64,000 nucleotides of DNA. It comes from Octopus vulgaris (taxonomy: Eukaryota). The notes below the pieces were generated by a model. The model saw only the letters and a list, made by a program, of their open reading frames with translations, ran no database searches and was not told the DNA's origin. This document shows positions 1 to 64,000 of this stretch, one piece after another. Made by a program: the position numbers and the translations under genes. Within the stretch, counting starts at the first letter, position 1. Each line of letters opens with the position of its first letter. The stretch lies in assembly GCA_951406725.2 (NCBI GenBank), contig OX597815.1, forward strand, positions 72,540,001-72,604,000. The letters run 5' to 3'.

Positions 1-251
1 TAGATATATATATATATATATATGCCTCTGTATGAATATACACCTGTCTGTATGTAAATACACCTAAAACAAGCTAATTATAACTGTCAACCAATTTGTA
101 CTTTTCATTAGGTAGCTAACGACTTGGGTGTGATGCAGAAACATGGCGCATATGGGGGAGGATAGAGAAGGAGGGGAGGATGTGATTTCATATATGTATT
201 GCGCATTATTGTAAAAAGGAGTGGAGCAGTTAAACAAGTTTAAAACTTAAC

Positions 252-405
252 GCAGGCATCACTTTGAGGTTAAGAATCTCGCTTTGCAGCCACGTTTGTT
301 CTGGTTCAGTACCTTGGACATTTGTCTTCGACTATTACGCTGGGCTGACTAATACTTTGTGAATGAATTTGGTAGACGGAAACTGTGTGGTAGACTGTCG
401 CGTGC
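252..405 (+). mobile_element. SINE family A, degenerate 5' part
   Basis: Similar to intact copies (13174-13527): ggttcagt..ccttggac..actat..ttgtgaatgaatttggtagacggaaactg. Confidence 0.65.
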
Positions 406-411
406 TTGTAT

Positions 412-624
412 ACTCTTTCTACTCTTTACTCTTTTACTTGTTTCAGTTAATTGACTGTGGCCATGCTGGAGCACCGCCTTTTTTTTTTAGTCGAGCAAAT
501 CGACCCTAGGAATTATTCTTTGTATTGGTCTCTTTTGCAGAACCGCTAAGTTACGGGGACGTAAACACACCAGCATCGGTTGTCAAGTGATGTTGGGGGG
601 GGGACAAACACAGACACACAAACG

Positions 625-704
<80 letters not shown>

Positions 705-865
705 CGACAGGCTTCTTTCAGTTTCCGTCTACCAAATCCACTCACAAGGCTTTGGTCGGCCCGAGGCTATAGTAGCAGACACTTGCTCAAGGTGCCACGC
801 AGTAGGACTGAACTCGGAGCCATGTGGTTCGTTAGAGCAAGCTACTTACCACAGCCACTTCTACG

Positions 866-868
<3 letters not shown>
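412..868 (-). mobile_element. SINE family A (tRNA-like head, internal CA/TA microsatellite, (gtaaaaga)-type tail), full length
   Basis: Reverse complement of the recurrent consensus ggcgcaggagtggctgtgtggtaag...ggcaccttgggcaagtg...gactgaaacaagtaaaaga; about 20 related copies or fragments in the window. Confidence 0.9.
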
Positions 869-933
<65 letters not shown>

Positions 934-994
934 CATATATATATAAGATAGCAAAGTGTACGTACGCCGCTATATATATATATATATATATATA

Positions 995-1167
995 AATACA
1001 AAATGGGACAAGAACGCAAAACATCCAGAAGACGATACAAAAAACACGGACGGGTCATGCGAAGCCTTGAATCTTCAGTCAAGAACCGGATCATCCTCGC
1101 AATTTCGGCTGATTAACCTTGAGATTACTCCAATCTGGCCAGCCCCAAGGAAAAACTAAGCTAAGTG
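995..1167 (-). mobile_element. Short interspersed repeat embedded in (TA)n; possible Penelope-like 3' remnant
   Basis: Related copies at 2505-2708 and 37425-37535 (gggacaagaacg..aatcttcagtcaagaacc..ccccaaggaaaaactaagctaag). Confidence 0.55.
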
Positions 1168-1177
1168 CCTCCGGTTA

Positions 1178-1522
1178 AACTCACCTCACTTTGTCAGCTT
1201 ATAAGAGAATCGTTGACCTCATACGCTGATTTCAAAAACAATAAAAGTGAAAACTACAAATAATGTGGGTGGCTTATGCTTGTTTCTCCTTGTCAGTCAT
1301 TAAGATAGTGCTTCTATGGCGATGGAGTAATTTTGACTCTTATTTCTAGCAATGCTGGTACTACTTAGTACTCTGCACTTTAGTGACGTCTATAAATTTG
1401 CCTTTAAGTTGTTAAATTACTAATACGCCACCCATATTATTTGTAGTTTTCAATTTTACCGTTTTTGAAATCAGCTTATGAGTTCAACGGTCTTCTTATA
1501 AGCTGACAAAGTGAGGTGAGTT
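1178..1522. mobile_element. HHR-repeat family B segment arranged as a fold-back (about 95-bp inverted arms)
   Basis: 1178-1273 (aactcacctcactttgtcagcttataag...gtgggtggc) is the imperfect reverse complement of 1427-1522; 1280-1393 recurs at 2240-2357. Confidence 0.75.
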
Positions 1523-2139
1523 CGGCAACACTTCTGCTCGTCCCTACCTCCCAATAAAAAAAGCCACCCTTAAAAATTTTTTTGCCCCCTTTCTCAACTA
1601 CGGTGAATACGAATCTGCAAAAAAATTGGCAAATATCGGCATTTTTAAATTACTCCCACCCACCTTTTCCTTCATTTTTTTGCTTTTTTCAAAAAAATCT
1701 TTTTTTTCAAAATATGTGCAAAATATGGAGATTATGATTCTGAAAAAATTTCCAAATATTTTTGTAAAATTTTTTTTAAGAATTTTTTTTTTTTTTTCTA
1801 AATATGCGGAAAAATACGGACATTATGATTCGGACAAAAATTTCAAAACATTTCTATAGTTACGGTTAGGGTTAGGATTTTAGGGTTAGGGTTAGCTTTA
1901 GGGTTTTAGGTTAGCGTTAGGGTTGTAGGTTAGCGTTAGGGTCTTAGGGTTAGGGTTAGTGTTGGGGAAAAAGGAAAAATTGAAGAATTGGAGGAAGTGG
2001 GGAAAAAAATTTCACAATGCTGACTTTTGGCAATTTTCCGGAACCTCCGTATCTGAAAACGGGGGTTTCTGACAAAAAAAATTTTTAATGAACAAATTTG
2101 GGAGAAAATGGGGTAGGGTGACGGGCAGAAGCCTATCCA
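1523..2139. mobile_element. Non-autonomous TIR element with internal degenerate (TTAGGG)n, inserted into the family-B repeat
   Basis: Subterminal inverted repeats cttctgctcgtccctacc / ggtagggtgacgggcagaag; flanking direct repeat TGAGTT at 1517-1522 and 2140-2145; ggttag repeats at about 1865-1960. Confidence 0.7.
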
Positions 2140-2164
2140 TGAGTTTAACCATAAGCGCAGTAAG

Positions 2165-2224
2165 AGCCACCGATGAGAATTAAGATGCTCTGCATCAAAA
2201 TTCGAAATTACCGGTGATCTGGCT
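2165..2224 (+). ncRNA. Type I hammerhead ribozyme motif, family B, one core change (CCGAUGA)
   Basis: AGCCA-CCGAUGA-GAAUU(AA)GAUGC UCU GCAUC(AA)AAUUC-GAAA-UUA CCGG UGA-UC-UGGCU; stems I, II and III all pair; AUC triplet at 2217-2219. Confidence 0.75.
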
Positions 2225-2352
2225 ATGCCCACTGAGGTACTTGTCTCCCCTTGTCAGTCATTAAGATGGTGCTTTTGTGGCGATGGAATTGTTTTGACTC
2301 TTATTTCTAGCAATGCAGGTACTACTTAGTACCCTCTGTCACTTTAGTGTCG

Positions 2353-2395
<43 letters not shown>

Positions 2396-2432
2396 ATGTG
2401 TATATATATATATATAAATGTGTGTGTGTATG

Positions 2433-2504
<72 letters not shown>

Positions 2505-2710
2505 CAAAATGGGAAAAGAACACAAAGCGTCCGGACAGTTAGATGATACAAAAATGGGACAACAAAACATCCAGATAGGCGATACAAAGAAAACAATTCG
2601 AAGTTTTCTTTCCTTTGTCGAGTACCAGATTATCATCGCAATTTCAGCTGATTAAACTCGAGATTGCTCCAATCTAGCCAGTCCCCAAGGAAAAACTAAG
2701 CTAAGAGCTT

Positions 2711-2804
<94 letters not shown>

Positions 2805-3193
2805 ACACACACGTTTTTTATATTTTTTTTATTAATAATCGTCGTACTAATAACAAACACTCATGTTTTGAGTTCGATTTTTCTATTTGCATTACCAAAA
2901 TATTTCAAAATAGCACTATTTGGTTTGACTTCATCTTTGACCCCTTGGCTTCAAGACCACCATGCCAAGTGGTTTCGATCTGTATTTGGTCTCCTTGGTG
3001 GTGGGTACTCGTTGCCGGGCATGGCAGCATTTTACTTCGCTGGCAATGTGTAGAAAACGCATCGTATTACAATCTTTGATTTTCAACTTGGAAGTGGAAA
3101 ACAATACTTTTTGGTTTGCCTGCAACTTCTATCATGAACAGATGTGTGCGTGTGTGTGTATGTGTGTGTGTATGCATGTGTGTGCGTGTGTGC

Positions 3194-3227
<34 letters not shown>

Positions 3228-3439
3228 CTTCTACTTGCAAGTTGCATGCCAACCTCACTTGTGCCCATAGCAGGAAAACAGCACTCATTACACGCTGTAA
3301 AGTGTTTGGCATAACGAAGGACATTCAACCGAAGAAACCATTTCATAGTAGACACTGGAGAACGATGTATTCCTTGGACCCATTGCATCTTGTCAAACAG
3401 TCCCACGTAAGACAGTATGGAAAATAGATGTTAAGAGTC

Positions 3440-3530
<91 letters not shown>

Positions 3531-3619
3531 GTGTGCGCGCGCGCGCGCGCGTAACATTACGTACTGGGATTGACTATTTTCGTCTGCAACCCTTGAAGAA
3601 GGTGCCGCAACATTACCAC

Positions 3620-4126
3620 ATGGAAAAATGCGAGTATGAAAAGTAATATTCTTAAGATTATATACATGGAAAAGTACAGGACAAGTTATTACACCTGTAA
3701 AAGTATAGGACAAGCTATTACTTCTAGTAAAGTAAAGAATAAGAAACTTTTTACTTAAAATATTGCAGCAAAGAATGCCAGTTCTTCTAATTTATCACTC
3801 TTTACATTTTTCATCTTTTAAATTTATTGTACAAAACTGTTCAGCTAATTTGTAAGTTTGTCTAATTAGTCACTTTTTTTCTGCATTTAAGATAGTAAAT
3901 TAACCAAATTCTACTTAAATTAGTGTTATTTGTAAACTATAATAAAATAAGTTTTAATATTCAAATTTTAATTATAGCTGCAATATTTTAAGTAACAAGT
4001 TTCTTATTCTTTACTTTACTAGAAGTAATAGCTTGTCCTATATTTTTACATATGTAATAACTTGTCCTGTAATTTTCCTGGTTTATAATCTTAAGAATAT
4101 GACTTTTCATGCTTGCATTTTTCCAT
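3620..4126. mobile_element. MITE / fold-back element with about 150-bp terminal inverted repeats
   Basis: 3620-3769 (atggaaaaatgcgagtatgaaaag...aatattgcagc) is the imperfect reverse complement of 3977-4126. Confidence 0.8.
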
Positions 4127-5013
4127 ATAATCCATGATTTTTCCAGACATTGTTGTTATAAGATAATTAATAATGTGTCAATTAATAATTTAAGATTTTA
4201 CCTTATAAAATATTGAAAGATAATATTTCAATTTTTTCCTGTAAGTGATGATAATATTTAAATTTTTTTCATGTTTAATTTAAATATATGTTGTGATTGA
4301 ATTATTTGATATTACCCATCCACACCAAATTAATGGCAGGGATTTTTACCATGTTGTTGGTTGCACCATGGCTCACCAAAAGTTACAAACAATAAGACTC
4401 CAAAACCATCTGTTACCAGGCTCGCCTTAAGTAACCCAATTTTGCAATATTAGGTCACAGGAATTCATCCAACGAAAAAGAAAATTCCAGTGATTACTGG
4501 ATCGGCGGGGAACCCTTCCTCCACCTCATTTTTCCGAACCAAAATAAGGGATTTTCAGTATATTAGGAAGTCAGGGTACTTGATTCTCCGCAAAAAATCT
4601 TTTTTTTTTTTTTTTTTCGTAGTGAAAATCGTGCAGGTGTCAATATAGAAATTGACCTTAATGTTGTTGATATTTAGCCTCAAATAAACCCTGATACTGC
4701 AAACCGATCATCAAAGACACTCCAGCCTTCAGCAAATCGTCTTTTTAGGGATAATCTAGGACATTACATACAATGGGCGTGTAATTTAGATAGGGGATAC
4801 TTTGGCTGCTATTTTTAGCGTGTCGAGTGACCAGGTAGAGGCTCTCTCATTGATTTGGTTGCGTGATGAGATTTTTTACACATATATGTAATATGTATAT
4901 ATATATATCATCGGCAGAAGTTAGCGAGTAAGTCAAAACCTGAGAGTTTCGTGTATTGGCACTTATCAAACACGAATTTGTCCATTGTCACTCTGTAACT
5001 TGTAACGAAATAA

Positions 5014-5957
5014 CTTCTAAAATACAAAATTTTGTCAAAAACGTTAAAAGTAAACCCTGTTCTATGTGACACATTCTACCAGTATCAGAAGTTTGAAAGT
5101 GTTTAGTTTTAAAAAAAATTGATTAAATAAGCTCTACGTCTAATTGAATAGATCCGAAATGGATGAAAGGCAAAGCCGACCTCGATGGAATTTGAACTCA
5201 AAACGTAAAGACAGACGAAATACCGCTTCTAAGATACAAAATTTTGTCAAAAACATTAAGAGTAGCCCTGTTCTATGTGACACATTCTACCAGTATCGGA
5301 AGTTTACTTTAAAAAAAAATGGATTTAATAATCCGTACGTCAAAGTCGACCTCGGCGAAATTTGAACTCAAAACGTAAAGACAGACGAAATACCGCTTCT
5401 AAGATACAAAATTTTGTCAAAAACATTAAGAGTAGCCCTGTTCTATGTGACACATTCTACCAGTATCGGAAGTTTACTTTAAAAAAAAAATGAATTTAAT
5501 AATCCGTACGTCAAAGTCGACCTCGGCGAAATTTGAACTCAAAACGTAAAGACAGACGTAATACCGCTTCTAAGATACAAAATTTTGTCAAAAACATTAA
5601 GAGTAGCCCTGTTCTATGTGACACATTCTACCAGTATCGGAAGTTTACTTTAAAAAAAAATGAATTTAATAATCCGTACCTCAAAGTCGACCTCGGCGAA
5701 ATTTGAACTCAAAACGTAAAGACAGACGAAATACCGCTTCTAAGATACAAAATTTTGTCAAAAACATTAAGAGTAGCCCTGTTCTATGTGACACATTCTA
5801 CCAGTATCTGAAGTTTACTTTAAGAAAAAATGAATTTAATAATCCGTACGTCAAAGTCGACCTCGGCGAAATTTGAACTCAAAACGTAAAGACAGACGAA
5901 ATGCCGTTAAGTATTTCGCCTGGTGCGTTAACGTTTTCTTGCCAGCACGCCGCCTTA
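5014..5957. repeat. Tandem array of about 170-bp units (about 5 copies) containing a SINE-B fragment
   Basis: aagatacaaaattttgtc recurs at about 5231, 5401, 5572 and 5742; each unit contains gtcgacctcggcgaaatttgaactc from SINE B. Confidence 0.9.
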
Positions 5958-7052
5958 TGATATAAGAATACATCTTAGAAATATATTCTTTATTCTTATT
6001 GCTTAGGCGTTACTTCTTACCTCCTCACTTACTGACATTAAATTTCGCAACATTTTACCTCATAACTGTTTTTCTATTAATTTTTTGTTCAATACGACAA
6101 ATGATTCTGAATTCCTCATGCATTTTTCTATCATTTAAGCAAAGACACTCGTCCAAGGTGCCTCGCAGTGGAATTGAACCCGGAACCATGAGGTTGGGAG
6201 GTAAGCTTCTTACCATCACAGCAACTCCTGTGGATTAATGTGTAGGGTTAGGTCAGTGTAGTAATGTATACGAATTGTCTCACCCGCTACACATCCCTTC
6301 CACTACAAACAATGTGATGGGTAAAGTGGGCGGGGTCAAGGGAATGGACTATGTTAGTTGTTAGTGATACTTTTAACGAACGAAAATTTCCGTAATTGGC
6401 CACGGGACATCGTCATTATGGTAAATGAACGAGGAAGATTAACATTACCACGCCCAATACCAACTACATACGAAATCTGACTAACGGCACACATACACAC
6501 ATAGGCATCCATGTGTGTGCGTATACACACGCACACACACACACACACACACACATGTACATACACATATACACAAGTATGTTTATGTATGCACATATTG
6601 ACACACAGACATATATATATATATTATATATACATACATATATATATATGTGTATATGTATGTATATATATATATATATATATATATACATACACATAAA
6701 TACATACATACGTGTATACATACATGCATACATACATACATACATACATACATACATACATACATACATACATACATACATACATGTACATACACACCCA
6801 CGACAATGGCATTTACATTTGTCAATATCCATACGCATAAACGAACACATGAAAATACACTTTTACACACGCGCATACACAGACACACACACACACACAC
6901 ATACACACGTACACAAAGAAATACACATATTTATATATTGTTAGAATGCAGTATATTAATTTTTAAGGCGGTGCTCCAGCATGGCTGCAGTCAAATAACT
7001 GAAACAAATGAAAGAATAAAAGAAGAGTCGATGTGTGTGTGTGCATGCGTGA

Positions 7053-7112
<60 letters not shown>

Positions 7113-7435
7113 CAAATATTTACACGTACAAAAGTATATTTCACATAGTTAATTACAAATATACATACTGTTATAACTATATAATTTACAAACATACTTG
7201 CTTCATAATACACACATACACGCACACACCCCAGGCGCATGCGCATAAAAACGCTAACAATTATGATTGCAAGGCACACATGCACACAAGATCTGTCTAG
7301 ATGAATATCTATATACACACATCGTATGAAACAAGATAAACACACATAAGCAGAGGCAGATACAGAAACAAACACACACACACACACACACACCCATATA
7401 CAAAAACGCAAACACACACACATACACGCGCGCGT

Positions 7436-7467
<32 letters not shown>

Positions 7468-7564
7468 CGTTAAAGAATTCGATCAATTAAGAAAAATCAC
7501 AAACTTAAATGAAGACACGATTGGGAAGTGAAGTGAAACGAGGTATGATGGAAAAGGGTGTAGT

Positions 7565-7968
7565 ATGATGACGATGGGGATGGGGGTCGTGGAAGCGAGT
7601 GATGGCAGTGGTGGTGGCGATGGTGGTGGCGGTGGTGGTGGTGGTGGTGGTTGTGGTGGTAATTATAAGAATGATGGTAGCAATGTCGACGATCAAGATG
7701 ATCGTGATGGTGATGATGATGATGATGATGATGACAATTATCAAGAAGAAGGCACGATGACGACGATGTGTGTGTGTGTGGTAACGATTGGCAACCTCAA
7801 GAGTGGTGGGGAGAAGAAGTAATAATGATGGTGATGATGATGATGATGAGAACCGAGAAAAATCATAATGACGACTGCGACGACGATGGTGTATAAAGAT
7901 GGCGGTGACAACGACGTCGACGAAGCGAAATTAAGAGCTGGGTAGGGAAGTGAGAACTCGAGCGAATT

Positions 7969-8028
<60 letters not shown>

Positions 8029-8045
8029 ATGATGATGATGAAGAA

Positions 8046-8109
<64 letters not shown>

Positions 8110-8116
8110 GTCTTGG

Positions 8117-8195
<79 letters not shown>

Positions 8196-8260
8196 CTTGG
8201 TGATGCGATGCTGGTGGCTGTGTTGGTGATGCTGACGACGATAACGATGGCGATACCCGA
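7565..8260. repeat. (GAT)n/(GGT)n trinucleotide-rich low-complexity tract
   Basis: Long gatgat runs at about 7969-8195. Confidence 0.9.
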
Positions 8261-8567
8261 TGACGGTAAGAGAAGCGAATTAATGATGAGAGGTTCACGT
8301 TTAAATTGGTTTTTAAGGAGAGGCGTGGCTTTTCGACTTCTTCCCTTTCTCTGTTTAAAGACAGGATGAAGTTAGAATTGAAGTTTAATTGACTATGGTT
8401 GTGTCGATAATTTACGACAGAATTCTTCCCAAAATTCTACAAAGTCATCACGATAAAGAAAATCTAAAAATTCCACTTAATCAGTTTCTTCTTAATTTCG
8501 ATTCAATCTTGTTATTGCAATAATGGAATCACCATCGAAGGTTACACCCACAATAATAACAACAACA

Positions 8568-8619
<52 letters not shown>

Positions 8620-9015
8620 GACCAGTTGGCAGAAACGTTAGCACGCCGGGTGAAATGCTTAGCCGTATTTCGTCTGCTGTTACATTCTGAGTTCAAATTC
8701 CGCCGAGGTCGACTTTGCCTTTCATCCTTTCGGGGTCGATAAATTAAGTACCAGTTAGCACTGGGGTCGATGTGATCGACTTAATCCGTGTGTCTGTCCT
8801 TGTTTGTCCCCTCTGTGTGTAGCCTCTTGTGGGTAGTAAAGAAATAGGTAATTCGGAGGTCACTACGTTCTAACTTCAAATTCCGCCAAGGTCGACTTTG
8901 CCTTTCATCCCTTCGGGATCGATAAATAAAGTACCACTGAAACACTGGGGTCAATGTAAATGACCAAACCCATCCCCACAAATTTCAGGCCTTGTGCCTT
9001 TAGTAGAAAATATTA
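8620..9015 (+). mobile_element. SINE family B, dimeric arrangement
   Basis: ggcagaaacgttagcacgccgg...gagttcaaattccgccgaggtcgactttgcctttcatcc; B-box-like gttcaaat; core occurs twice. Confidence 0.85.
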
Positions 9016-9124
9016 TTTTCATCATCATCATCATCGTCATCATCATCATCACCACCACCACCACCACCATCATCATCATTATCATCATTATTATTATTAG
9101 TATTATTATGGCCGCCATACTGTA

Positions 9125-9520
9125 AAGTCACGGAAGTTTGGAGCTCCGTAAGAAGTGACGAACAAGGTGGCCTGTCTTACCAAGAAATGGGCTAAGAGGA
9201 AGCTGTCCCTGAAAGATGCTTACATCACCTCTGTCATTATTTATTGTCTGACAGTCGTGCCTTGCCCCAGTTATTGCATGATTAAGATTGGAGCGTATCC
9301 TGTTTATTTTCTTGTTGAAGGGACGCGCTCTAATGTTCAAGCGGTCGGTCTGCTGCCAACTCCCTCTGCGTGGCGGCTTAGGCATATCATGGCTTTAATG
9401 CGCAGAAACGCTCTCAGGTTACACCACTTGCAACGAATTTTAGAAGGTGAACGTGTGTGGGCTCCGTTTGTGAGACACGCCTTCCTACAGCTCGTCTCTT
9501 TGACGGAGCTGCAGTGATGG
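9125..9520 (+). pseudogene. LINE fragment, L1/Tx1-like post-RT region
   Basis: ORF 9155-9517: KVACLTKKWAKRKLSLK..YITSVIIYCLTVVPCP..MRRNALRLHHLQR, resembling the W..R.LSL.G motif of Tx1/L1 ORF2. Confidence 0.55.
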
Positions 9521-9789
9521 CTATAATAAGAAAACACTTACGTAAGGTGCCACGCTAAAACCTGAAACCACCTAGCTGCAAAGCGAACTTCTTAACCACA
9601 GTCATGCTTGGTTGTTTACTATCCTTCCCCCAAACCACAACTGGACAAGTGGGCCTATAACCGATGACGTGCCAATCCTGACCATCCAGAATTTTCCACA
9701 TTTTTGTTTTATTTTTACATGCATTGTGTACCACATTACCTAATGTTTCGATGTGATTTACGTCTTTTATTTTTCTTACTTTACACACT

Positions 9790-10150
9790 AAGGTGACATT
9801 TATGACAAGGTGAGTGAAACTTGCGAAAATGGCACGAGTGGAAGGTACCTCTCTCAGTGTAGACCTGTGAGTAGGAAGAAAGGAGTTGGAGAGGACACTC
9901 GTCCTTGGTATTCAAAGTGATCTTCGATAGTGGGATTACTCGATTATCCCTAGAGACCCCATGACTATCATTTTTTTCACTGTTATTCTAGTAGGTTTAA
10001 CAACCACATTGTACTTCTCCTTCATGAGTTTATGCCACTTGAAATTATGGTAAATGGGTGCTCAGTAACTTTAAAATGGTTGTTGCCTTGTACCGATTTA
10101 CCATTTGGTAGGAAAGATTCGCTTTCGATGCTCAATGTAGAAGGTGACTG
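9790..10150 (-). pseudogene. Possible decayed LINE AP-endonuclease fragment
   Basis: Broken minus-strand translation ..PFTIISSG..HEGEV..KPTRITV..KDE resembles the RTE APE region; heavily decayed. Confidence 0.3.
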
Positions 10151-10164
10151 CTAGTTTTCGGCAT

Positions 10165-10649
10165 AGCCGGGTGGTTAACAAGCTTGCTTTGCAAATATGT
10201 CGTTTCGAGTTCAGTCAATACCTTGGGCAAGTGTCTTTCACTATAATAGCCTCATGCCGAATAATGCATTGTGAGTGAATCTGGTTAACGGAATCTGTGT
10301 GGAAGCCCGTCATATATGAGGGATGCTGAAAAATTCCTGGCTTTAAGGGCATCGCGAAATGCCTGGTTGGAGGCCCAACCTTCCTAGTTCTTAAAAAAAA
10401 CTGAAGAACTGCAGCAATATGGGTGTGAATCTGAAAGGGGAATATGTTGAGTAAAATCATAATTAACTAATCCTCCTGTATTTTCTTTTACTCAAACTCG
10501 GGAACTTTTCAGTACCGCGCCTTGTGTGTGTAACGCACACACACACAATCTGAGAGGAGAATATGTTGAATAAAATCATAATTAACTGATCCTCCATTAT
10601 TTTTTTTTTTTATACCCAAAGCCAAGAACTTTTCAATATCCCCTCGCGC

Positions 10650-10696
<47 letters not shown>

Positions 10697-10727
10697 TGTG
10701 TGTGTGTTTGTGTGTGTGTTTGTGTGT

Positions 10728-10812
<85 letters not shown>

Positions 10813-11025
10813 ATCCCTACCTCCATCGCTTGACAACAAGTTTATGTCCCCGTGACGTAGCCATTTGGCAAAAGAGAACGATAGAATAAGTACCAGAATT
10901 TAACAAAAGAGCTATTTAAGGGATCGTTTCCTTCTCTCTTTTTTTTTCGACTTACACCATTCAAGACGATACCCAGTATGACCGCAGTCCAATAACTTGA
11001 TACAAGTAAACACAAGATAAAAAGA
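10165..11025 (+). mobile_element. SINE family A interrupted by a mariner-type MITE
   Basis: Head at 10165-10312, 3' half at about 10810-11025. Confidence 0.65.
10314..10647. mobile_element. Mariner-derived MITE
   Basis: Termini tatgagggatgctgaaaaattcctgg / ccaagaacttttcaatatcccctcg; right end duplicated (aaggggaatatgttga..aactttt occurs twice). Confidence 0.65.
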
Positions 11026-11358
11026 AACGCTGAAAGTTTACTTTTACAACACTGCTCTTTACGGTAAACGTGTCTATTTACTCACATATTTATAAGGCAG
11101 TATTTCCATATCTATACGAATTAATAAAGTCATTATTTATACATTATTAACTGTGCACATATTTATCATTAACGCTGTCCCATCAATGAAAGACTAGCGC
11201 CATTAAATTCGCTGCTTTTATTTTCTTGGCACTATCAGTTATTGATCATATATATTTAGGACTTGGTTTGTTTGCACTTAAAAGTGGTATGACAATAAAA
11301 AAAAATTAATAAGAATACTTTCCGCTCACACAAGGACTAATAAGCATACATACATACA

Positions 11359-11389
<31 letters not shown>

Positions 11390-11660
11390 GTATGCATGTC
11401 TATATAGATGTAGCCTTCTTTCTTTCTCTATCTCTCCCTCTCTCTCTCTCTGTATATATATATAGTCCAATGATGGCTGATCAGGCCGATATTTCAAAGT
11501 TGTCATCAATACTATACTTGTTAAAGAATAATAGATTTGTACTGTACAAAAAGTATTGAGTAATCCATTAGTTTAACGTTAAATTTTTTATATTCGAACA
11601 AAAACAAAACATTTATGTGTGCGCGCGCTATATATAAATATGTATGCACATAGATATATA

Positions 11661-12112
11661 CTGTAAATCCTCGAGTATAGTCCGCCCTTGAGTATAACAC
11701 GCAGAGGATTTTTAAGGGGCTGTACCTGTGAAAAACCTAAACCTTGTGTATAATACGCACCCCTTCTCTATCTTGAGTCAAGGAGGTCTATATAACGTCT
11801 TTGGTTTGTAAAAATGTATACGATAACGTCCTTTATTATTATTGTATATATAACATAATGCAAACGTGTAGCTTTTTTGTGCATTTTGCTTGCAGAAAAT
11901 AAAGAAATAACAGTAATGACGTTTAATAAATGTTGCTTACTGCAAGTTACGGATGATTCTTTTATGACTTCATTGCTTTCAGGCTTAGCTTAAGGTATTT
12001 TCGCGCCCGACATCACAAAATGAGTCTGAATAAACATTGCCGGACAGCAAATCGAGACTTGGACATTGCTTAGAAAATAATTTTCATTTTTAACCTCGTA
12101 TATAGTACGCAC
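11661..12112. mobile_element. Truncated pogo/Tigger-like non-autonomous DNA transposon
   Basis: Begins TA-ctgtaaatcctcgagtatagtccgc, with repeated subterminal motif cctcgagtatag / ccttgagtataa / cctcgtatatagtacgcac. Confidence 0.55.
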
Positions 12113-12155
12113 TCCAGACTGATGACGAGCAAATACTCAGAAACTAGTCTCTGGA
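12113..12155 (+). ncRNA. Type I hammerhead ribozyme, family A copy 1
   Basis: UCCAGA-CUGAUGA-C GAG CAAAUA CUC A-GAAA-C UA G-UC-UCUGGA; palindromic stem III ACUAGU; GUC at 12147-12149. Confidence 0.85.
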
Positions 12156-12462
12156 TGCAGGCTTAGCTGGGTGGAGGTGCTTGTCTTCCCCTTGTAAACA
12201 TAAGAAGACAGGAAATATGTCAAGGCCGACAGGTAGCGTTGATGCTTCCTAGGGCTAAATAGCAGTAGTATGATTCCCTTCATGGGACTGTCGCATTAAG
12301 TTGACAGTATACAACTACTCTGTCGTACCACTACTGCTTATATCTCTCTGAGATATTTCGAAATGTAATATTTCTATTTTTTAATCAGTGGATATATTTC
12401 ACTAGAATTCTTACATGTTTACAAGGGCTAGAAAAGCATCTCCGACTAGCAGGCCATGATAC

Positions 12463-12505
12463 TCCAGACTGATGACGAGCAAAGACTCAGAAACTAGTCT
12501 CTGGA
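12463..12505 (+). ncRNA. Type I hammerhead ribozyme, family A copy 2
   Basis: Same as copy 1 except loop II CAAAGA; GUC at 12497-12499. Confidence 0.85.
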
Positions 12506-12719
12506 TGCAGGCTTAGCTGGGTGGGGGTACTTGTCTCCCCCTTGTAAACATAAGGACACAGGAAATGTATCAAGGCGACAGAAAGCGTTGATGCTTCCTA
12601 GGGCTAAATAGCAGTGGTGTGATTCCCTTCATGGGACTGTCACATTAAGTTGACAGTATACAACTACTCTATCTCAACTATCTCAACTACTGCTTATATC
12701 TCTCTGAGATAGAAATCTC

Positions 12720-13945
12720 TAGAAATAGATGCTAAATGACTCTAAACCACTTTGAATTTGCACCCCATTAGTACAAGGTTGAGTGCTAGGAAAATGGATA
12801 AAAACATTTCGTAAAATTATTATGGTTAACCCTATAGCTTCAGATTTCTGGTTTAATAATAAATAATCTACCTTCATCAGTAAGGTATACCGAACGTTCA
12901 TAAATGAAAATACATATACATACCCATAAAAATACACGCGTATAAACACGAATTTATACATATATTTACACGTATATACGAAGCTAAATCCTATTGTCCA
13001 TCTCAACCGCGTGTGTATTTGATCAGAATAAAACCGCAGTAAATATAACGATCGGAGTGAATAAATATACATGTATACAGAGTCAAGGATAAAAATCATT
13101 AAAAATTAATGATTTTGTCAGTGCCCAGCATATAATAAAAAAAACCATATAGGTAAAATCAATATATAAATATAGGCGCAGGAGTGGCTGTGTGGCAAGT
13201 AGCTTGCTTACCAACCACATGGTTCTGGATTCAGTCCCACTGCGTGGCACCTTGGGCAAATGTCTTCCACTATAGCCTCGGGCCGACCAAAGACTTGTGA
13301 GTGGATTTGGTAGACGGAAACTGAAAGAAGCCTGTCGTATATATGTATATATATATATGTATGTGTGTGTATATGCTTGTGTGTTTGTCCTCCCCACGGT
13401 TCGGCAAAAGTGACCGAGAGAATAAGGACTAGGCTTACAAAGAATAAGTCCTGGGGTCGATTTGCTCGACTAAAGGCGGTGCTGCAGCATGGCCGCAGTC
13501 AAATGACTGAATCAAGTAAAAGAGAGAAATTATATAGATTTAATTATAATTAAGGGTACTGAAGGAACAGCACCTATATGCTAGAAATAGACGTCAAATG
13601 ACTCTAAACCACTTTGAATTTGCACTCCATTAGCACAAAGTTGAGGGGAGGAAAATGGATGAAAAAGATTTCGTAAAATTGTTATGGTTAACCCTAAATC
13701 TTCAGATTTTTGGTTTAGTAGTAAATACTCTACCTTCATCTGTAGGGTATACCGAACGTACATACCCATACAAATATACGCGTATAAATAGGAATATATA
13801 CATATATTTACACGTATATACGAAGCAAAGTCCTATTACCCATCTCAACCACGTGCGTATTGATCAGAATACAGAGAGAGGTAAATAAACATAAATATAT
13901 ACATAATTAAGGACAAAATCATTAAAAATTAAGTTTTATCAGTGG
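12720..13945 (-). repeat. Diverged direct duplication (about 12720-13130 and 13582-13945) with HHR-like core on the minus strand; possible Penelope pLTR tandem
   Basis: tagaaatagat/c..aaatgactctaaaccactttgaatttgcac occurs twice; minus-strand CUGAUGAAGG at 12880-12871 and CGAAAUG at about 12811. Confidence 0.6.
13174..13527 (+). mobile_element. SINE family A, near full length
   Basis: ggcgcaggagtggctgtgtggcaagtagc...gactgaatcaagtaaaagag. Confidence 0.9.
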
Positions 13946-14009
13946 CCTGGGAAGTCAAAAATGATCCGCACTTTCGCCATAACCTATCTTTATTATTGGC
14001 ACACTGTTA

Positions 14010-14200
14010 AAGCGACGAACTGGCTGAATCGTTAGCACGCTGGACGAAATTCTTAGCGGTGTTTACCCATCGCTACATTCTGAGTTCAAATTCCGCCGGG
14101 GTCGACTTTCAAATTAAGTATCAGTGAAATATTGGGGTCGATGTAATCTACTGTCCCCCTCCCCCAAATTTCAGGCCTCGTGCCAATAATAGAAAGGATT
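14010..14200 (+). mobile_element. SINE family B
   Basis: gcgacgaactggctgaatcgttagcacg...gagttcaaattccgccggggtcgacttt...caggcctcgtgcc. Confidence 0.8.
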
Positions 14201-14389
14201 GTCACACTGCCTTCCGCGCATACATGTTTATAGTTGGTACTATTGTGGTCACGTGATCGAAGTTTGCACATGCATATATCTATGTGTAAGTGTGTGTGCG
14301 TATTCTTTTCTTATCTTATTAGTTACAGCTCGAGGGCCGCAGCCGTGCTAGAATACTGCCTCTGTAGAATCCCAGCTTAAGGCGAATCA

Positions 14390-14760
14390 AAAAGTTTGCT
14401 GCCGCTGCTGTCCTCTATTACATATAAGTTATCCAGGTGCTTACTGGATACATTTACATCCATTCCATATAGGTTTCTCAGTTCCCTTGACGAGATATTA
14501 AAATGCAATGAGTCTTTAAACGCTAAATTAAAAACTATTGTAGTATGTGGTTCGGACTCTCGATGAGGGTAGTGGGGCCATCAGGAATATGTAGTGAGAG
14601 CCAAATCAGAGACTGATATACCTTTCAATAGCAAAGTTTGGCGCGAGACCATCAGGGATTCTCGGTGTATAAATTACTGCATATCTTCCTCGTTTTCTCT
14701 CTTCTCCATGGCGTAAAGTTTTAAAGATTCCAGTCTTTCCCAGTAGCTTAGATATTGAGG
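14390..14760 (-). pseudogene. CR1/L2-group LINE 3' coding remnant
   Basis: Broken minus-strand translation YLSYWERLESLKLYAMEKR..RYAVIYT.RIPDGLAPNF matches the typical Y.ERL..L.LYSLERRR motif. Confidence 0.7.
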
Positions 14761-14930
14761 CGCTGGTGTTACGTTGTGCTCTTGAACAAAAATATCACTT
14801 CATTTCACGTTGCGTCAGTCCACTCGGCTGTAAACGAATAACTCTGTGACGGACAGGCGTCTCCCCTGTGTGTGTGTTATCTCATACACATACATACATA
14901 CATACATACATACATACATACATACATACA

Positions 14931-14964
<34 letters not shown>

Positions 14965-14984
14965 CATACATACATACGTACGAA

Positions 14985-15245
14985 AAACGAAGCTTTACCA
15001 ACTACTCTGCCTATGTATCTGTGCACACCTTTCAATGCCTGCAAGTCTAACGGAGGCCTCAAAAGACATTTTAAGATCTACAAAGATCAGAACTTAACTG
15101 CAGCTCTTGATGGTCCAAAACAGATACGCAATCTATGTAGGTGTCTTTTCAATACATTGTCTGGTTTAAAAAGCCACATCAGACGCCATGATGGATCTAA
15201 GATGTAAGTACAAGAGGTGGTCAGACTCTGCATAAGGAGTAGACA
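14985..15245 (+). pseudogene. LINE 3' end with C2H2-like motif (RTE-like)
   Basis: ..CRCLFNTLSGLKSHIRRH.. in ORF 14872-15207, ending in (TA)n. Confidence 0.4.
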
Positions 15246-15350
15246 AACACCATATATATATATATATACTACATACATACATACACATACACACATACAT
15301 ATCTATACACACATACACATACACACACACACACATATATATATATACAT

Positions 15351-15393
<43 letters not shown>

Positions 15394-16037
15394 ATGCATA
15401 TACATATACTTTTATTTTAAAATAACATATTTTGATTCAAAGTCAATTTTTGGCCTTACTCTCCCACTTGACCTCACATATTTTGACCTACATTTTTTCT
15501 AATGAACCAAATTTCAATTGTTTTATCTCCAAATGTAGCTTAGGGCTGTGCCATCATTGCTAATAAACCTCATTCAGTTTGGTTGAGAACTGAAGTAGTA
15601 ATGAAGGCTAGAAGTGCTCGCGAGTGTCTAAAAGTTGACCTTATGGATATATTCACCCACAGTAGTAGATTAATATATACATACACACAAACACACACAT
15701 ACACGCACTCATACATATATCTGTCTGTGTGTACACGCGCGCACAGAATAAGCTCAGGATATATATCATAGAGTTGCGCTCAAATAAATTTGAACTTAAA
15801 TTCTGACTTCTTCGTCCAGGAGAGAGTCCACGGCAACAAGAGAGTAACTATAAAAGAAATCCAAATCTAGTTGCTATGCAGGTAGTGTGGTCGATAAACA
15901 CAGCTAGATTTGATACATATATTTAGATGGAGCACAAAAAATGTAGATTATAAAATAAAACGTTGACATAAGACATTGCATTATTTCTTTCTCAAAATAT
16001 TCTTTCATTATTTTATAATCCGTATTTTTGTACTCCA

Positions 16038-16244
16038 TACTCTTTTACTTGTTTCGGTCATTTGACTGTGGCCGTGCTGGAGCACCGCCCGTAGTCGAGC
16101 AAATCGACCCCAGGACTTATTCTTTGTAAGCCTAGTACTTATTCTATCGGTCTCTTTTGCCAAAACCGCTAAGTTACGGGGACGTAAACACACCAGCATC
16201 GGTTGTCAAGCGATGTTGGTGGGATAAACACAAATACACACACA

Positions 16245-16294
<50 letters not shown>

Positions 16295-16814
16295 CGACAG
16301 GCTTCTTTCAGTTTCTGTCTACCAAATCCACTCACAGGGCTTTGGTCAGTCCGAGGCTATAGTAGAAGACACTTGCCCAAGGTGCCACGCAGTGGAAATG
16401 AACCCGGATCCATGTGGCTGGAAAGCTGGTAGAAACGTTAGCACGCCGGGTGAAATGCGTAGCCGTATTCCGTCTGTCGTTACGTTCTGAGTTCAAATGT
16501 CACCGAGGTCGACTTTGCCTTTCATCCTTTCGGGGTCGATTAAATAAGTACCAGTTACGCACTGGGGTCGATATAATCGACTTAATCCGTTTGTCCATCG
16601 TTGTTTGTCCTCTCTGTGTTTAGCCCCTTGTGGGTAGTAAAGAAATAGGTATTTCGTATGTCTTTACGTTCTGAGTTCAAAATTCCGCCGGGATCGACTT
16701 TGCCTTTCATCCTTTCGGGGTCGATAAATTAAGTACCAGTTACGTACTGAGGTCGATGTAATCGCCTTAAACCCTGTGTGGTAACCTACTTACCACACAG
16801 CCACTCCTGCGCCT
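16038..16814 (-). mobile_element. SINE family A split by a SINE B insertion
   Basis: Body at 16038-16420; 5' head (acttaccacacagccactcctgcgcc) resumes at about 16780-16814. Confidence 0.85.
16423..16775 (+). mobile_element. SINE family B (dimeric), nested in SINE A
   Basis: Same structure as 8620-9015. Confidence 0.85.
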
Positions 16815-16914
16815 AATACAAAGAAAGAATTTTATTGAAGGACGTTTCATCTCCGACGGGAGATGTAAATATACGTATCAAGCCTAATTGTGTTTATCTA
16901 CCTAGCTACCTCTC

Positions 16915-17283
16915 TACCAACTACATGGTACCGGGTTCAGTCTTACTGCGTGATACCTTGGGCAAGTGTCTTCTACTATAGCCTCTGGCCGACTAAAGCC
17001 TTGTGAGTGGATCTGGTAGATGGAAACTGAAAGACACCCGTCGTGTGTGTGTGTCTGAGTGTGTATATGTGTGTGTCTTCGCATACACATACGCACACCG
17101 TTTGATAACCGGTGTTGGCGCGTTTACGTCCCCGTAACTTTACGGTTAGGCAAACGAGATCAATAGAATAGAATAATTACCAGGATTTATAAAAAAATAA
17201 GTACTGGAGTCGATTCATTCCACTAAAATTTTTCAAGGTGGTGCCCCAGCATGGCAACAGTCTAATGACTGAAACAAGTGAAA
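16915..17283 (+). mobile_element. SINE family A
   Basis: ccgggttcagtc..ccttgggcaagtgtcttctactatagcc..atgactgaaacaagtgaaa. Confidence 0.85.
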
Positions 17284-17388
17284 ATAATTTTTTTAAATAC
17301 TTATGTTTCCGAAGAAGCCATAGGATGTGGATCGAGTTACAACACTGGTTACTAGTGCAGCTATGCCTAAGCGAAATCATAAAATACA

Positions 17389-17428
<40 letters not shown>

Positions 17429-17650
17429 CTTATACAAATCCGTTTAAGGCCAATAGTTTTAGACGCTGCTATTTATATATATATATATACTTATATGTAT
17501 ACTTAAAATGTATTACGTACAATAAGTATTATATTTCAATGGAATAACAACAATAATTACATGAAAATTATATATTTCATCTCTATAGGAAACTATGTTT
17601 GGCCTAGCTATTTGATACTTCAATAAAACTGTTCGCATACGTATATGTGG

Positions 17651-17695
<45 letters not shown>

Positions 17696-17782
17696 TATAT
17701 ATGCATACAAACATTCATACATACATATATACATACGTACATACATATATATATATGTGTATATATGTATTTATATATATAT

Positions 17783-17836
<54 letters not shown>

Positions 17837-18102
17837 GTATGTATGTATATATGAGGTGATGTTGTTAGTAGTCTCTTTAGGTAATATTATTGGTGAATTT
17901 AAAACGAAATTAATTGAATTTCATACGAAAACATATGGGAGAATAATCGGCTGAGAGTGATCTGTAATTATAGAAATTATAAATATTATATGATATTGCC
18001 TTTATATACATATGCATACATATATATATATATATATACACACTCACACACACACATATAAATGCATAAGGACATATACATATATACAAGTATATATGTG
18101 TG

Positions 18103-18138
<36 letters not shown>

Positions 18139-18200
18139 TGTATGTATGTTTGTAGGTATGTATGTATGTATGTGTATATACGTATGTGTATATATGTATG

Positions 18201-18236
<36 letters not shown>

Positions 18237-18318
18237 TGTATGTGTATATATGTATGTGTATATATGTATGTATATATATGTATGTATGTATATGTATGTA
18301 TGTGTATATATGTATGTG

Positions 18319-18352
<34 letters not shown>

Positions 18353-18389
18353 TGTATGTATGTATGTATGTATGTGTGTATATATGAGC

Positions 18390-18498
18390 TATTTCTTGCT
18401 GAAGAATCTGAGGGCTTATGGAAGATTGGCTTGATTTAATTTAATCAGGTTAGTTTACCATTAAACAGCAGATGAAACGGTATACCGTACAAGAAATA
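18390..18498 (+). ncRNA. Type I hammerhead ribozyme with intact core and extended stem II
   Basis: UAUUUCUUG-CUGAAGA-AUCUG..(hairpin)..CAGAU-GAAA-CGGUAUACCG-UA-CAAGAAAUA; 9-bp stem I; stem III is the perfect 12-nt palindrome ACGGUAUACCGU; GUA at 18487-18489. Confidence 0.85.
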
Positions 18499-18736
18499 AC
18501 AGGGTAAATGTTTTTTTAATTTTCTCCTGTTTTTTTAATTTTCTCCTGTTTACGGAATTAATCTTTATTTGCGGTAGAAGCTTTGGCTGTTATTTCTAGT
18601 GGGTGAATGGCCTATTATGGCCGTTCCTTAATTGTTAATGTTGAACTTAAAAATGGTCTATGACTATTTAATTTTTTCCCACTGGGCCGCTGGTGGCAAA
18701 AAATTCTACAAAATTTTCCTTGCCACCCTATATTGA

Positions 18737-18851
<115 letters not shown>

Positions 18852-19584
18852 TATGAGTATATTTATCACTTCAATGAATAAATACAAATTTAAAACGAAT
18901 TAAAGTATAGAAAATAATTAATAGTATATGTTTGTGTGCGCCTGCGTATGTATGTTTGCGTTTTTGTGTGTATGTATAAGCGTTTGCGTGTTTGTGTGTT
19001 TGTGTGTGTGTGTGTGTGTATGTGTAGTTGTGTGTATACATCATTTATGTGTATGCATGCGAATGTATGCATATTAGCCTGTGTGAATTTGTATATATCC
19101 TTGCATGGAAGTAATTACAAATTTATGTAAAAACAAATAAAAATCAAAAGAAAAAACAAAACAAAATTAAATAAATATATGCAAATTTATTCATATGTAC
19201 AAAATTTTGCACTTCATTAGTGTATTGATGTGTTTACTATATACATTTGTATCAGTGAATAATAGCATCGCTGTTTTCGAGTTTTATAACGGTATAAGTA
19301 TTTGTTCATTTGGATTTATGACGTTTAAAGTAATTGTCTGTAACCCGGAACAATTTTAAAAAGGATTCGGTCGGGATTGCTTTTCAGATTTCATATCACA
19401 AACATACATACACGCGTGCGCGCACACACACACGCGCGCAAACACATACACGCACGCACGCGCACTCACACACCTGACCATACACACATGCTCAAACTCC
19501 TATACACATGCTTAAATTCCTACGCACACATGCACTCACACATATATACACATTTTAATCATATATATGTGTGTGTATATATAT

Positions 19585-19770
19585 ATCGCGTGTGTACCGT
19601 TGGCGATTTTTATCCCTCCGTCTTCCCTTCTTTGGATCTTTCCTTTACCTATGTTTCTGACGAAGAGCTCCGCTCGAAACGTTAAACCCTCCTTCTTTCC
19701 TGAGCGTCCAATAATACTATACTTGTTCCACGTCCTCGCGTTGTTGTGTTTTCATGTTTGGATTAACTAT
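19585..19770 (+). mobile_element. Penelope-like 3' remnant carrying a minimal hammerhead (19654-19688)
   Basis: GUUU-CUGACGA-A-GAGC UCC GCUC-GAAA-CG-UU-AAAC; related copy on the minus strand at 45150-45360. Confidence 0.75.
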
Positions 19771-19784
19771 ATATATATATATAT

Positions 19785-20184
19785 ACTAGCATTATCGCCC
19801 GGCGTTGCTCGGGTTTGTAAGGGAAATAACTATATAAGCATTTTTAGAGAGTTATAACCAAAAAATAGCAAAAAAAGGCATTAAAAATGGAAACAAAAAT
19901 AATGGTAATTTTTTTAAAAGTCGTTGACTCATCGTAGACATTTTTAGAGAGTTACTTCCCTTATATAATAGCGAAAAAATGCATTAAAATGGAAAAAAAT
20001 GATGGTAAATTTTTTTTTAAATCGTAGACTCATCGTAGACGCGCGCTAATACCCAGAAGGGCTCAATATGAATCACGACTATAAGATACCCGGTTTTGGT
20101 TAAACTGCACCGCAAAATGTGGGAGTAGTTAGGAATCTAAATCGTAGGAGACAGACACACAACCTTACTTTTATATATAAAGAT
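19785..20184 (+). mobile_element. Helentron/DINE-like non-autonomous rolling-circle element
   Basis: Starts actagc..cccggcgttgctcggg (short hairpin), has an internal tandem duplication, ends ttttatatataaagat. Confidence 0.6.
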
Positions 20185-20192
20185 ATATATGT

Positions 20193-20522
20193 AGGCGCAG
20201 GAGTCGCTGTGTGGTAAGAGGCATGCTTGCCAAGCACATGGTTCCGGGTTCAGTCCCACTTCTATTATAGCCTCGGGCCGACCAAAGCCTTGTAAGTAGA
20301 CTTGGTCGTATATATATGTGTATGTGTGTGTGTGTGCGCGCGCGTTTGTGTTTGTCTCCCCACCATCGCTTGACAACTGATGTTGGTGCGTTTACGTCAA
20401 AATAGATAGAGTAAGTACTAGGCTTACAAAGAATAAGTCCTGGGGTCGATTTGTTTGACTAAAGGTGGTACTCCAGCTTGGCCGCAGTCAAAATGACTGA
20501 AACAAATAAAAGAATAAAAGAA
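20193..20522 (+). mobile_element. SINE family A
   Basis: ggcgcaggagtcgctgtgtggtaag...gactgaaacaaataaaagaataaaag. Confidence 0.85.
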
Positions 20523-20539
20523 TATATATAAACATCAAG

Positions 20540-21018
20540 AAAAATGCCTCGATATACGAGTTAATTTATTCCCGGAGATAGCTCGTAAAGCAGAACAATA
20601 ATTACCCATAGTAGCAATGTTATAAATTGTAACTTTACCTATAAAACTTAAAATACTCGTTAAGTAATGTAAAGAATATTTTATGTAAAGTATAAAACAT
20701 GTCAAGATCATTTATAATGAAAAAAAATATTATAATCGTTTTCTGAATCACTTTCACTCGCACAAGACTCGCGCACGTAGATCACCGATTCACAAGCACT
20801 CGTAGACGGACTTGTAGATTTCTTTTTAAAATCAAGTCTACAGTTGTTTGCTTAAAAGCCTTTTTTTAGCTCTCTATAAATTTCTCGGTAACAAGCAGAA
20901 GTATTTGTTATGGTAGTAGAAATTTTTGCACTTTACTATACAAAAGTGAGGTGAAAAATAAAACTCGTAAACCCGGTGTCTCGTAAAGCGAGTCTTCGTA
21001 AAGTGATGTATTACTGTA
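20540..21018. mobile_element. Tigger/pogo-like MITE remnant
   Basis: cctcgatatacgagttaatt..ctcgtaaagc and right end ctcgtaaagcgagtcttcgtaaagtgatgtattactgTA. Confidence 0.55.
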
Positions 21019-22370
21019 TATATATAGATATAAACACCCATATATATATGAGCACACCAATCTAAATAACTGATGTTGTCCATTTATGTGTTCATTTACG
21101 CACTTAACATAGCGCTTCGTAAAAACTATAATCGATAAAACACATACGTACCAGACTGAAAGAAATTATGGGTTCCGTGTGATCGAGTAAAACCATTATT
21201 GAAAGCGGTGCCCCAGCTTGGTCGTAAGCCAATGACAGAAACAACTGAAAGAATATTATTTTTTTTCTTTATTAAATGTATTAGATATGTATTGTTTCTC
21301 TATAAAAACACATTAAAATAACATTAATGTGTGTGTGTGTGTGTAAAAGTGAGAAGTATTATTACAAATACAGTTAAAGGAATGGGTTGAGGAGAGAAGT
21401 CGACGACGACAACAACAACAATAGCAACAATGATAACACCATTCAATACCGTCTGCTCGACGATTTGATGTTCTACCCATGCAGCAGCCTGTACGTCTAT
21501 CTGTCTGAATGTCCAACACTCACAGTGACTACGTGCAATATTTTCCATCCCCTACGACCAACACCAACACACAATCAGAAAATTTATAGTTTGTTTTTGT
21601 AATTTTTAATTTTTTGTTTTCACTTCGTAGCTTATTTATTTATTTATTCATTCATTCATTCATTCATACAGTAAATTCAATTCATTCAATTAACTCAATC
21701 GTTTATTCAATGTATAGATTTATTTGTGTTTTGTTACTTATCGCATTCACTGAGTACATTTGCCGACGGCGTCAAGCAAAAATTTGATGATTCTTTATCA
21801 GAGATAGGACTAATAAAACAATTGAAAAAAGCCAAGTCAGATTCATAGAACAGATTAAAAGTAACACGGAACTAAAAACTAAAAACAAAACAATGACAAC
21901 AGCGAAATAGAAAAATAAAATATATAAATACAAAAATATCTTTCCAACCGCCTAACGACACACCGACTAACTCACAAATACAAGTGCATACAACTAACTC
22001 AAACGCACGCAGGCATATTAAATATTTAATTCCTTACACACACACAAACACACACACACAGAGTTTCACAGTTTCCTATTTCTTTCTTTCTTTCTCCCTC
22101 TGTCTCTGTCTGTATCTCTCTCTCTCTGTGTCTCTGTCTCTCTCTGTCTCTCTCTGTATCTCTCTCTCTCTCTCTGCTTGTCTCTCCCTTTATCACACTT
22201 CTCCACATCATTTTTGTCCCTTCTCCCCTCCATTCTAATCTCTATTTCCATCTCGCGTCTTGTTTTATATTCTTAAACATATACGTATGTTTGAACGTGT
22301 GTGTATGTGCATATGTATGTATGTATGTATGCATGTATGTATGTATGTATGTATGTATGTATGTATGTGC

Positions 22371-22401
<31 letters not shown>

Positions 22402-22619
22402 TGTATTTTTGTATGCATGTATGTATATTTGTATGTATGTATACACATGTATGTATGTACGTGTGTATGTATAAACATGTGTGAGCGGGGAAGCGTGCGT
22501 GTGTATATTAATGCGGGAGAGCATTGTATGTCTATATACAAATGTGCGTAAACGTGTGTATGTGTATATGTACAAATTTGTGAGCGCGCGCGTGCGTGTG
22601 TTTGTTTGCGAGAGTGCAA

Positions 22620-22975
22620 GACACATCAAGATGAACTGTGACGTATCATGAGTCATACGACCGGTGGTCACAAAGTGACCCAGACGGGAATGATCAGACT
22701 TCAACTTGCATCCCAACAGCAACAGCCCAACGAATCAGCCCACTTTGTGGTTTTCTCAGATATTTCGCAGAATGGTCTTCTTTCTTCACGCGTCTCTGTT
22801 ACCCAATCGGGTGTGGATACTGCATTGTGAGCATCCTCCAAAGCCTTAACTACCCAGCTCTACCGGGCCGTGATTTATCTTCCAGCCTCTGTCTTGGCAC
22901 TTCTTCACCTGCTCCTAGTACTTTGCAGTTTCTTCTCATTGGCTTCTTCAAGACATTCTTTTCGTGGCACAGAAA
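22620..22975 (-). pseudogene. RTE-type LINE 3' remnant
   Basis: Minus strand reads like ..KNVLKKPMR..AEAGR..R*SW..RLWR.. followed by a Cys/His motif and a short 3' UTR, resembling the 28850-29150 region. Confidence 0.4.
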
Positions 22976-23499
22976 GTTCCACTATAATTAGTCACTTTTA
23001 TTAACTCAGAGTGATGATGTTAACCGATAATGTTCAAATTATTAGAGCTGCTTTTAGTTCGAAACTACAAATACATTGAAACATAGATATTACCACCATA
23101 TTCAAACGTTCAGCAGTTAACAGAAACAATTCGACATTGGCGTCGTTACTGACGAGAGTTATATGAAAAATAAAAATTTTACTTCCAATATTAAATGATA
23201 CTAATTAACCCAGTATATAGAATCACACTCATTCCGTAATCGATGCCTTCTTCAGGAACTTCCTATTAAAACTAGACGGTAAAATTTTGAACAAGAAAAT
23301 CGATTTAATTTTGATTAGCCCACATATATGTCGTTATTTGCTCAAACATTATACAGATATCTCAACAACAGAAACTTGATGCAACGCATTTTTGTTAACA
23401 ATAGGGTAGAGAAATAACTCTATATCATTTGAGTGAACTCAACTTAAATATAACTCACTTTGCTTATTTCCAATTTATGCAAATACAAATTTTTTATCT

Positions 23500-23856
<357 letters not shown>

Positions 23857-23894
23857 CATTAATAAATCTCCGAACGAGATATAAACAGTAACCG

Positions 23895-24200
23895 CTCGAC
23901 AACGTAAAGTGTACTTGCCATCTGAATGTGTCTAGCCACTGGGGGTGGGTGTTACTGACGCTTTTAGCCCCAGGAGATCGTCGTCTCTAGCTGGCCTTAG
24001 ACACAAATATCTGTGCCCTTATGATATTTGCAAAGGGAGGTCATCCCCCTCGAAAACCTAAGTGATACATACGGACTATAGTTTCAAGGTTTTTGCCTCT
24101 CGTCAACGCATGGCAAACACCGGTTTTCGATGAAGGAGACCTGTTTGCAAATAACTATTTAATGTTTTTCCCAGCAACCACAGTCACTGATTTAGAAAAA
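23895..24200 (-). mobile_element. Retrozyme-like element, family C, homologous to family A
   Basis: Minus strand: HHR followed by gacctccctttgcaaat..cataagggcacag..tgtctaaggcc..cctggggctaaaagcgtcagtaac, collinear with 12185-12270. Confidence 0.7.
24068..24112 (-). ncRNA. Type I hammerhead ribozyme, family C, core UUGACGA (C3U)
   Basis: CAUGCG-UUGACGA-GAGG CAAAAA CCUU-GAAA-C UAUA G-UC-CGUAUG; palindromic stem III ACUAUAGU. Confidence 0.75.
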
Positions 24201-24204
24201 CTGT

Positions 24205-24572
24205 CTGACAAGAGAGAAAATCTCCCTACAGCATCCGGGGCATAGCCAGACCACCACTGATTTCGCATTTGATTAATGCAGGTCAATGGCTCTCATCCGA
24301 CTGTCTAAGGTTAACCTAGCTCGCCTAGTCAGTTTATAAGAGTTACCGTAGAAATTGTACGCTGATTTCAAAAGTGGTAAAAGTGAAAATTATAGATAAT
24401 AAAGGTGGCTTATTCGCAATATACAACCGAAAGGCAAAAGCATAGATGTCACTTTCTTGTGGCTTTGAGTTGTTTTGGCTCTTATTTCTAGCTATTGCTA
24501 GCCACTTTAGTGACGACTATACTTCTGCCTTTCGGTTGTAAATTGTGAATAAGCCACCTTTATTATTATATA
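24205..24572. mobile_element. HHR-repeat family B variant: minus-strand degenerate HHR (24244-24291) plus fold-back arm
   Basis: Minus strand AGCCA-UUGACCU-GCAUU AAUCA AAUGC-GAAA-UCAGUGGUGG-UC-UGGCU; hairpin ataataaaggtggcttattc..caaccgaaaggca / tgcctttcggttg..gaataagccacctttattat. Confidence 0.65.
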
Positions 24573-24575
24573 TTT

Positions 24576-24734
24576 GTAAGGATAAAGATCGGAGCGATGA
24601 CCTCCCTTGCATATACAAAACGGGCGCGAACTGTATGTCGGTAGCCAACTAGAAAAGATGTTTTCCTGGGGCTAAAAGACAGTAACATTGTCCTTGTATT
24701 AGGACTGCCACATTATGTTGGCAAATAAACTTTA
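24576..24734 (+). mobile_element. Retrozyme family A/C body fragment without HHR
   Basis: gatgacctcccttgc..tgtcggtagcc..cctggggctaaaagacagtaac..ggcaaataaacttt; inverted relative to 23905-24045. Confidence 0.6.
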
Positions 24735-24898
24735 TTATATGTGTATGTATATATATATAGTGGCTGCGTGGTAAGTAGCTTGCTTACCAACCGGGTTCAG
24801 TCCCACTGCGTGGCACCTTGGGCAAGTGTCTTCTACTATAGCCTCGGGCCGGCCAAAGCCTATACATACATACATACATACATACATACATACATACA

Positions 24899-24965
<67 letters not shown>

Positions 24966-25589
24966 GTCGGTCTTTCACACAGTTCCCATCTCCAAAATTC
25001 ACTCACAAGGCATTGGTCGGCCCGGGCTATAGAAAAAGACATTTGTCAAAGGTAGGAATGAACCTAATAGTAGGTGACTGGAAAGCATAGCAAAGCCAAG
25101 CCTAAATATGTACAATAAGGAAATTTTATCCCAATAGTGCTTTCCATAATACTAAATTATCACATTTGACAAGGTTACGCAATAATTATCAATAAAAATC
25201 GTTTAAACACACAGTGAGAGTGAGTGACTTCAAAACTATATACACCAAACCCAGTCATATTAAACAGTGATAATCAGTGCATTCCATCTTGAAATCTAAG
25301 TACAGTTTTTAGAACGATAATTTAACGATAATCTATTTTTGCTTTAACATATAAAAAAAGTGATATCATAACACTCAACCCATGCATTACCTGATGTCTC
25401 GTGTAACGACGAACTTTGAAGTTGTATCGGGAATGTATAATATTAAGCTATCAAGAACCAAAATTGAGACCTGTTTTCTTTTATGATTACTTTTGAAAAA
25501 TAGAGTACACGCACAACACACCCCCACACACACACTCACACACATTCCTGTATATACATACATACATACATACGTGTACGTGTGTGTGT

Positions 25590-25715
25590 GGAGGCGCATG
25601 GCTCAGTGGCTAGAGTGTCGAGCTTGCAATCGTGAGACTGTAAGTTCGATTCCCGGATTGGGCTGTGTGTTGTGTTCTTGAGCACTCTAATTCACGCTAC
25701 TCCAGTTTACTCAGC
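25590..25715 (+). mobile_element. SINE family C head (tRNA-like)
   Basis: ggaggcgcatggctcagtggctagagtgtc (A-box), gttcgattccc (B-box), then gttcttgagca. Confidence 0.7.
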
Positions 25716-25733
25716 TCTCTCTATATATATTAT

Positions 25734-25787
<54 letters not shown>

Positions 25788-26798
25788 GTAGTGGAATCCA
25801 ATTGATTGTGGTAGAACAACTGGTTGATCTCTAGCATATGCAGGCTTCTATAGAAAACATAAAGGATACGATAATCGATCAATAAAAGTATATTAATCTA
25901 TATATCAAATGTATTTTGTTCCATTCCTTATCCAAATTATGAATTATACTTAATAAGATGGCAGATGCCGTACAACTCAAGTACGATGCTCAGTGTGCGA
26001 TAATTCAAAAAGCGAAGGAAGGACTGGAAGAAGCAGCTATTCACCTCGAATGGTTACAAAGTACATGTGATCTGTATTATGTAATATTAAAGCGGTTACG
26101 TATTTTATACCATACACCATAACTTCAGGTGCAACTACTTTATCATGAGGTATCATTTGTCGTCGTGAGTTATCGGGAAAAATAAAAATAGAAACAATAT
26201 ATTCATTTTTTTTAACAATCAAACAGGGAGTGGAAATGGGTTTGGTAAACAACCAATGCCAGCTCTCGTGTAGATTTACTTTAGCAAGCGAGTGTGGTCT
26301 CAGGAGTTTTGCTTTGCTATCTGCATTGTCTAATTTATGATGCGGCTAGAAAAGTTCTAAGGGGAATAGTAGTATCCTTTTGCAGTTGTAACCTGTCATG
26401 CTAGAAGGGTTAACACACTAGAAAGAAATGTTTATTAATTAATGATGAAGCGACTCATAAAAGATCAATAAAAGAAAAGAAAGGGAAGAAAGAAAAAAGT
26501 AAAAGTAGTTTTAATATATTTTAAATGAAAGAGTATTGCGGTTTCCGACCGGTTTCGCTTTCGCTAATCATGACATTTAAATTATTGTAATTTCGTATTT
26601 TCTTAAAAATATTGTAATCCATAATCTTGTATGAAAGTTTATGAATGAATCATACATATGAATGAAAAATCTAAGAGGAGGTAACTGGTGATACTTATTA
26701 CTCGGGACAGGGGAGGTAATTGCCAATTTTTGAGGCGAGATAAATAAACATACAAAAACTCATAAGCTAAAATAGTGAGATGAAATATGTACAATGAT

Positions 26799-26844
<46 letters not shown>

Positions 26845-26894
26845 TATATATATATATATGAGAGAGAGAGAGACAGAGAGAGAGAGATCGTTAT

Positions 26895-27575
26895 TAAATT
26901 GACTAAAGGTACTAGTTAGCACCAACATTGCTAGAAATAAAAGTCAAAACAACTCATAGCCACGAGAAAGCACTTAACTTATGACTGACAAGAGAGACAA
27001 TCTCCCAATAGCATCCGGGGCATAGCCAGACCACCAGTGATTTCGCATTTGATTAATGCAGGTCAATGGCTCTCATCCGACTGTCTAAGGTTAACCTAGC
27101 TCGCCTAGTCAGTTTATAAGAGTTACCGTAGAAATCGTACGCTGATTTCAAAAGTGGTAAAAGTGAAAATTATAGATAATAAAGGTGGCTTATTCGCAAT
27201 ATACAACCGAAAGGCAAAAGTATAGACGTCACTTTCTTGTGGCTTTCAGTTGTTTTGACTCTTATTTCTAGCTATTGCTAGCCACTTTAGTGATGACTAT
27301 ACTTCTGCCTTTCGGTTGTAAATTGTGAATAAGCCACCTTTATTATTATATATATGTAAGGATAAAGATCGGAACGATGACCTCCCTTGCATATACAAAA
27401 CGGGCGCGAACTGTATGTCGGTAGCCAACTAGAAAAGATGTTTTCCTGGGGCTAAAAGACAGTAACATCGTCCTTGTATTAGGACTGCCACATTATGTTG
27501 GCAAATAAACTTTACTATATGTGTATGTATATATATATAGTGGCTGTGTGGTAAGTAGCTTGCTTACCAACCGGG
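26895..27575. repeat. Near-identical local duplicate of 24205-24795 (family B, family C fragment and SINE head), with about 90 bp extra family-B sequence
   Basis: ctgacaagagag..gcatccggggcatagccagaccacc through gcttaccaaccggg is shared with few substitutions. Confidence 0.9.
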
Positions 27576-27958
27576 TAAGAAACTTGCTACATAACCACAT
27601 GGGTCTGAACCCAGACCCACTGTGTGACAACTTGTGCAAGTAGCACCTCTGTTGGTGCAGTTTCTCCAGGCAGCTCGGTCTTGCACTTGCCTTTCTTAGA
27701 TGTCGGGATTGGTCTCAAAGTTCTTCCCTGATGTTGTGAAGCACTTTTTCTGTCTACCTTGCGTGCGCCTGCTTTCCAGCAGTCCGCTGTATGATAGTCT
27801 CTTGGTGGGTACTGTCAGGCATTCCACCAAAGCTTTGTGAGTGGATTTGGTTGAATAAACTGCAAAAGACCCGCATATGTGTGTGTGTATCTGTGTTTGT
27901 CCCCACCCCGCCATCGCTTGACAACCGATGTTAGTGTGTTTATGTCCCTGTAACTTAT
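27540..27958 (+). mobile_element. SINE family A carrying an internal antisense RTE fragment (about 27640-27822)
   Basis: SINE head, then tagcacctctgtt..gtactgtcaggcat (similar to 29065-29248), then the SINE resumes at ccaaagctttgtgagtggatttgg. Confidence 0.75.
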
Positions 27959-27961
27959 GAC

Positions 27962-28153
27962 AAATTGTAACTTTACCTATAAAACTTAAAATACTCGTTA
28001 AGTAATGTAAAGAATATTTTATGTAAAGTATAAAAAATGTCAAGATCATTTATAATGAAAAAAATATTATAATCGTTTTCTGAATCACTTTCACTCGCAC
28101 AAGACTCGCGCACGTAGATCACCGATTCACAAGCACTCGTAGACGGACTTGTA
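27962..28153. repeat. Near-exact copy of 20624-20815
   Basis: aaattgtaactttacctataaaac...cactcgtagacggacttgta is identical apart from about one base. Confidence 0.9.
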
Positions 28154-28849
28154 TATATATATATATATATATGCACACATAGATATTCATAAATATCCAT
28201 ACACTTACACTTATATGCACGCATACGCCCTTATATAAAAATGATAACCGTACAAAGTGTACGGTAACATTATCTAGTAGCTTCAATGTTGCATAATACA
28301 GATCCCAAGCATTTTTGAAACATATGTAGTGCATAACTGCTTCTTCCATTCCATCATTCTTCACTCATTTAATCATATAAATATGTGCGTATATATATAT
28401 ATCCGCGTGTGTGTGTGCGCGCGCGCGTAGTGAAGTGGCTCTGAGGAAGCTACAAGATATTGCATCGGCACATAACTCTATGCACATGCTTCCTCATGGC
28501 CGAAAACCTGTAAGCTAATGAATGTAATTAAATTACCCTCTACTTACATGTCATTCATTCATTAATTAGCATTACGCTTTTCTGGTTCACATAAATTAGT
28601 ATTGCAATCTTCTGGTTCACATAAAAGCCTCATGCGGAGGATGTTGGATAATTCTCATCGTCTGTGAAGTAAAAGTATATTGTTTACGTATTTCACATAA
28701 ATGTTGGTTGTAACATCAATTAATGGCTAATTATGCACAACTCGTTGAATAATTGTCGAAATTAGACGAATCAAAACTACCATGCCAGCTTGGTGACTGC
28801 TTAGGAATTATATGCTCACACATGTATATATATGCGTATATAGTTTCTT

Positions 28850-30285
28850 CGTCCGTCGTTGATGATGATGACCAAGAATATCACATGGGGGAAGAGAGCA
28901 GGGCACTGTGTATCCGACTGTGCTTGATCTGTCGGCTGTGTGCTCGGAAGGCTTTGCCGCGTCGGGCACTGGTAATATGTTGGGACTGAAGACGAGGGGT
29001 TGACTCTGGACTTGCGCAGTTTGTTTTCTTTGTGCCCTTGCAATCATGCTCTGTTCTTGGAAGGTAGCACCTCTGTTCGTGCATGTTTCTCCAGGCAAGA
29101 CGGTCTTACGCTTGCCTTTCCCAGATGTCGGGGTTGCTCTCAAAGCTCTTCACTGAAGTTGTGAAGCACTTTTTCTGTCCACCTTGCGTGTGCCTGCCTT
29201 CCACCAGTTCGCTCTATAAAAGTCTCTTGGAGAGTACTGTCTGACATCTGAACAAGGTAGCCAGCCCACTTGACTTGTACTCTCCCCAGCAGTATGTAAA
29301 TGCTTGGCAGATGAGTTTGAGGGTGAACCCCTGTGCCTGGGACCTTGTCTTGCCAGGTGATTTTCAAGTGCTTTCTCAGGCAATTTCTGTGGGAACGGTT
29401 TAGCCTTTTAGCGTGGCTTTCGTAAACCATCCAAGTTTCGCAGGCATACAATAGTTGGTAGTCAGCCTTTTACTTCAAGTTCGTGGTCAGCCTTTTGCTT
29501 TTCCTTTCCCATACTGATTCACATTGCAGACTGAAAGCTGAGCTTCCTTTGGTGATACCTGCTTCGACTTCATTATCAATGTGCACAAATCTGGAGAGTG
29601 TACTGCCAAGGTACGTGACATATCAACAACCTTCAAAGTTTGCCCTTCGTCAGTGATAGTTGCTGTTACATACGGCTTCTGCGGGATAGGTTGGTGCATG
29701 ACCTCTGTCTTCTGAGTATGGACTGTGGGGCCAAAGACATTGAAGTCAGTTGAAAAGCAGTTCATGCTCTTCTGCATCTGGGCCTTTGTGGGGGCGTTGT
29801 GTGCGCAGTCATCTGCAAACAGGAAGTCGTACACTGACTCCTCTTCCACTTAGGTTTTGATCTGTAGCCTCCACAGGCTGAAGAGTCTTCCAATGTCTTG
29901 AATCTGATCTTGATGCTGGTTTCATCGTCGTTACAGAATGTATCCGACACCATGGCTGAGAACATGATGTTCAATAGCGTAAGTACGAGTACACAGCCCT
30001 GCTTGACTCCGTTAGTGATTGGAAATACGGAGGGAGGATCACCACTACCCAGTACTCGAACGAGCTGATCATCGTCAAAGTGTTGCATGATTCTCATGTA
30101 TTTGTTCGAGTAACCGAATTTCCCATTGTAATCGAAAACCCCTCACGACGGACAGTGTCAAAGCCCGTGGTTATGTCTACAAACGTTCTGTGTAGGTCCT
30201 TGTTCTGTTCCTCGCATTTCTCTTGAAGTTGGCGTGCGGCAAAAATCATGCCGACTGTCCTACGTCCCTCTCTGAAGCCACGCTG
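28850..30285 (-). pseudogene. RTE-clade (BovB-like) LINE, 5'-truncated, frameshifted reverse transcriptase
   Basis: QRGFREGRRTVGMIFAARQLQEKCEEQ; FVD..GFDTV; NGVKQGCVL; DFLFADDCA; YACETW..RCLRK..ITWQDKVP; gatgatgat tail region. Confidence 0.95.
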
Positions 30286-30344
30286 ACATGCATATATATA
30301 ATATAAATGTATTACATACAAACATGCATATGTATGTATATACA

Positions 30345-30388
<44 letters not shown>

Positions 30389-30465
30389 TGCGTATATATA
30401 ACTCTATAAGAATGCATATAAACACACACACACAAATATATGTATATGTATGTATAAATAAATAA

Positions 30466-30539
<74 letters not shown>

Positions 30540-30541
<2 letters not shown>

Positions 30542-30830
30542 CTCTTTTAATTGCTTCAGTCATTTGACTGCGGCCATGCTGGAGCACCGCCTTTAGTCGA
30601 GCAAATCGACCCTAGGACTTATTTTTTGTAAGCCTAGTACTTATTCTATCGGTCTCATTTGCTGAACAGCTAAATTACGGGGACGTAAACACACCAGCAT
30701 CGATTGTCAAGCGATGTTGGTGGGACAAACACAGACACACAAACAAATACACGCACACGTACACATATGTATACATATATACGACGGGCTTCTTTCAGTT
30801 TCCGTCTACCAAATCCACTCACAAGGCTTT
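30540..30830 (-). mobile_element. SINE family A (5'-truncated)
   Basis: cagtcatttgactgcggccatgctggagcaccgcc...ccaaatccactcacaaggc. Confidence 0.85.
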
Positions 30831-30844
30831 ATATACATATAAAC

Positions 30845-30884
<40 letters not shown>

Positions 30885-30895
30885 ATACATATATT

Positions 30896-30969
<74 letters not shown>

Positions 30970-31061
30970 CAAAGAGACATATATATATATATATACGCAC
31001 ACATACATCAACAGAACATACATACCAATAAACACATAACTATATACAAATATGCATATAT

Positions 31062-31126
<65 letters not shown>

Positions 31127-31801
31127 TTTGGCACTGTTTTTAATGTATCCTTGCTTCAGATAAATAAGTATCCCTTGTATTAAATGAGGTGTCTGTTTGT
31201 TCCCCCTCCCCTTCCCACATTAAAGTAAAGCTAGATCACAATTCATCAGCCGTTTATTAGCTCTTCTCACTATTTTTTTTCGATTGCTTCATGTCTATCT
31301 GCCATTGACGGTATTGCGGAAACGAGATTTCGATGTTACGAGGAATGGGAAAGGAGGGATAATTAAATTGATTGGAAATATAAAAGATTTATCGATGAAG
31401 CTAGGACAAATATACAAAAAAAAAAAAAAAAAAGTAAAAGGTAAAAAGTAAATAAATAAATTCAATAAGATTCAATAAGTAAATAATACTCTCTTTCAAC
31501 TTAATCACACGTAATGATATATATATATATACATATACATACACATCTATACATAAACACACACACGCACACACAGACACATGCACACACAGTCACATAC
31601 AAACACACACACACACACACACACATACCTGTATGCTTACACATAAACGTATACGTGTACGTGTGAGCACATATATAAGTATATACACATCTATATGTAT
31701 ATATGTACATATATATTTATATATGTATCACGCACATGCATATATGCACATACATACACATATACATGCATACATGTATATATATGCGTGTGTGTGTGTA
31801 T

Positions 31802-31929
<128 letters not shown>

Positions 31930-32249
31930 CACAAGCGCGCGCGCACGCACACATCATAAAACATATATTGCTCAATATTTGCTTAGATCATAATGTGGTT
32001 AGATATTCGTAATATCATTGAATGTATTATTCGCTATTTCCTATAAATGTTTTATTCACGCTCTCCTATATCTCAAGGCACGAATTTCGTTCAAGCTTGT
32101 AGCAATTGGGTACACGTTATTGACAAGTCCCAAGAAAGCGCGAAATGCGTCTAACGGCCCGGCCCCATGAGTCGCTGTTGCAATGATATTCATTTCACTT
32201 TGATGTGTTTTTTTTCTTCTTTCTAGCACATGTCTATGAAGATGTGTGA

Positions 32250-32480
32250 AAGCCTGTGACCTAGCGCTTTGGATGTTGCCCTCACGATCAAAAGATCGTG
32301 GTTTCGATTCTCAGACCGGGTGGTGCGTTGTGTTCTTGAGCAAAACACTTTGTTTCATGTTGCACAAGTCCATTTAGTCATAAAAGAGTAACACTGCGAA
32401 GGATTGGCGTTCTGTTTTGGGGGTATATTTTGACCTCGGTTACTTAAACCGGGTAATCGTCCCAGTGAGTCATAGAACTC
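32250..32480 (+). mobile_element. SINE family C, diverged
   Basis: gtttcgattctcagaccggg..gttcttgagcaaaacactt. Confidence 0.55.
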
Positions 32481-33087
32481 GAGACAGTAATACCCATATC
32501 CTATGAAGCGACTTCCTCTCAGAAAAAATCCCACAGCAGCAGGCCTTTTAACGGGGTATATGCATTTAGTATGATACTCAGATGACGGTTTATATTTGAT
32601 GCTGCTTCAATTGCGTTTGCGTGTTTTATCTAGAACGATGTACGTCGGCTTCAAAACACAAAGATAAACATCGATACAGATTGATACCAACGTCGTGTAG
32701 AAGTTGCCAGAAAGAAGTTGAAGACAGATTTAGGTTAACTTTGGAGATTGCAGCCTCAGCTGTGTCATCGATTAAAGTGGCCCTAACAGTTTTTGGATGG
32801 TAGCAGGTCTTTTTTTTTATTGACCCCCCCACACACACACACGCACGCGCGCACACAACATCGATTATAAAGTTGTGCTCGGAGGAATTTGAACACATAG
32901 CTATAACAAATGCCCTGAGGCACTTTGACCGATGCTTTAACGTTTTCCCTATTCACCATCCTCCCTTCACTATTTGTATGTATGTCTCTTTCTTTCTTTA
33001 TTTCTCTCTCTCTCTCACTCGCTCTCAACACGCACACATACATACGTATACAAAGAGAGAAAGAGAAAGAGACATCTACATACATAC

Positions 33088-35267
33088 TAGAGGTGACTCC
33101 AGGCCATGAGCGTCACTTGGGCTCATCACAGATTTCGCATAAGACACATGTATAAAAGTAGGTAAGAGACATAATGCACACCGCAGACTTATATGCGCTC
33201 TGATAATTTAACAATAAGACAAAAATATAGTTTTAATATGAAAATTACTCACTTCATTTATCCATGAACTCCAGTCGTCTTGGTTTGATGGCGAAATCGC
33301 GTAATATCCTGTCATTCTGCTACTTCTTAGCCAAGTCATTCAAAATGCTTTTCTCGGTGGAAATACGAGCTAGTGAAGACAGGCTGTTCTTGGTTCATTG
33401 TGCTTCTCAGATATGAGCGGATTCTATCCAACGTTGAGAAACTTCTCTCATTAGCGACTGATGTTAAAGGGATGGTCAGCACTAGTTTAATTAGCTTAAT
33501 GGATTCCGGCATAGCGGAAGTCAACTCCAATTTATTCAGTAATTCTAAAATGGAGTCGATTGATTTGCACTTTTTAAAATTACTGTCAATATACTTATAT
33601 TTTAGCTTGTCACTAAGCTCTTACAGTCAAAAATACAGGACTACTTGTTTTCTAGAGAGTCCATGTGTTGCATGGGAAATGAATTTGCAAACTTTTCAAA
33701 CTTATTAACATCTTGTAATACAAAAAATGCATACTCCTGAATGCCAGAAAATCTCTCTCGTAAGGACATTAGAATGTTATCAACTATTTCGAAATAGATA
33801 GTTTTGTAACTAATTTGTGCACCTCTGACTCTTTTTCTAGGAGGAGGATCTGACTCATCTGCCTGTTCAATGACAGCAGCTGTATCGCGCAGAATGTTTT
33901 CATAATGTTAGTCCTTACGATAATCTTTAACACAATGAATGAAGTTATTTAGTTTACTGTGACCATGCTTTATGTCGAGTAGCTTACACTGTAGGATACC
34001 AAAGACTTTTCCAGTCTGAGAAAGAATGTCATGAAAGCAATTGATGAAAAACATGAATGTGAAATCATTCAACTTTGCCAATAGATTGTTTGACAATGTG
34101 AATCTTCATCCCACTTTTTACGAGAGCCTAGAATATTTGTGATGGTATTTTTCAAGTTTTCATGCAATAGTTTTATGAATGACACGGTTCTTGATCTATA
34201 GTACCATCTTGTATTATGCTTGAGACTCCTGAAAACTATTTCGATCCCTCTTTAGTAGAAAGTCTGGAAGCAAGCATGCTGTCGATTTCAGCAAATAGTT
34301 TACAATAGTTTACGGTAATTTCCTCTATTAAGGCTGTTACTTCCTTCATCATGTCCTTGTAAAGGCAACTCTTGTTTACACAGGTATAACACTGCATTTG
34401 TTAACTGCTTTAAATATTGTCTATTTTCTTCAGTTGCTTTGTTATGTCGTTCTTTTTTCCAGTTTAGCCGACTCACTAATAGCTGTCACAATATCGTACA
34501 GTTCGAAAGTTTTCAAGCTTTTGTAACTACATAAATGGACGTACTAATTTACTGTGATGCTTACAGTCACTCCGGATACTTTTATAATTATTATCTGTCC
34601 ACGACTGATTAGCTTTTGGTTGAAACAACAAACATAGCCAGCATTAGAGTTTCTTTGTGACGCTATTTGCAACAAAGCCAATCTGTTCATACCATTTTAT
34701 CTGGAATGTTCGAGTTCCAGCTTTTAGCTTTCAATGAAGGAATCGGCCTATCTGCTCGAAGAATTTCACGTTTTTCCGTAATATTTCTAGTCCCAAATGG
34801 CTTACTTTTTATATCTAGCACTATGTCTTTTCATTTCTAAGTTAAGAGTAAAAATAAAGCAACCCTGCAAAACAACTGACTGTTATACACAGACTCACAG
34901 AATAACAGCAATCAAGTAACGACAGCGGAGTGCACAACAAATATCAACGATCTGACAGCTGCCTGTAGTCTTGACAAGAGATGCCTTTTACACCTACCAG
35001 GCTCGTTCGTATTAGCCCGGGTTGCTGGATAATACTTCGTTCCTTTAAGAATATTGTTGAAGAGAAACTTTTCATAGATTGGAATTTAAATCCTAATCTC
35101 CATAGAAATTTCTTATTTCAAGAAAACATTGAATTTGAATTACTTTTAATTTCAACGAGTATAGATAACAACTCGGGTTGTAACTTCTGAGCCCGAGTCA
35201 GGTACGTGTGAACGATGTCGAGAGAACGTCTGTTACGAATGACATTTTTTGACACAGGGCATCTCTA
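33088..35267 (-). mobile_element. Decayed hAT DNA transposon (ZMYM1-like transposase pseudogene)
   Basis: hAT C-terminal dimerisation motif IKLIKLVLTIPLTSVANERSFSTLDRIRSYLRSTMNQE (33336-33530); LLAKLNDFTFMFFINCFHDIL; putative TIRs TAGAGGTG / CATCTCTA. Confidence 0.85.
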
Positions 35268-35538
35268 ACATGACGGCCAGACGCTGAACGAAAATGAATT
35301 AACTACGACCAGGTTCGATAAAAGGAGCCCGTGTTATTGGCTGCAATTACATACTTCAAGTCAGTGGTGATAAAAATTGAATCAGCTTGCAAATACAGGT
35401 TCACTTTGCCGAAGTTACCACTGATACATACATACATACATACATACATACATACATACATACATACATACATACATGCATGCATACATACATACATACA
35501 TACATACCTATATACATACCCACCTATGTGTGTGTATA

Positions 35539-35574
<36 letters not shown>

Positions 35575-35730
35575 TGTATGTATGTATGTATGTATGCATG
35601 CATGCATGCATGTATGTATGTATGTATGTATGCATGTATGTATGTATGTATTAATTTGTTATACTAGAAAATAACAGAGTCAATGGTATCTTCGCAAATT
35701 TTTTTTCGTGAATTATTTGCTCGTATTGAA

Positions 35731-35798
<68 letters not shown>

Positions 35799-36079
35799 AA
35801 TTACGCATCTTTTAAGATTCCATTCAATTAGGTACTTACATTGGGGCACCTGCTAGATCGGTATAATCCGCACACCCAAACAGTATTAATTGAATATTGA
35901 ATATCGAGACTTTGTGCAGGGGTGTTTGTACCTGATATTCCTGCCCTGTGTGCAGACAATGCAACCCAGTCAAGTGAAGATGTCCAATCTTGGCAATTCA
36001 GACATGTACTTTTTATCAAGGTACTTTCTATAGTATTTCTGAAGTGCAGATTCCAAGTTAGGTGAACAGAATATAAATA

Positions 36080-36413
36080 AGTAACAAAGATGTACAGATG
36101 TCAATTCATTACAGTCGTTTCAAGCGACTCCTTTAATTTATTAACGAAAATATTACATCATTTGAAAGAAACCGTTCTCGTCAGATGACCGCATAGACTT
36201 CAAAGACAAAAGATACAACCATATCCTTAATATATTCACATATTTTCAGTTCGATTATTGATGGGAATATGTTAAGGTTGTATCCTTTATGTTTGAAGTC
36301 CATGTGGTCATCTGACGAGAACAGTTTGTCTTCAAATGTAATGTTTCCTTAATCAATTAAAGGAGTCGCTTGAAACGGCCGTAATGAATTGACACCTATA
36401 CATCTTTGCTACT
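36080..36413. repeat. About 330-bp imperfect palindrome with an outward-facing hammerhead motif on each arm
   Basis: Plus strand UCAU-CUGACGA(36312)..GAAA(36372)-CGGCCG-UA-AUGA; the minus arm mirrors it (36184 to 36105) with GAAACGACUGUA. Confidence 0.8.
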
Positions 36414-36417
36414 CATT

Positions 36418-36453
<36 letters not shown>

Positions 36454-36478
36454 TAGATAGAGAGAGAGATAAATAGAT

Positions 36479-36517
<39 letters not shown>

Positions 36518-37326
36518 CATACATACATATACACACACATGCACACACACATACACACACATACACATACACATACATGGGAAATGAGAAACAGATATGC
36601 AAATATGCATGTATTGTGTGTGTATATAAATGCATATATATATTTGTGTATATGGGTGCGCGCGCGTTAGTGTATGTGTATGTGTGTGCGCGTGAGGGTG
36701 TGAAGAGGGGAAAGAGAAAGAGTCATAACAGATGCGTAATTAAGTATTGTTAAAAAGTGTTGTAGGAAAATTCCTTGGAAATAAATAAAATCCATTTGAA
36801 ATGCCAGCAAATACCATGACTGATGCTGGCATTTCATTATTTCGTTAGTTCACTTGAAAAATAAAGAATGGTGCATTAATTTTAAGATATGCGATCCTGC
36901 TTTCTCGAAGACTTCGATTGTTTTGAAGTAGTTCTGAAAGTAAGTGAAAAATATCACGTTGGGAGATCTCAGAAAAATAATGTAAAGAGAGAGAGGGGAG
37001 GTGGAGCAGAAGGCAGTGGGGGGAGGAGGGGGAGGAGACGGACAGAGTGGGGCAAGTGGTGAGGCATTGTATGTGAAGTGTAGGGGGTATTGTCTTATTG
37101 AAACATTCATTGATAGGTATCACAGGCACACATACATATGTACATGCATACAGACATACATACGTATATACATACATACATACATACATACATACATACA
37201 TACATACATACACATACCATACACATGCACTCACTCATACTCACGCATATATACATACAAACACGCACATATACATATTCATATATATAAATATATATAT
37301 ATGAATATTTATTGTGTATACATACA

Positions 37327-37413
<87 letters not shown>

Positions 37414-37532
37414 GTAAAAAAACATATACAAACTGGGACAAGAACGTGAAACATTTAGAAGACGACACAAAAAACACGGACGGGACATTCGAAAGCCTTC
37501 AATCTTCAGTCAAGAACCAGATCATCTTTGCA

Positions 37533-37585
<53 letters not shown>

Positions 37586-37762
37586 TATATATATGTAGTG
37601 TTTTATTTGTTTCAGTTATTTGACTGTGGCTATGCTGGAGCGCCGCCTTTAGTCGAGCAAATCGCCCCCAGAACTTATTGTTTGTAAGCCTAGTACTTAT
37701 TCTATCGGTCTGTTATGCCGAACCGCTAAGTTACGGGATACAAACACACACACACACGCACG

Positions 37763-37838
<76 letters not shown>

Positions 37839-38244
37839 TCCCTTGAACAAAACTCCCTCGAACAAAATTCTTTAAGTTAAAATGCGAAAGAGAAAAAACC
37901 CTCAGTTATATTTTTAGCGAAGATGTATGATAAACACCCCCATTTCTTTTCGTTGTTTTCCCCCCCCCCTTTTTACTTGTTTCATTCATTAGACTGCGGG
38001 CATACTGGGAGCACTGCCTTGAAGAATTTTTAGCCGAATGAAGCGACATGACCTTCATAATGTACCACTCTCAAAACTCTTGCTGGAATCTTAGTGCGCA
38101 TCACGCTGGGGAGATCAGAAGGATCTGTAGGTAAAACACCTGTCGTTTCTCCTGTCCTATCTCTGCGAAAGGCAAATCTACAAACAACTTCTGTACGTAT
38201 TATCCCATAATATATGTGTTTCAAAAACTGTAAACACCGAAGGT

Positions 38245-38560
38245 AAGGCACGTGGCTGTGTGGTTAGGGTATTCCGCACACGACCGTCGTAAAGTCATGA
38301 GTTCGATTCAGATCAGCGCATAGTATCCTTGAGCAAATCACTTTATTTCATATTGCTCCAGTCTGTTTAACTGGCAAAAATGAGCAGTTCCTGTATTTCA
38401 AAGGGCCAACCTTGTCACATTCTGTGCCACGATGAAATCTCATTGAGGACACATTAAGACTACTCATGTGTCTGCGCAGTGCTCAACCACTTGCACGTCA
38501 ATTTAATGAACAGGTCGTTCCGTTGATCGGGTCATCTGGAACCCTCGTCTTCGTACCCGA
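38245..38560 (+). mobile_element. SINE family C
   Basis: ggcacgtggctgtgtggttagggt..gagttcgattc..ccttgagcaaatcactttatttc..cacttgcacgtcaattt. Confidence 0.7.
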
Positions 38561-38739
38561 AAATGCTTACACACAAAACGAAAACTTCCATCCCAAAGTT
38601 TTGAGTCATTCATTTTTTTTAAAGAATTTTTTTTTATATAATTAATAATATTAAATTTAAGGAAATCTTTCTTCACACTCACACACACACACACACACAT
38701 ACACATATGCGCGCACGTGAGTTCCTTTATTTTATTATT

Positions 38740-38868
38740 TTGTTTCAGTCATTTCACTCGGTTGTCAGACGATGGTGGGAGACAAACACCGACACAAAGA
38801 CAACACATACATAGATATATACATACTTATACATACATACATACACACACATGCACGCACACACGCGC

Positions 38869-38936
<68 letters not shown>

Positions 38937-39093
38937 GACGGGCTTCTTTCAATTTCTGTCTACGAAATCCACTCACAAAGCTTTGGTCAGCTCGTGGCTA
39001 TAGTGGAAGAAACTTGCCCAAGGGGCTACGCAGTGAGACTGAACCCGAAACCATGTGACTGAGAAGTAAGCTTCTTACCACACAGCCACGCCC
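38740..39093 (-). mobile_element. SINE family A
   Basis: ccactcacaaagctttggtc..cttgcccaagg..cttaccacacagccacgcc. Confidence 0.8.
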
Positions 39094-40062
39094 AAAGAAA
39101 GATTTGTGTGTGTGTGTGTATGTGCATGCACACAAATGCACGCAAACTTTAAAAGCTATTAATCCTTTATTTATTGAATTATAGCGAAAATGAATTTCAT
39201 GTCAATGATTTCTTTACAAAACTATATCAATACACCAAATATGAAATCAACTGGAACAAAAATTGAAAATGTGGCAACCAAATAGAAAAGAACCACCGGT
39301 CATATCCTCGTTATGTCCACGCACTTGAAGCTTCATTTCTATAGACAGAACGAATATTTCTATCCGCTTCCATTAATGAAGAGTCCCTTTTGAATTCATA
39401 CAGCATGCAGTATCTGATATAGGCTTGAACTAAAATCTACTTTTAAAAGAGTAAAATCGATGTGAAATTTAACCATTATCGTGTAAAGCAATCTGCAAAG
39501 AAAGAAAAACATATTAGAACGTAAAAATTAATGCTTATTTTACCGTAAGAACTGAAAAAATATCTTCAAACTGGTCGTGTGAAAAATGCGACAGGAATTT
39601 CCCTTCAACTCAATATATATGAAAAGAGAGAGAGAACGAGAGAGAGGGGGGAGAGAGATACAGACAGAGATAAATAAATGAGTAAATAAATAAAGGGAAA
39701 CTCCTCGCAAAGAAATAAAATAAAATTTTAAGCCTTTTTTTTTTATGGCGACCATTGATGAAGAAATAACACTAAGTTGCCAATAAAACTTATTGACTGG
39801 CGGCAGCTACGATTGTACGGAAGCGCAGAAGGTTTTTCTTTCTCTTTCTTTACTTCTTTTCTTCTGTCCTTCCCTCATCCACCGTTTCCCTCTCACCGCT
39901 ATACTTTCAGTTAAAGTTTCGGAGGTCGCTTGATTTGGGTCACTTCAAGTTCAGCTCGGCTTTAATTCCGTTTTATTATATTTTTATTTTCCCCTTGTGG
40001 TCAGTGGATAAAGGAATACCTATATCTCTTATACACGTATAAGTGAGTGTATGTGTGTATGT

Positions 40063-40103
<41 letters not shown>

Positions 40104-40653
40104 TCCCAGAGACTGACGCACACATTCACACACAAACATACTCATAATAGACTCATATACACTGATGCATAAGTCTAACGGCAAAGACATAAACATACAC
40201 GCTTATACACACACAAACACACACACACACACACACACTCTCTCTCTCTCCACCCCCTCTCTCTCTCTCTCTTTTACACACCTACACACAGAAACACACT
40301 CACACTACTAACATCTTGACGCCGAACGTACGTCGCCAGATGTGAATGCTAACAAATTTTAAACTTAAAATCCTGTACTAAAAATACACTATTTACATTA
40401 ATAACACAAACACGCATACACACATACATACCGATTGTAATGAAGTACTCAATACAAACGGAAAGTGCAGTAGTTTATTTAGACCGAGTTAGTTCAGTTT
40501 GACTTGTCTGAAGACACAGATGCACGACACGGATATTTCAGAGTAACAGGACATTTTTCTCAGCTGTACTCTCTCTCTCTGTTCCTCCCTCTCCCTGCTT
40601 TTCTCTTCGTCTTTCCCACTTCTGTGTTTGTTCTTGTCTTTTGATAGATAGAA

Positions 40654-41082
40654 CATTGCTTCTCAACCGGAGTCCATATGGCCCCGGAAGTTCCATACAA
40701 AAGTTTTGGGGGTCCATGTAACAAAAGAGTAAATTTGGAATCCACAATAGTATTGTAAGGGCCCCTGAAAAAATTTTGCTTCAGATTTATGTATTGGTGT
40801 ATATTGCAAGAAACAGCTAGTTTTTTCCTCTAATCTTTTACATAGTTTTATCTACACAAGTTAATGTGTGAAAAACAAAATAGGAATTTTGAAAGAAGCT
40901 TCTAGCCGGCCGCCAACACTTTTTTCTGCAAAATAGGGGTAGCTTATCCTGTTCAGGCTATATTATTAGCATTATCCTGTGTTTGAGAATTTAAAATCAC
41001 TTCTTTAACTTTCTAAGACATCTCAATGTTTCTACAGCAAACGAATGGTCCATAGATTAAAAAATAGTTGAGAACCCCAGTG
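40654..41082. mobile_element. hAT (Charlie-like) MITE
   Basis: Termini cattgcttctcaacc / gttgagaaccccagtg; atagaa at both flanks. Confidence 0.7.
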
Positions 41083-41296
41083 ATAGAACATTAATGACAT
41101 CAAGCTCACCTGGTCTGCAAAGGTTGTAAAAAATGCCCCTTCTCCAAATATATATTTCGTCAGAACCATCCAGTGTGATCATTCCCTTATTTAGTGTACA
41201 TCACCTTGCATTTTGCATCATTTATTTCTACACTCTCACCTTTCACGCGATTTGTCTGTTTAGCGAATATTTATAATTTTCATAGACCGTGGATAT

Positions 41297-41745
41297 TGGT
41301 TTCAAATTTTGGCACAAGGCCAGCATTTTCGGGGGAGGCCATAGGCCGATTACGTTGACCTCAGTGCTCAACTGGTATCTATTTTATCAACCTCGAAAGG
41401 ATGAAAGGCAAAGTTGACCTCGGCAGAATTTGAACTCAGAACGAAAAGACAGATGAAATACTGCTAAGAATTTTGTTCGGCATGCTAATGGCTCTGCTAG
41501 CTTACCGCCTTAAAGATCATGGATATTAATGCTGTATAAGGCATCGAACTGGCAGATTTTTTAACACGCCGGACAAGATGCTTAGCGGCATTTCGTCCGT
41601 CTTTACGTTCTAAGTTCCAATTCTGCCAAGGTCGACTTTGCCTTTCATTGTTTCGGGTCGATAAAATAAGTAGCAGTCGAGTAATGGGATCCATGCAATC
41701 GACTTTCCCCGGCCCCAAGAATTTCAAGCTTAAGTAGAAAGGATA
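41297..41745. mobile_element. Two SINE B copies head-to-head (41297-41510 minus, 41540-41745 plus)
   Basis: gatgaaaggcaaagttgacctcggcagaatttgaactc and its reverse complement. Confidence 0.8.
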
Positions 41746-41759
41746 TTAAGATTGTGTCG

Positions 41760-42350
41760 TCTGCATATTCAATATTTATGGAGAGGTCGACAGTATGCGC
41801 GACACTGACTGTCGACGCCGCAGAGGCATCAAATATACTTCTGTTGGGTGTAAAAATGAACTGATTCTCTCTCGTTCGTTCGATTTTACCATTTAAGTCT
41901 ATCGAGAAGGGTTCTACTGAATGTTTTTCCTGGCCCGATTTTGAGTTCTTTCATAACAAATTTGAGAAAGATGTTGAAAAGGATGAAGAATAGCATGTAA
42001 CTTTGTCTTGGACCGACATATACATCAGCCGACTCCATCACCCGGCTTTCCGTCATCATAACAAATTCGGTATTATTCTAAGGCATTTCTATAACATTGT
42101 GTAACAAATTTTTTAATTTATATATTTATCTTTGTCTTTGGTCTGTGTTATTTCCTATTTGCTTCCATCTAGAAATCAAAGGAAACGACTACTATCCTCT
42201 TCAAACTTTGCTTTTGTGACTTGAACTTTTGAAACTGACTTATTTTCCATTACATTTCCGGCAGATTCAGTGCTGAGTTGCTGAAGCAGAAATATCGTTA
42301 TAGCAAATATTCTGCTCAACACTACAGTTTTGCTTGTCAGTTGCTTAACC
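41760..42350 (-). pseudogene. Decayed RTE-like reverse transcriptase fragment
   Basis: Minus strand VGPRQSYMLFFILFNIFLKFVMKEL, similar to GVRQGC.LSP.LFNIFL..VM. Confidence 0.5.
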
Positions 42351-43494
42351 ATAAGCACTTAGTGGATGACAATATATACATCTCTGATTATGAGCAATAG
42401 TGGGGGAGCATCATAGCCATGTGTTGAGAAAGATTCTTTGGTGTTTGAATAAATGTTTGAAGGAAATATTTGCCATTTTTCATACTTTCTAGGGGTAAGC
42501 AAATTTTCATACTTCGTAGGAGTAAGCTAAGAGAAAATAACAGTTACTACCTAAGGACGAAAGTCGTGTTACACAGTGTAATTTGTACACTTTTGGGAGT
42601 CCACATATGTTGCTTCTCATCTTCTTCCATAAAAACCTCCTCCAGATCATGTCGAAGTTAGCTTTAAAATTGGGGTGTAAGGATACTTGATATTTTTTTA
42701 ATATTTCCAATGATCTCACTAACTACAAAAATGATATTCACTCTGCCCCTCCTAGGTCAACGATCGAATCGACTCTCGCTTGCGTATTTTTTCGGTGTTA
42801 ATTCTTATCCAATCAAGAAAGATTCTACTGAAAGCCTTTACCTGTATTGAGACAAGAATGAAATTGTCCAGAAGATTCCGAGGTGTTACTTGTTGCCCAT
42901 TGTACATATTGGACTTACCGGTTGCATGGTTAAGGAACTCGCTTTGCGACCACGTGGTTTTGGGTTCGGCCTCGTTGCAAAGCATCTTTGGCAAAATGTC
43001 CGACACTAGCCCCTAATCGACCAGAGCGAATTTGCAAGACGAAAACAGTGAGGAAGCCTCTTACACACACACACACACACACGTATGTATGTATGTATGT
43101 ATGTATGTATGTATATATTCATGTTTGTATATATGTTTGGGTGTACGTATATGTATACGCATACACACAAACACTTGTAGATGCGTATATCTCTGTGCAT
43201 GTATGTATATGTATATATATATATATATATATATGCATATATGCATACATGCATATATATATATATATATATATATGCGTGCATACGCGTGTGCGCCTCT
43301 GTCATTGTGTATACCCCAATACCACCGATGTTCGTTTGTTTACATACCTGCAACTTAGCAGCTTGGAAAAAAATCCGCCTCTCACCCCAGAAACATGCAT
43401 ATATAGCAGATTCAAAAGTATTGTCATAAAAGTGCCGCCCGTAATGCACCGCTCCCCATCCCACCCTCACTTTCTAGGTATGCTACAGAATATT

Positions 43495-43892
43495 TTATCT
43501 TTTACTTGTTTCAGTCATTCGACTGCGGCGACTATATTGGTGCCTCGCCTTGAAATTTTAGTCGAATGTATCGATCTCATTACTTTATTTTTTTAAGCCT
43601 GGCACTTACTCTATCGGTTCTTTTGCCGAACCGCTAGTTACGGAGATGTAAACATGGTTGTCAAACGGTGGTGGAAGACAAACACAGACACAAAGGCACA
43701 CACACGTACACACATACACACACAAATATTCGACGGACCTCTTTCTGCTTCCGTCTACCAAATCCACTCACAAAGCTTTGGTCGGCCTGAGACAATAGTA
43801 GAAGACACTTGCCGAAGGTGTCTCGCAGTGAAACTGAACCCAGAACCATGTGGTTGGGAAGCAAGCTTCTTAATCACACAGCTACGCCTGTG
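43495..43892 (-). mobile_element. SINE family A
   Basis: ttacttgtttcagtcattcgactgcgg...aaccatgtggttgggaagcaagcttct. Confidence 0.85.
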
Positions 43893-44666
43893 TCTGGATA
43901 ATATTGTTCAGAGACTAGGACAGGAAGGTTGGTCATTGTTGAAACGCTTGTGACCGAAAGTCAACCTAGTCAGGACAACAAACCCGAGGTTATAAACATC
44001 AAGAAACAATTTTACGACCGTAATATTTATTTACAAGGGTGAGAATTTTCCCCCAAAGATACAAAAGACTGTGAGAGAGAACATCGAAAGATATTTCAAT
44101 GGCTGAAAATCCTTCTCAAAGCCGTTGACCTCTTCTCGTATAAGATCTGATATTTTGGACATTTCCCCCAACCCCTCTATCAATCTCTTTCTTTCTCTCC
44201 TTTCTTTGAACCAAGACACAGGCGACGAATAAAAGCATAAAACACGCGGTTTTCTTTTTATTGTCGTTCTCTCGGGTTGTTATGGTCGTCGTTGTCGTTG
44301 TTGTACTTGTTTCTGCGTTTGTTATTTTTTCACAGCTGTGGTTGGTCGGCATAATCTATCACAAGACAGATGCACTGACAGACTGACTAACATACGTGGG
44401 TGATTAACAAAAAAAACGGAGATGGTGATGAGTTGAGAGCAGTGAAAAGAGTATTATTTTAGAGCGATATCTAGAGGATTGAGTTGATCTATATGTGCTG
44501 TATTATGGCGTCTAGACACACACATAAATACACATACATACATACATACATTCATACAAACATATATAAATATGCATACATACATTTCTGTTTTCGCGTT
44601 CAGGATTCAAACATCGTCTTCCACGTCAGAGTCCGATATGTGTGTGTGTGTACATACATATGTATG

Positions 44667-44729
<63 letters not shown>

Positions 44730-44743
44730 GTATGTATGCATTG

Positions 44744-44786
<43 letters not shown>

Positions 44787-44846
44787 AAGGCGGTGCTCCA
44801 GCATGGCCGCAGTCAAAATGACTGAAACAAGTAAAAGAGTAAAAGA

Positions 44847-44893
<47 letters not shown>

Positions 44894-44962
44894 CATACAT
44901 GCATACATACATCTATGTATGTATATATATATATATATACATACATATATATATATAAACAT

Positions 44963-45146
<184 letters not shown>

Positions 45147-45149
45147 TAT

Positions 45150-45360
45150 AGTAAATCCCAAAAAGAAGAACAAACAAAAAAACAACAACGTGATGGAGGA
45201 CGTGGTACATGTAAAGTATTAGCAGACGCTCAGGGAAGAAAAGAAAGATGGTTAAACGTGTCGAGCAGACGCTCTTCTTCGGAAACAGAGGGAAGTCGAA
45301 TAGAAGGGAAGACGGAGTAAGAAAATCGCCAACGATTCACATGCGGTTACATTTAAAAAA
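45150..45360 (-). mobile_element. Penelope-like remnant (same family as 19585-19770) with mutated hammerhead
   Basis: Minus strand GUUU-CCGAAGA-A-GAGC GUCU GCUC-GACA-CGUUUAAC; shared cctgagcgtc..aatact..ccacgtcctc. Confidence 0.65.
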
Positions 45361-45384
45361 AATATATATATATATGTATGTATG

Positions 45385-45518
<134 letters not shown>

Positions 45519-46149
45519 TTTATGGGTACAGGACGTCACAAAACGTGAACAACATGAAATGCGAAGGCAAACTTGGGAATGTGAACAACGTGAGAAACAA
45601 ATGGAAAACAAGACAAGTAACATAAAGAACGAGCCTTCATCAGTTGTCGGCTCATCGTCTACTCCACATTTCGAGCAATTAACGACAATATGAGGGTTCT
45701 AAAAACAGTTTCTCCCGGGAACCAAAATCGAATTTGGCATTTGATGAGGGTCAAAGTTGGTAACAAAATCAGTGCAATGGAGACGAACAAACAACTAAAT
45801 GAAAACAAACATGGAGGGCCGTTAGGCCAGACGAGGTAAGGTAGCGAACGATAGAGGAATATTCTTTGACATGAGAAGAGATAAAGGAGACAGATAAGGA
45901 TGCGTCTGGTCTGTGCGACAGACTGGAGGAAAAGAAAAATGGACGATGGTCACGTGTGAGCAACGAGAGAGAGAGTAAAGGAGGAAGAGGGAGAGAGAGA
46001 AAAAGGTGAAAGGGAGAAATACATATATATATATATATACACACACACATACATACATATGTATACATACATATGTATATGCATACGAAACAAGCATGAG
46101 TGAGTGTGTCCAATCATCTATGTTGGGTTTTTTTTACCCTGTTTGACGC

Positions 46150-46875
46150 GTACGAGTTGAGTACATTCTGCAATTCACTTTCGATCTCGACAACGATGTT
46201 ACTACGGTGACCTATGAGTTGCATTTTCATCTTAGGGAAAAGTCCGCAGGTTCTAAATCTGGCCAATAGGGCGGGTGCGGAAGCGATACCATTTTGTATT
46301 TGCCGAGAAATTCACGAGTGAGGAAAGATCGGTGACAAGGTGCATTGTCGTCGGGAAGAATCCAATTCTTCGCCCTCCACAGATCCAGTCGCTTTCGCCG
46401 AATGTCCTCCTTCAAACGCTTCAAAACGTCGCAGTAGAACTCTCAGTTGACGGTCCGGCACTGGGGGACGAATTTTTGATGCACAATACCACATTTTCGG
46501 GGTTGACGTTCGGGGCAGGTCTTCTACATCACGCATCGCTTTCCAGGGACGTTCTCCCGCTTTTGAAACACCCGTGCCACTCGAAATACTGCGTACGATC
46601 TATTTCCGAAGCATAATCAATGTCTCAGTAGCAGACTTCGCAAGTTTAGCACACAAGTTAACGTTGACTTTTGTTTCTGTCCGTAACAAAATCGCAGACT
46701 ACAGCATGCACGTGATCACAAAATCATATATTTCACAACTTGTGAAGTAAACAGCGATGTCACTCGGCACACTGACCCATGGTCACTGCTAGCTCTCACT
46801 GCACACGCAACAGTGTGCTGCCATCTGTTGGCGCGCTACAGAACTAGTCCGGGAACGTTTTGGTACTACCGCATA
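46150..46875 (-). mobile_element. Internally deleted mariner transposon
   Basis: WILPDDNAPCH and HPPYWPDLEPADF (mariner HDNARPH / HPPYSPDLAPSD motifs); TIR-like gcggtagtaccaaaacgttcccggactagt at about 46843-46873. Confidence 0.9.
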
Positions 46876-47120
46876 TGTTTCTTCATCCTCCTGTACTACA
46901 TACACACATGCATATATGTATACATACGTACGTGCATATGTGCAAATACACACATGTATCTACATACATTCCTGGTCACATGCATACATATGTACGTATG
47001 AGCATACATGTAAGTATATACTTACGTACATGTATTACATAAATACATACGTACATGCATACATACGTACAAATACATTTACATGTGTATATGTACACGT
47101 GCATACATAGTACATGTACG

Positions 47121-47193
<73 letters not shown>

Positions 47194-47518
47194 CATTGCT
47201 ATATCCAAATTTGACTAAGTGTCCAAAATTGACTAACTACGTTTTTTTTCTTTTTCAATATTTATTTTTGCTTGCAATAGCCAGTTCTTTTGGTCAAGCA
47301 ATCATATATCTCCAGCTGTTTCAGATGCCAAAATATCAAAAATTGTCAAAGTGTGTATAACGGTTTTGCTATGGAATGGTGAAACTATTTCTTCGTTTTC
47401 TGAAAAAGCAACGTTTTGGACTTAAGACACTTTTTCATAATATACATACATACTACACACAAACGCGTCATACATACATATATACAGACATACATACATA
47501 CATACATACATACATACA

Positions 47519-47554
<36 letters not shown>

Positions 47555-47709
47555 GATACATTCGTTCATGCATACATACACATACATACATAGACAAACA
47601 TGTATAAATACATACACATCCATCCATGCACACACAAACACACACACACTTACACATATATGCATACGTACGAACGAAATCCATACATACATATGTACTT
47701 GGAAGCATG

Positions 47710-47715
47710 CATACA

Positions 47716-47747
<32 letters not shown>

Positions 47748-50700
47748 CATACATACATACATACATACATACATACATACATACATACATACATACATAC
47801 ATACATACATACATACATACATACATACATACATACATACATACATACATACATACATACATACATACATACATACATACATACATACATACATACATAC
47901 ATACATACATACATACATACATACATACATACATACATACATACATACATACATACATACATACATACATACATACATACATACATACATACATACATAC
48001 ATACATACATACATACATACATACATACATACATACATACATACATACATACATACATACATACATACATACATACATACATACATACATACATACATAC
48101 ATACATACATACATACATACATACATACATACATACATACATACATACATACATACATACATACATACATACATACATACATACATACATACATACATAC
48201 ATACATACATACATACATACATACATACATACATACATACATACATACATACATACATACATACATACATACATACATACATACATACATACATACATAC
48301 ATACATACATACATACATACATACATACATACATACATACATACATACATACATACATACATACATACATACATACATACATACATACATACATACATAC
48401 ATACATACATACATACATACATACATACATACATACATACATACATACATACATACATACATACATACATACATACATACATACATACATACATACATAC
48501 ATACATACATACATACATACATACATACATACATACATACATACATACATACATACATACATACATACATACATACATACATACATACATACATACATAC
48601 ATACATACATACATACATACATACATACATACATACATACATACATACATACATACATACATACATACATACATACATACATACATACATACATACATAC
48701 ATACATACATACATACATACATACATACATACATACATACATACATACATACATACATACATACATACATACATACATACATACATACATACATACATAC
48801 ATACATACATACATACATACATACATACATACATACATACATACATACATACATACATACATACATACATACATACATACATACATACATACATACATAC
48901 ATACATACATACATACATACATACATACATACATACATACATACATACATACATACATACATACATACATACATACATACATACATACATACATACATAC
49001 ATACATACATACATACATACATACATACATACATACATACATACATACATACATACATACATACATACATACATACATACATACATACATACATACATAC
49101 ATACATACATACATACATACATACATACATACATACATACATACATACATACATACATACATACATACATACATACATACATACATACATACATACATAC
49201 ATACATACATACATACATACATACATACATACATACATACATACATACATACATACATACATACATACATACATACATACATACATACATACATACATAC
49301 ATACATACATACATACATACATACATACATACATACATACATACATACATACATACATACATACATACATACATACATACATACATACATACATACATAC
49401 ATACATACATACATACATACATACATACATACATACATACATACATACATACATACATACATACATACATACATACATACATACATACATACATACATAC
49501 ATACATACATACATACATACATACATACATACATACATACATACATACATACATACATACATACATACATACATACATACATACATACATACATACATAC
49601 ATACATACATACATACATACATACATACATACATACATACATACATACATACATACATACATACATACATACATACATACATACATACATACATACATAC
49701 ATACATACATACATACATACATACATACATACATACATACATACATACATACATACATACATACATACATACATACATACATACATACATACATACATAC
49801 ATACATACATACATACATACATACATACATACATACATACATACATACATACATACATACATACATACATACATACATACATACATACATACATACATAC
49901 ATACATACATACATACATACATACATACATACATACATACATACATACATACATACATACATACATACATACATACATACATACATACATACATACATAC
50001 ATACATACATACATACATACATACATACATACATACATACATACATACATACATACATACATACATACATACATACATACATACATACATACATACATAC
50101 ATACATACATACATACATACATACATACATACATACATACATACATACATACATACATACATACATACATACATACATACATACATACATACATACATAC
50201 ATACATACATACATACATACATACATACATACATACATACATACATACATACATACATACATACATACATACATACATACATACATACATACATACATAC
50301 ATACATACATACATACATACATACATACATACATACATACATACATACATACATACATACATACATACATACATACATACATACATACATACATACATAC
50401 ATACATACATACATACATACATACATACATACATACATACATACATACATACATACATACATACATACATACATACATACATACATACATACATACATAC
50501 ATACATACATACATACATACATACATACATACATACATACATACATACATACATACATACATACATACATACATACATACATACATACATACATACATAC
50601 ATACATACATACATACATACATACATACATACATACATACATACATACATACATACATACATACATACATACATACATACATACATACATACATACATAC

Positions 50701-51033
50701 ATACATACATACATACATACATACATACATACATACATACATACATACATACATACATACATACATACATACATACATACATACATACATACATACATAC
50801 ATACATACATACATACATACATACATACATACATACATACATACATACATACATACATACATACATACATACATACATACATACATACATACATACATAC
50901 ATACATACATACATACATACATACATACATACATACATACATACATACATACATACATACATACATACATACATACATACATACATACATACATACATAC
51001 ATACATACATACATACATACATACATACATACA

Positions 51034-51062
<29 letters not shown>
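47710..51062. repeat. (TACA)n tetranucleotide array, about 3.3 kb, essentially perfect
   Basis: Uninterrupted atac repeats from about 47747 to 51062. Confidence 0.98.
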
Positions 51063-51064
<2 letters not shown>

Positions 51065-51505
51065 GAAGATTTTTTTTATAGTTCATTGTATTTATTTGTT
51101 AACATTTATTGTTTTGTAAGTCACACAAAAATAAGTGGGGAACCCTAATAAAAGCCAAGGTGAACTTGGACATCAAGAAGAAAAATAAAACGAAATTGCT
51201 GAGCGTTGCTTTCTTAAATAGTTTTATGGTTCAGAAAAAAAGTAGGGGAGAAAATGCATGATGGCGGTAAGGATGATAGTCATGAGGGATGGTGAGAGGA
51301 GAACGGAAAAGTAACGCTAGAAGAATAAAACGAAGGGAACGTGGGGGGAGAGGAGGGGAGAGGAGAAGGAAAAGAAAGAGAATATGGAGGGGTGCAGGAG
51401 AAGAGACAGCGTGACCGAGAAATTAAAAAGAGGAGGAAAAGAAATTTACGCAGTTTCGGCGGCACCTTCAAAGTAACTTAACATATAGTTTAAAAGAATG
51501 GATAC

Positions 51506-51570
<65 letters not shown>

Positions 51571-51856
51571 TGTTTGTGTGTGTGTGTGAGTGCGTGTGTG
51601 TGTGTGTGTATGTATGTGCATATATATACATACTATGAACAGGGAAGGTATATATATATGTATGTATACAGTTTTTCGAGATCACTATGTATATATAGCT
51701 ATACATATATATACACATATCTGTATACATACATTTATACGCACTATGTACTGGGAATGTTTATTCTCATACACAAACACACATATATATCTAAAGATGT
51801 ATCAGTATGGATGTATGGATGGATATTAATATGCATACGTGTATATATAAAATCTA

Positions 51857-51905
<49 letters not shown>

Positions 51906-52589
51906 GCATGTGTAATACAATATAATACTATATACACTTGCACATGTATATACACGCATAATTATATATTTACGGAATTCGAAGAAAGTGATATATACTC
52001 AAAGGACACGTGCAGATAGATACATATATACAAATGCGCACATACTCACTTAAGCATACACACACACACACACGTTTTTGATAGTGTGTGTGTGAGGATG
52101 GGGTTGGGTGGCTTTGACTAGTGAGATACGATTCAGTAACTATGCGTGCCATAGTACGAAGAAGTACGAGTGCATGTTGGTGAGTATGTATATATATATA
52201 CGTAAGTTTATAGATGTGGAAGAATATGTCAAACTCTGTGTGTGTGTGTGTGTGTGAGAGAGAAAGAGAGAAGGAGAGAGAGAAAGAGTGTGTCTGTGTG
52301 CCAGAGTGTATTGACCTGCGCGTACGAGCATAACTGTTTTTTTCTCTTCTTTTCATGATCAAACCTTAATGTATGCGAGATATGTTGATGTGTGTGTGTG
52401 TGTGTGTGCGCGCGCGTGCGTGCGTGCGTGCGAATATATATTTTTTTCTGTTTGTTGCTTTTAGACATTCACTGCAGTGAGAAAAAAGAAAATGTTTGGC
52501 TGATGAGGTCTCCTAAGATAGGAACAAGTCTGGAGTTGTCAATAGCGCTTTCAAAGTTCAGATCCTCATCGCCCACCTGCATAACTTCA

Positions 52590-52665
<76 letters not shown>

Positions 52666-52780
52666 CAATTAAAACTAAGAGTTCTCTCTTTCTCTCTCTC
52701 TCTCTCATCCGTTCAATCAGATTAATCTTTATTGACACAAGCGAGACCTCATTACGTTTAGAATTCCAATTGGCTATATG

Positions 52781-52814
<34 letters not shown>

Positions 52815-52894
52815 TGTATGTATGTATGTATGTATGTATGTATGTATGTATGTATGTGTGTGTGTGTATGCATGTGTGTATATATATATATATA

Positions 52895-53260
52895 TACGTG
52901 GCACTGCGTCGATTACAACGACGAGGGTTCCAACTGATCCAATTAACGGAACAGCCTGCTCGTGAAATTAACGTGCGAGTGGCTGAGCACTTCACAGACA
53001 TGTGTACCCTTAACGTAGTTCTCAGGGAGATTCAGCGTGCCACAGAGTGTGACAAGGCTGGTCCTTTGAAATACAGGTACAACAGAAACAGGAAGAAAGA
53101 GTGAGAGAAAGTTGTGGCGAAGGAGTACAGCAGGGTTCGCCACCACCCTCAGCCGGAGCCTCGTGGAACTTTAGATGTTTTCGCTCAACTCACAGTGCTC
53201 TGTCTGGGAATCGAAACCGCGAGTCTGCTGCCCTAACCACTGGGCCATTGCGCCTCCAAC
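52895..53260 (-). mobile_element. SINE family C-related composite
   Basis: gatccaattaacggaacagcctgctcgtgaaattaacgtgc.. and tRNA-like head gggaatcgaaacc..ccctaaccactgggccattgcgcctcc. Confidence 0.7.
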
Positions 53261-53529
53261 ACGCACACACACACGTGTGTGTGTGTGTGTGTATCTTATA
53301 AACATCGCCTTGAGAGCATGAAAAAGAATGTGACGTGTTTATCACAAAAAATAGAGACAAGATGTTTTATGAACAAAGACACAAAAGTCAGAACAGAAAT
53401 GTTGTACAGTTTTGACAATATCAATCCAAGCTAAGCGATACAAAGAACTGAACAAAACAGTTAAAAGAGAACATGAACGGACAAAACAAAATGGAAAAGA
53501 CAGAGACATTGATCTAAACGACAAAAATG

Positions 53530-53731
53530 ATCCTTTCTACAACAGGCACAATGCCTGAAATTTTGTGGGAGGGGGTATATAGACGATTACATCAACTCAA
53601 GTGCTCAACTGGTACTTATTTTTATCGATCCCGAAAGGATGAAAGGCAAAGTCGACCTCGGCGGAATTTGAACCCAGAATGTAAAGACAGACGAAATACC
53701 GGCATGCTAATGATTCTGCCAGCTCGCCGCC

Positions 53732-53787
<56 letters not shown>

Positions 53788-54010
53788 CCTTTCTACTAAA
53801 GGCACCAAGCCTGAAATTTGGGTGAAGGGGACAAGTCGATTACATCGGCCCCAGTGTTTCACTGGTACTTAATTTATCGCCCCCCCCCCCCCGAGAGGAT
53901 GAAAGGCAAGGTCGACCCCAGCGGAATTTAAACTCAGAACGTTAAAGCGGACATAATGCCGCTAAGCATTTTACCTGACCTGCTAACAAGTGTGCCAGCT
54001 CGCCGCCTTA
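53530..54010 (-). mobile_element. Two tandem SINE B copies separated by (TAA)n
   Basis: ggatgaaaggcaaagtcgacctcggcggaatttgaac..tgccagctcgccgcc occurs twice. Confidence 0.85.
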
Positions 54011-54329
54011 TAAATAACAATAATAATCACAAGCTTCTCAAATTGTTGGTAGATTTAACCCGTCACTCGCTTTCATATCAGCGTCTTGGGTACCTTAGTA
54101 GAGTGCTCCTCTTTTGCAAGAATTCGGTCCACGACTCCGCTTCGAGGAAGCCTTCATTTTTCTTTTCCTTCCTCATTTCCCTCCTCCTTTATTTTCTTCG
54201 TTCTTTCATTCTTTCCTTCTTTCATTCCGTCCTTCCCTTCCTCTCTTCTTTACTTCCTTTCTGTAATCCTCCATCTTTTCCTTGACTAGGAGATAAAATA
54301 ATACCTAAGAAATTGAAAGGAACAATGTG

Positions 54330-54989
54330 TAAGCCTAGTTCTTATTCTATCAGTCACTTTTTTGCCGAACCGCTAAGTTACGAGGGGGGCGTAAACACAC
54401 AAACACATCGGATGTCAAACGATGAGTGGGGGAACTAACACAGACACAAAGACACATACAAATACATACACACATACATACATATATATATATGTGTTTG
54501 TGTGTTTACGCCCCCACCCCCGTAACTTAGCGGTTATATATATATATATATATACGACGAGCTTCTTTCAGTTTCCATCAACCAAATCCACTCACAAGGC
54601 GTTGGTTGGGCCGAGGTTATAGCAGAAGATATTCACCCAATGTGTCACACTGTGGGACTGAGCCCAGAACCATGTGGTTGGGAAGCAAGGGTCTTACCAC
54701 ACAGCCACGCCTGCGGCTGCTTATTTTTAGAATGACATTGTAGCGTAGGTGTGAGAGACTGGGTCTTGTTGGTTGAGCATAAAATAGGTTGAATATCTGA
54801 TATGGACGGATTAAATGCTAAAGGGTTAAAACATGAACCCATATATCTTATCTTTTATGTGTGTATATACAAAATGTATGTCTTTGTATGTGTTTCTATC
54901 TCACCGCTTGTCAACCGCTGTTTCTGTGTTTTCATCCCCATCACGTAGCGGTTCGACAAAAGTGACCGACAGAATAAGTTCCAGGCTTT

Positions 54990-55072
<83 letters not shown>

Positions 55073-55405
55073 CACACACACACACACACACGCACAAGTA
55101 TAAGGGTTGATTCGTTCGGTTATAATTCTTCGAGGTGGTACTTTAGCATGGCCGCAGTCCAATGGCTGAAACAAGTAAAAGATAAAAAATTAAAATGTAG
55201 ATACCTATACTTTTATATATGAAAACTATTTAACATATAGTCGCAGGCCTGGGTGTGTGGTTAGAAGCTAGCTTCCCAACTTCATGGTTCCGGGGTCAGT
55301 TCCACTGCATGGCACCTTGTGCAAGAGTCTTTTACTATAGCCTCGGACCGACAAGAGCTTTACGAGTGGATTTCGTAGGCGGAAACTGAAAGAAGACTGT
55401 CGTAT
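54330..55405. mobile_element. Cluster of SINE A copies (54330-54714 minus; 54885-55190 plus 3' half; 55242-55405 plus 5' half)
   Basis: Family A diagnostic motifs in each segment. Confidence 0.75.
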
Positions 55406-55422
55406 ATGTGTGCATTGTATGT

Positions 55423-55488
<66 letters not shown>

Positions 55489-56251
55489 GTGTGTGCGTGC
55501 TCATGTGTGTGTGATGTGTGTGTGTGAGTGTGTGCACGCGTGCGCGTGAATATGTGTTTCACACCTCACTGATCGTCAGGCGACAATAAACACGCGCACT
55601 CGACACACGCACACATACCCTACACACATATACACGCATGCACACACACACACACACACACATACACATATTCATGTACATATTCGTGCATCTGTGAATC
55701 TATATCTATGTTTGTTTACACCGACGTGAATATCGGCGTTGCGTGTGTTACGTTCTTTTAAGTGAAGACTGCAGGATCCTTTGATTCGGAAAAAACAAAA
55801 AAGTTAATTTTTTTTTTTAAATCATTGTTCGGAATGTGAAATCAAAGACCCAGTCTTTGGTATCATAACACTGGATAATTGCAGCAAGTCTCAGAACTAG
55901 ACTAATTTAACAAAAAACAAACAAACTAGGTGTCAATAGAGGTGAGTGTTAGAATGACCATTGCCATTGTTTAATGTCACAGCCGAAGAAAGGACCCTCC
56001 ATTTGGTCAATCGAACTACTAGAAATAACAGCTAAATCTCCTTCGAATTACATTTTACTGCATTAAGTAAGGAATGACGGACGCATTTGGCAGACAGTGT
56101 AGTGTTAATTTAATGGCGGCGTGAAACATCTTTGAATATAGATCAGATTACTTTCTTAGGGCTGACTTCAGAGGGGGTGAGATGGAGTAAGGGCTACACA
56201 ACAACAATAACAGCTGTGGCGGTAGTAGCGACACTTAGTCACTATCTGAAA

Positions 56252-56289
<38 letters not shown>

Positions 56290-56439
56290 GCGCCTGAAAA
56301 GATGTGTGTGTGTATGTGAAAGATGTATGTGTGTATGTATGTGAAAGATGTGTGTGTGTCTATCCGTCTGTATCTGTATTGACGGTATTGATCCCTACTT
56401 ATCAATCCATTCACTCGGGGCCTACTACTTTTCGATCTT

Positions 56440-57143
56440 GTCACTTTGGTGGTGGTCGTTGTCGTCTTCGTCGTGTTGACAGTGGCGGCGGCGGCGGTGG
56501 CAGCGGCTGCGACGGTGGCAGCGGCTGCGACGGTGGCAGCGGCGGCGGCGGTGGTGGTGGCGGTGGTGGTGGTTGTGGTTTTTGACGACGACGACGACTA
56601 CGTCGGCGACAATGATGGAGATGATGATGAGGACGATGTTACGGGTGATGTTAACGACGACGACGTTAACAACAACAACAACAAACTCAACAAACTCATA
56701 AACAACTAACACCTAACAACAACAATAACAACCTCACCACCACCACCAACAACAACAACAACGACAACAGTAAATGGAGATCGAAATGGTCGACAAACTA
56801 ATATCTCACTAAATAGACAGAAAAATAAATAGAAAGCGGAATAAGCTCTTTGATGTGGCGTCAGGTGTATATGTGTTTGTGTGTGTGTGTGTGTGTGTGT
56901 TCGTGCGAATGTGTATGTACGCGTGTGTATGTGTGTTGTGGGGACGAGGTGGTGGTGGTGGCGGTGAGTAAATATGGAGAGTTAAACGTAATGTTTGTAT
57001 GAGAGATATGTGAGTTAGGTAAAGTGGTTGAGGTATATACACGTACATGCGTGCATACATACGTACGTACATGCATACGTACGTACATACACATACCTGC
57101 GCATATATTTATATACATACACATGCATACACATTCATACATA

Positions 57144-57197
<54 letters not shown>

Positions 57198-57621
57198 CAA
57201 ACGCGCACGCGCTCACACGCACACCCACAGCACACTCGCACATATATCTGCATTCATACACACACACACATATATGTTCCAACTGATGATGATGATGATG
57301 ATGATGATGATGACGACGACGATGACGATGACGGTGACGATGACGATGGCGATGATGATCATGATGATGACGACGACGACGACGATGATGGTGAAGTGGA
57401 TGATGTTCAAGGCGATGACGAAGATGATGACATCGTCAACGTTGACCTATGACAACGGCAGTAACAGCCATAACAACCGGGATGATGATGTAGACGACGA
57501 TGATGATTATGATGATGATGATGATCACGACGACGATGGCGACGGCGATGTTAATGGTGGTGATGATGATGCGACTGTTTATTAAATGTTGCTTGTGATG
57601 GTAGCCGTTCATAGTGCAAAA

Positions 57622-57657
<36 letters not shown>

Positions 57658-57664
57658 CAGTAGC

Positions 57665-57708
<44 letters not shown>

Positions 57709-57710
57709 AT
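56440..57710. repeat. Mixed trinucleotide low-complexity region (GGT/GGC, GAC/GAT, AAC, CAG/TAG)
   Basis: Direct inspection. Confidence 0.85.
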
Positions 57711-57962
57711 GAAAAAAGCTTAGATCTACCGTTTTTGATGGTATGTTTTGCATAAAAGTGTAGTTTTTCCAAATTCAAATTTAATTTCAATCACTCAAAC
57801 CTCCCTTTCTGCTTCTGTCTCTATGTCTGCCTCTCATACGCACACTTAGACACACAGACACACGCAGCATGTATGTAAACTATATATATATATACATACA
57901 TACATATTTGTGTGTGCGTGCTTATATCTATACAGGCATGCACACGTGGTTGTATATCACAC

Positions 57963-58000
<38 letters not shown>

Positions 58001-58679
58001 ATGAATGTATACATATCTGTACTTATATATGTATGCATCTGTCAAGTGTCTGTGTATTTATGACCGCATCTGTGTTTGTGCATGTGGGCGTGTGTGTGTC
58101 TGAGTATGTATGTGTGCGTGTGCGTGTGTGTACACGCGCGCATGTGGGTGTATATACACTAATTGTCTATTCATGTATCTATCTCTTACCTTCTCTATCT
58201 CTCACCTTCTCTTTCTCCTTTTCACCCCCACTCTCCCATCCTCACTTTCCCATTTCTATCTATTTATCTGTCTGTTTATCTTAGCTTTGTCTATATACTT
58301 ATTTAATAAAACACATTCACACACACACACACATATATATATATAAACGCACACACTTGCACATACATATATATATATACACATCCTCACACAAAAACAC
58401 TGCCATTCTAACAAAATAAATGATAAAGCAAAAAAAAAAATGGAGAGGAGTTGGAGATGGTGGTGGTGTCTATTGGAATAAAAAGCGGAAAAGAAAAGAA
58501 AATATTTCAAAACGTCAATTATAAATGTATTATTTTCAATTGTTATTCATGTTGAAAGCCTAAGTAATGTAGAGGAAAACACACTCTCCACGTTGTCGTC
58601 TGTCTTTAATATCTCGCTCCTCTGTAATCTGTAAAGCTTTGATGTTTAAAGCCGCCTGTCAGCTTGACTAAACATGGCC

Positions 58680-60500
<1,821 letters not shown>

Positions 60501-60747
60501 TGTTTATCACGGCTTTTGCTGATTTTGTTTACGTTTGATATACACACACATATATATGAATGTGTGTGTGTGTGTGTGTTTGCGTGTTTACACACACACA
60601 CACACGCAAGGGTGCGTGGTAAGAAGCTTGCTCCCCAACCATTTCGGTTTCGGTTTCAGACCCACTGTGTGAGACCTCAGCCGACAAAAGCCTTATGAGT
60701 GGATTTGGTTGAGGAAACCCTGCCTATGTGTGCGCGCACGTTAAGTA

Positions 60748-60793
<46 letters not shown>

Positions 60794-60920
60794 TGTGTTT
60801 GGTTTGTTTGTTTCCGTCCCCGTGAATCAATATCAGTTGGACTAAATCCTACATGGCTGTACCTCTGGCTGGATGTATGCCAACTACTGGAACAAGTAAA
60901 ATATAAAATATACAAACATG

Positions 60921-61012
<92 letters not shown>

Positions 61013-61094
61013 CATATTCTTATACAAGCATGTTGACAGATAGATATGATTCTTATGTAAGAATAATAAATGTGTACACTACAAAAGTATAGAG

Positions 61095-61402
61095 CAGTGT
61101 TTCCCAACCTATTTTTCCCGCAGTACCCACTATAACTTTCCAGGAAAATGTTTACCCCACCGGTGGTAGGCAAAAAATTACTTCATTTTTAATATTTTAT
61201 CACAATTATTTAATACAGAAGAATCTATTGGTAACTTTTTTATCAAGTACGGAGTACAATAAAAAAAATGTACATTATCGACTAAGAAAAAAGTTAATCA
61301 TTTAAGTGAGAACCTTGTGCCTGGTAACTACGGCACCATGCCCCAGGACAATTTACCCAGGACCCCACCAGTGGGACGTATGCCCCACGTTGGGAATCAC
61401 TG
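61095..61402. mobile_element. hAT (Charlie-like) MITE with 8-bp TSD
   Basis: TIRs cagtgtttcccaac / gttgggaatcactg; TSD gtatagag / gtataggg. Confidence 0.9.
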
Positions 61403-61730
61403 GTATAGGGTAACCCATCAGATTAATGTAAAATTGTTTTTATTATAGCTGAACATTAAAGCAAACATTGATATAGATAGATACACGCACACACGGGTGT
61501 GCATGTTTTGCAGTGTTTCACAAAATAGTAAATAAGAGAACTTCAAATATTTGAGTTTATCCATGCAATTACTAAACAAATTCTCCCTATAGTATTGCTT
61601 AATATATAAAACTTACAAATATCTATCTATTTATCCTCTTCTCTATATTTATCTATATATGTGTGTTCATCTATCTATGCATGTATATAACTATCCTCCC
61701 ATTTTACTACACACATACACACACACACAT

Positions 61731-62000
61731 ACTGAGACATGATGTAGCTAAGACACTGTATAATGAGATCCATGGGAAGGATAAACTCGAGGCCAAAGGA
61801 ATAAGAACCTACAGTATGGTAGAAGCCTTAAGCGCTTATAAAAAGAAAGAGTACAGGTGGAATGTCCTAGTGAAAATATCAGTAAAATGTAAACATTATA
61901 GACCTGACATAGTGATTCAGGATTGAGAAGAGAAACTGCGTACAGTTGTGGAAATCAGCTGCCTAGAGGATGTTAACATAAAGCTAAAGATCAGTGAAAT
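61731..62000 (+). pseudogene. R4/Dong-like LINE restriction-like endonuclease fragment
   Basis: RHDVAKTLY..YRWNV..KHYRPDIVIQD*..VVEISC..DVNI (RHD, RPD and E motifs). Confidence 0.75.
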
Positions 62001-62092
62001 TACAGGGACGCGAACACACCAACACCTGTTTCGAAGTGATGGGGCGGGGAAGGAGAAACACAGGCACAAAAACATACACAAACACATTTACA

Positions 62093-62236
<144 letters not shown>

Positions 62237-62678
62237 GTATGTGTGTATGTATGTATGTATGTATGTATGTATGTATGTATGTATATATGTATGCATGTGT
62301 TAGCGACAGCACATGCTGAATGCATGTGTTTTGCTTGTTCACCAGTTTGTTGTTCCGCAGCGAATCGGCAAACAAATAAAGCACTTATATTGAATATGTG
62401 CAGTCGACAATGTTTACAACACTAGCGCTGCTTTGAATTCATATTGTTGTAATGCGAGTTTCTTAACCTCATAATCATGCTAACAGGCACACACACAGAG
62501 GCACATACACGAACACTCGCGCGTGCACATATATATTATACGTATGCATGTATACATGTATGTATGCATGTATTATGTATGCATGTATGTATGTATGTAT
62601 GTATGTATGTATGTATGTATAGTTCCACGGAACTGAAAGTGCATCTCACCAGATGCTAGGGATAAAGTGCACTCTGCA

Positions 62679-62733
62679 CCTAGCATCTGATGAGATGGTC
62701 TCCGATACGCCCACGAAACTGTTAGTCATGTGG
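62679..62733 (+). ncRNA. Type I hammerhead ribozyme candidate with intact core
   Basis: GCAU-CUGAUGA-G(A)UGG..CCAC-GAAA-CU GUU AG-UC-AUGU; GUC at 62725-62727. Confidence 0.65.
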
Positions 62734-62810
62734 AGCTGAGTCATTAAAGTTATTAAAAATATATGTAACCACTATCAAATGTGTTGAGTCTTTCGTTTGT
62801 TCACTCACAC

Positions 62811-62841
<31 letters not shown>

Positions 62842-62923
62842 CATGCATACATGCATACATACATACATTCATACATACATACATACATACATACATACAT
62901 ACATACATACATACATACATACA

Positions 62924-62956
<33 letters not shown>

Positions 62957-63292
62957 CTATTATCATAGATGCATTAAGTTATGTACCAACGAATTTACAT
63001 AAGAACCTATAAATTCTAGTTTCTTTTTAAGAAAGAGCGAAAGAAATTGATGCGGATTCTTCAAATCCAATCTATTATTAAGACATTCCAAAGATCTTCC
63101 ATCTGAGATTCTTTAGGTGAGCATCGACAGTTCAACCAACACACCAACTCAACCACATATTTACAAACGGCGGGATCACTATTAACGCAAAAAGTCTTGT
63201 CGCCTTGTTAGCAACCGGCTTGAACCCTCTCAAGAACTTAGATAAACTCAAAGAAAAAACCGTACTTCCATGCATACACACATGCATAATTA

Positions 63293-63524
63293 TTCTTTTA
63301 TTCTGTTATTTCTTTCAGTCATTTGACTGCGGCTGTGCTAGAGCACCACCTTAAAGGGTTTTACTCGAAGAAATCGACCTAGGACTTCTTCTTTGTAAGC
63401 TTAGTACTTATTCTATTTGTCCCTTTTGCTGAACGGGTAAGTTACTGAGACGTAAACACACCAACATCGGTTGTCAAGCGATGGGCAGGTGGATAAATAC
63501 AGACACAAACACACATATATATAT

Positions 63525-63581
<57 letters not shown>

Positions 63582-63742
63582 CGGGCATCTTTCAGTTTCC
63601 ATCTACCAAATCCACTCACAAGGCTCTGGTCGGCCCGAGGCTATAGTTGAAGACATCTGCCGAAGGTGTCACGCAGTGGGTCTGAACCTCGAACTATGTG
63701 GTTGGGAAGTTAACTTCTTACCACACAGTCACGCTTGCGCTT
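63293..63742 (-). mobile_element. SINE family A, full length
   Basis: ttcagtcatttgactgcgg...cttaccacacagtcacgcttgcgc. Confidence 0.85.
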
Positions 63743-63750
63743 ACTAGATA

Positions 63751-63812
63751 AGAATATGGAACGCTTTGCGCAGGGACCACGCAGACTAATCTTCGCTGTA
63801 TCGTTCAATATT
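63751..63812 (-). pseudogene. U6: U6 snRNA pseudogene (5'-truncated, internal deletion)
   Basis: Minus strand GAACGATACAGCGAAGATTAG..TGGTCCCTGCGCAA--AGCGTTCCATATT versus U6 GAACGATACAGAGAAGATTAGCATGGCCCCTGCGCAAGG...AAGCGTTCCATATTTT. Confidence 0.9.
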
Positions 63813-64000
63813 TCTATTGTCTTGTGTCTTTATCAATCTTCTTTCATCTCTTACGCATTTATTTTTTGATTTCTTTCTGGTTTTTCGTTTTCCCTTAAAC
63901 TATTCTCTTCCATATTATGAAATGTTTACTATAGCCATCATCCCTATAAAGCTGTATGTATTTCAAATAAGTATGAATGACCATGGGATTGCACCTAGAA

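Follow-up and report, generated by a model that had tools for sequence, protein, structure and literature searches.

A split 338-nt repeat with a type I hammerhead motif in Octopus vulgaris, likely a decayed Penelope-type, retrozyme-like element

Metazoan non-LTR retrozymes are short, low-GC, non-coding units that each carry one type I hammerhead ribozyme (HHR) and occur in many copies, in head-to-tail arrays with an HHR in each unit; the 350–390-bp units of Mytilus galloprovincialis are an example (Cervera and de la Pena, 2020, PMC7229834). In a recent preprint, non-LTR retrozyme units are derived from the pLTRs of Penelope-like elements (PLEs), and “active” retrozymes are defined by at least two consecutive complete HHRs (Li, Clavereau and Pollet, 2026, bioRxiv 10.64898/2026.07.22.740005). 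The 35 species given as sampled in that preprint (31 vertebrates, three insects, and one anthozoan) include no mollusc. PLEs themselves carry pLTR hammerheads with a G10.1-C11.1 pair, a large helix II and a palindromic helix III, the latter being the basis of dimeric cleavage (Cervera and de la Pena, 2014, PMC4209133). Their insertions are described as partial tandems with a 5′-abutting inverted copy, in microsatellite targets without discernible TSD (Craig et al., 2021, PMC8557442).

Here, we describe a locus related to these systems in a window of 64,000 nucleotides of Octopus vulgaris DNA, the whole stretch that was analysed. The unit is 338 nt long with 39% GC and no ORF, which fits the short (150–450 bp), low-GC (<45%), non-coding format of metazoan non-LTR retrozymes with a type I HHR. 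It resembles the units of PMC7229834 in size, GC content, lack of coding sequence, single type I HHR per unit, head-to-tail order and many copies. In contrast to their arrays, it is found as dispersed 1.03- to 1.35-mers that each have a single, damaged HHR and an inverted arm on the 5′ side. Helix III is also different, a 12-nt palindrome instead of the 1–2 bp with a 2–4-nt loop of canonical metazoan HHRs. With the PLE-derived retrozymes of the preprint (bioRxiv 10.64898/2026.07.22.740005), the unit shares its size range and the dispersed monomer copies. However, the split copy (hereafter B1, at 1173–2357) amounts to 1.35 units with one HHR, not an array of two consecutive ones, and lies outside the definition of “active” in that preprint; for this reason, and because of its variant core, we do not class it as an active retrozyme. 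With PLE insertions (PMC4209133; PMC8557442) it shares the pLTR-like direct repeat, the 5′ inverted copy and the microsatellite target without discernible TSD, and its HHR has the three pLTR hammerhead features named above, whereas, compared with the elements of these papers, it has no ORF and its inverted arm lacks the element's 3′ end.

Among the papers listed by searches of the open literature, judged by titles and abstract openings, no description of such a family in cephalopods was found; Repbase, Dfam, supplements and subscription papers lie outside this scope and may hold the family under another label. The word “ribozyme” is absent from the available main text of two papers on cephalopod repeats (PMC13282606; PMC8967140). 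Overall, the split locus is likely one decayed copy of a known class of mobile element, and as such fairly ordinary.

The split unit and its interruption

The features of the locus and of its relatives are collected in Table 1. By inspection of the sequence, two TGAGTT direct repeats (1517–1522 and 2140–2145) were found to bracket 1523–2139, and a 15-nt marker to occur twice, at 1290 and 2251. Excision of 623 nt (1523–2139 plus one TGAGTT) gives a period of exactly 338, and the direct repeats 1279–1393 and 2240–2357 are then identical at 105 of 118 alignment columns. An earlier note on this DNA had proposed this TGAGTT-flanked join and a period of about 338 nt. Both are borne out, the join by two independent observations: the inverted arm has the empty site, a single TGAGTT followed by TAACC, and contigs in all three of the DNA sequencing runs (1, 4, and 2 contigs) join 1516 to 2140 with the 623 nt absent and 6 common letters. 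The filled junction 1522/1523 is spanned, with 0–3 other letters, by contigs of the same three runs; the 617-bp insertion is therefore not an assembly artefact, and that explanation was rejected. The note had also held that the repeat is visible only after removal of the transposon. This is right for the period, but the raw sequence already shows the HHR in one piece, and copies free of the interruption exist at 26886–27350 and 24202–24575. The inverted partial copy that it placed upstream is present, with limits at 1173–1277 and not 1178–1273.

Table 1. Coordinates of the split unit, its parts and related copies in the window
Feature	Position	Strand	Remarks
Partial copy in inverse orientation, head-to-head to the sense part	1173–1277	−	Unit positions 1423–1522 and 2146–2150; 90% identity
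First direct repeat (pLTR-like), from the 3′ part of the preceding unit	1279–1393	+	Starts 20 nt past the HHR cut-site register
5′ part of the 338-nt unit	1394–1522	+	First TGAGTT at its end
Secondary insertion, non-coding, multicopy	1523–2139	.	617 bp, between 6-bp direct repeats
Second copy of the 6-bp duplication	2140–2145	+	
3′ part of the unit	2146–2357	+	HHR and second direct repeat (2240–2357)
Type I hammerhead motif	2165–2224	+	Predicted cut after 2219; helix I 5 bp, core U4C, interrupted 5+5-bp helix II, GAAA, 12-nt self-complementary helix III
Motif of about 30 nt 3′ of the cut site, common to family A	2236–2266	+	Candidate cis signal
(TC)n/(TA)n/(TG)n microsatellite	2358–2500	+	Adjoins the 3′ end
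Presumed family A of the earlier note	12111–12711	+	Period 350; CUGAUGA core exact in both of its HHRs; palindromic helix III
Copy B3	24202–24575	−	In a local duplication of B2 (97% identity); no separate insertion
Independent copy B2	26886–27350	−	About 10 nt longer than one unit (27233 to about 26886); microsatellite on both sides; damaged HHR

The insert carries imperfect subterminal inverted repeats (1531–1548/2112–2131), 8 nt inside its ends, as well as an internal repeat spaced 91 nt and GGGTTA-like repeats at about 1864–1967. Contig depth within it is very high. On these grounds it is a separate multicopy element. Crypton-type DNA elements are described as having direct repeats of 6 bp at their termini and no true TIRs (Kojima and Jurka, 2011, PMC3212892), and the insert has the same ends, a likeness of layout, while it lacks coding sequence. 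A Crypton-like origin is a lead only, since the 6-bp TSD of another DNA transposon class fits equally; a literature search for CryptonV gave nothing with which to class the insert.

The window is microsatellite-rich, animal-type DNA. Another repeat family occurs on both flanks of the element (996–1168 and 2546–2708) and again at 37426–37536, and the inverted arm starts directly after the end of the left flanking repeat. Elsewhere in the window are a near-perfect (ATAC)n tract of about 3.5 kb (about 47600–51070), a tandem array with a period of about 170 nt (5005–5906) that takes in a piece of a frequent SINE-like repeat, and an inverted repeat at 3620–4126 (150 nt, 93%, 207-nt spacer), possibly a true MITE. 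The SINE-like repeats presumably resemble known Octopus ones. Coding remnants comprise a broken reverse transcriptase at 29490–30345 (domain remnant 30097–30345), which we take to be RTE-like, a dimerisation domain remnant of a hAT transposase (33339–33620) and a weak integrase zinc finger remnant (42510–42722). A promoter and terminator scan, with a bacterial model on animal DNA, stayed at chance level. No tRNA was found in the 64-kb window, and the possibility of a tRNA-SINE was rejected.

The hammerhead motif and its family

The earlier note had read 2165–2224 as a type I HHR with the core CCGAUGA, and its anatomy agrees with this reading. Helix I (2165–2169/2220–2224) is formed by AGCCA and UGGCU. 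In the core (2170–2176), C at 2171 replaces U4, and all other positions match CUGANGA/GAAA/UH. Helix II (2177–2203) has 5+5 bp and opens with G-C; GAAA is at 2204–2207, helix III at 2207–2218, and C17 at 2219. Three helices of 5, 5+5, and 4–6 bp stand round the core, helix I being open. An equal stem score was reached in 1 of 100 block-shuffled 64-kb windows, and a palindrome-aware HHR scan gave four matches in the window, against 0.38 ± 0.62 (maximum 3) over 200 shuffles.

The U4C change “considerably decreases activity in vitro” (PMC3088659). Rfam at gathering gave no match in the whole window, where the exact-core HHRs of family A were missed too; at E ≤ 10, region 1100–2500 gave nine matches, none of them an HHR and all far under gathering. 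The minimum-energy fold is predicted to be a rod (−22.9 kcal/mol) and not the HHR (−11.5 kcal/mol). This rod would pair 2168–2172 with 2212–2216, thereby using the variant base 2171. The C at position 4, the lack of Rfam detection and a rod more stable by 11 kcal/mol together argue that the HHR of B1 is probably weak or dead and the copy inactive. Helix III of B1 is predicted to pair with itself at −15.1 kcal/mol even with T at 2209. A search with a 20-nt conserved pattern returned no viral locus and six metagenome loci, all due to chance, their likeness ending at 20–29 nt.

Two further window copies and one alignment of public sequencing contigs provide the evidence at the family level. B2 and B3 are about 73% identical to B1. 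In the HHR of B2, the core reads CGGAUGA, helix I is missing next to it, and 8–10 nt fewer precede it; because this damage adjoins a length change, the G in the core is ambiguous. B3 also has CGGAUGA, and a 595-nt direct duplication (24202–24796/26982–27576, 97% identity) carries both copies. The contig alignment covered region 1165–2356, insert included, at 80% likeness, in three DNA runs and X15 (guessed to be an RNA run), of 24 listed runs, none of them given as RNA. For this whole stretch, 3985, 4944, and 5187 contigs were aligned in the DNA runs. Depth in the HHR bin was 125–229 times the median of the listed long contigs, and about 900–1600 times that median in the most conserved 3′ bins; both are crude ratios and not copy numbers. 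Position 2209 reads C instead of T in 81–83% of the depth (54, 62, and 46 contigs), which makes helix III a perfect 12-nt palindrome.

In the three DNA runs, 35, 45, and 31 contigs run past 2349 into a consensus (agreement 0.55–0.57) that resembles 1386 onward, so that head-to-tail junctions are common. To the question of the earlier note about a tandem arrangement, the answer is thus positive, all the more as the inverted arm of B2 (27248–27347) crosses the unit junction. Neither the window nor the contigs showed an array in which this family has two HHRs. From X15, six contigs were aligned, none over the HHR; one spans 2248–2349 with 13 other letters and runs on like the next unit, and neither observation bears on expression. 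The circular fold of the unit did not reach significance, with z −1.5 for B1 (2 of 40 shuffles as good) and z +0.4 for B2, both decayed copies. Taken together, these data support a multicopy, non-coding, head-to-tail 338-nt unit with type I HHR anatomy.

Family A has a strongly significant circular fold with z −6.4 (0 of 40 shuffles as good) and is a better retrozyme candidate than B1. Its helix III is a perfect palindrome, different from that of family B, to which the split unit belongs. The two units align collinearly over about 190 nt with a score of 42, which none of 1000 shuffles reached (maximum 41), and to judge by this alignment the families are probably distant relatives. For this reason the term “second retrozyme-like family” of the earlier note is slightly too strong, although a separate 338-nt multicopy unit does exist. 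An automatic alignment of the HHRs of both families did not bring the cores into register. The motif common to both, 20–30 nt past the cut, was equalled in 7 of 2000 shuffles for B1 and 691 of 2000 for B2; 2 of 620 unrelated window stretches score as high, and this evidence is modest alone.

Further type I HHR-like motifs, in unrelated sequence and most with a palindromic helix III, occur at 19657–19683 (+), 24074–24106 (−), 36312–36383 (+) with 36110–36184 (−), and 62687–62727 (+); the pair forms an inverted repeat at 36071–36422. With several HHR families in 64 kb, this suggests that PLE-type hammerheads are dense in the genome.

Insertion geometry and competing readings

Both independent insertions, B1 and B2, have a head-to-head inverted arm and a 3′ end set against a microsatellite. 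Their 3′ ends lie within a few nucleotides of a common register, against (TC)n, a comparison of two insertions only. In B1, the arm and the sense part together leave out the register 2151–2239, and with it the whole HHR; that the sense part begins 20 nt past the cut-site register is a single case and could be due to chance (20 nt of 338 amount to about 6%). Both direct repeats carry G at 1321/2282 and at 1324/2285, positions read as T by most contigs; this agrees with a single template that was copied twice, past a full unit. The partial tandem, the head-to-head 5′ inversion and the 3′ end at a microsatellite agree with the Penelope-type integration geometry that the earlier note had suggested. 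Contrary to the textbook PLE picture, the inverted arms lack the element's 3′ end.

The inverted repeat (100 nt, 90% identity), the lack of an Rfam HHR match and the rod as minimum-energy fold could speak for a MITE or a fold-back DNA transposon whose hammerhead look arose by chance. However, the right arm is internal, 207 nt of the element lying beyond it, and the arms span different registers in B1 and B2, so that the element is not a MITE. The earlier note had named fixed TIR ends with TSDs as the mark of a true MITE: neither was found at B1 or B2, whose outer ends show no TSD. The unit is also head-to-tail and the HHR match above chance. A MITE was thus rejected at the two insertions and is extremely improbable as an explanation; the note had ascribed the MITE look to the inverted insertion geometry.

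The Penelope connection itself can be read in other ways. The unit might be the mere pLTR region of an autonomous PLE, left as truncated and rearranged scars, with no stand-alone mini-element. In PLE terminal repeats, HHRs typically combine a palindromic helix III with a large helix II and often stand alone or form pairs on opposite strands (PMC4209133), retrozymes match pLTRs (bioRxiv 10.64898/2026.07.22.740005), and several further HHRs of this type lie in the window. Nevertheless, in B1 and B2 the sequence past the 3′ end reaches the HHR and the 3′ end again after no more than 338 nt and without an ORF, the head-to-tail continuation recurs in contigs of three DNA runs, and no PLE reverse transcriptase or GIY-YIG domain was found in the 115 of 220 high-complexity window frames that were scanned. 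We consider this origin unlikely. It is quite unlikely that the element is a PLE-type passenger whose HHR was already non-functional or non-canonical family-wide, position 4 of the core being C or mixed, and whose self-cleavage had no role. B1 and B2 both deviate from U4, Naiad and Chlamys PLEs are reported to spread without canonical HHRs (PMC8557442), and cleavage was absent in eight of the nine dimers tested from Xenopus (bioRxiv 10.64898/2026.07.22.740005). Moreover, among the 40 of 104 differences between contigs and window that are listed, none falls in 2170–2176, and each of the 18 that were computed has a share of 76% or more in one DNA run or another; if the differences are ordered by share, which is an assumption, T at 2171 falls short of an overwhelming majority. 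Against this, T at 2171 may be among the other 64 differences, the perfect palindrome and the remaining core bases look selected, and the G of B2 is ambiguous as explained above.

Proposed mobilisation and significance

The explanation that we favour, and consider probable, is that B1 is a decayed non-autonomous Penelope-type retroelement, similar to animal retrozymes; a Penelope-like reverse transcriptase would have produced it from RNA in multimeric or circular form. While the anatomy is observed, every enzymatic and RNA step below is inferred from the cited papers. In tandem read-through transcripts, two HHRs would pair via the palindromic helix III and cut after C17. Cleavage would free monomers of about 338 nt, which may circularise. 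A PLE enzyme with RT and GIY-YIG activities would nick a microsatellite and prime from a favoured position, about 135 nt to the 3′ side of the cut. Copying would exceed one unit (1.35 in B1, 1.03 in B2). The inverted arm would stem from a switch of strands. U4C and T at 2209 would represent later decay, and a DNA-type element would have inserted 20 nt upstream of the HHR.

A more specific reading appears rather doubtful to us. The ancestral HHR of the family would have had C at position 4 and cut only as a dimer held by the 12-bp palindromic helix III; the family would have spread as dispersed copies of one to two units from circular RNA with a fixed point of entry, under the guidance of the signal of about 30 nt common to family A. 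If this is true, the genome keeps hundreds of junctions that record the Penelope mobilisation of ribozyme circles.

For annotators, a caution follows: dispersed copies of such elements resemble MITEs. In the papers cited, the insertion mode of retrozymes in animals and the enzyme involved are still a hypothesis. Dispersed copies with a partial tandem, an inverted arm and a shared 3′ end, in which this genome seems to abound, are footprints able to test the Penelope model.

Follow-up and report, generated by a model that had tools for sequence, protein, structure and literature searches.

A unit-length retrozyme-like repeat in Octopus vulgaris DNA and a predicted RNA fold shared by three diverged lineages

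The window analyzed here, a 64-kb stretch of microsatellite-rich, animal-like DNA without N, carries at positions 23854 to 24208, on the minus strand, one full, circularly permuted retrozyme-like unit of 355 nt, referred to as lineage C. This unit is probably a whole non-LTR retrozyme that was mobilized into TA microsatellites by a Penelope-like element (PLE). It is likely a small parasitic retroelement of a known kind, derived from PLE terminal repeats. The RNA fold that it is predicted to share with two relatives, family A and lineage D, may be a handle gripped by a Penelope-type reverse transcriptase (RT). The window, or part of it, is present in 20 of the 24 sequencing runs listed, under four organism labels.

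Hammerhead motif and limits of the lineage C unit

The minus-strand hammerhead that a preliminary description had placed at 24068 to 24112 was recovered by motif scan at exactly these positions. It is a type I motif with a 6-bp stem I, the core UUGACGA, a 4-bp stem II, GAA and a GUC site, with the predicted cut after C17 at position 24074; helix III is the 8-nt palindrome ACUAUAGU. The core deviates from the canonical one at a single point, hammerhead position 3 (position 24106), where U3 lies opposite G8. This U3·G8 core should weaken cleavage. A natural U3 hammerhead variant is cited in PMC7151607, and none of the 40 rows listed (of 168) for letter differences in the public runs falls on 24106. 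A compact hammerhead scan returned three motifs in the window, compared to a mean of 0.01 in 100 block-shuffled windows. The same scan found none in a tandem array at 5171 to 5906, which contains 4.3 copies of a 170-bp unit at 97% identity. Rfam gave no match at the gathering threshold in the 64 kb, and hammerhead families were absent from its 17 weak matches and from family A. Pistol or twister ribozyme motifs, considered at first, were dropped for want of Rfam support.

According to PMC4209133, the minimal hammerheads (min-HHRs) of PLEs combine a long helix II (7 to 8 bp) with an unpaired base before it and no helix III, and metazoan type I hammerheads with a palindromic helix III act as dimers. 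With a helix II of 4 bp and its palindromic helix III, C does not have the min-HHR layout. Elsewhere in the window, a minimal hammerhead of the PLE min-HHR type is located at 19653 to 19687 on the plus strand (core CUGACGA, an extra base before stem II and a 4-nt palindrome).

The preliminary description had given C as a hammerhead followed by blocks of family A; both are present, within a unit that is longer than the span given there and whose limits were set by joints and by homology to A. The unit has a GC content of 0.437 and a longest ATG-initiated ORF of 20 aa, marking it as non-coding, and lacks an LTR. The copy in the window covers the 355-nt unit exactly once (355/355 nt), so that it is itself a monomer; its ends do not coincide with the cut site but lie approximately 95 nt upstream of the hammerhead. 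Its 3' end adjoins (TA)n, part of a (CA)n(TA)n microsatellite at 23702 to 23854 (repeat scan) that is the likely target.

The unit length follows from two head-to-tail joints among those listed for contigs of public sequencing runs belonging to two studies. The first leads from 24208 to 23860 with 6 nt between (run X13) and the second from 24208 to 23856 with 2 nt between (run X18), each defining a unit of 355 nt. Both runs are probably RNA, a label that is a guess for these two of the four public runs compared as contigs (two DNA, two guessed RNA), and a joint seen in contigs fits a circle or a tandem transcript alike. Summed contig depth over the C body, which is no copy number, amounts to 0.7-6 × 10^5 in the DNA runs X2 and X6, versus 27 to 82 for the single DNA pieces listed. 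On a plain reading, C belongs to a many-copy family.

These features correspond to those described for metazoan retrozymes in PMC7229834, namely, a type I hammerhead and a non-coding, self-paired repeat of about 150 to 400 nt with a GC content below 45%. C has the type I hammerhead, the low-GC non-coding unit and a predicted self-paired RNA, and the head-to-tail arrangement is found at the family level, in the C joint of X13 and X18 and in the tandem of family A in the window. The closest description is that of the 350- to 390-bp non-LTR retrozymes of mussels (Cervera and de la Pena 2020, PMC7229834), which share the type I hammerhead, the unit of about 350 nt, the GC content below 45%, the head-to-tail arrangement and the self-pairing; C differs in its U3·G8 core. 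A 2026 preprint (10.64898/2026.07.22.740005) reserves "active" for two consecutive units, whereas the C copy alone is a single one.

A kinship with PLEs raises the question of whether C, A and D are mere pLTR pieces of autonomous PLEs, left by 5'-truncated insertions and lacking a life cycle of their own. Xenopus retrozymes have pLTRs as their sister sequences (10.64898/2026.07.22.740005), PLEs leave truncated, inverted and microsatellite-ended copies (PMC8557442), and D is a fragment without a hammerhead. However, family A is a 350-nt tandem whose hammerheads have no ORF between them, two runs, each from a different study, show C units of 355 nt joined head to tail, and the hammerheads have the canonical 6-bp/4-bp layout instead of the min-HHR of PLEs (PMC4209133). 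We therefore consider an origin of all three as mere pLTR pieces unlikely. C has no attached RT/GIY-YIG ORF in the window. The RT and GIY-YIG ORF that lies between the pLTRs of an autonomous PLE has no counterpart in the C unit, which contains no ORF, and none of the 15 frames scanned in Pfam (of 145 listed) matches RT or GIY-YIG, a point against the proposed mobilization by a PLE.

Homology and predicted fold of A, C and D

Family A occupies 12111 to 12712 on the plus strand, where repeat scan and homology delimit 1.7 tandem units of 350 nt, with canonical CUGAUGA hammerheads at 12113 to 12155 and 12463 to 12505. The collinearity of C with this family, claimed from inspection of the letters, was borne out by alignment: 12160 to 12300 against the reverse complement of 23900 to 24065 scores 57, versus 18.2 ± 3.1 for shuffled controls (0 of 2,000 shuffles as good, z 12.6). 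Over the full unit, C aligns with the first A copy (A1) at z 27 and with the second (A2) at z 20; C against D reaches z 27 and A against D z 11. Global identity of A and C over the whole unit is 223 of 378 columns. The stretch upstream of the hammerhead alone is not significant between A and C, as 411 of 2,000 shuffles score equally well or better. Homology and shared pairing agree with the earlier proposal of C as a retrozyme-like lineage of its own, diverged from A and collinear with it.

Searches of the window with a covariance model and with nhmmer recovered the five training copies and no additional lineage. In a metagenome pattern scan, a strict pattern gave no match and a looser one seven loci, none of which (0/7) has an upstream hammerhead core or homology past the motif; among viral contigs, three loci matched and none was related (0/3). 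Family B was tried as a fourth member of the A/C/D body and rejected, except for approximately 34 nt after the hammerhead, where B against A was equaled by 2 of 1,000 shuffles; the other five comparisons were not significant.

The motif CCTRGGGCTAAA has five exact matches in the window, all within A1, A2, C and the two D copies (D1 and D2), in line with its earlier description as conserved across variants. In A and in C alike, the cut site precedes it by 98 to 99 nt. In C, it occupies 23963 to 23974 (minus strand), where pairing analysis assigns most of it to the 3' strands of P2b and P2a, which flank an internal loop; an unpaired AAA linker follows. These helices are part of a conserved structured module predicted by folding to be common to C, A and D (23866 to 24034 in C, minus strand), which consists of P0 (a long rod), P1, P2a/P2b, P3, P4, P5 and P6, names coined in this analysis. 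The helix coordinates derive from a local best-pairing search and are biased towards pairing. A, C and D allow the same set of helices although the arms differ between them: P2a is formed by GGCC or TAGCC with GGCT, P3 by TCCC/GGGA, CCAC/GTGG or GTCCT/AGGAC according to lineage, P5 by 9 bp in A and by 7 bp with two double changes in C, and the P0 rod by 12 to 13 bp in A and C. The GGCT and CC letters of CCTRGGGCTAAA pair with upstream partners in all three lineages.

RNAalifold identified double changes in 7 of 33 pairs. A hand-set structure has 31 pairs, 6 of which differ between lineages in both letters; pairing holds in 88.5% of its 139 cells, compared to 24 to 46% after sliding the structure. 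As this structure was drawn from the same five rows of three lineages, the test leans in its favor. Replacing letters of a copy by the majority letters is more independent of the drawn structure than such pair counts. For C, with two minority rows left out, 6 of 10 rows stabilize the fold by >0.5 kcal/mol and 1 destabilizes it; the mean effect is -1.9 kcal/mol, versus +0.99 ± 0.62 kcal/mol for random changes of the same type, and none of 20,000 draws was as good. The majority letters at 23916 and 23931 (>99% of depth) mend exactly both mismatches of P4. The corresponding result for D, with one minority row left out, is weak (2 of 8 rows stabilizing, 1 destabilizing, P 0.04). Fold z-scores of -3.2 (linear) and -2.95 (circular) for C, and of -8.1 and -7.6 for A, predict a strongly self-paired RNA.

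This evidence supports the placement of CCTRGGGCTAAA within a functional-looking RNA structure, as modeled here. The preliminary description had left a choice between a functional RNA and a promoter element. The former is upheld by pairing that is kept across lineages, and the latter is not upheld in its Pol III form. Internal Pol III promoters, as in tRNA-derived SINEs, consist of an A box and a B box and contain no internal T4 run. In A, C and D, no B box was found, and runs of T4 to T6, which would terminate Pol III transcription, occur inside. A Pol III promoter is thus unlikely; a σ70 promoter scan, irrelevant to animal DNA, stayed at chance level. More generally, CCTRGGGCTAAA could be a DNA-level internal promoter driving transcription of the unit, given that its letters are, beyond pairing, nearly invariant across lineages that are only ~60% alike and that an internal promoter resides within the pLTRs of PLEs (PMC8557442). 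Against this stand the missing B box and the T4+ runs, the upstream pairing of GGCT and CC in all three lineages and the position of the motif inside a structured RNA, 98 to 99 nt beyond the cut sites of A and C. A role as DNA promoter thus appears improbable.

A further element of the fold is a CAGTAR strand with two possible partners in family A, 12264 to 12268 pairing with either 12315 to 12319 or 12330 to 12338, one directly after P4 and the other in the tail. In D, 24681 to 24685 can pair with 24732 to 24736, and D ends at this proximal CAGTAR partner. The modeled dual pairing is possibly a switch tied to two RT start sites.

Composition and probable growth of the 24-kb cluster

C is part of a cluster with the order (CA)n(TA)n, C(-), B(-), B(+), spacer, D(+), TA repeats and SINE-like repeat, in which all 3' ends are directed outward. 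Approximately 370 bp of family B, a separate family with a unit of about 350 nt, separate C from D in the form of two inverted pieces, delimited by homology. The minus-strand piece (24205 to 24453) overlaps C by 4 nt at 24205 to 24208 and carries a decayed type I hammerhead (24244 to 24291, core UUGACCU); majority letters from the DNA runs at 24280, 24281 and 24286 yield the canonical core, and those at 24251 and 24257 repair stem III. The plus-strand piece (24452 to 24571) is inverted and 5' truncated, and is ~88% identical to the minus-strand piece over the shared 68 bp. Rfam miRNA-like matches at 24395 to 24567, with scores far below gathering, were rejected as reflecting this B/B inversion. 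A 10-nt TA-like spacer, overlapping the end of B, precedes D.

Lineage D (24576 to 24734, plus strand, motif at 24665 to 24676) is homologous to the body of A and C. It had been presented as an inverted relative facing C. The homology and the inverted orientation hold, but D has no hammerhead, is cut at both ends and is not adjacent to C, from which it points away, the 5' ends of both lying inward. D starts ~12 nt past the equivalent cut site and stops before the distal P5 arm. D-like contigs begin to match at 24576 to 24578, and loose contig ends behind 24734 carry the P5 arm that D is missing, with low agreement (0.46 to 0.67), which points to further lineages.

The second D copy (D2, 27356 to 27514) is indeed a duplicate, as described before, yet not a second insertion. 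The segment 24205 to 24796 recurs at 26985 to 27576 (592 bp, 15 differences), including B and part of the SINE-like repeat; since D2 lies inside this duplication, it is no independent insertion. The three lineages consequently account, together with the separate family B, for no more than four independent placements (A, C, D and B). At the second locus (26887 to 27576, by alignment), which includes the duplicate segment with D2 inside it, B(-) continues to its own 3' end at ~26887 beside (TC)n/(TA)n, for a length of one unit plus ~10 nt. Another B copy ends at the same point, at position 2352. B/B inversions occur at about 24452, 27234 and 1278, with 3' ends at (TA)n or (TC)n. Inverted 5'-truncated copies at microsatellite targets, the insertion style of PLEs, are thus found here.

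The duplication is a DNA-level event, and one may ask whether unequal crossing-over and gene conversion have spread the units as satellite-like DNA, with the fold as a relic and no present RNA mobilization. The private helix-breaking changes and the U3 core of the C copy would agree with this, as would the absence of cleavage in vitro for eight of nine Xenopus dimers (10.64898/2026.07.22.740005). On the other hand, dispersed single units that end at microsatellites fit target-primed insertion, two B copies (2352 and ~26887) share their 3' end point, and pairing is kept by the family-majority letters. A purely satellite-like mode of spread therefore has little probability.

For the cluster itself, stepwise growth is most likely. 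An inverted B/B insertion would have come first, D would then have been added at the TA-rich end of B, the segment would have been copied to 27 kb, and finally C would have entered by priming at the left (TA)n, its junction with B being formed at the 4-nt overlap with the loss of ~95 nt of B. This order is favored because the 27-kb duplicate keeps B intact where the 24-kb locus has C. It is possible, though doubtful, that the C-B-B-D cluster arose in one event instead, from an RT jumping between RNAs of different retrozyme families (a hetero-multimer formed by template switching). The outer ends both lie at TA-rich repeats with 3' ends outward, C and B overlap by 4 nt at their joint, D starts near the equivalent cut site, and a similar joint links another family to an inverted B pair at 990 to 1530. 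Set against these points are the intact B of the duplicate, for which stepwise insertion is simpler, the 10-nt TA-like spacer between B and D, and a B-type contig of run X18 that ends in (TA)n at 24571.

Several other hammerhead-like repeats are present in the window. Family B pieces at 1166 to 1277 (-), 1279 to 1530 (+) and 2136 to 2352 (+) include another inverted B/B pair; the copy near 2 kb has a hammerhead at 2165 to 2224 (+) with a long stem II and the core CCGAUGA, and is interrupted by an insert of ~600 bp with short inverted ends and GTTAGG repeats. A further dispersed family, whose copies end in (TA)n and whose hammerhead-like core (CUGAAGA) is decayed, is located at 999 to 1170, 2494 to 2708 and 37426 to 37535 (-); its first copy is joined directly to B, and the start of the family carries TTTTCCTTGGGGCT, which resembles the D motif. 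At 18390 to 18498 (+), a well-formed type I hammerhead (fold z -5.75), whose stem I has 9 bp and whose stem II is long, sits in a unit of ~340 nt between two microsatellites and represents a further family. An inverted hammerhead-like pair at 36106 to 36188 (-) and 36308 to 36387 (+), with stems that are weak in folding, belongs to a (TG)n/(TA)n-flanked element of PLE style. Finally, a 3.6-kb (ATAC)n array at 47442 to 51063 (97% purity) is unusually long and possibly an assembly artifact.

Proposed mobilization and relation to known retroelements

In coral, mussel and axolotl, circular RNAs arise from retrozyme repeats, for which PLEs are the proposed helpers (PMC7229834), and the 2026 preprint derives animal retrozymes from PLE pLTRs (10.64898/2026.07.22.740005). 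Along these lines, tandem C copies would be transcribed, and the transcript would cleave itself, probably as a dimer, and form a circle. A PLE protein would bind the conserved helices around CCTRGGGCTAAA and thereby set the start of reverse transcription, and the RT-endonuclease would nick (TA)n and prime 60 to 110 nt downstream of the motif. The distance from CCTRGGGCTAAA to the 3' end is 58 nt in D, 104 nt in A2 and 109 nt in C, with one copy per lineage. The unit-length, permuted C copy would represent either one copying round on a circle or copying of a linear multimer on which the RT stopped at the following bound site; family A, at 1.7 units, indicates that copying can pass one unit.

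In PLE pLTRs and their non-autonomous derivatives (PMC4209133, PMC8557442, 10.64898/2026.07.22.740005), as in the cluster described here, helix III of the type I hammerhead is palindromic, pieces are inverted and 5' truncated, and microsatellites are the targets. PLE insertions are described as inverted 5'-truncated copies with a 30- to 40-bp tail, a (TA)n bias and staggered 3' ends (PMC8557442). The staggered 3' ends observed here may resemble this optional tail from two RT start sites, in that 58 nt contrasts with 104 to 109 nt, again from one copy per lineage.

A Poseidon PLE has two internal sites, both downstream of its hammerhead, at which reverse transcription of its RNA starts, and hammerhead cleavage is dispensable for its insertion in vitro (PMC11167929). 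The likeness to Anolis Poseidon PAc (Frangieh et al. 2024, PMC11167929), in described traits, consists of an RT start downstream of the hammerhead, which is only inferred in the present case, and of AT-rich targets; a protein-binding region is hypothesized in the same stretch of PAc. In contrast, PAc is autonomous, and its hammerhead overlaps the start of the ORF. Cleavage has been seen for one of nine Xenopus retrozyme dimers (10.64898/2026.07.22.740005).

The main text of PMC7229834 contains no mention of octopus or cephalopods, and the paper calls metazoan retrozymes species specific and appears to describe no multi-helix module kept across diverged lineages. Titles and abstract openings of the listed papers on octopus and hammerhead ribozymes describe no such repeats, and the main text of a 2026 Octopus vulgaris repeat annotation does not use the word "ribozyme," although its library may list these families under other names. 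In other respects, C adds one more species to a kind of element on record for corals, mussels, insects and amphibians; some further interest comes from the RNA module that the lineages share and from permuted copies of unit length.

Retrozyme mobilization in animals is still a hypothesis (PMC7229834) and is listed as open in the 2026 preprint (10.64898/2026.07.22.740005). Helices that persist while lineages diverge by ~40% form an obvious candidate for the binding site of a helper protein, and a circular template predicts unit-length permuted copies, which can be counted. We tentatively suggest, as a broader reading that is itself rather doubtful, that several lineages keep one covarying module centered on CCTRGGGCTAAA as the signal of a Penelope-type RT, that unit-length permuted copies (C at 355/355 nt, B at 27 kb at one unit plus ~10 nt) may be footprints of one round on circular RNA, and that cross-family joints may be template jumps. 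If true, the RT-signal reading would provide a defined RNA signal and a genomic signature with which the movement of animal retrozymes could be tested.
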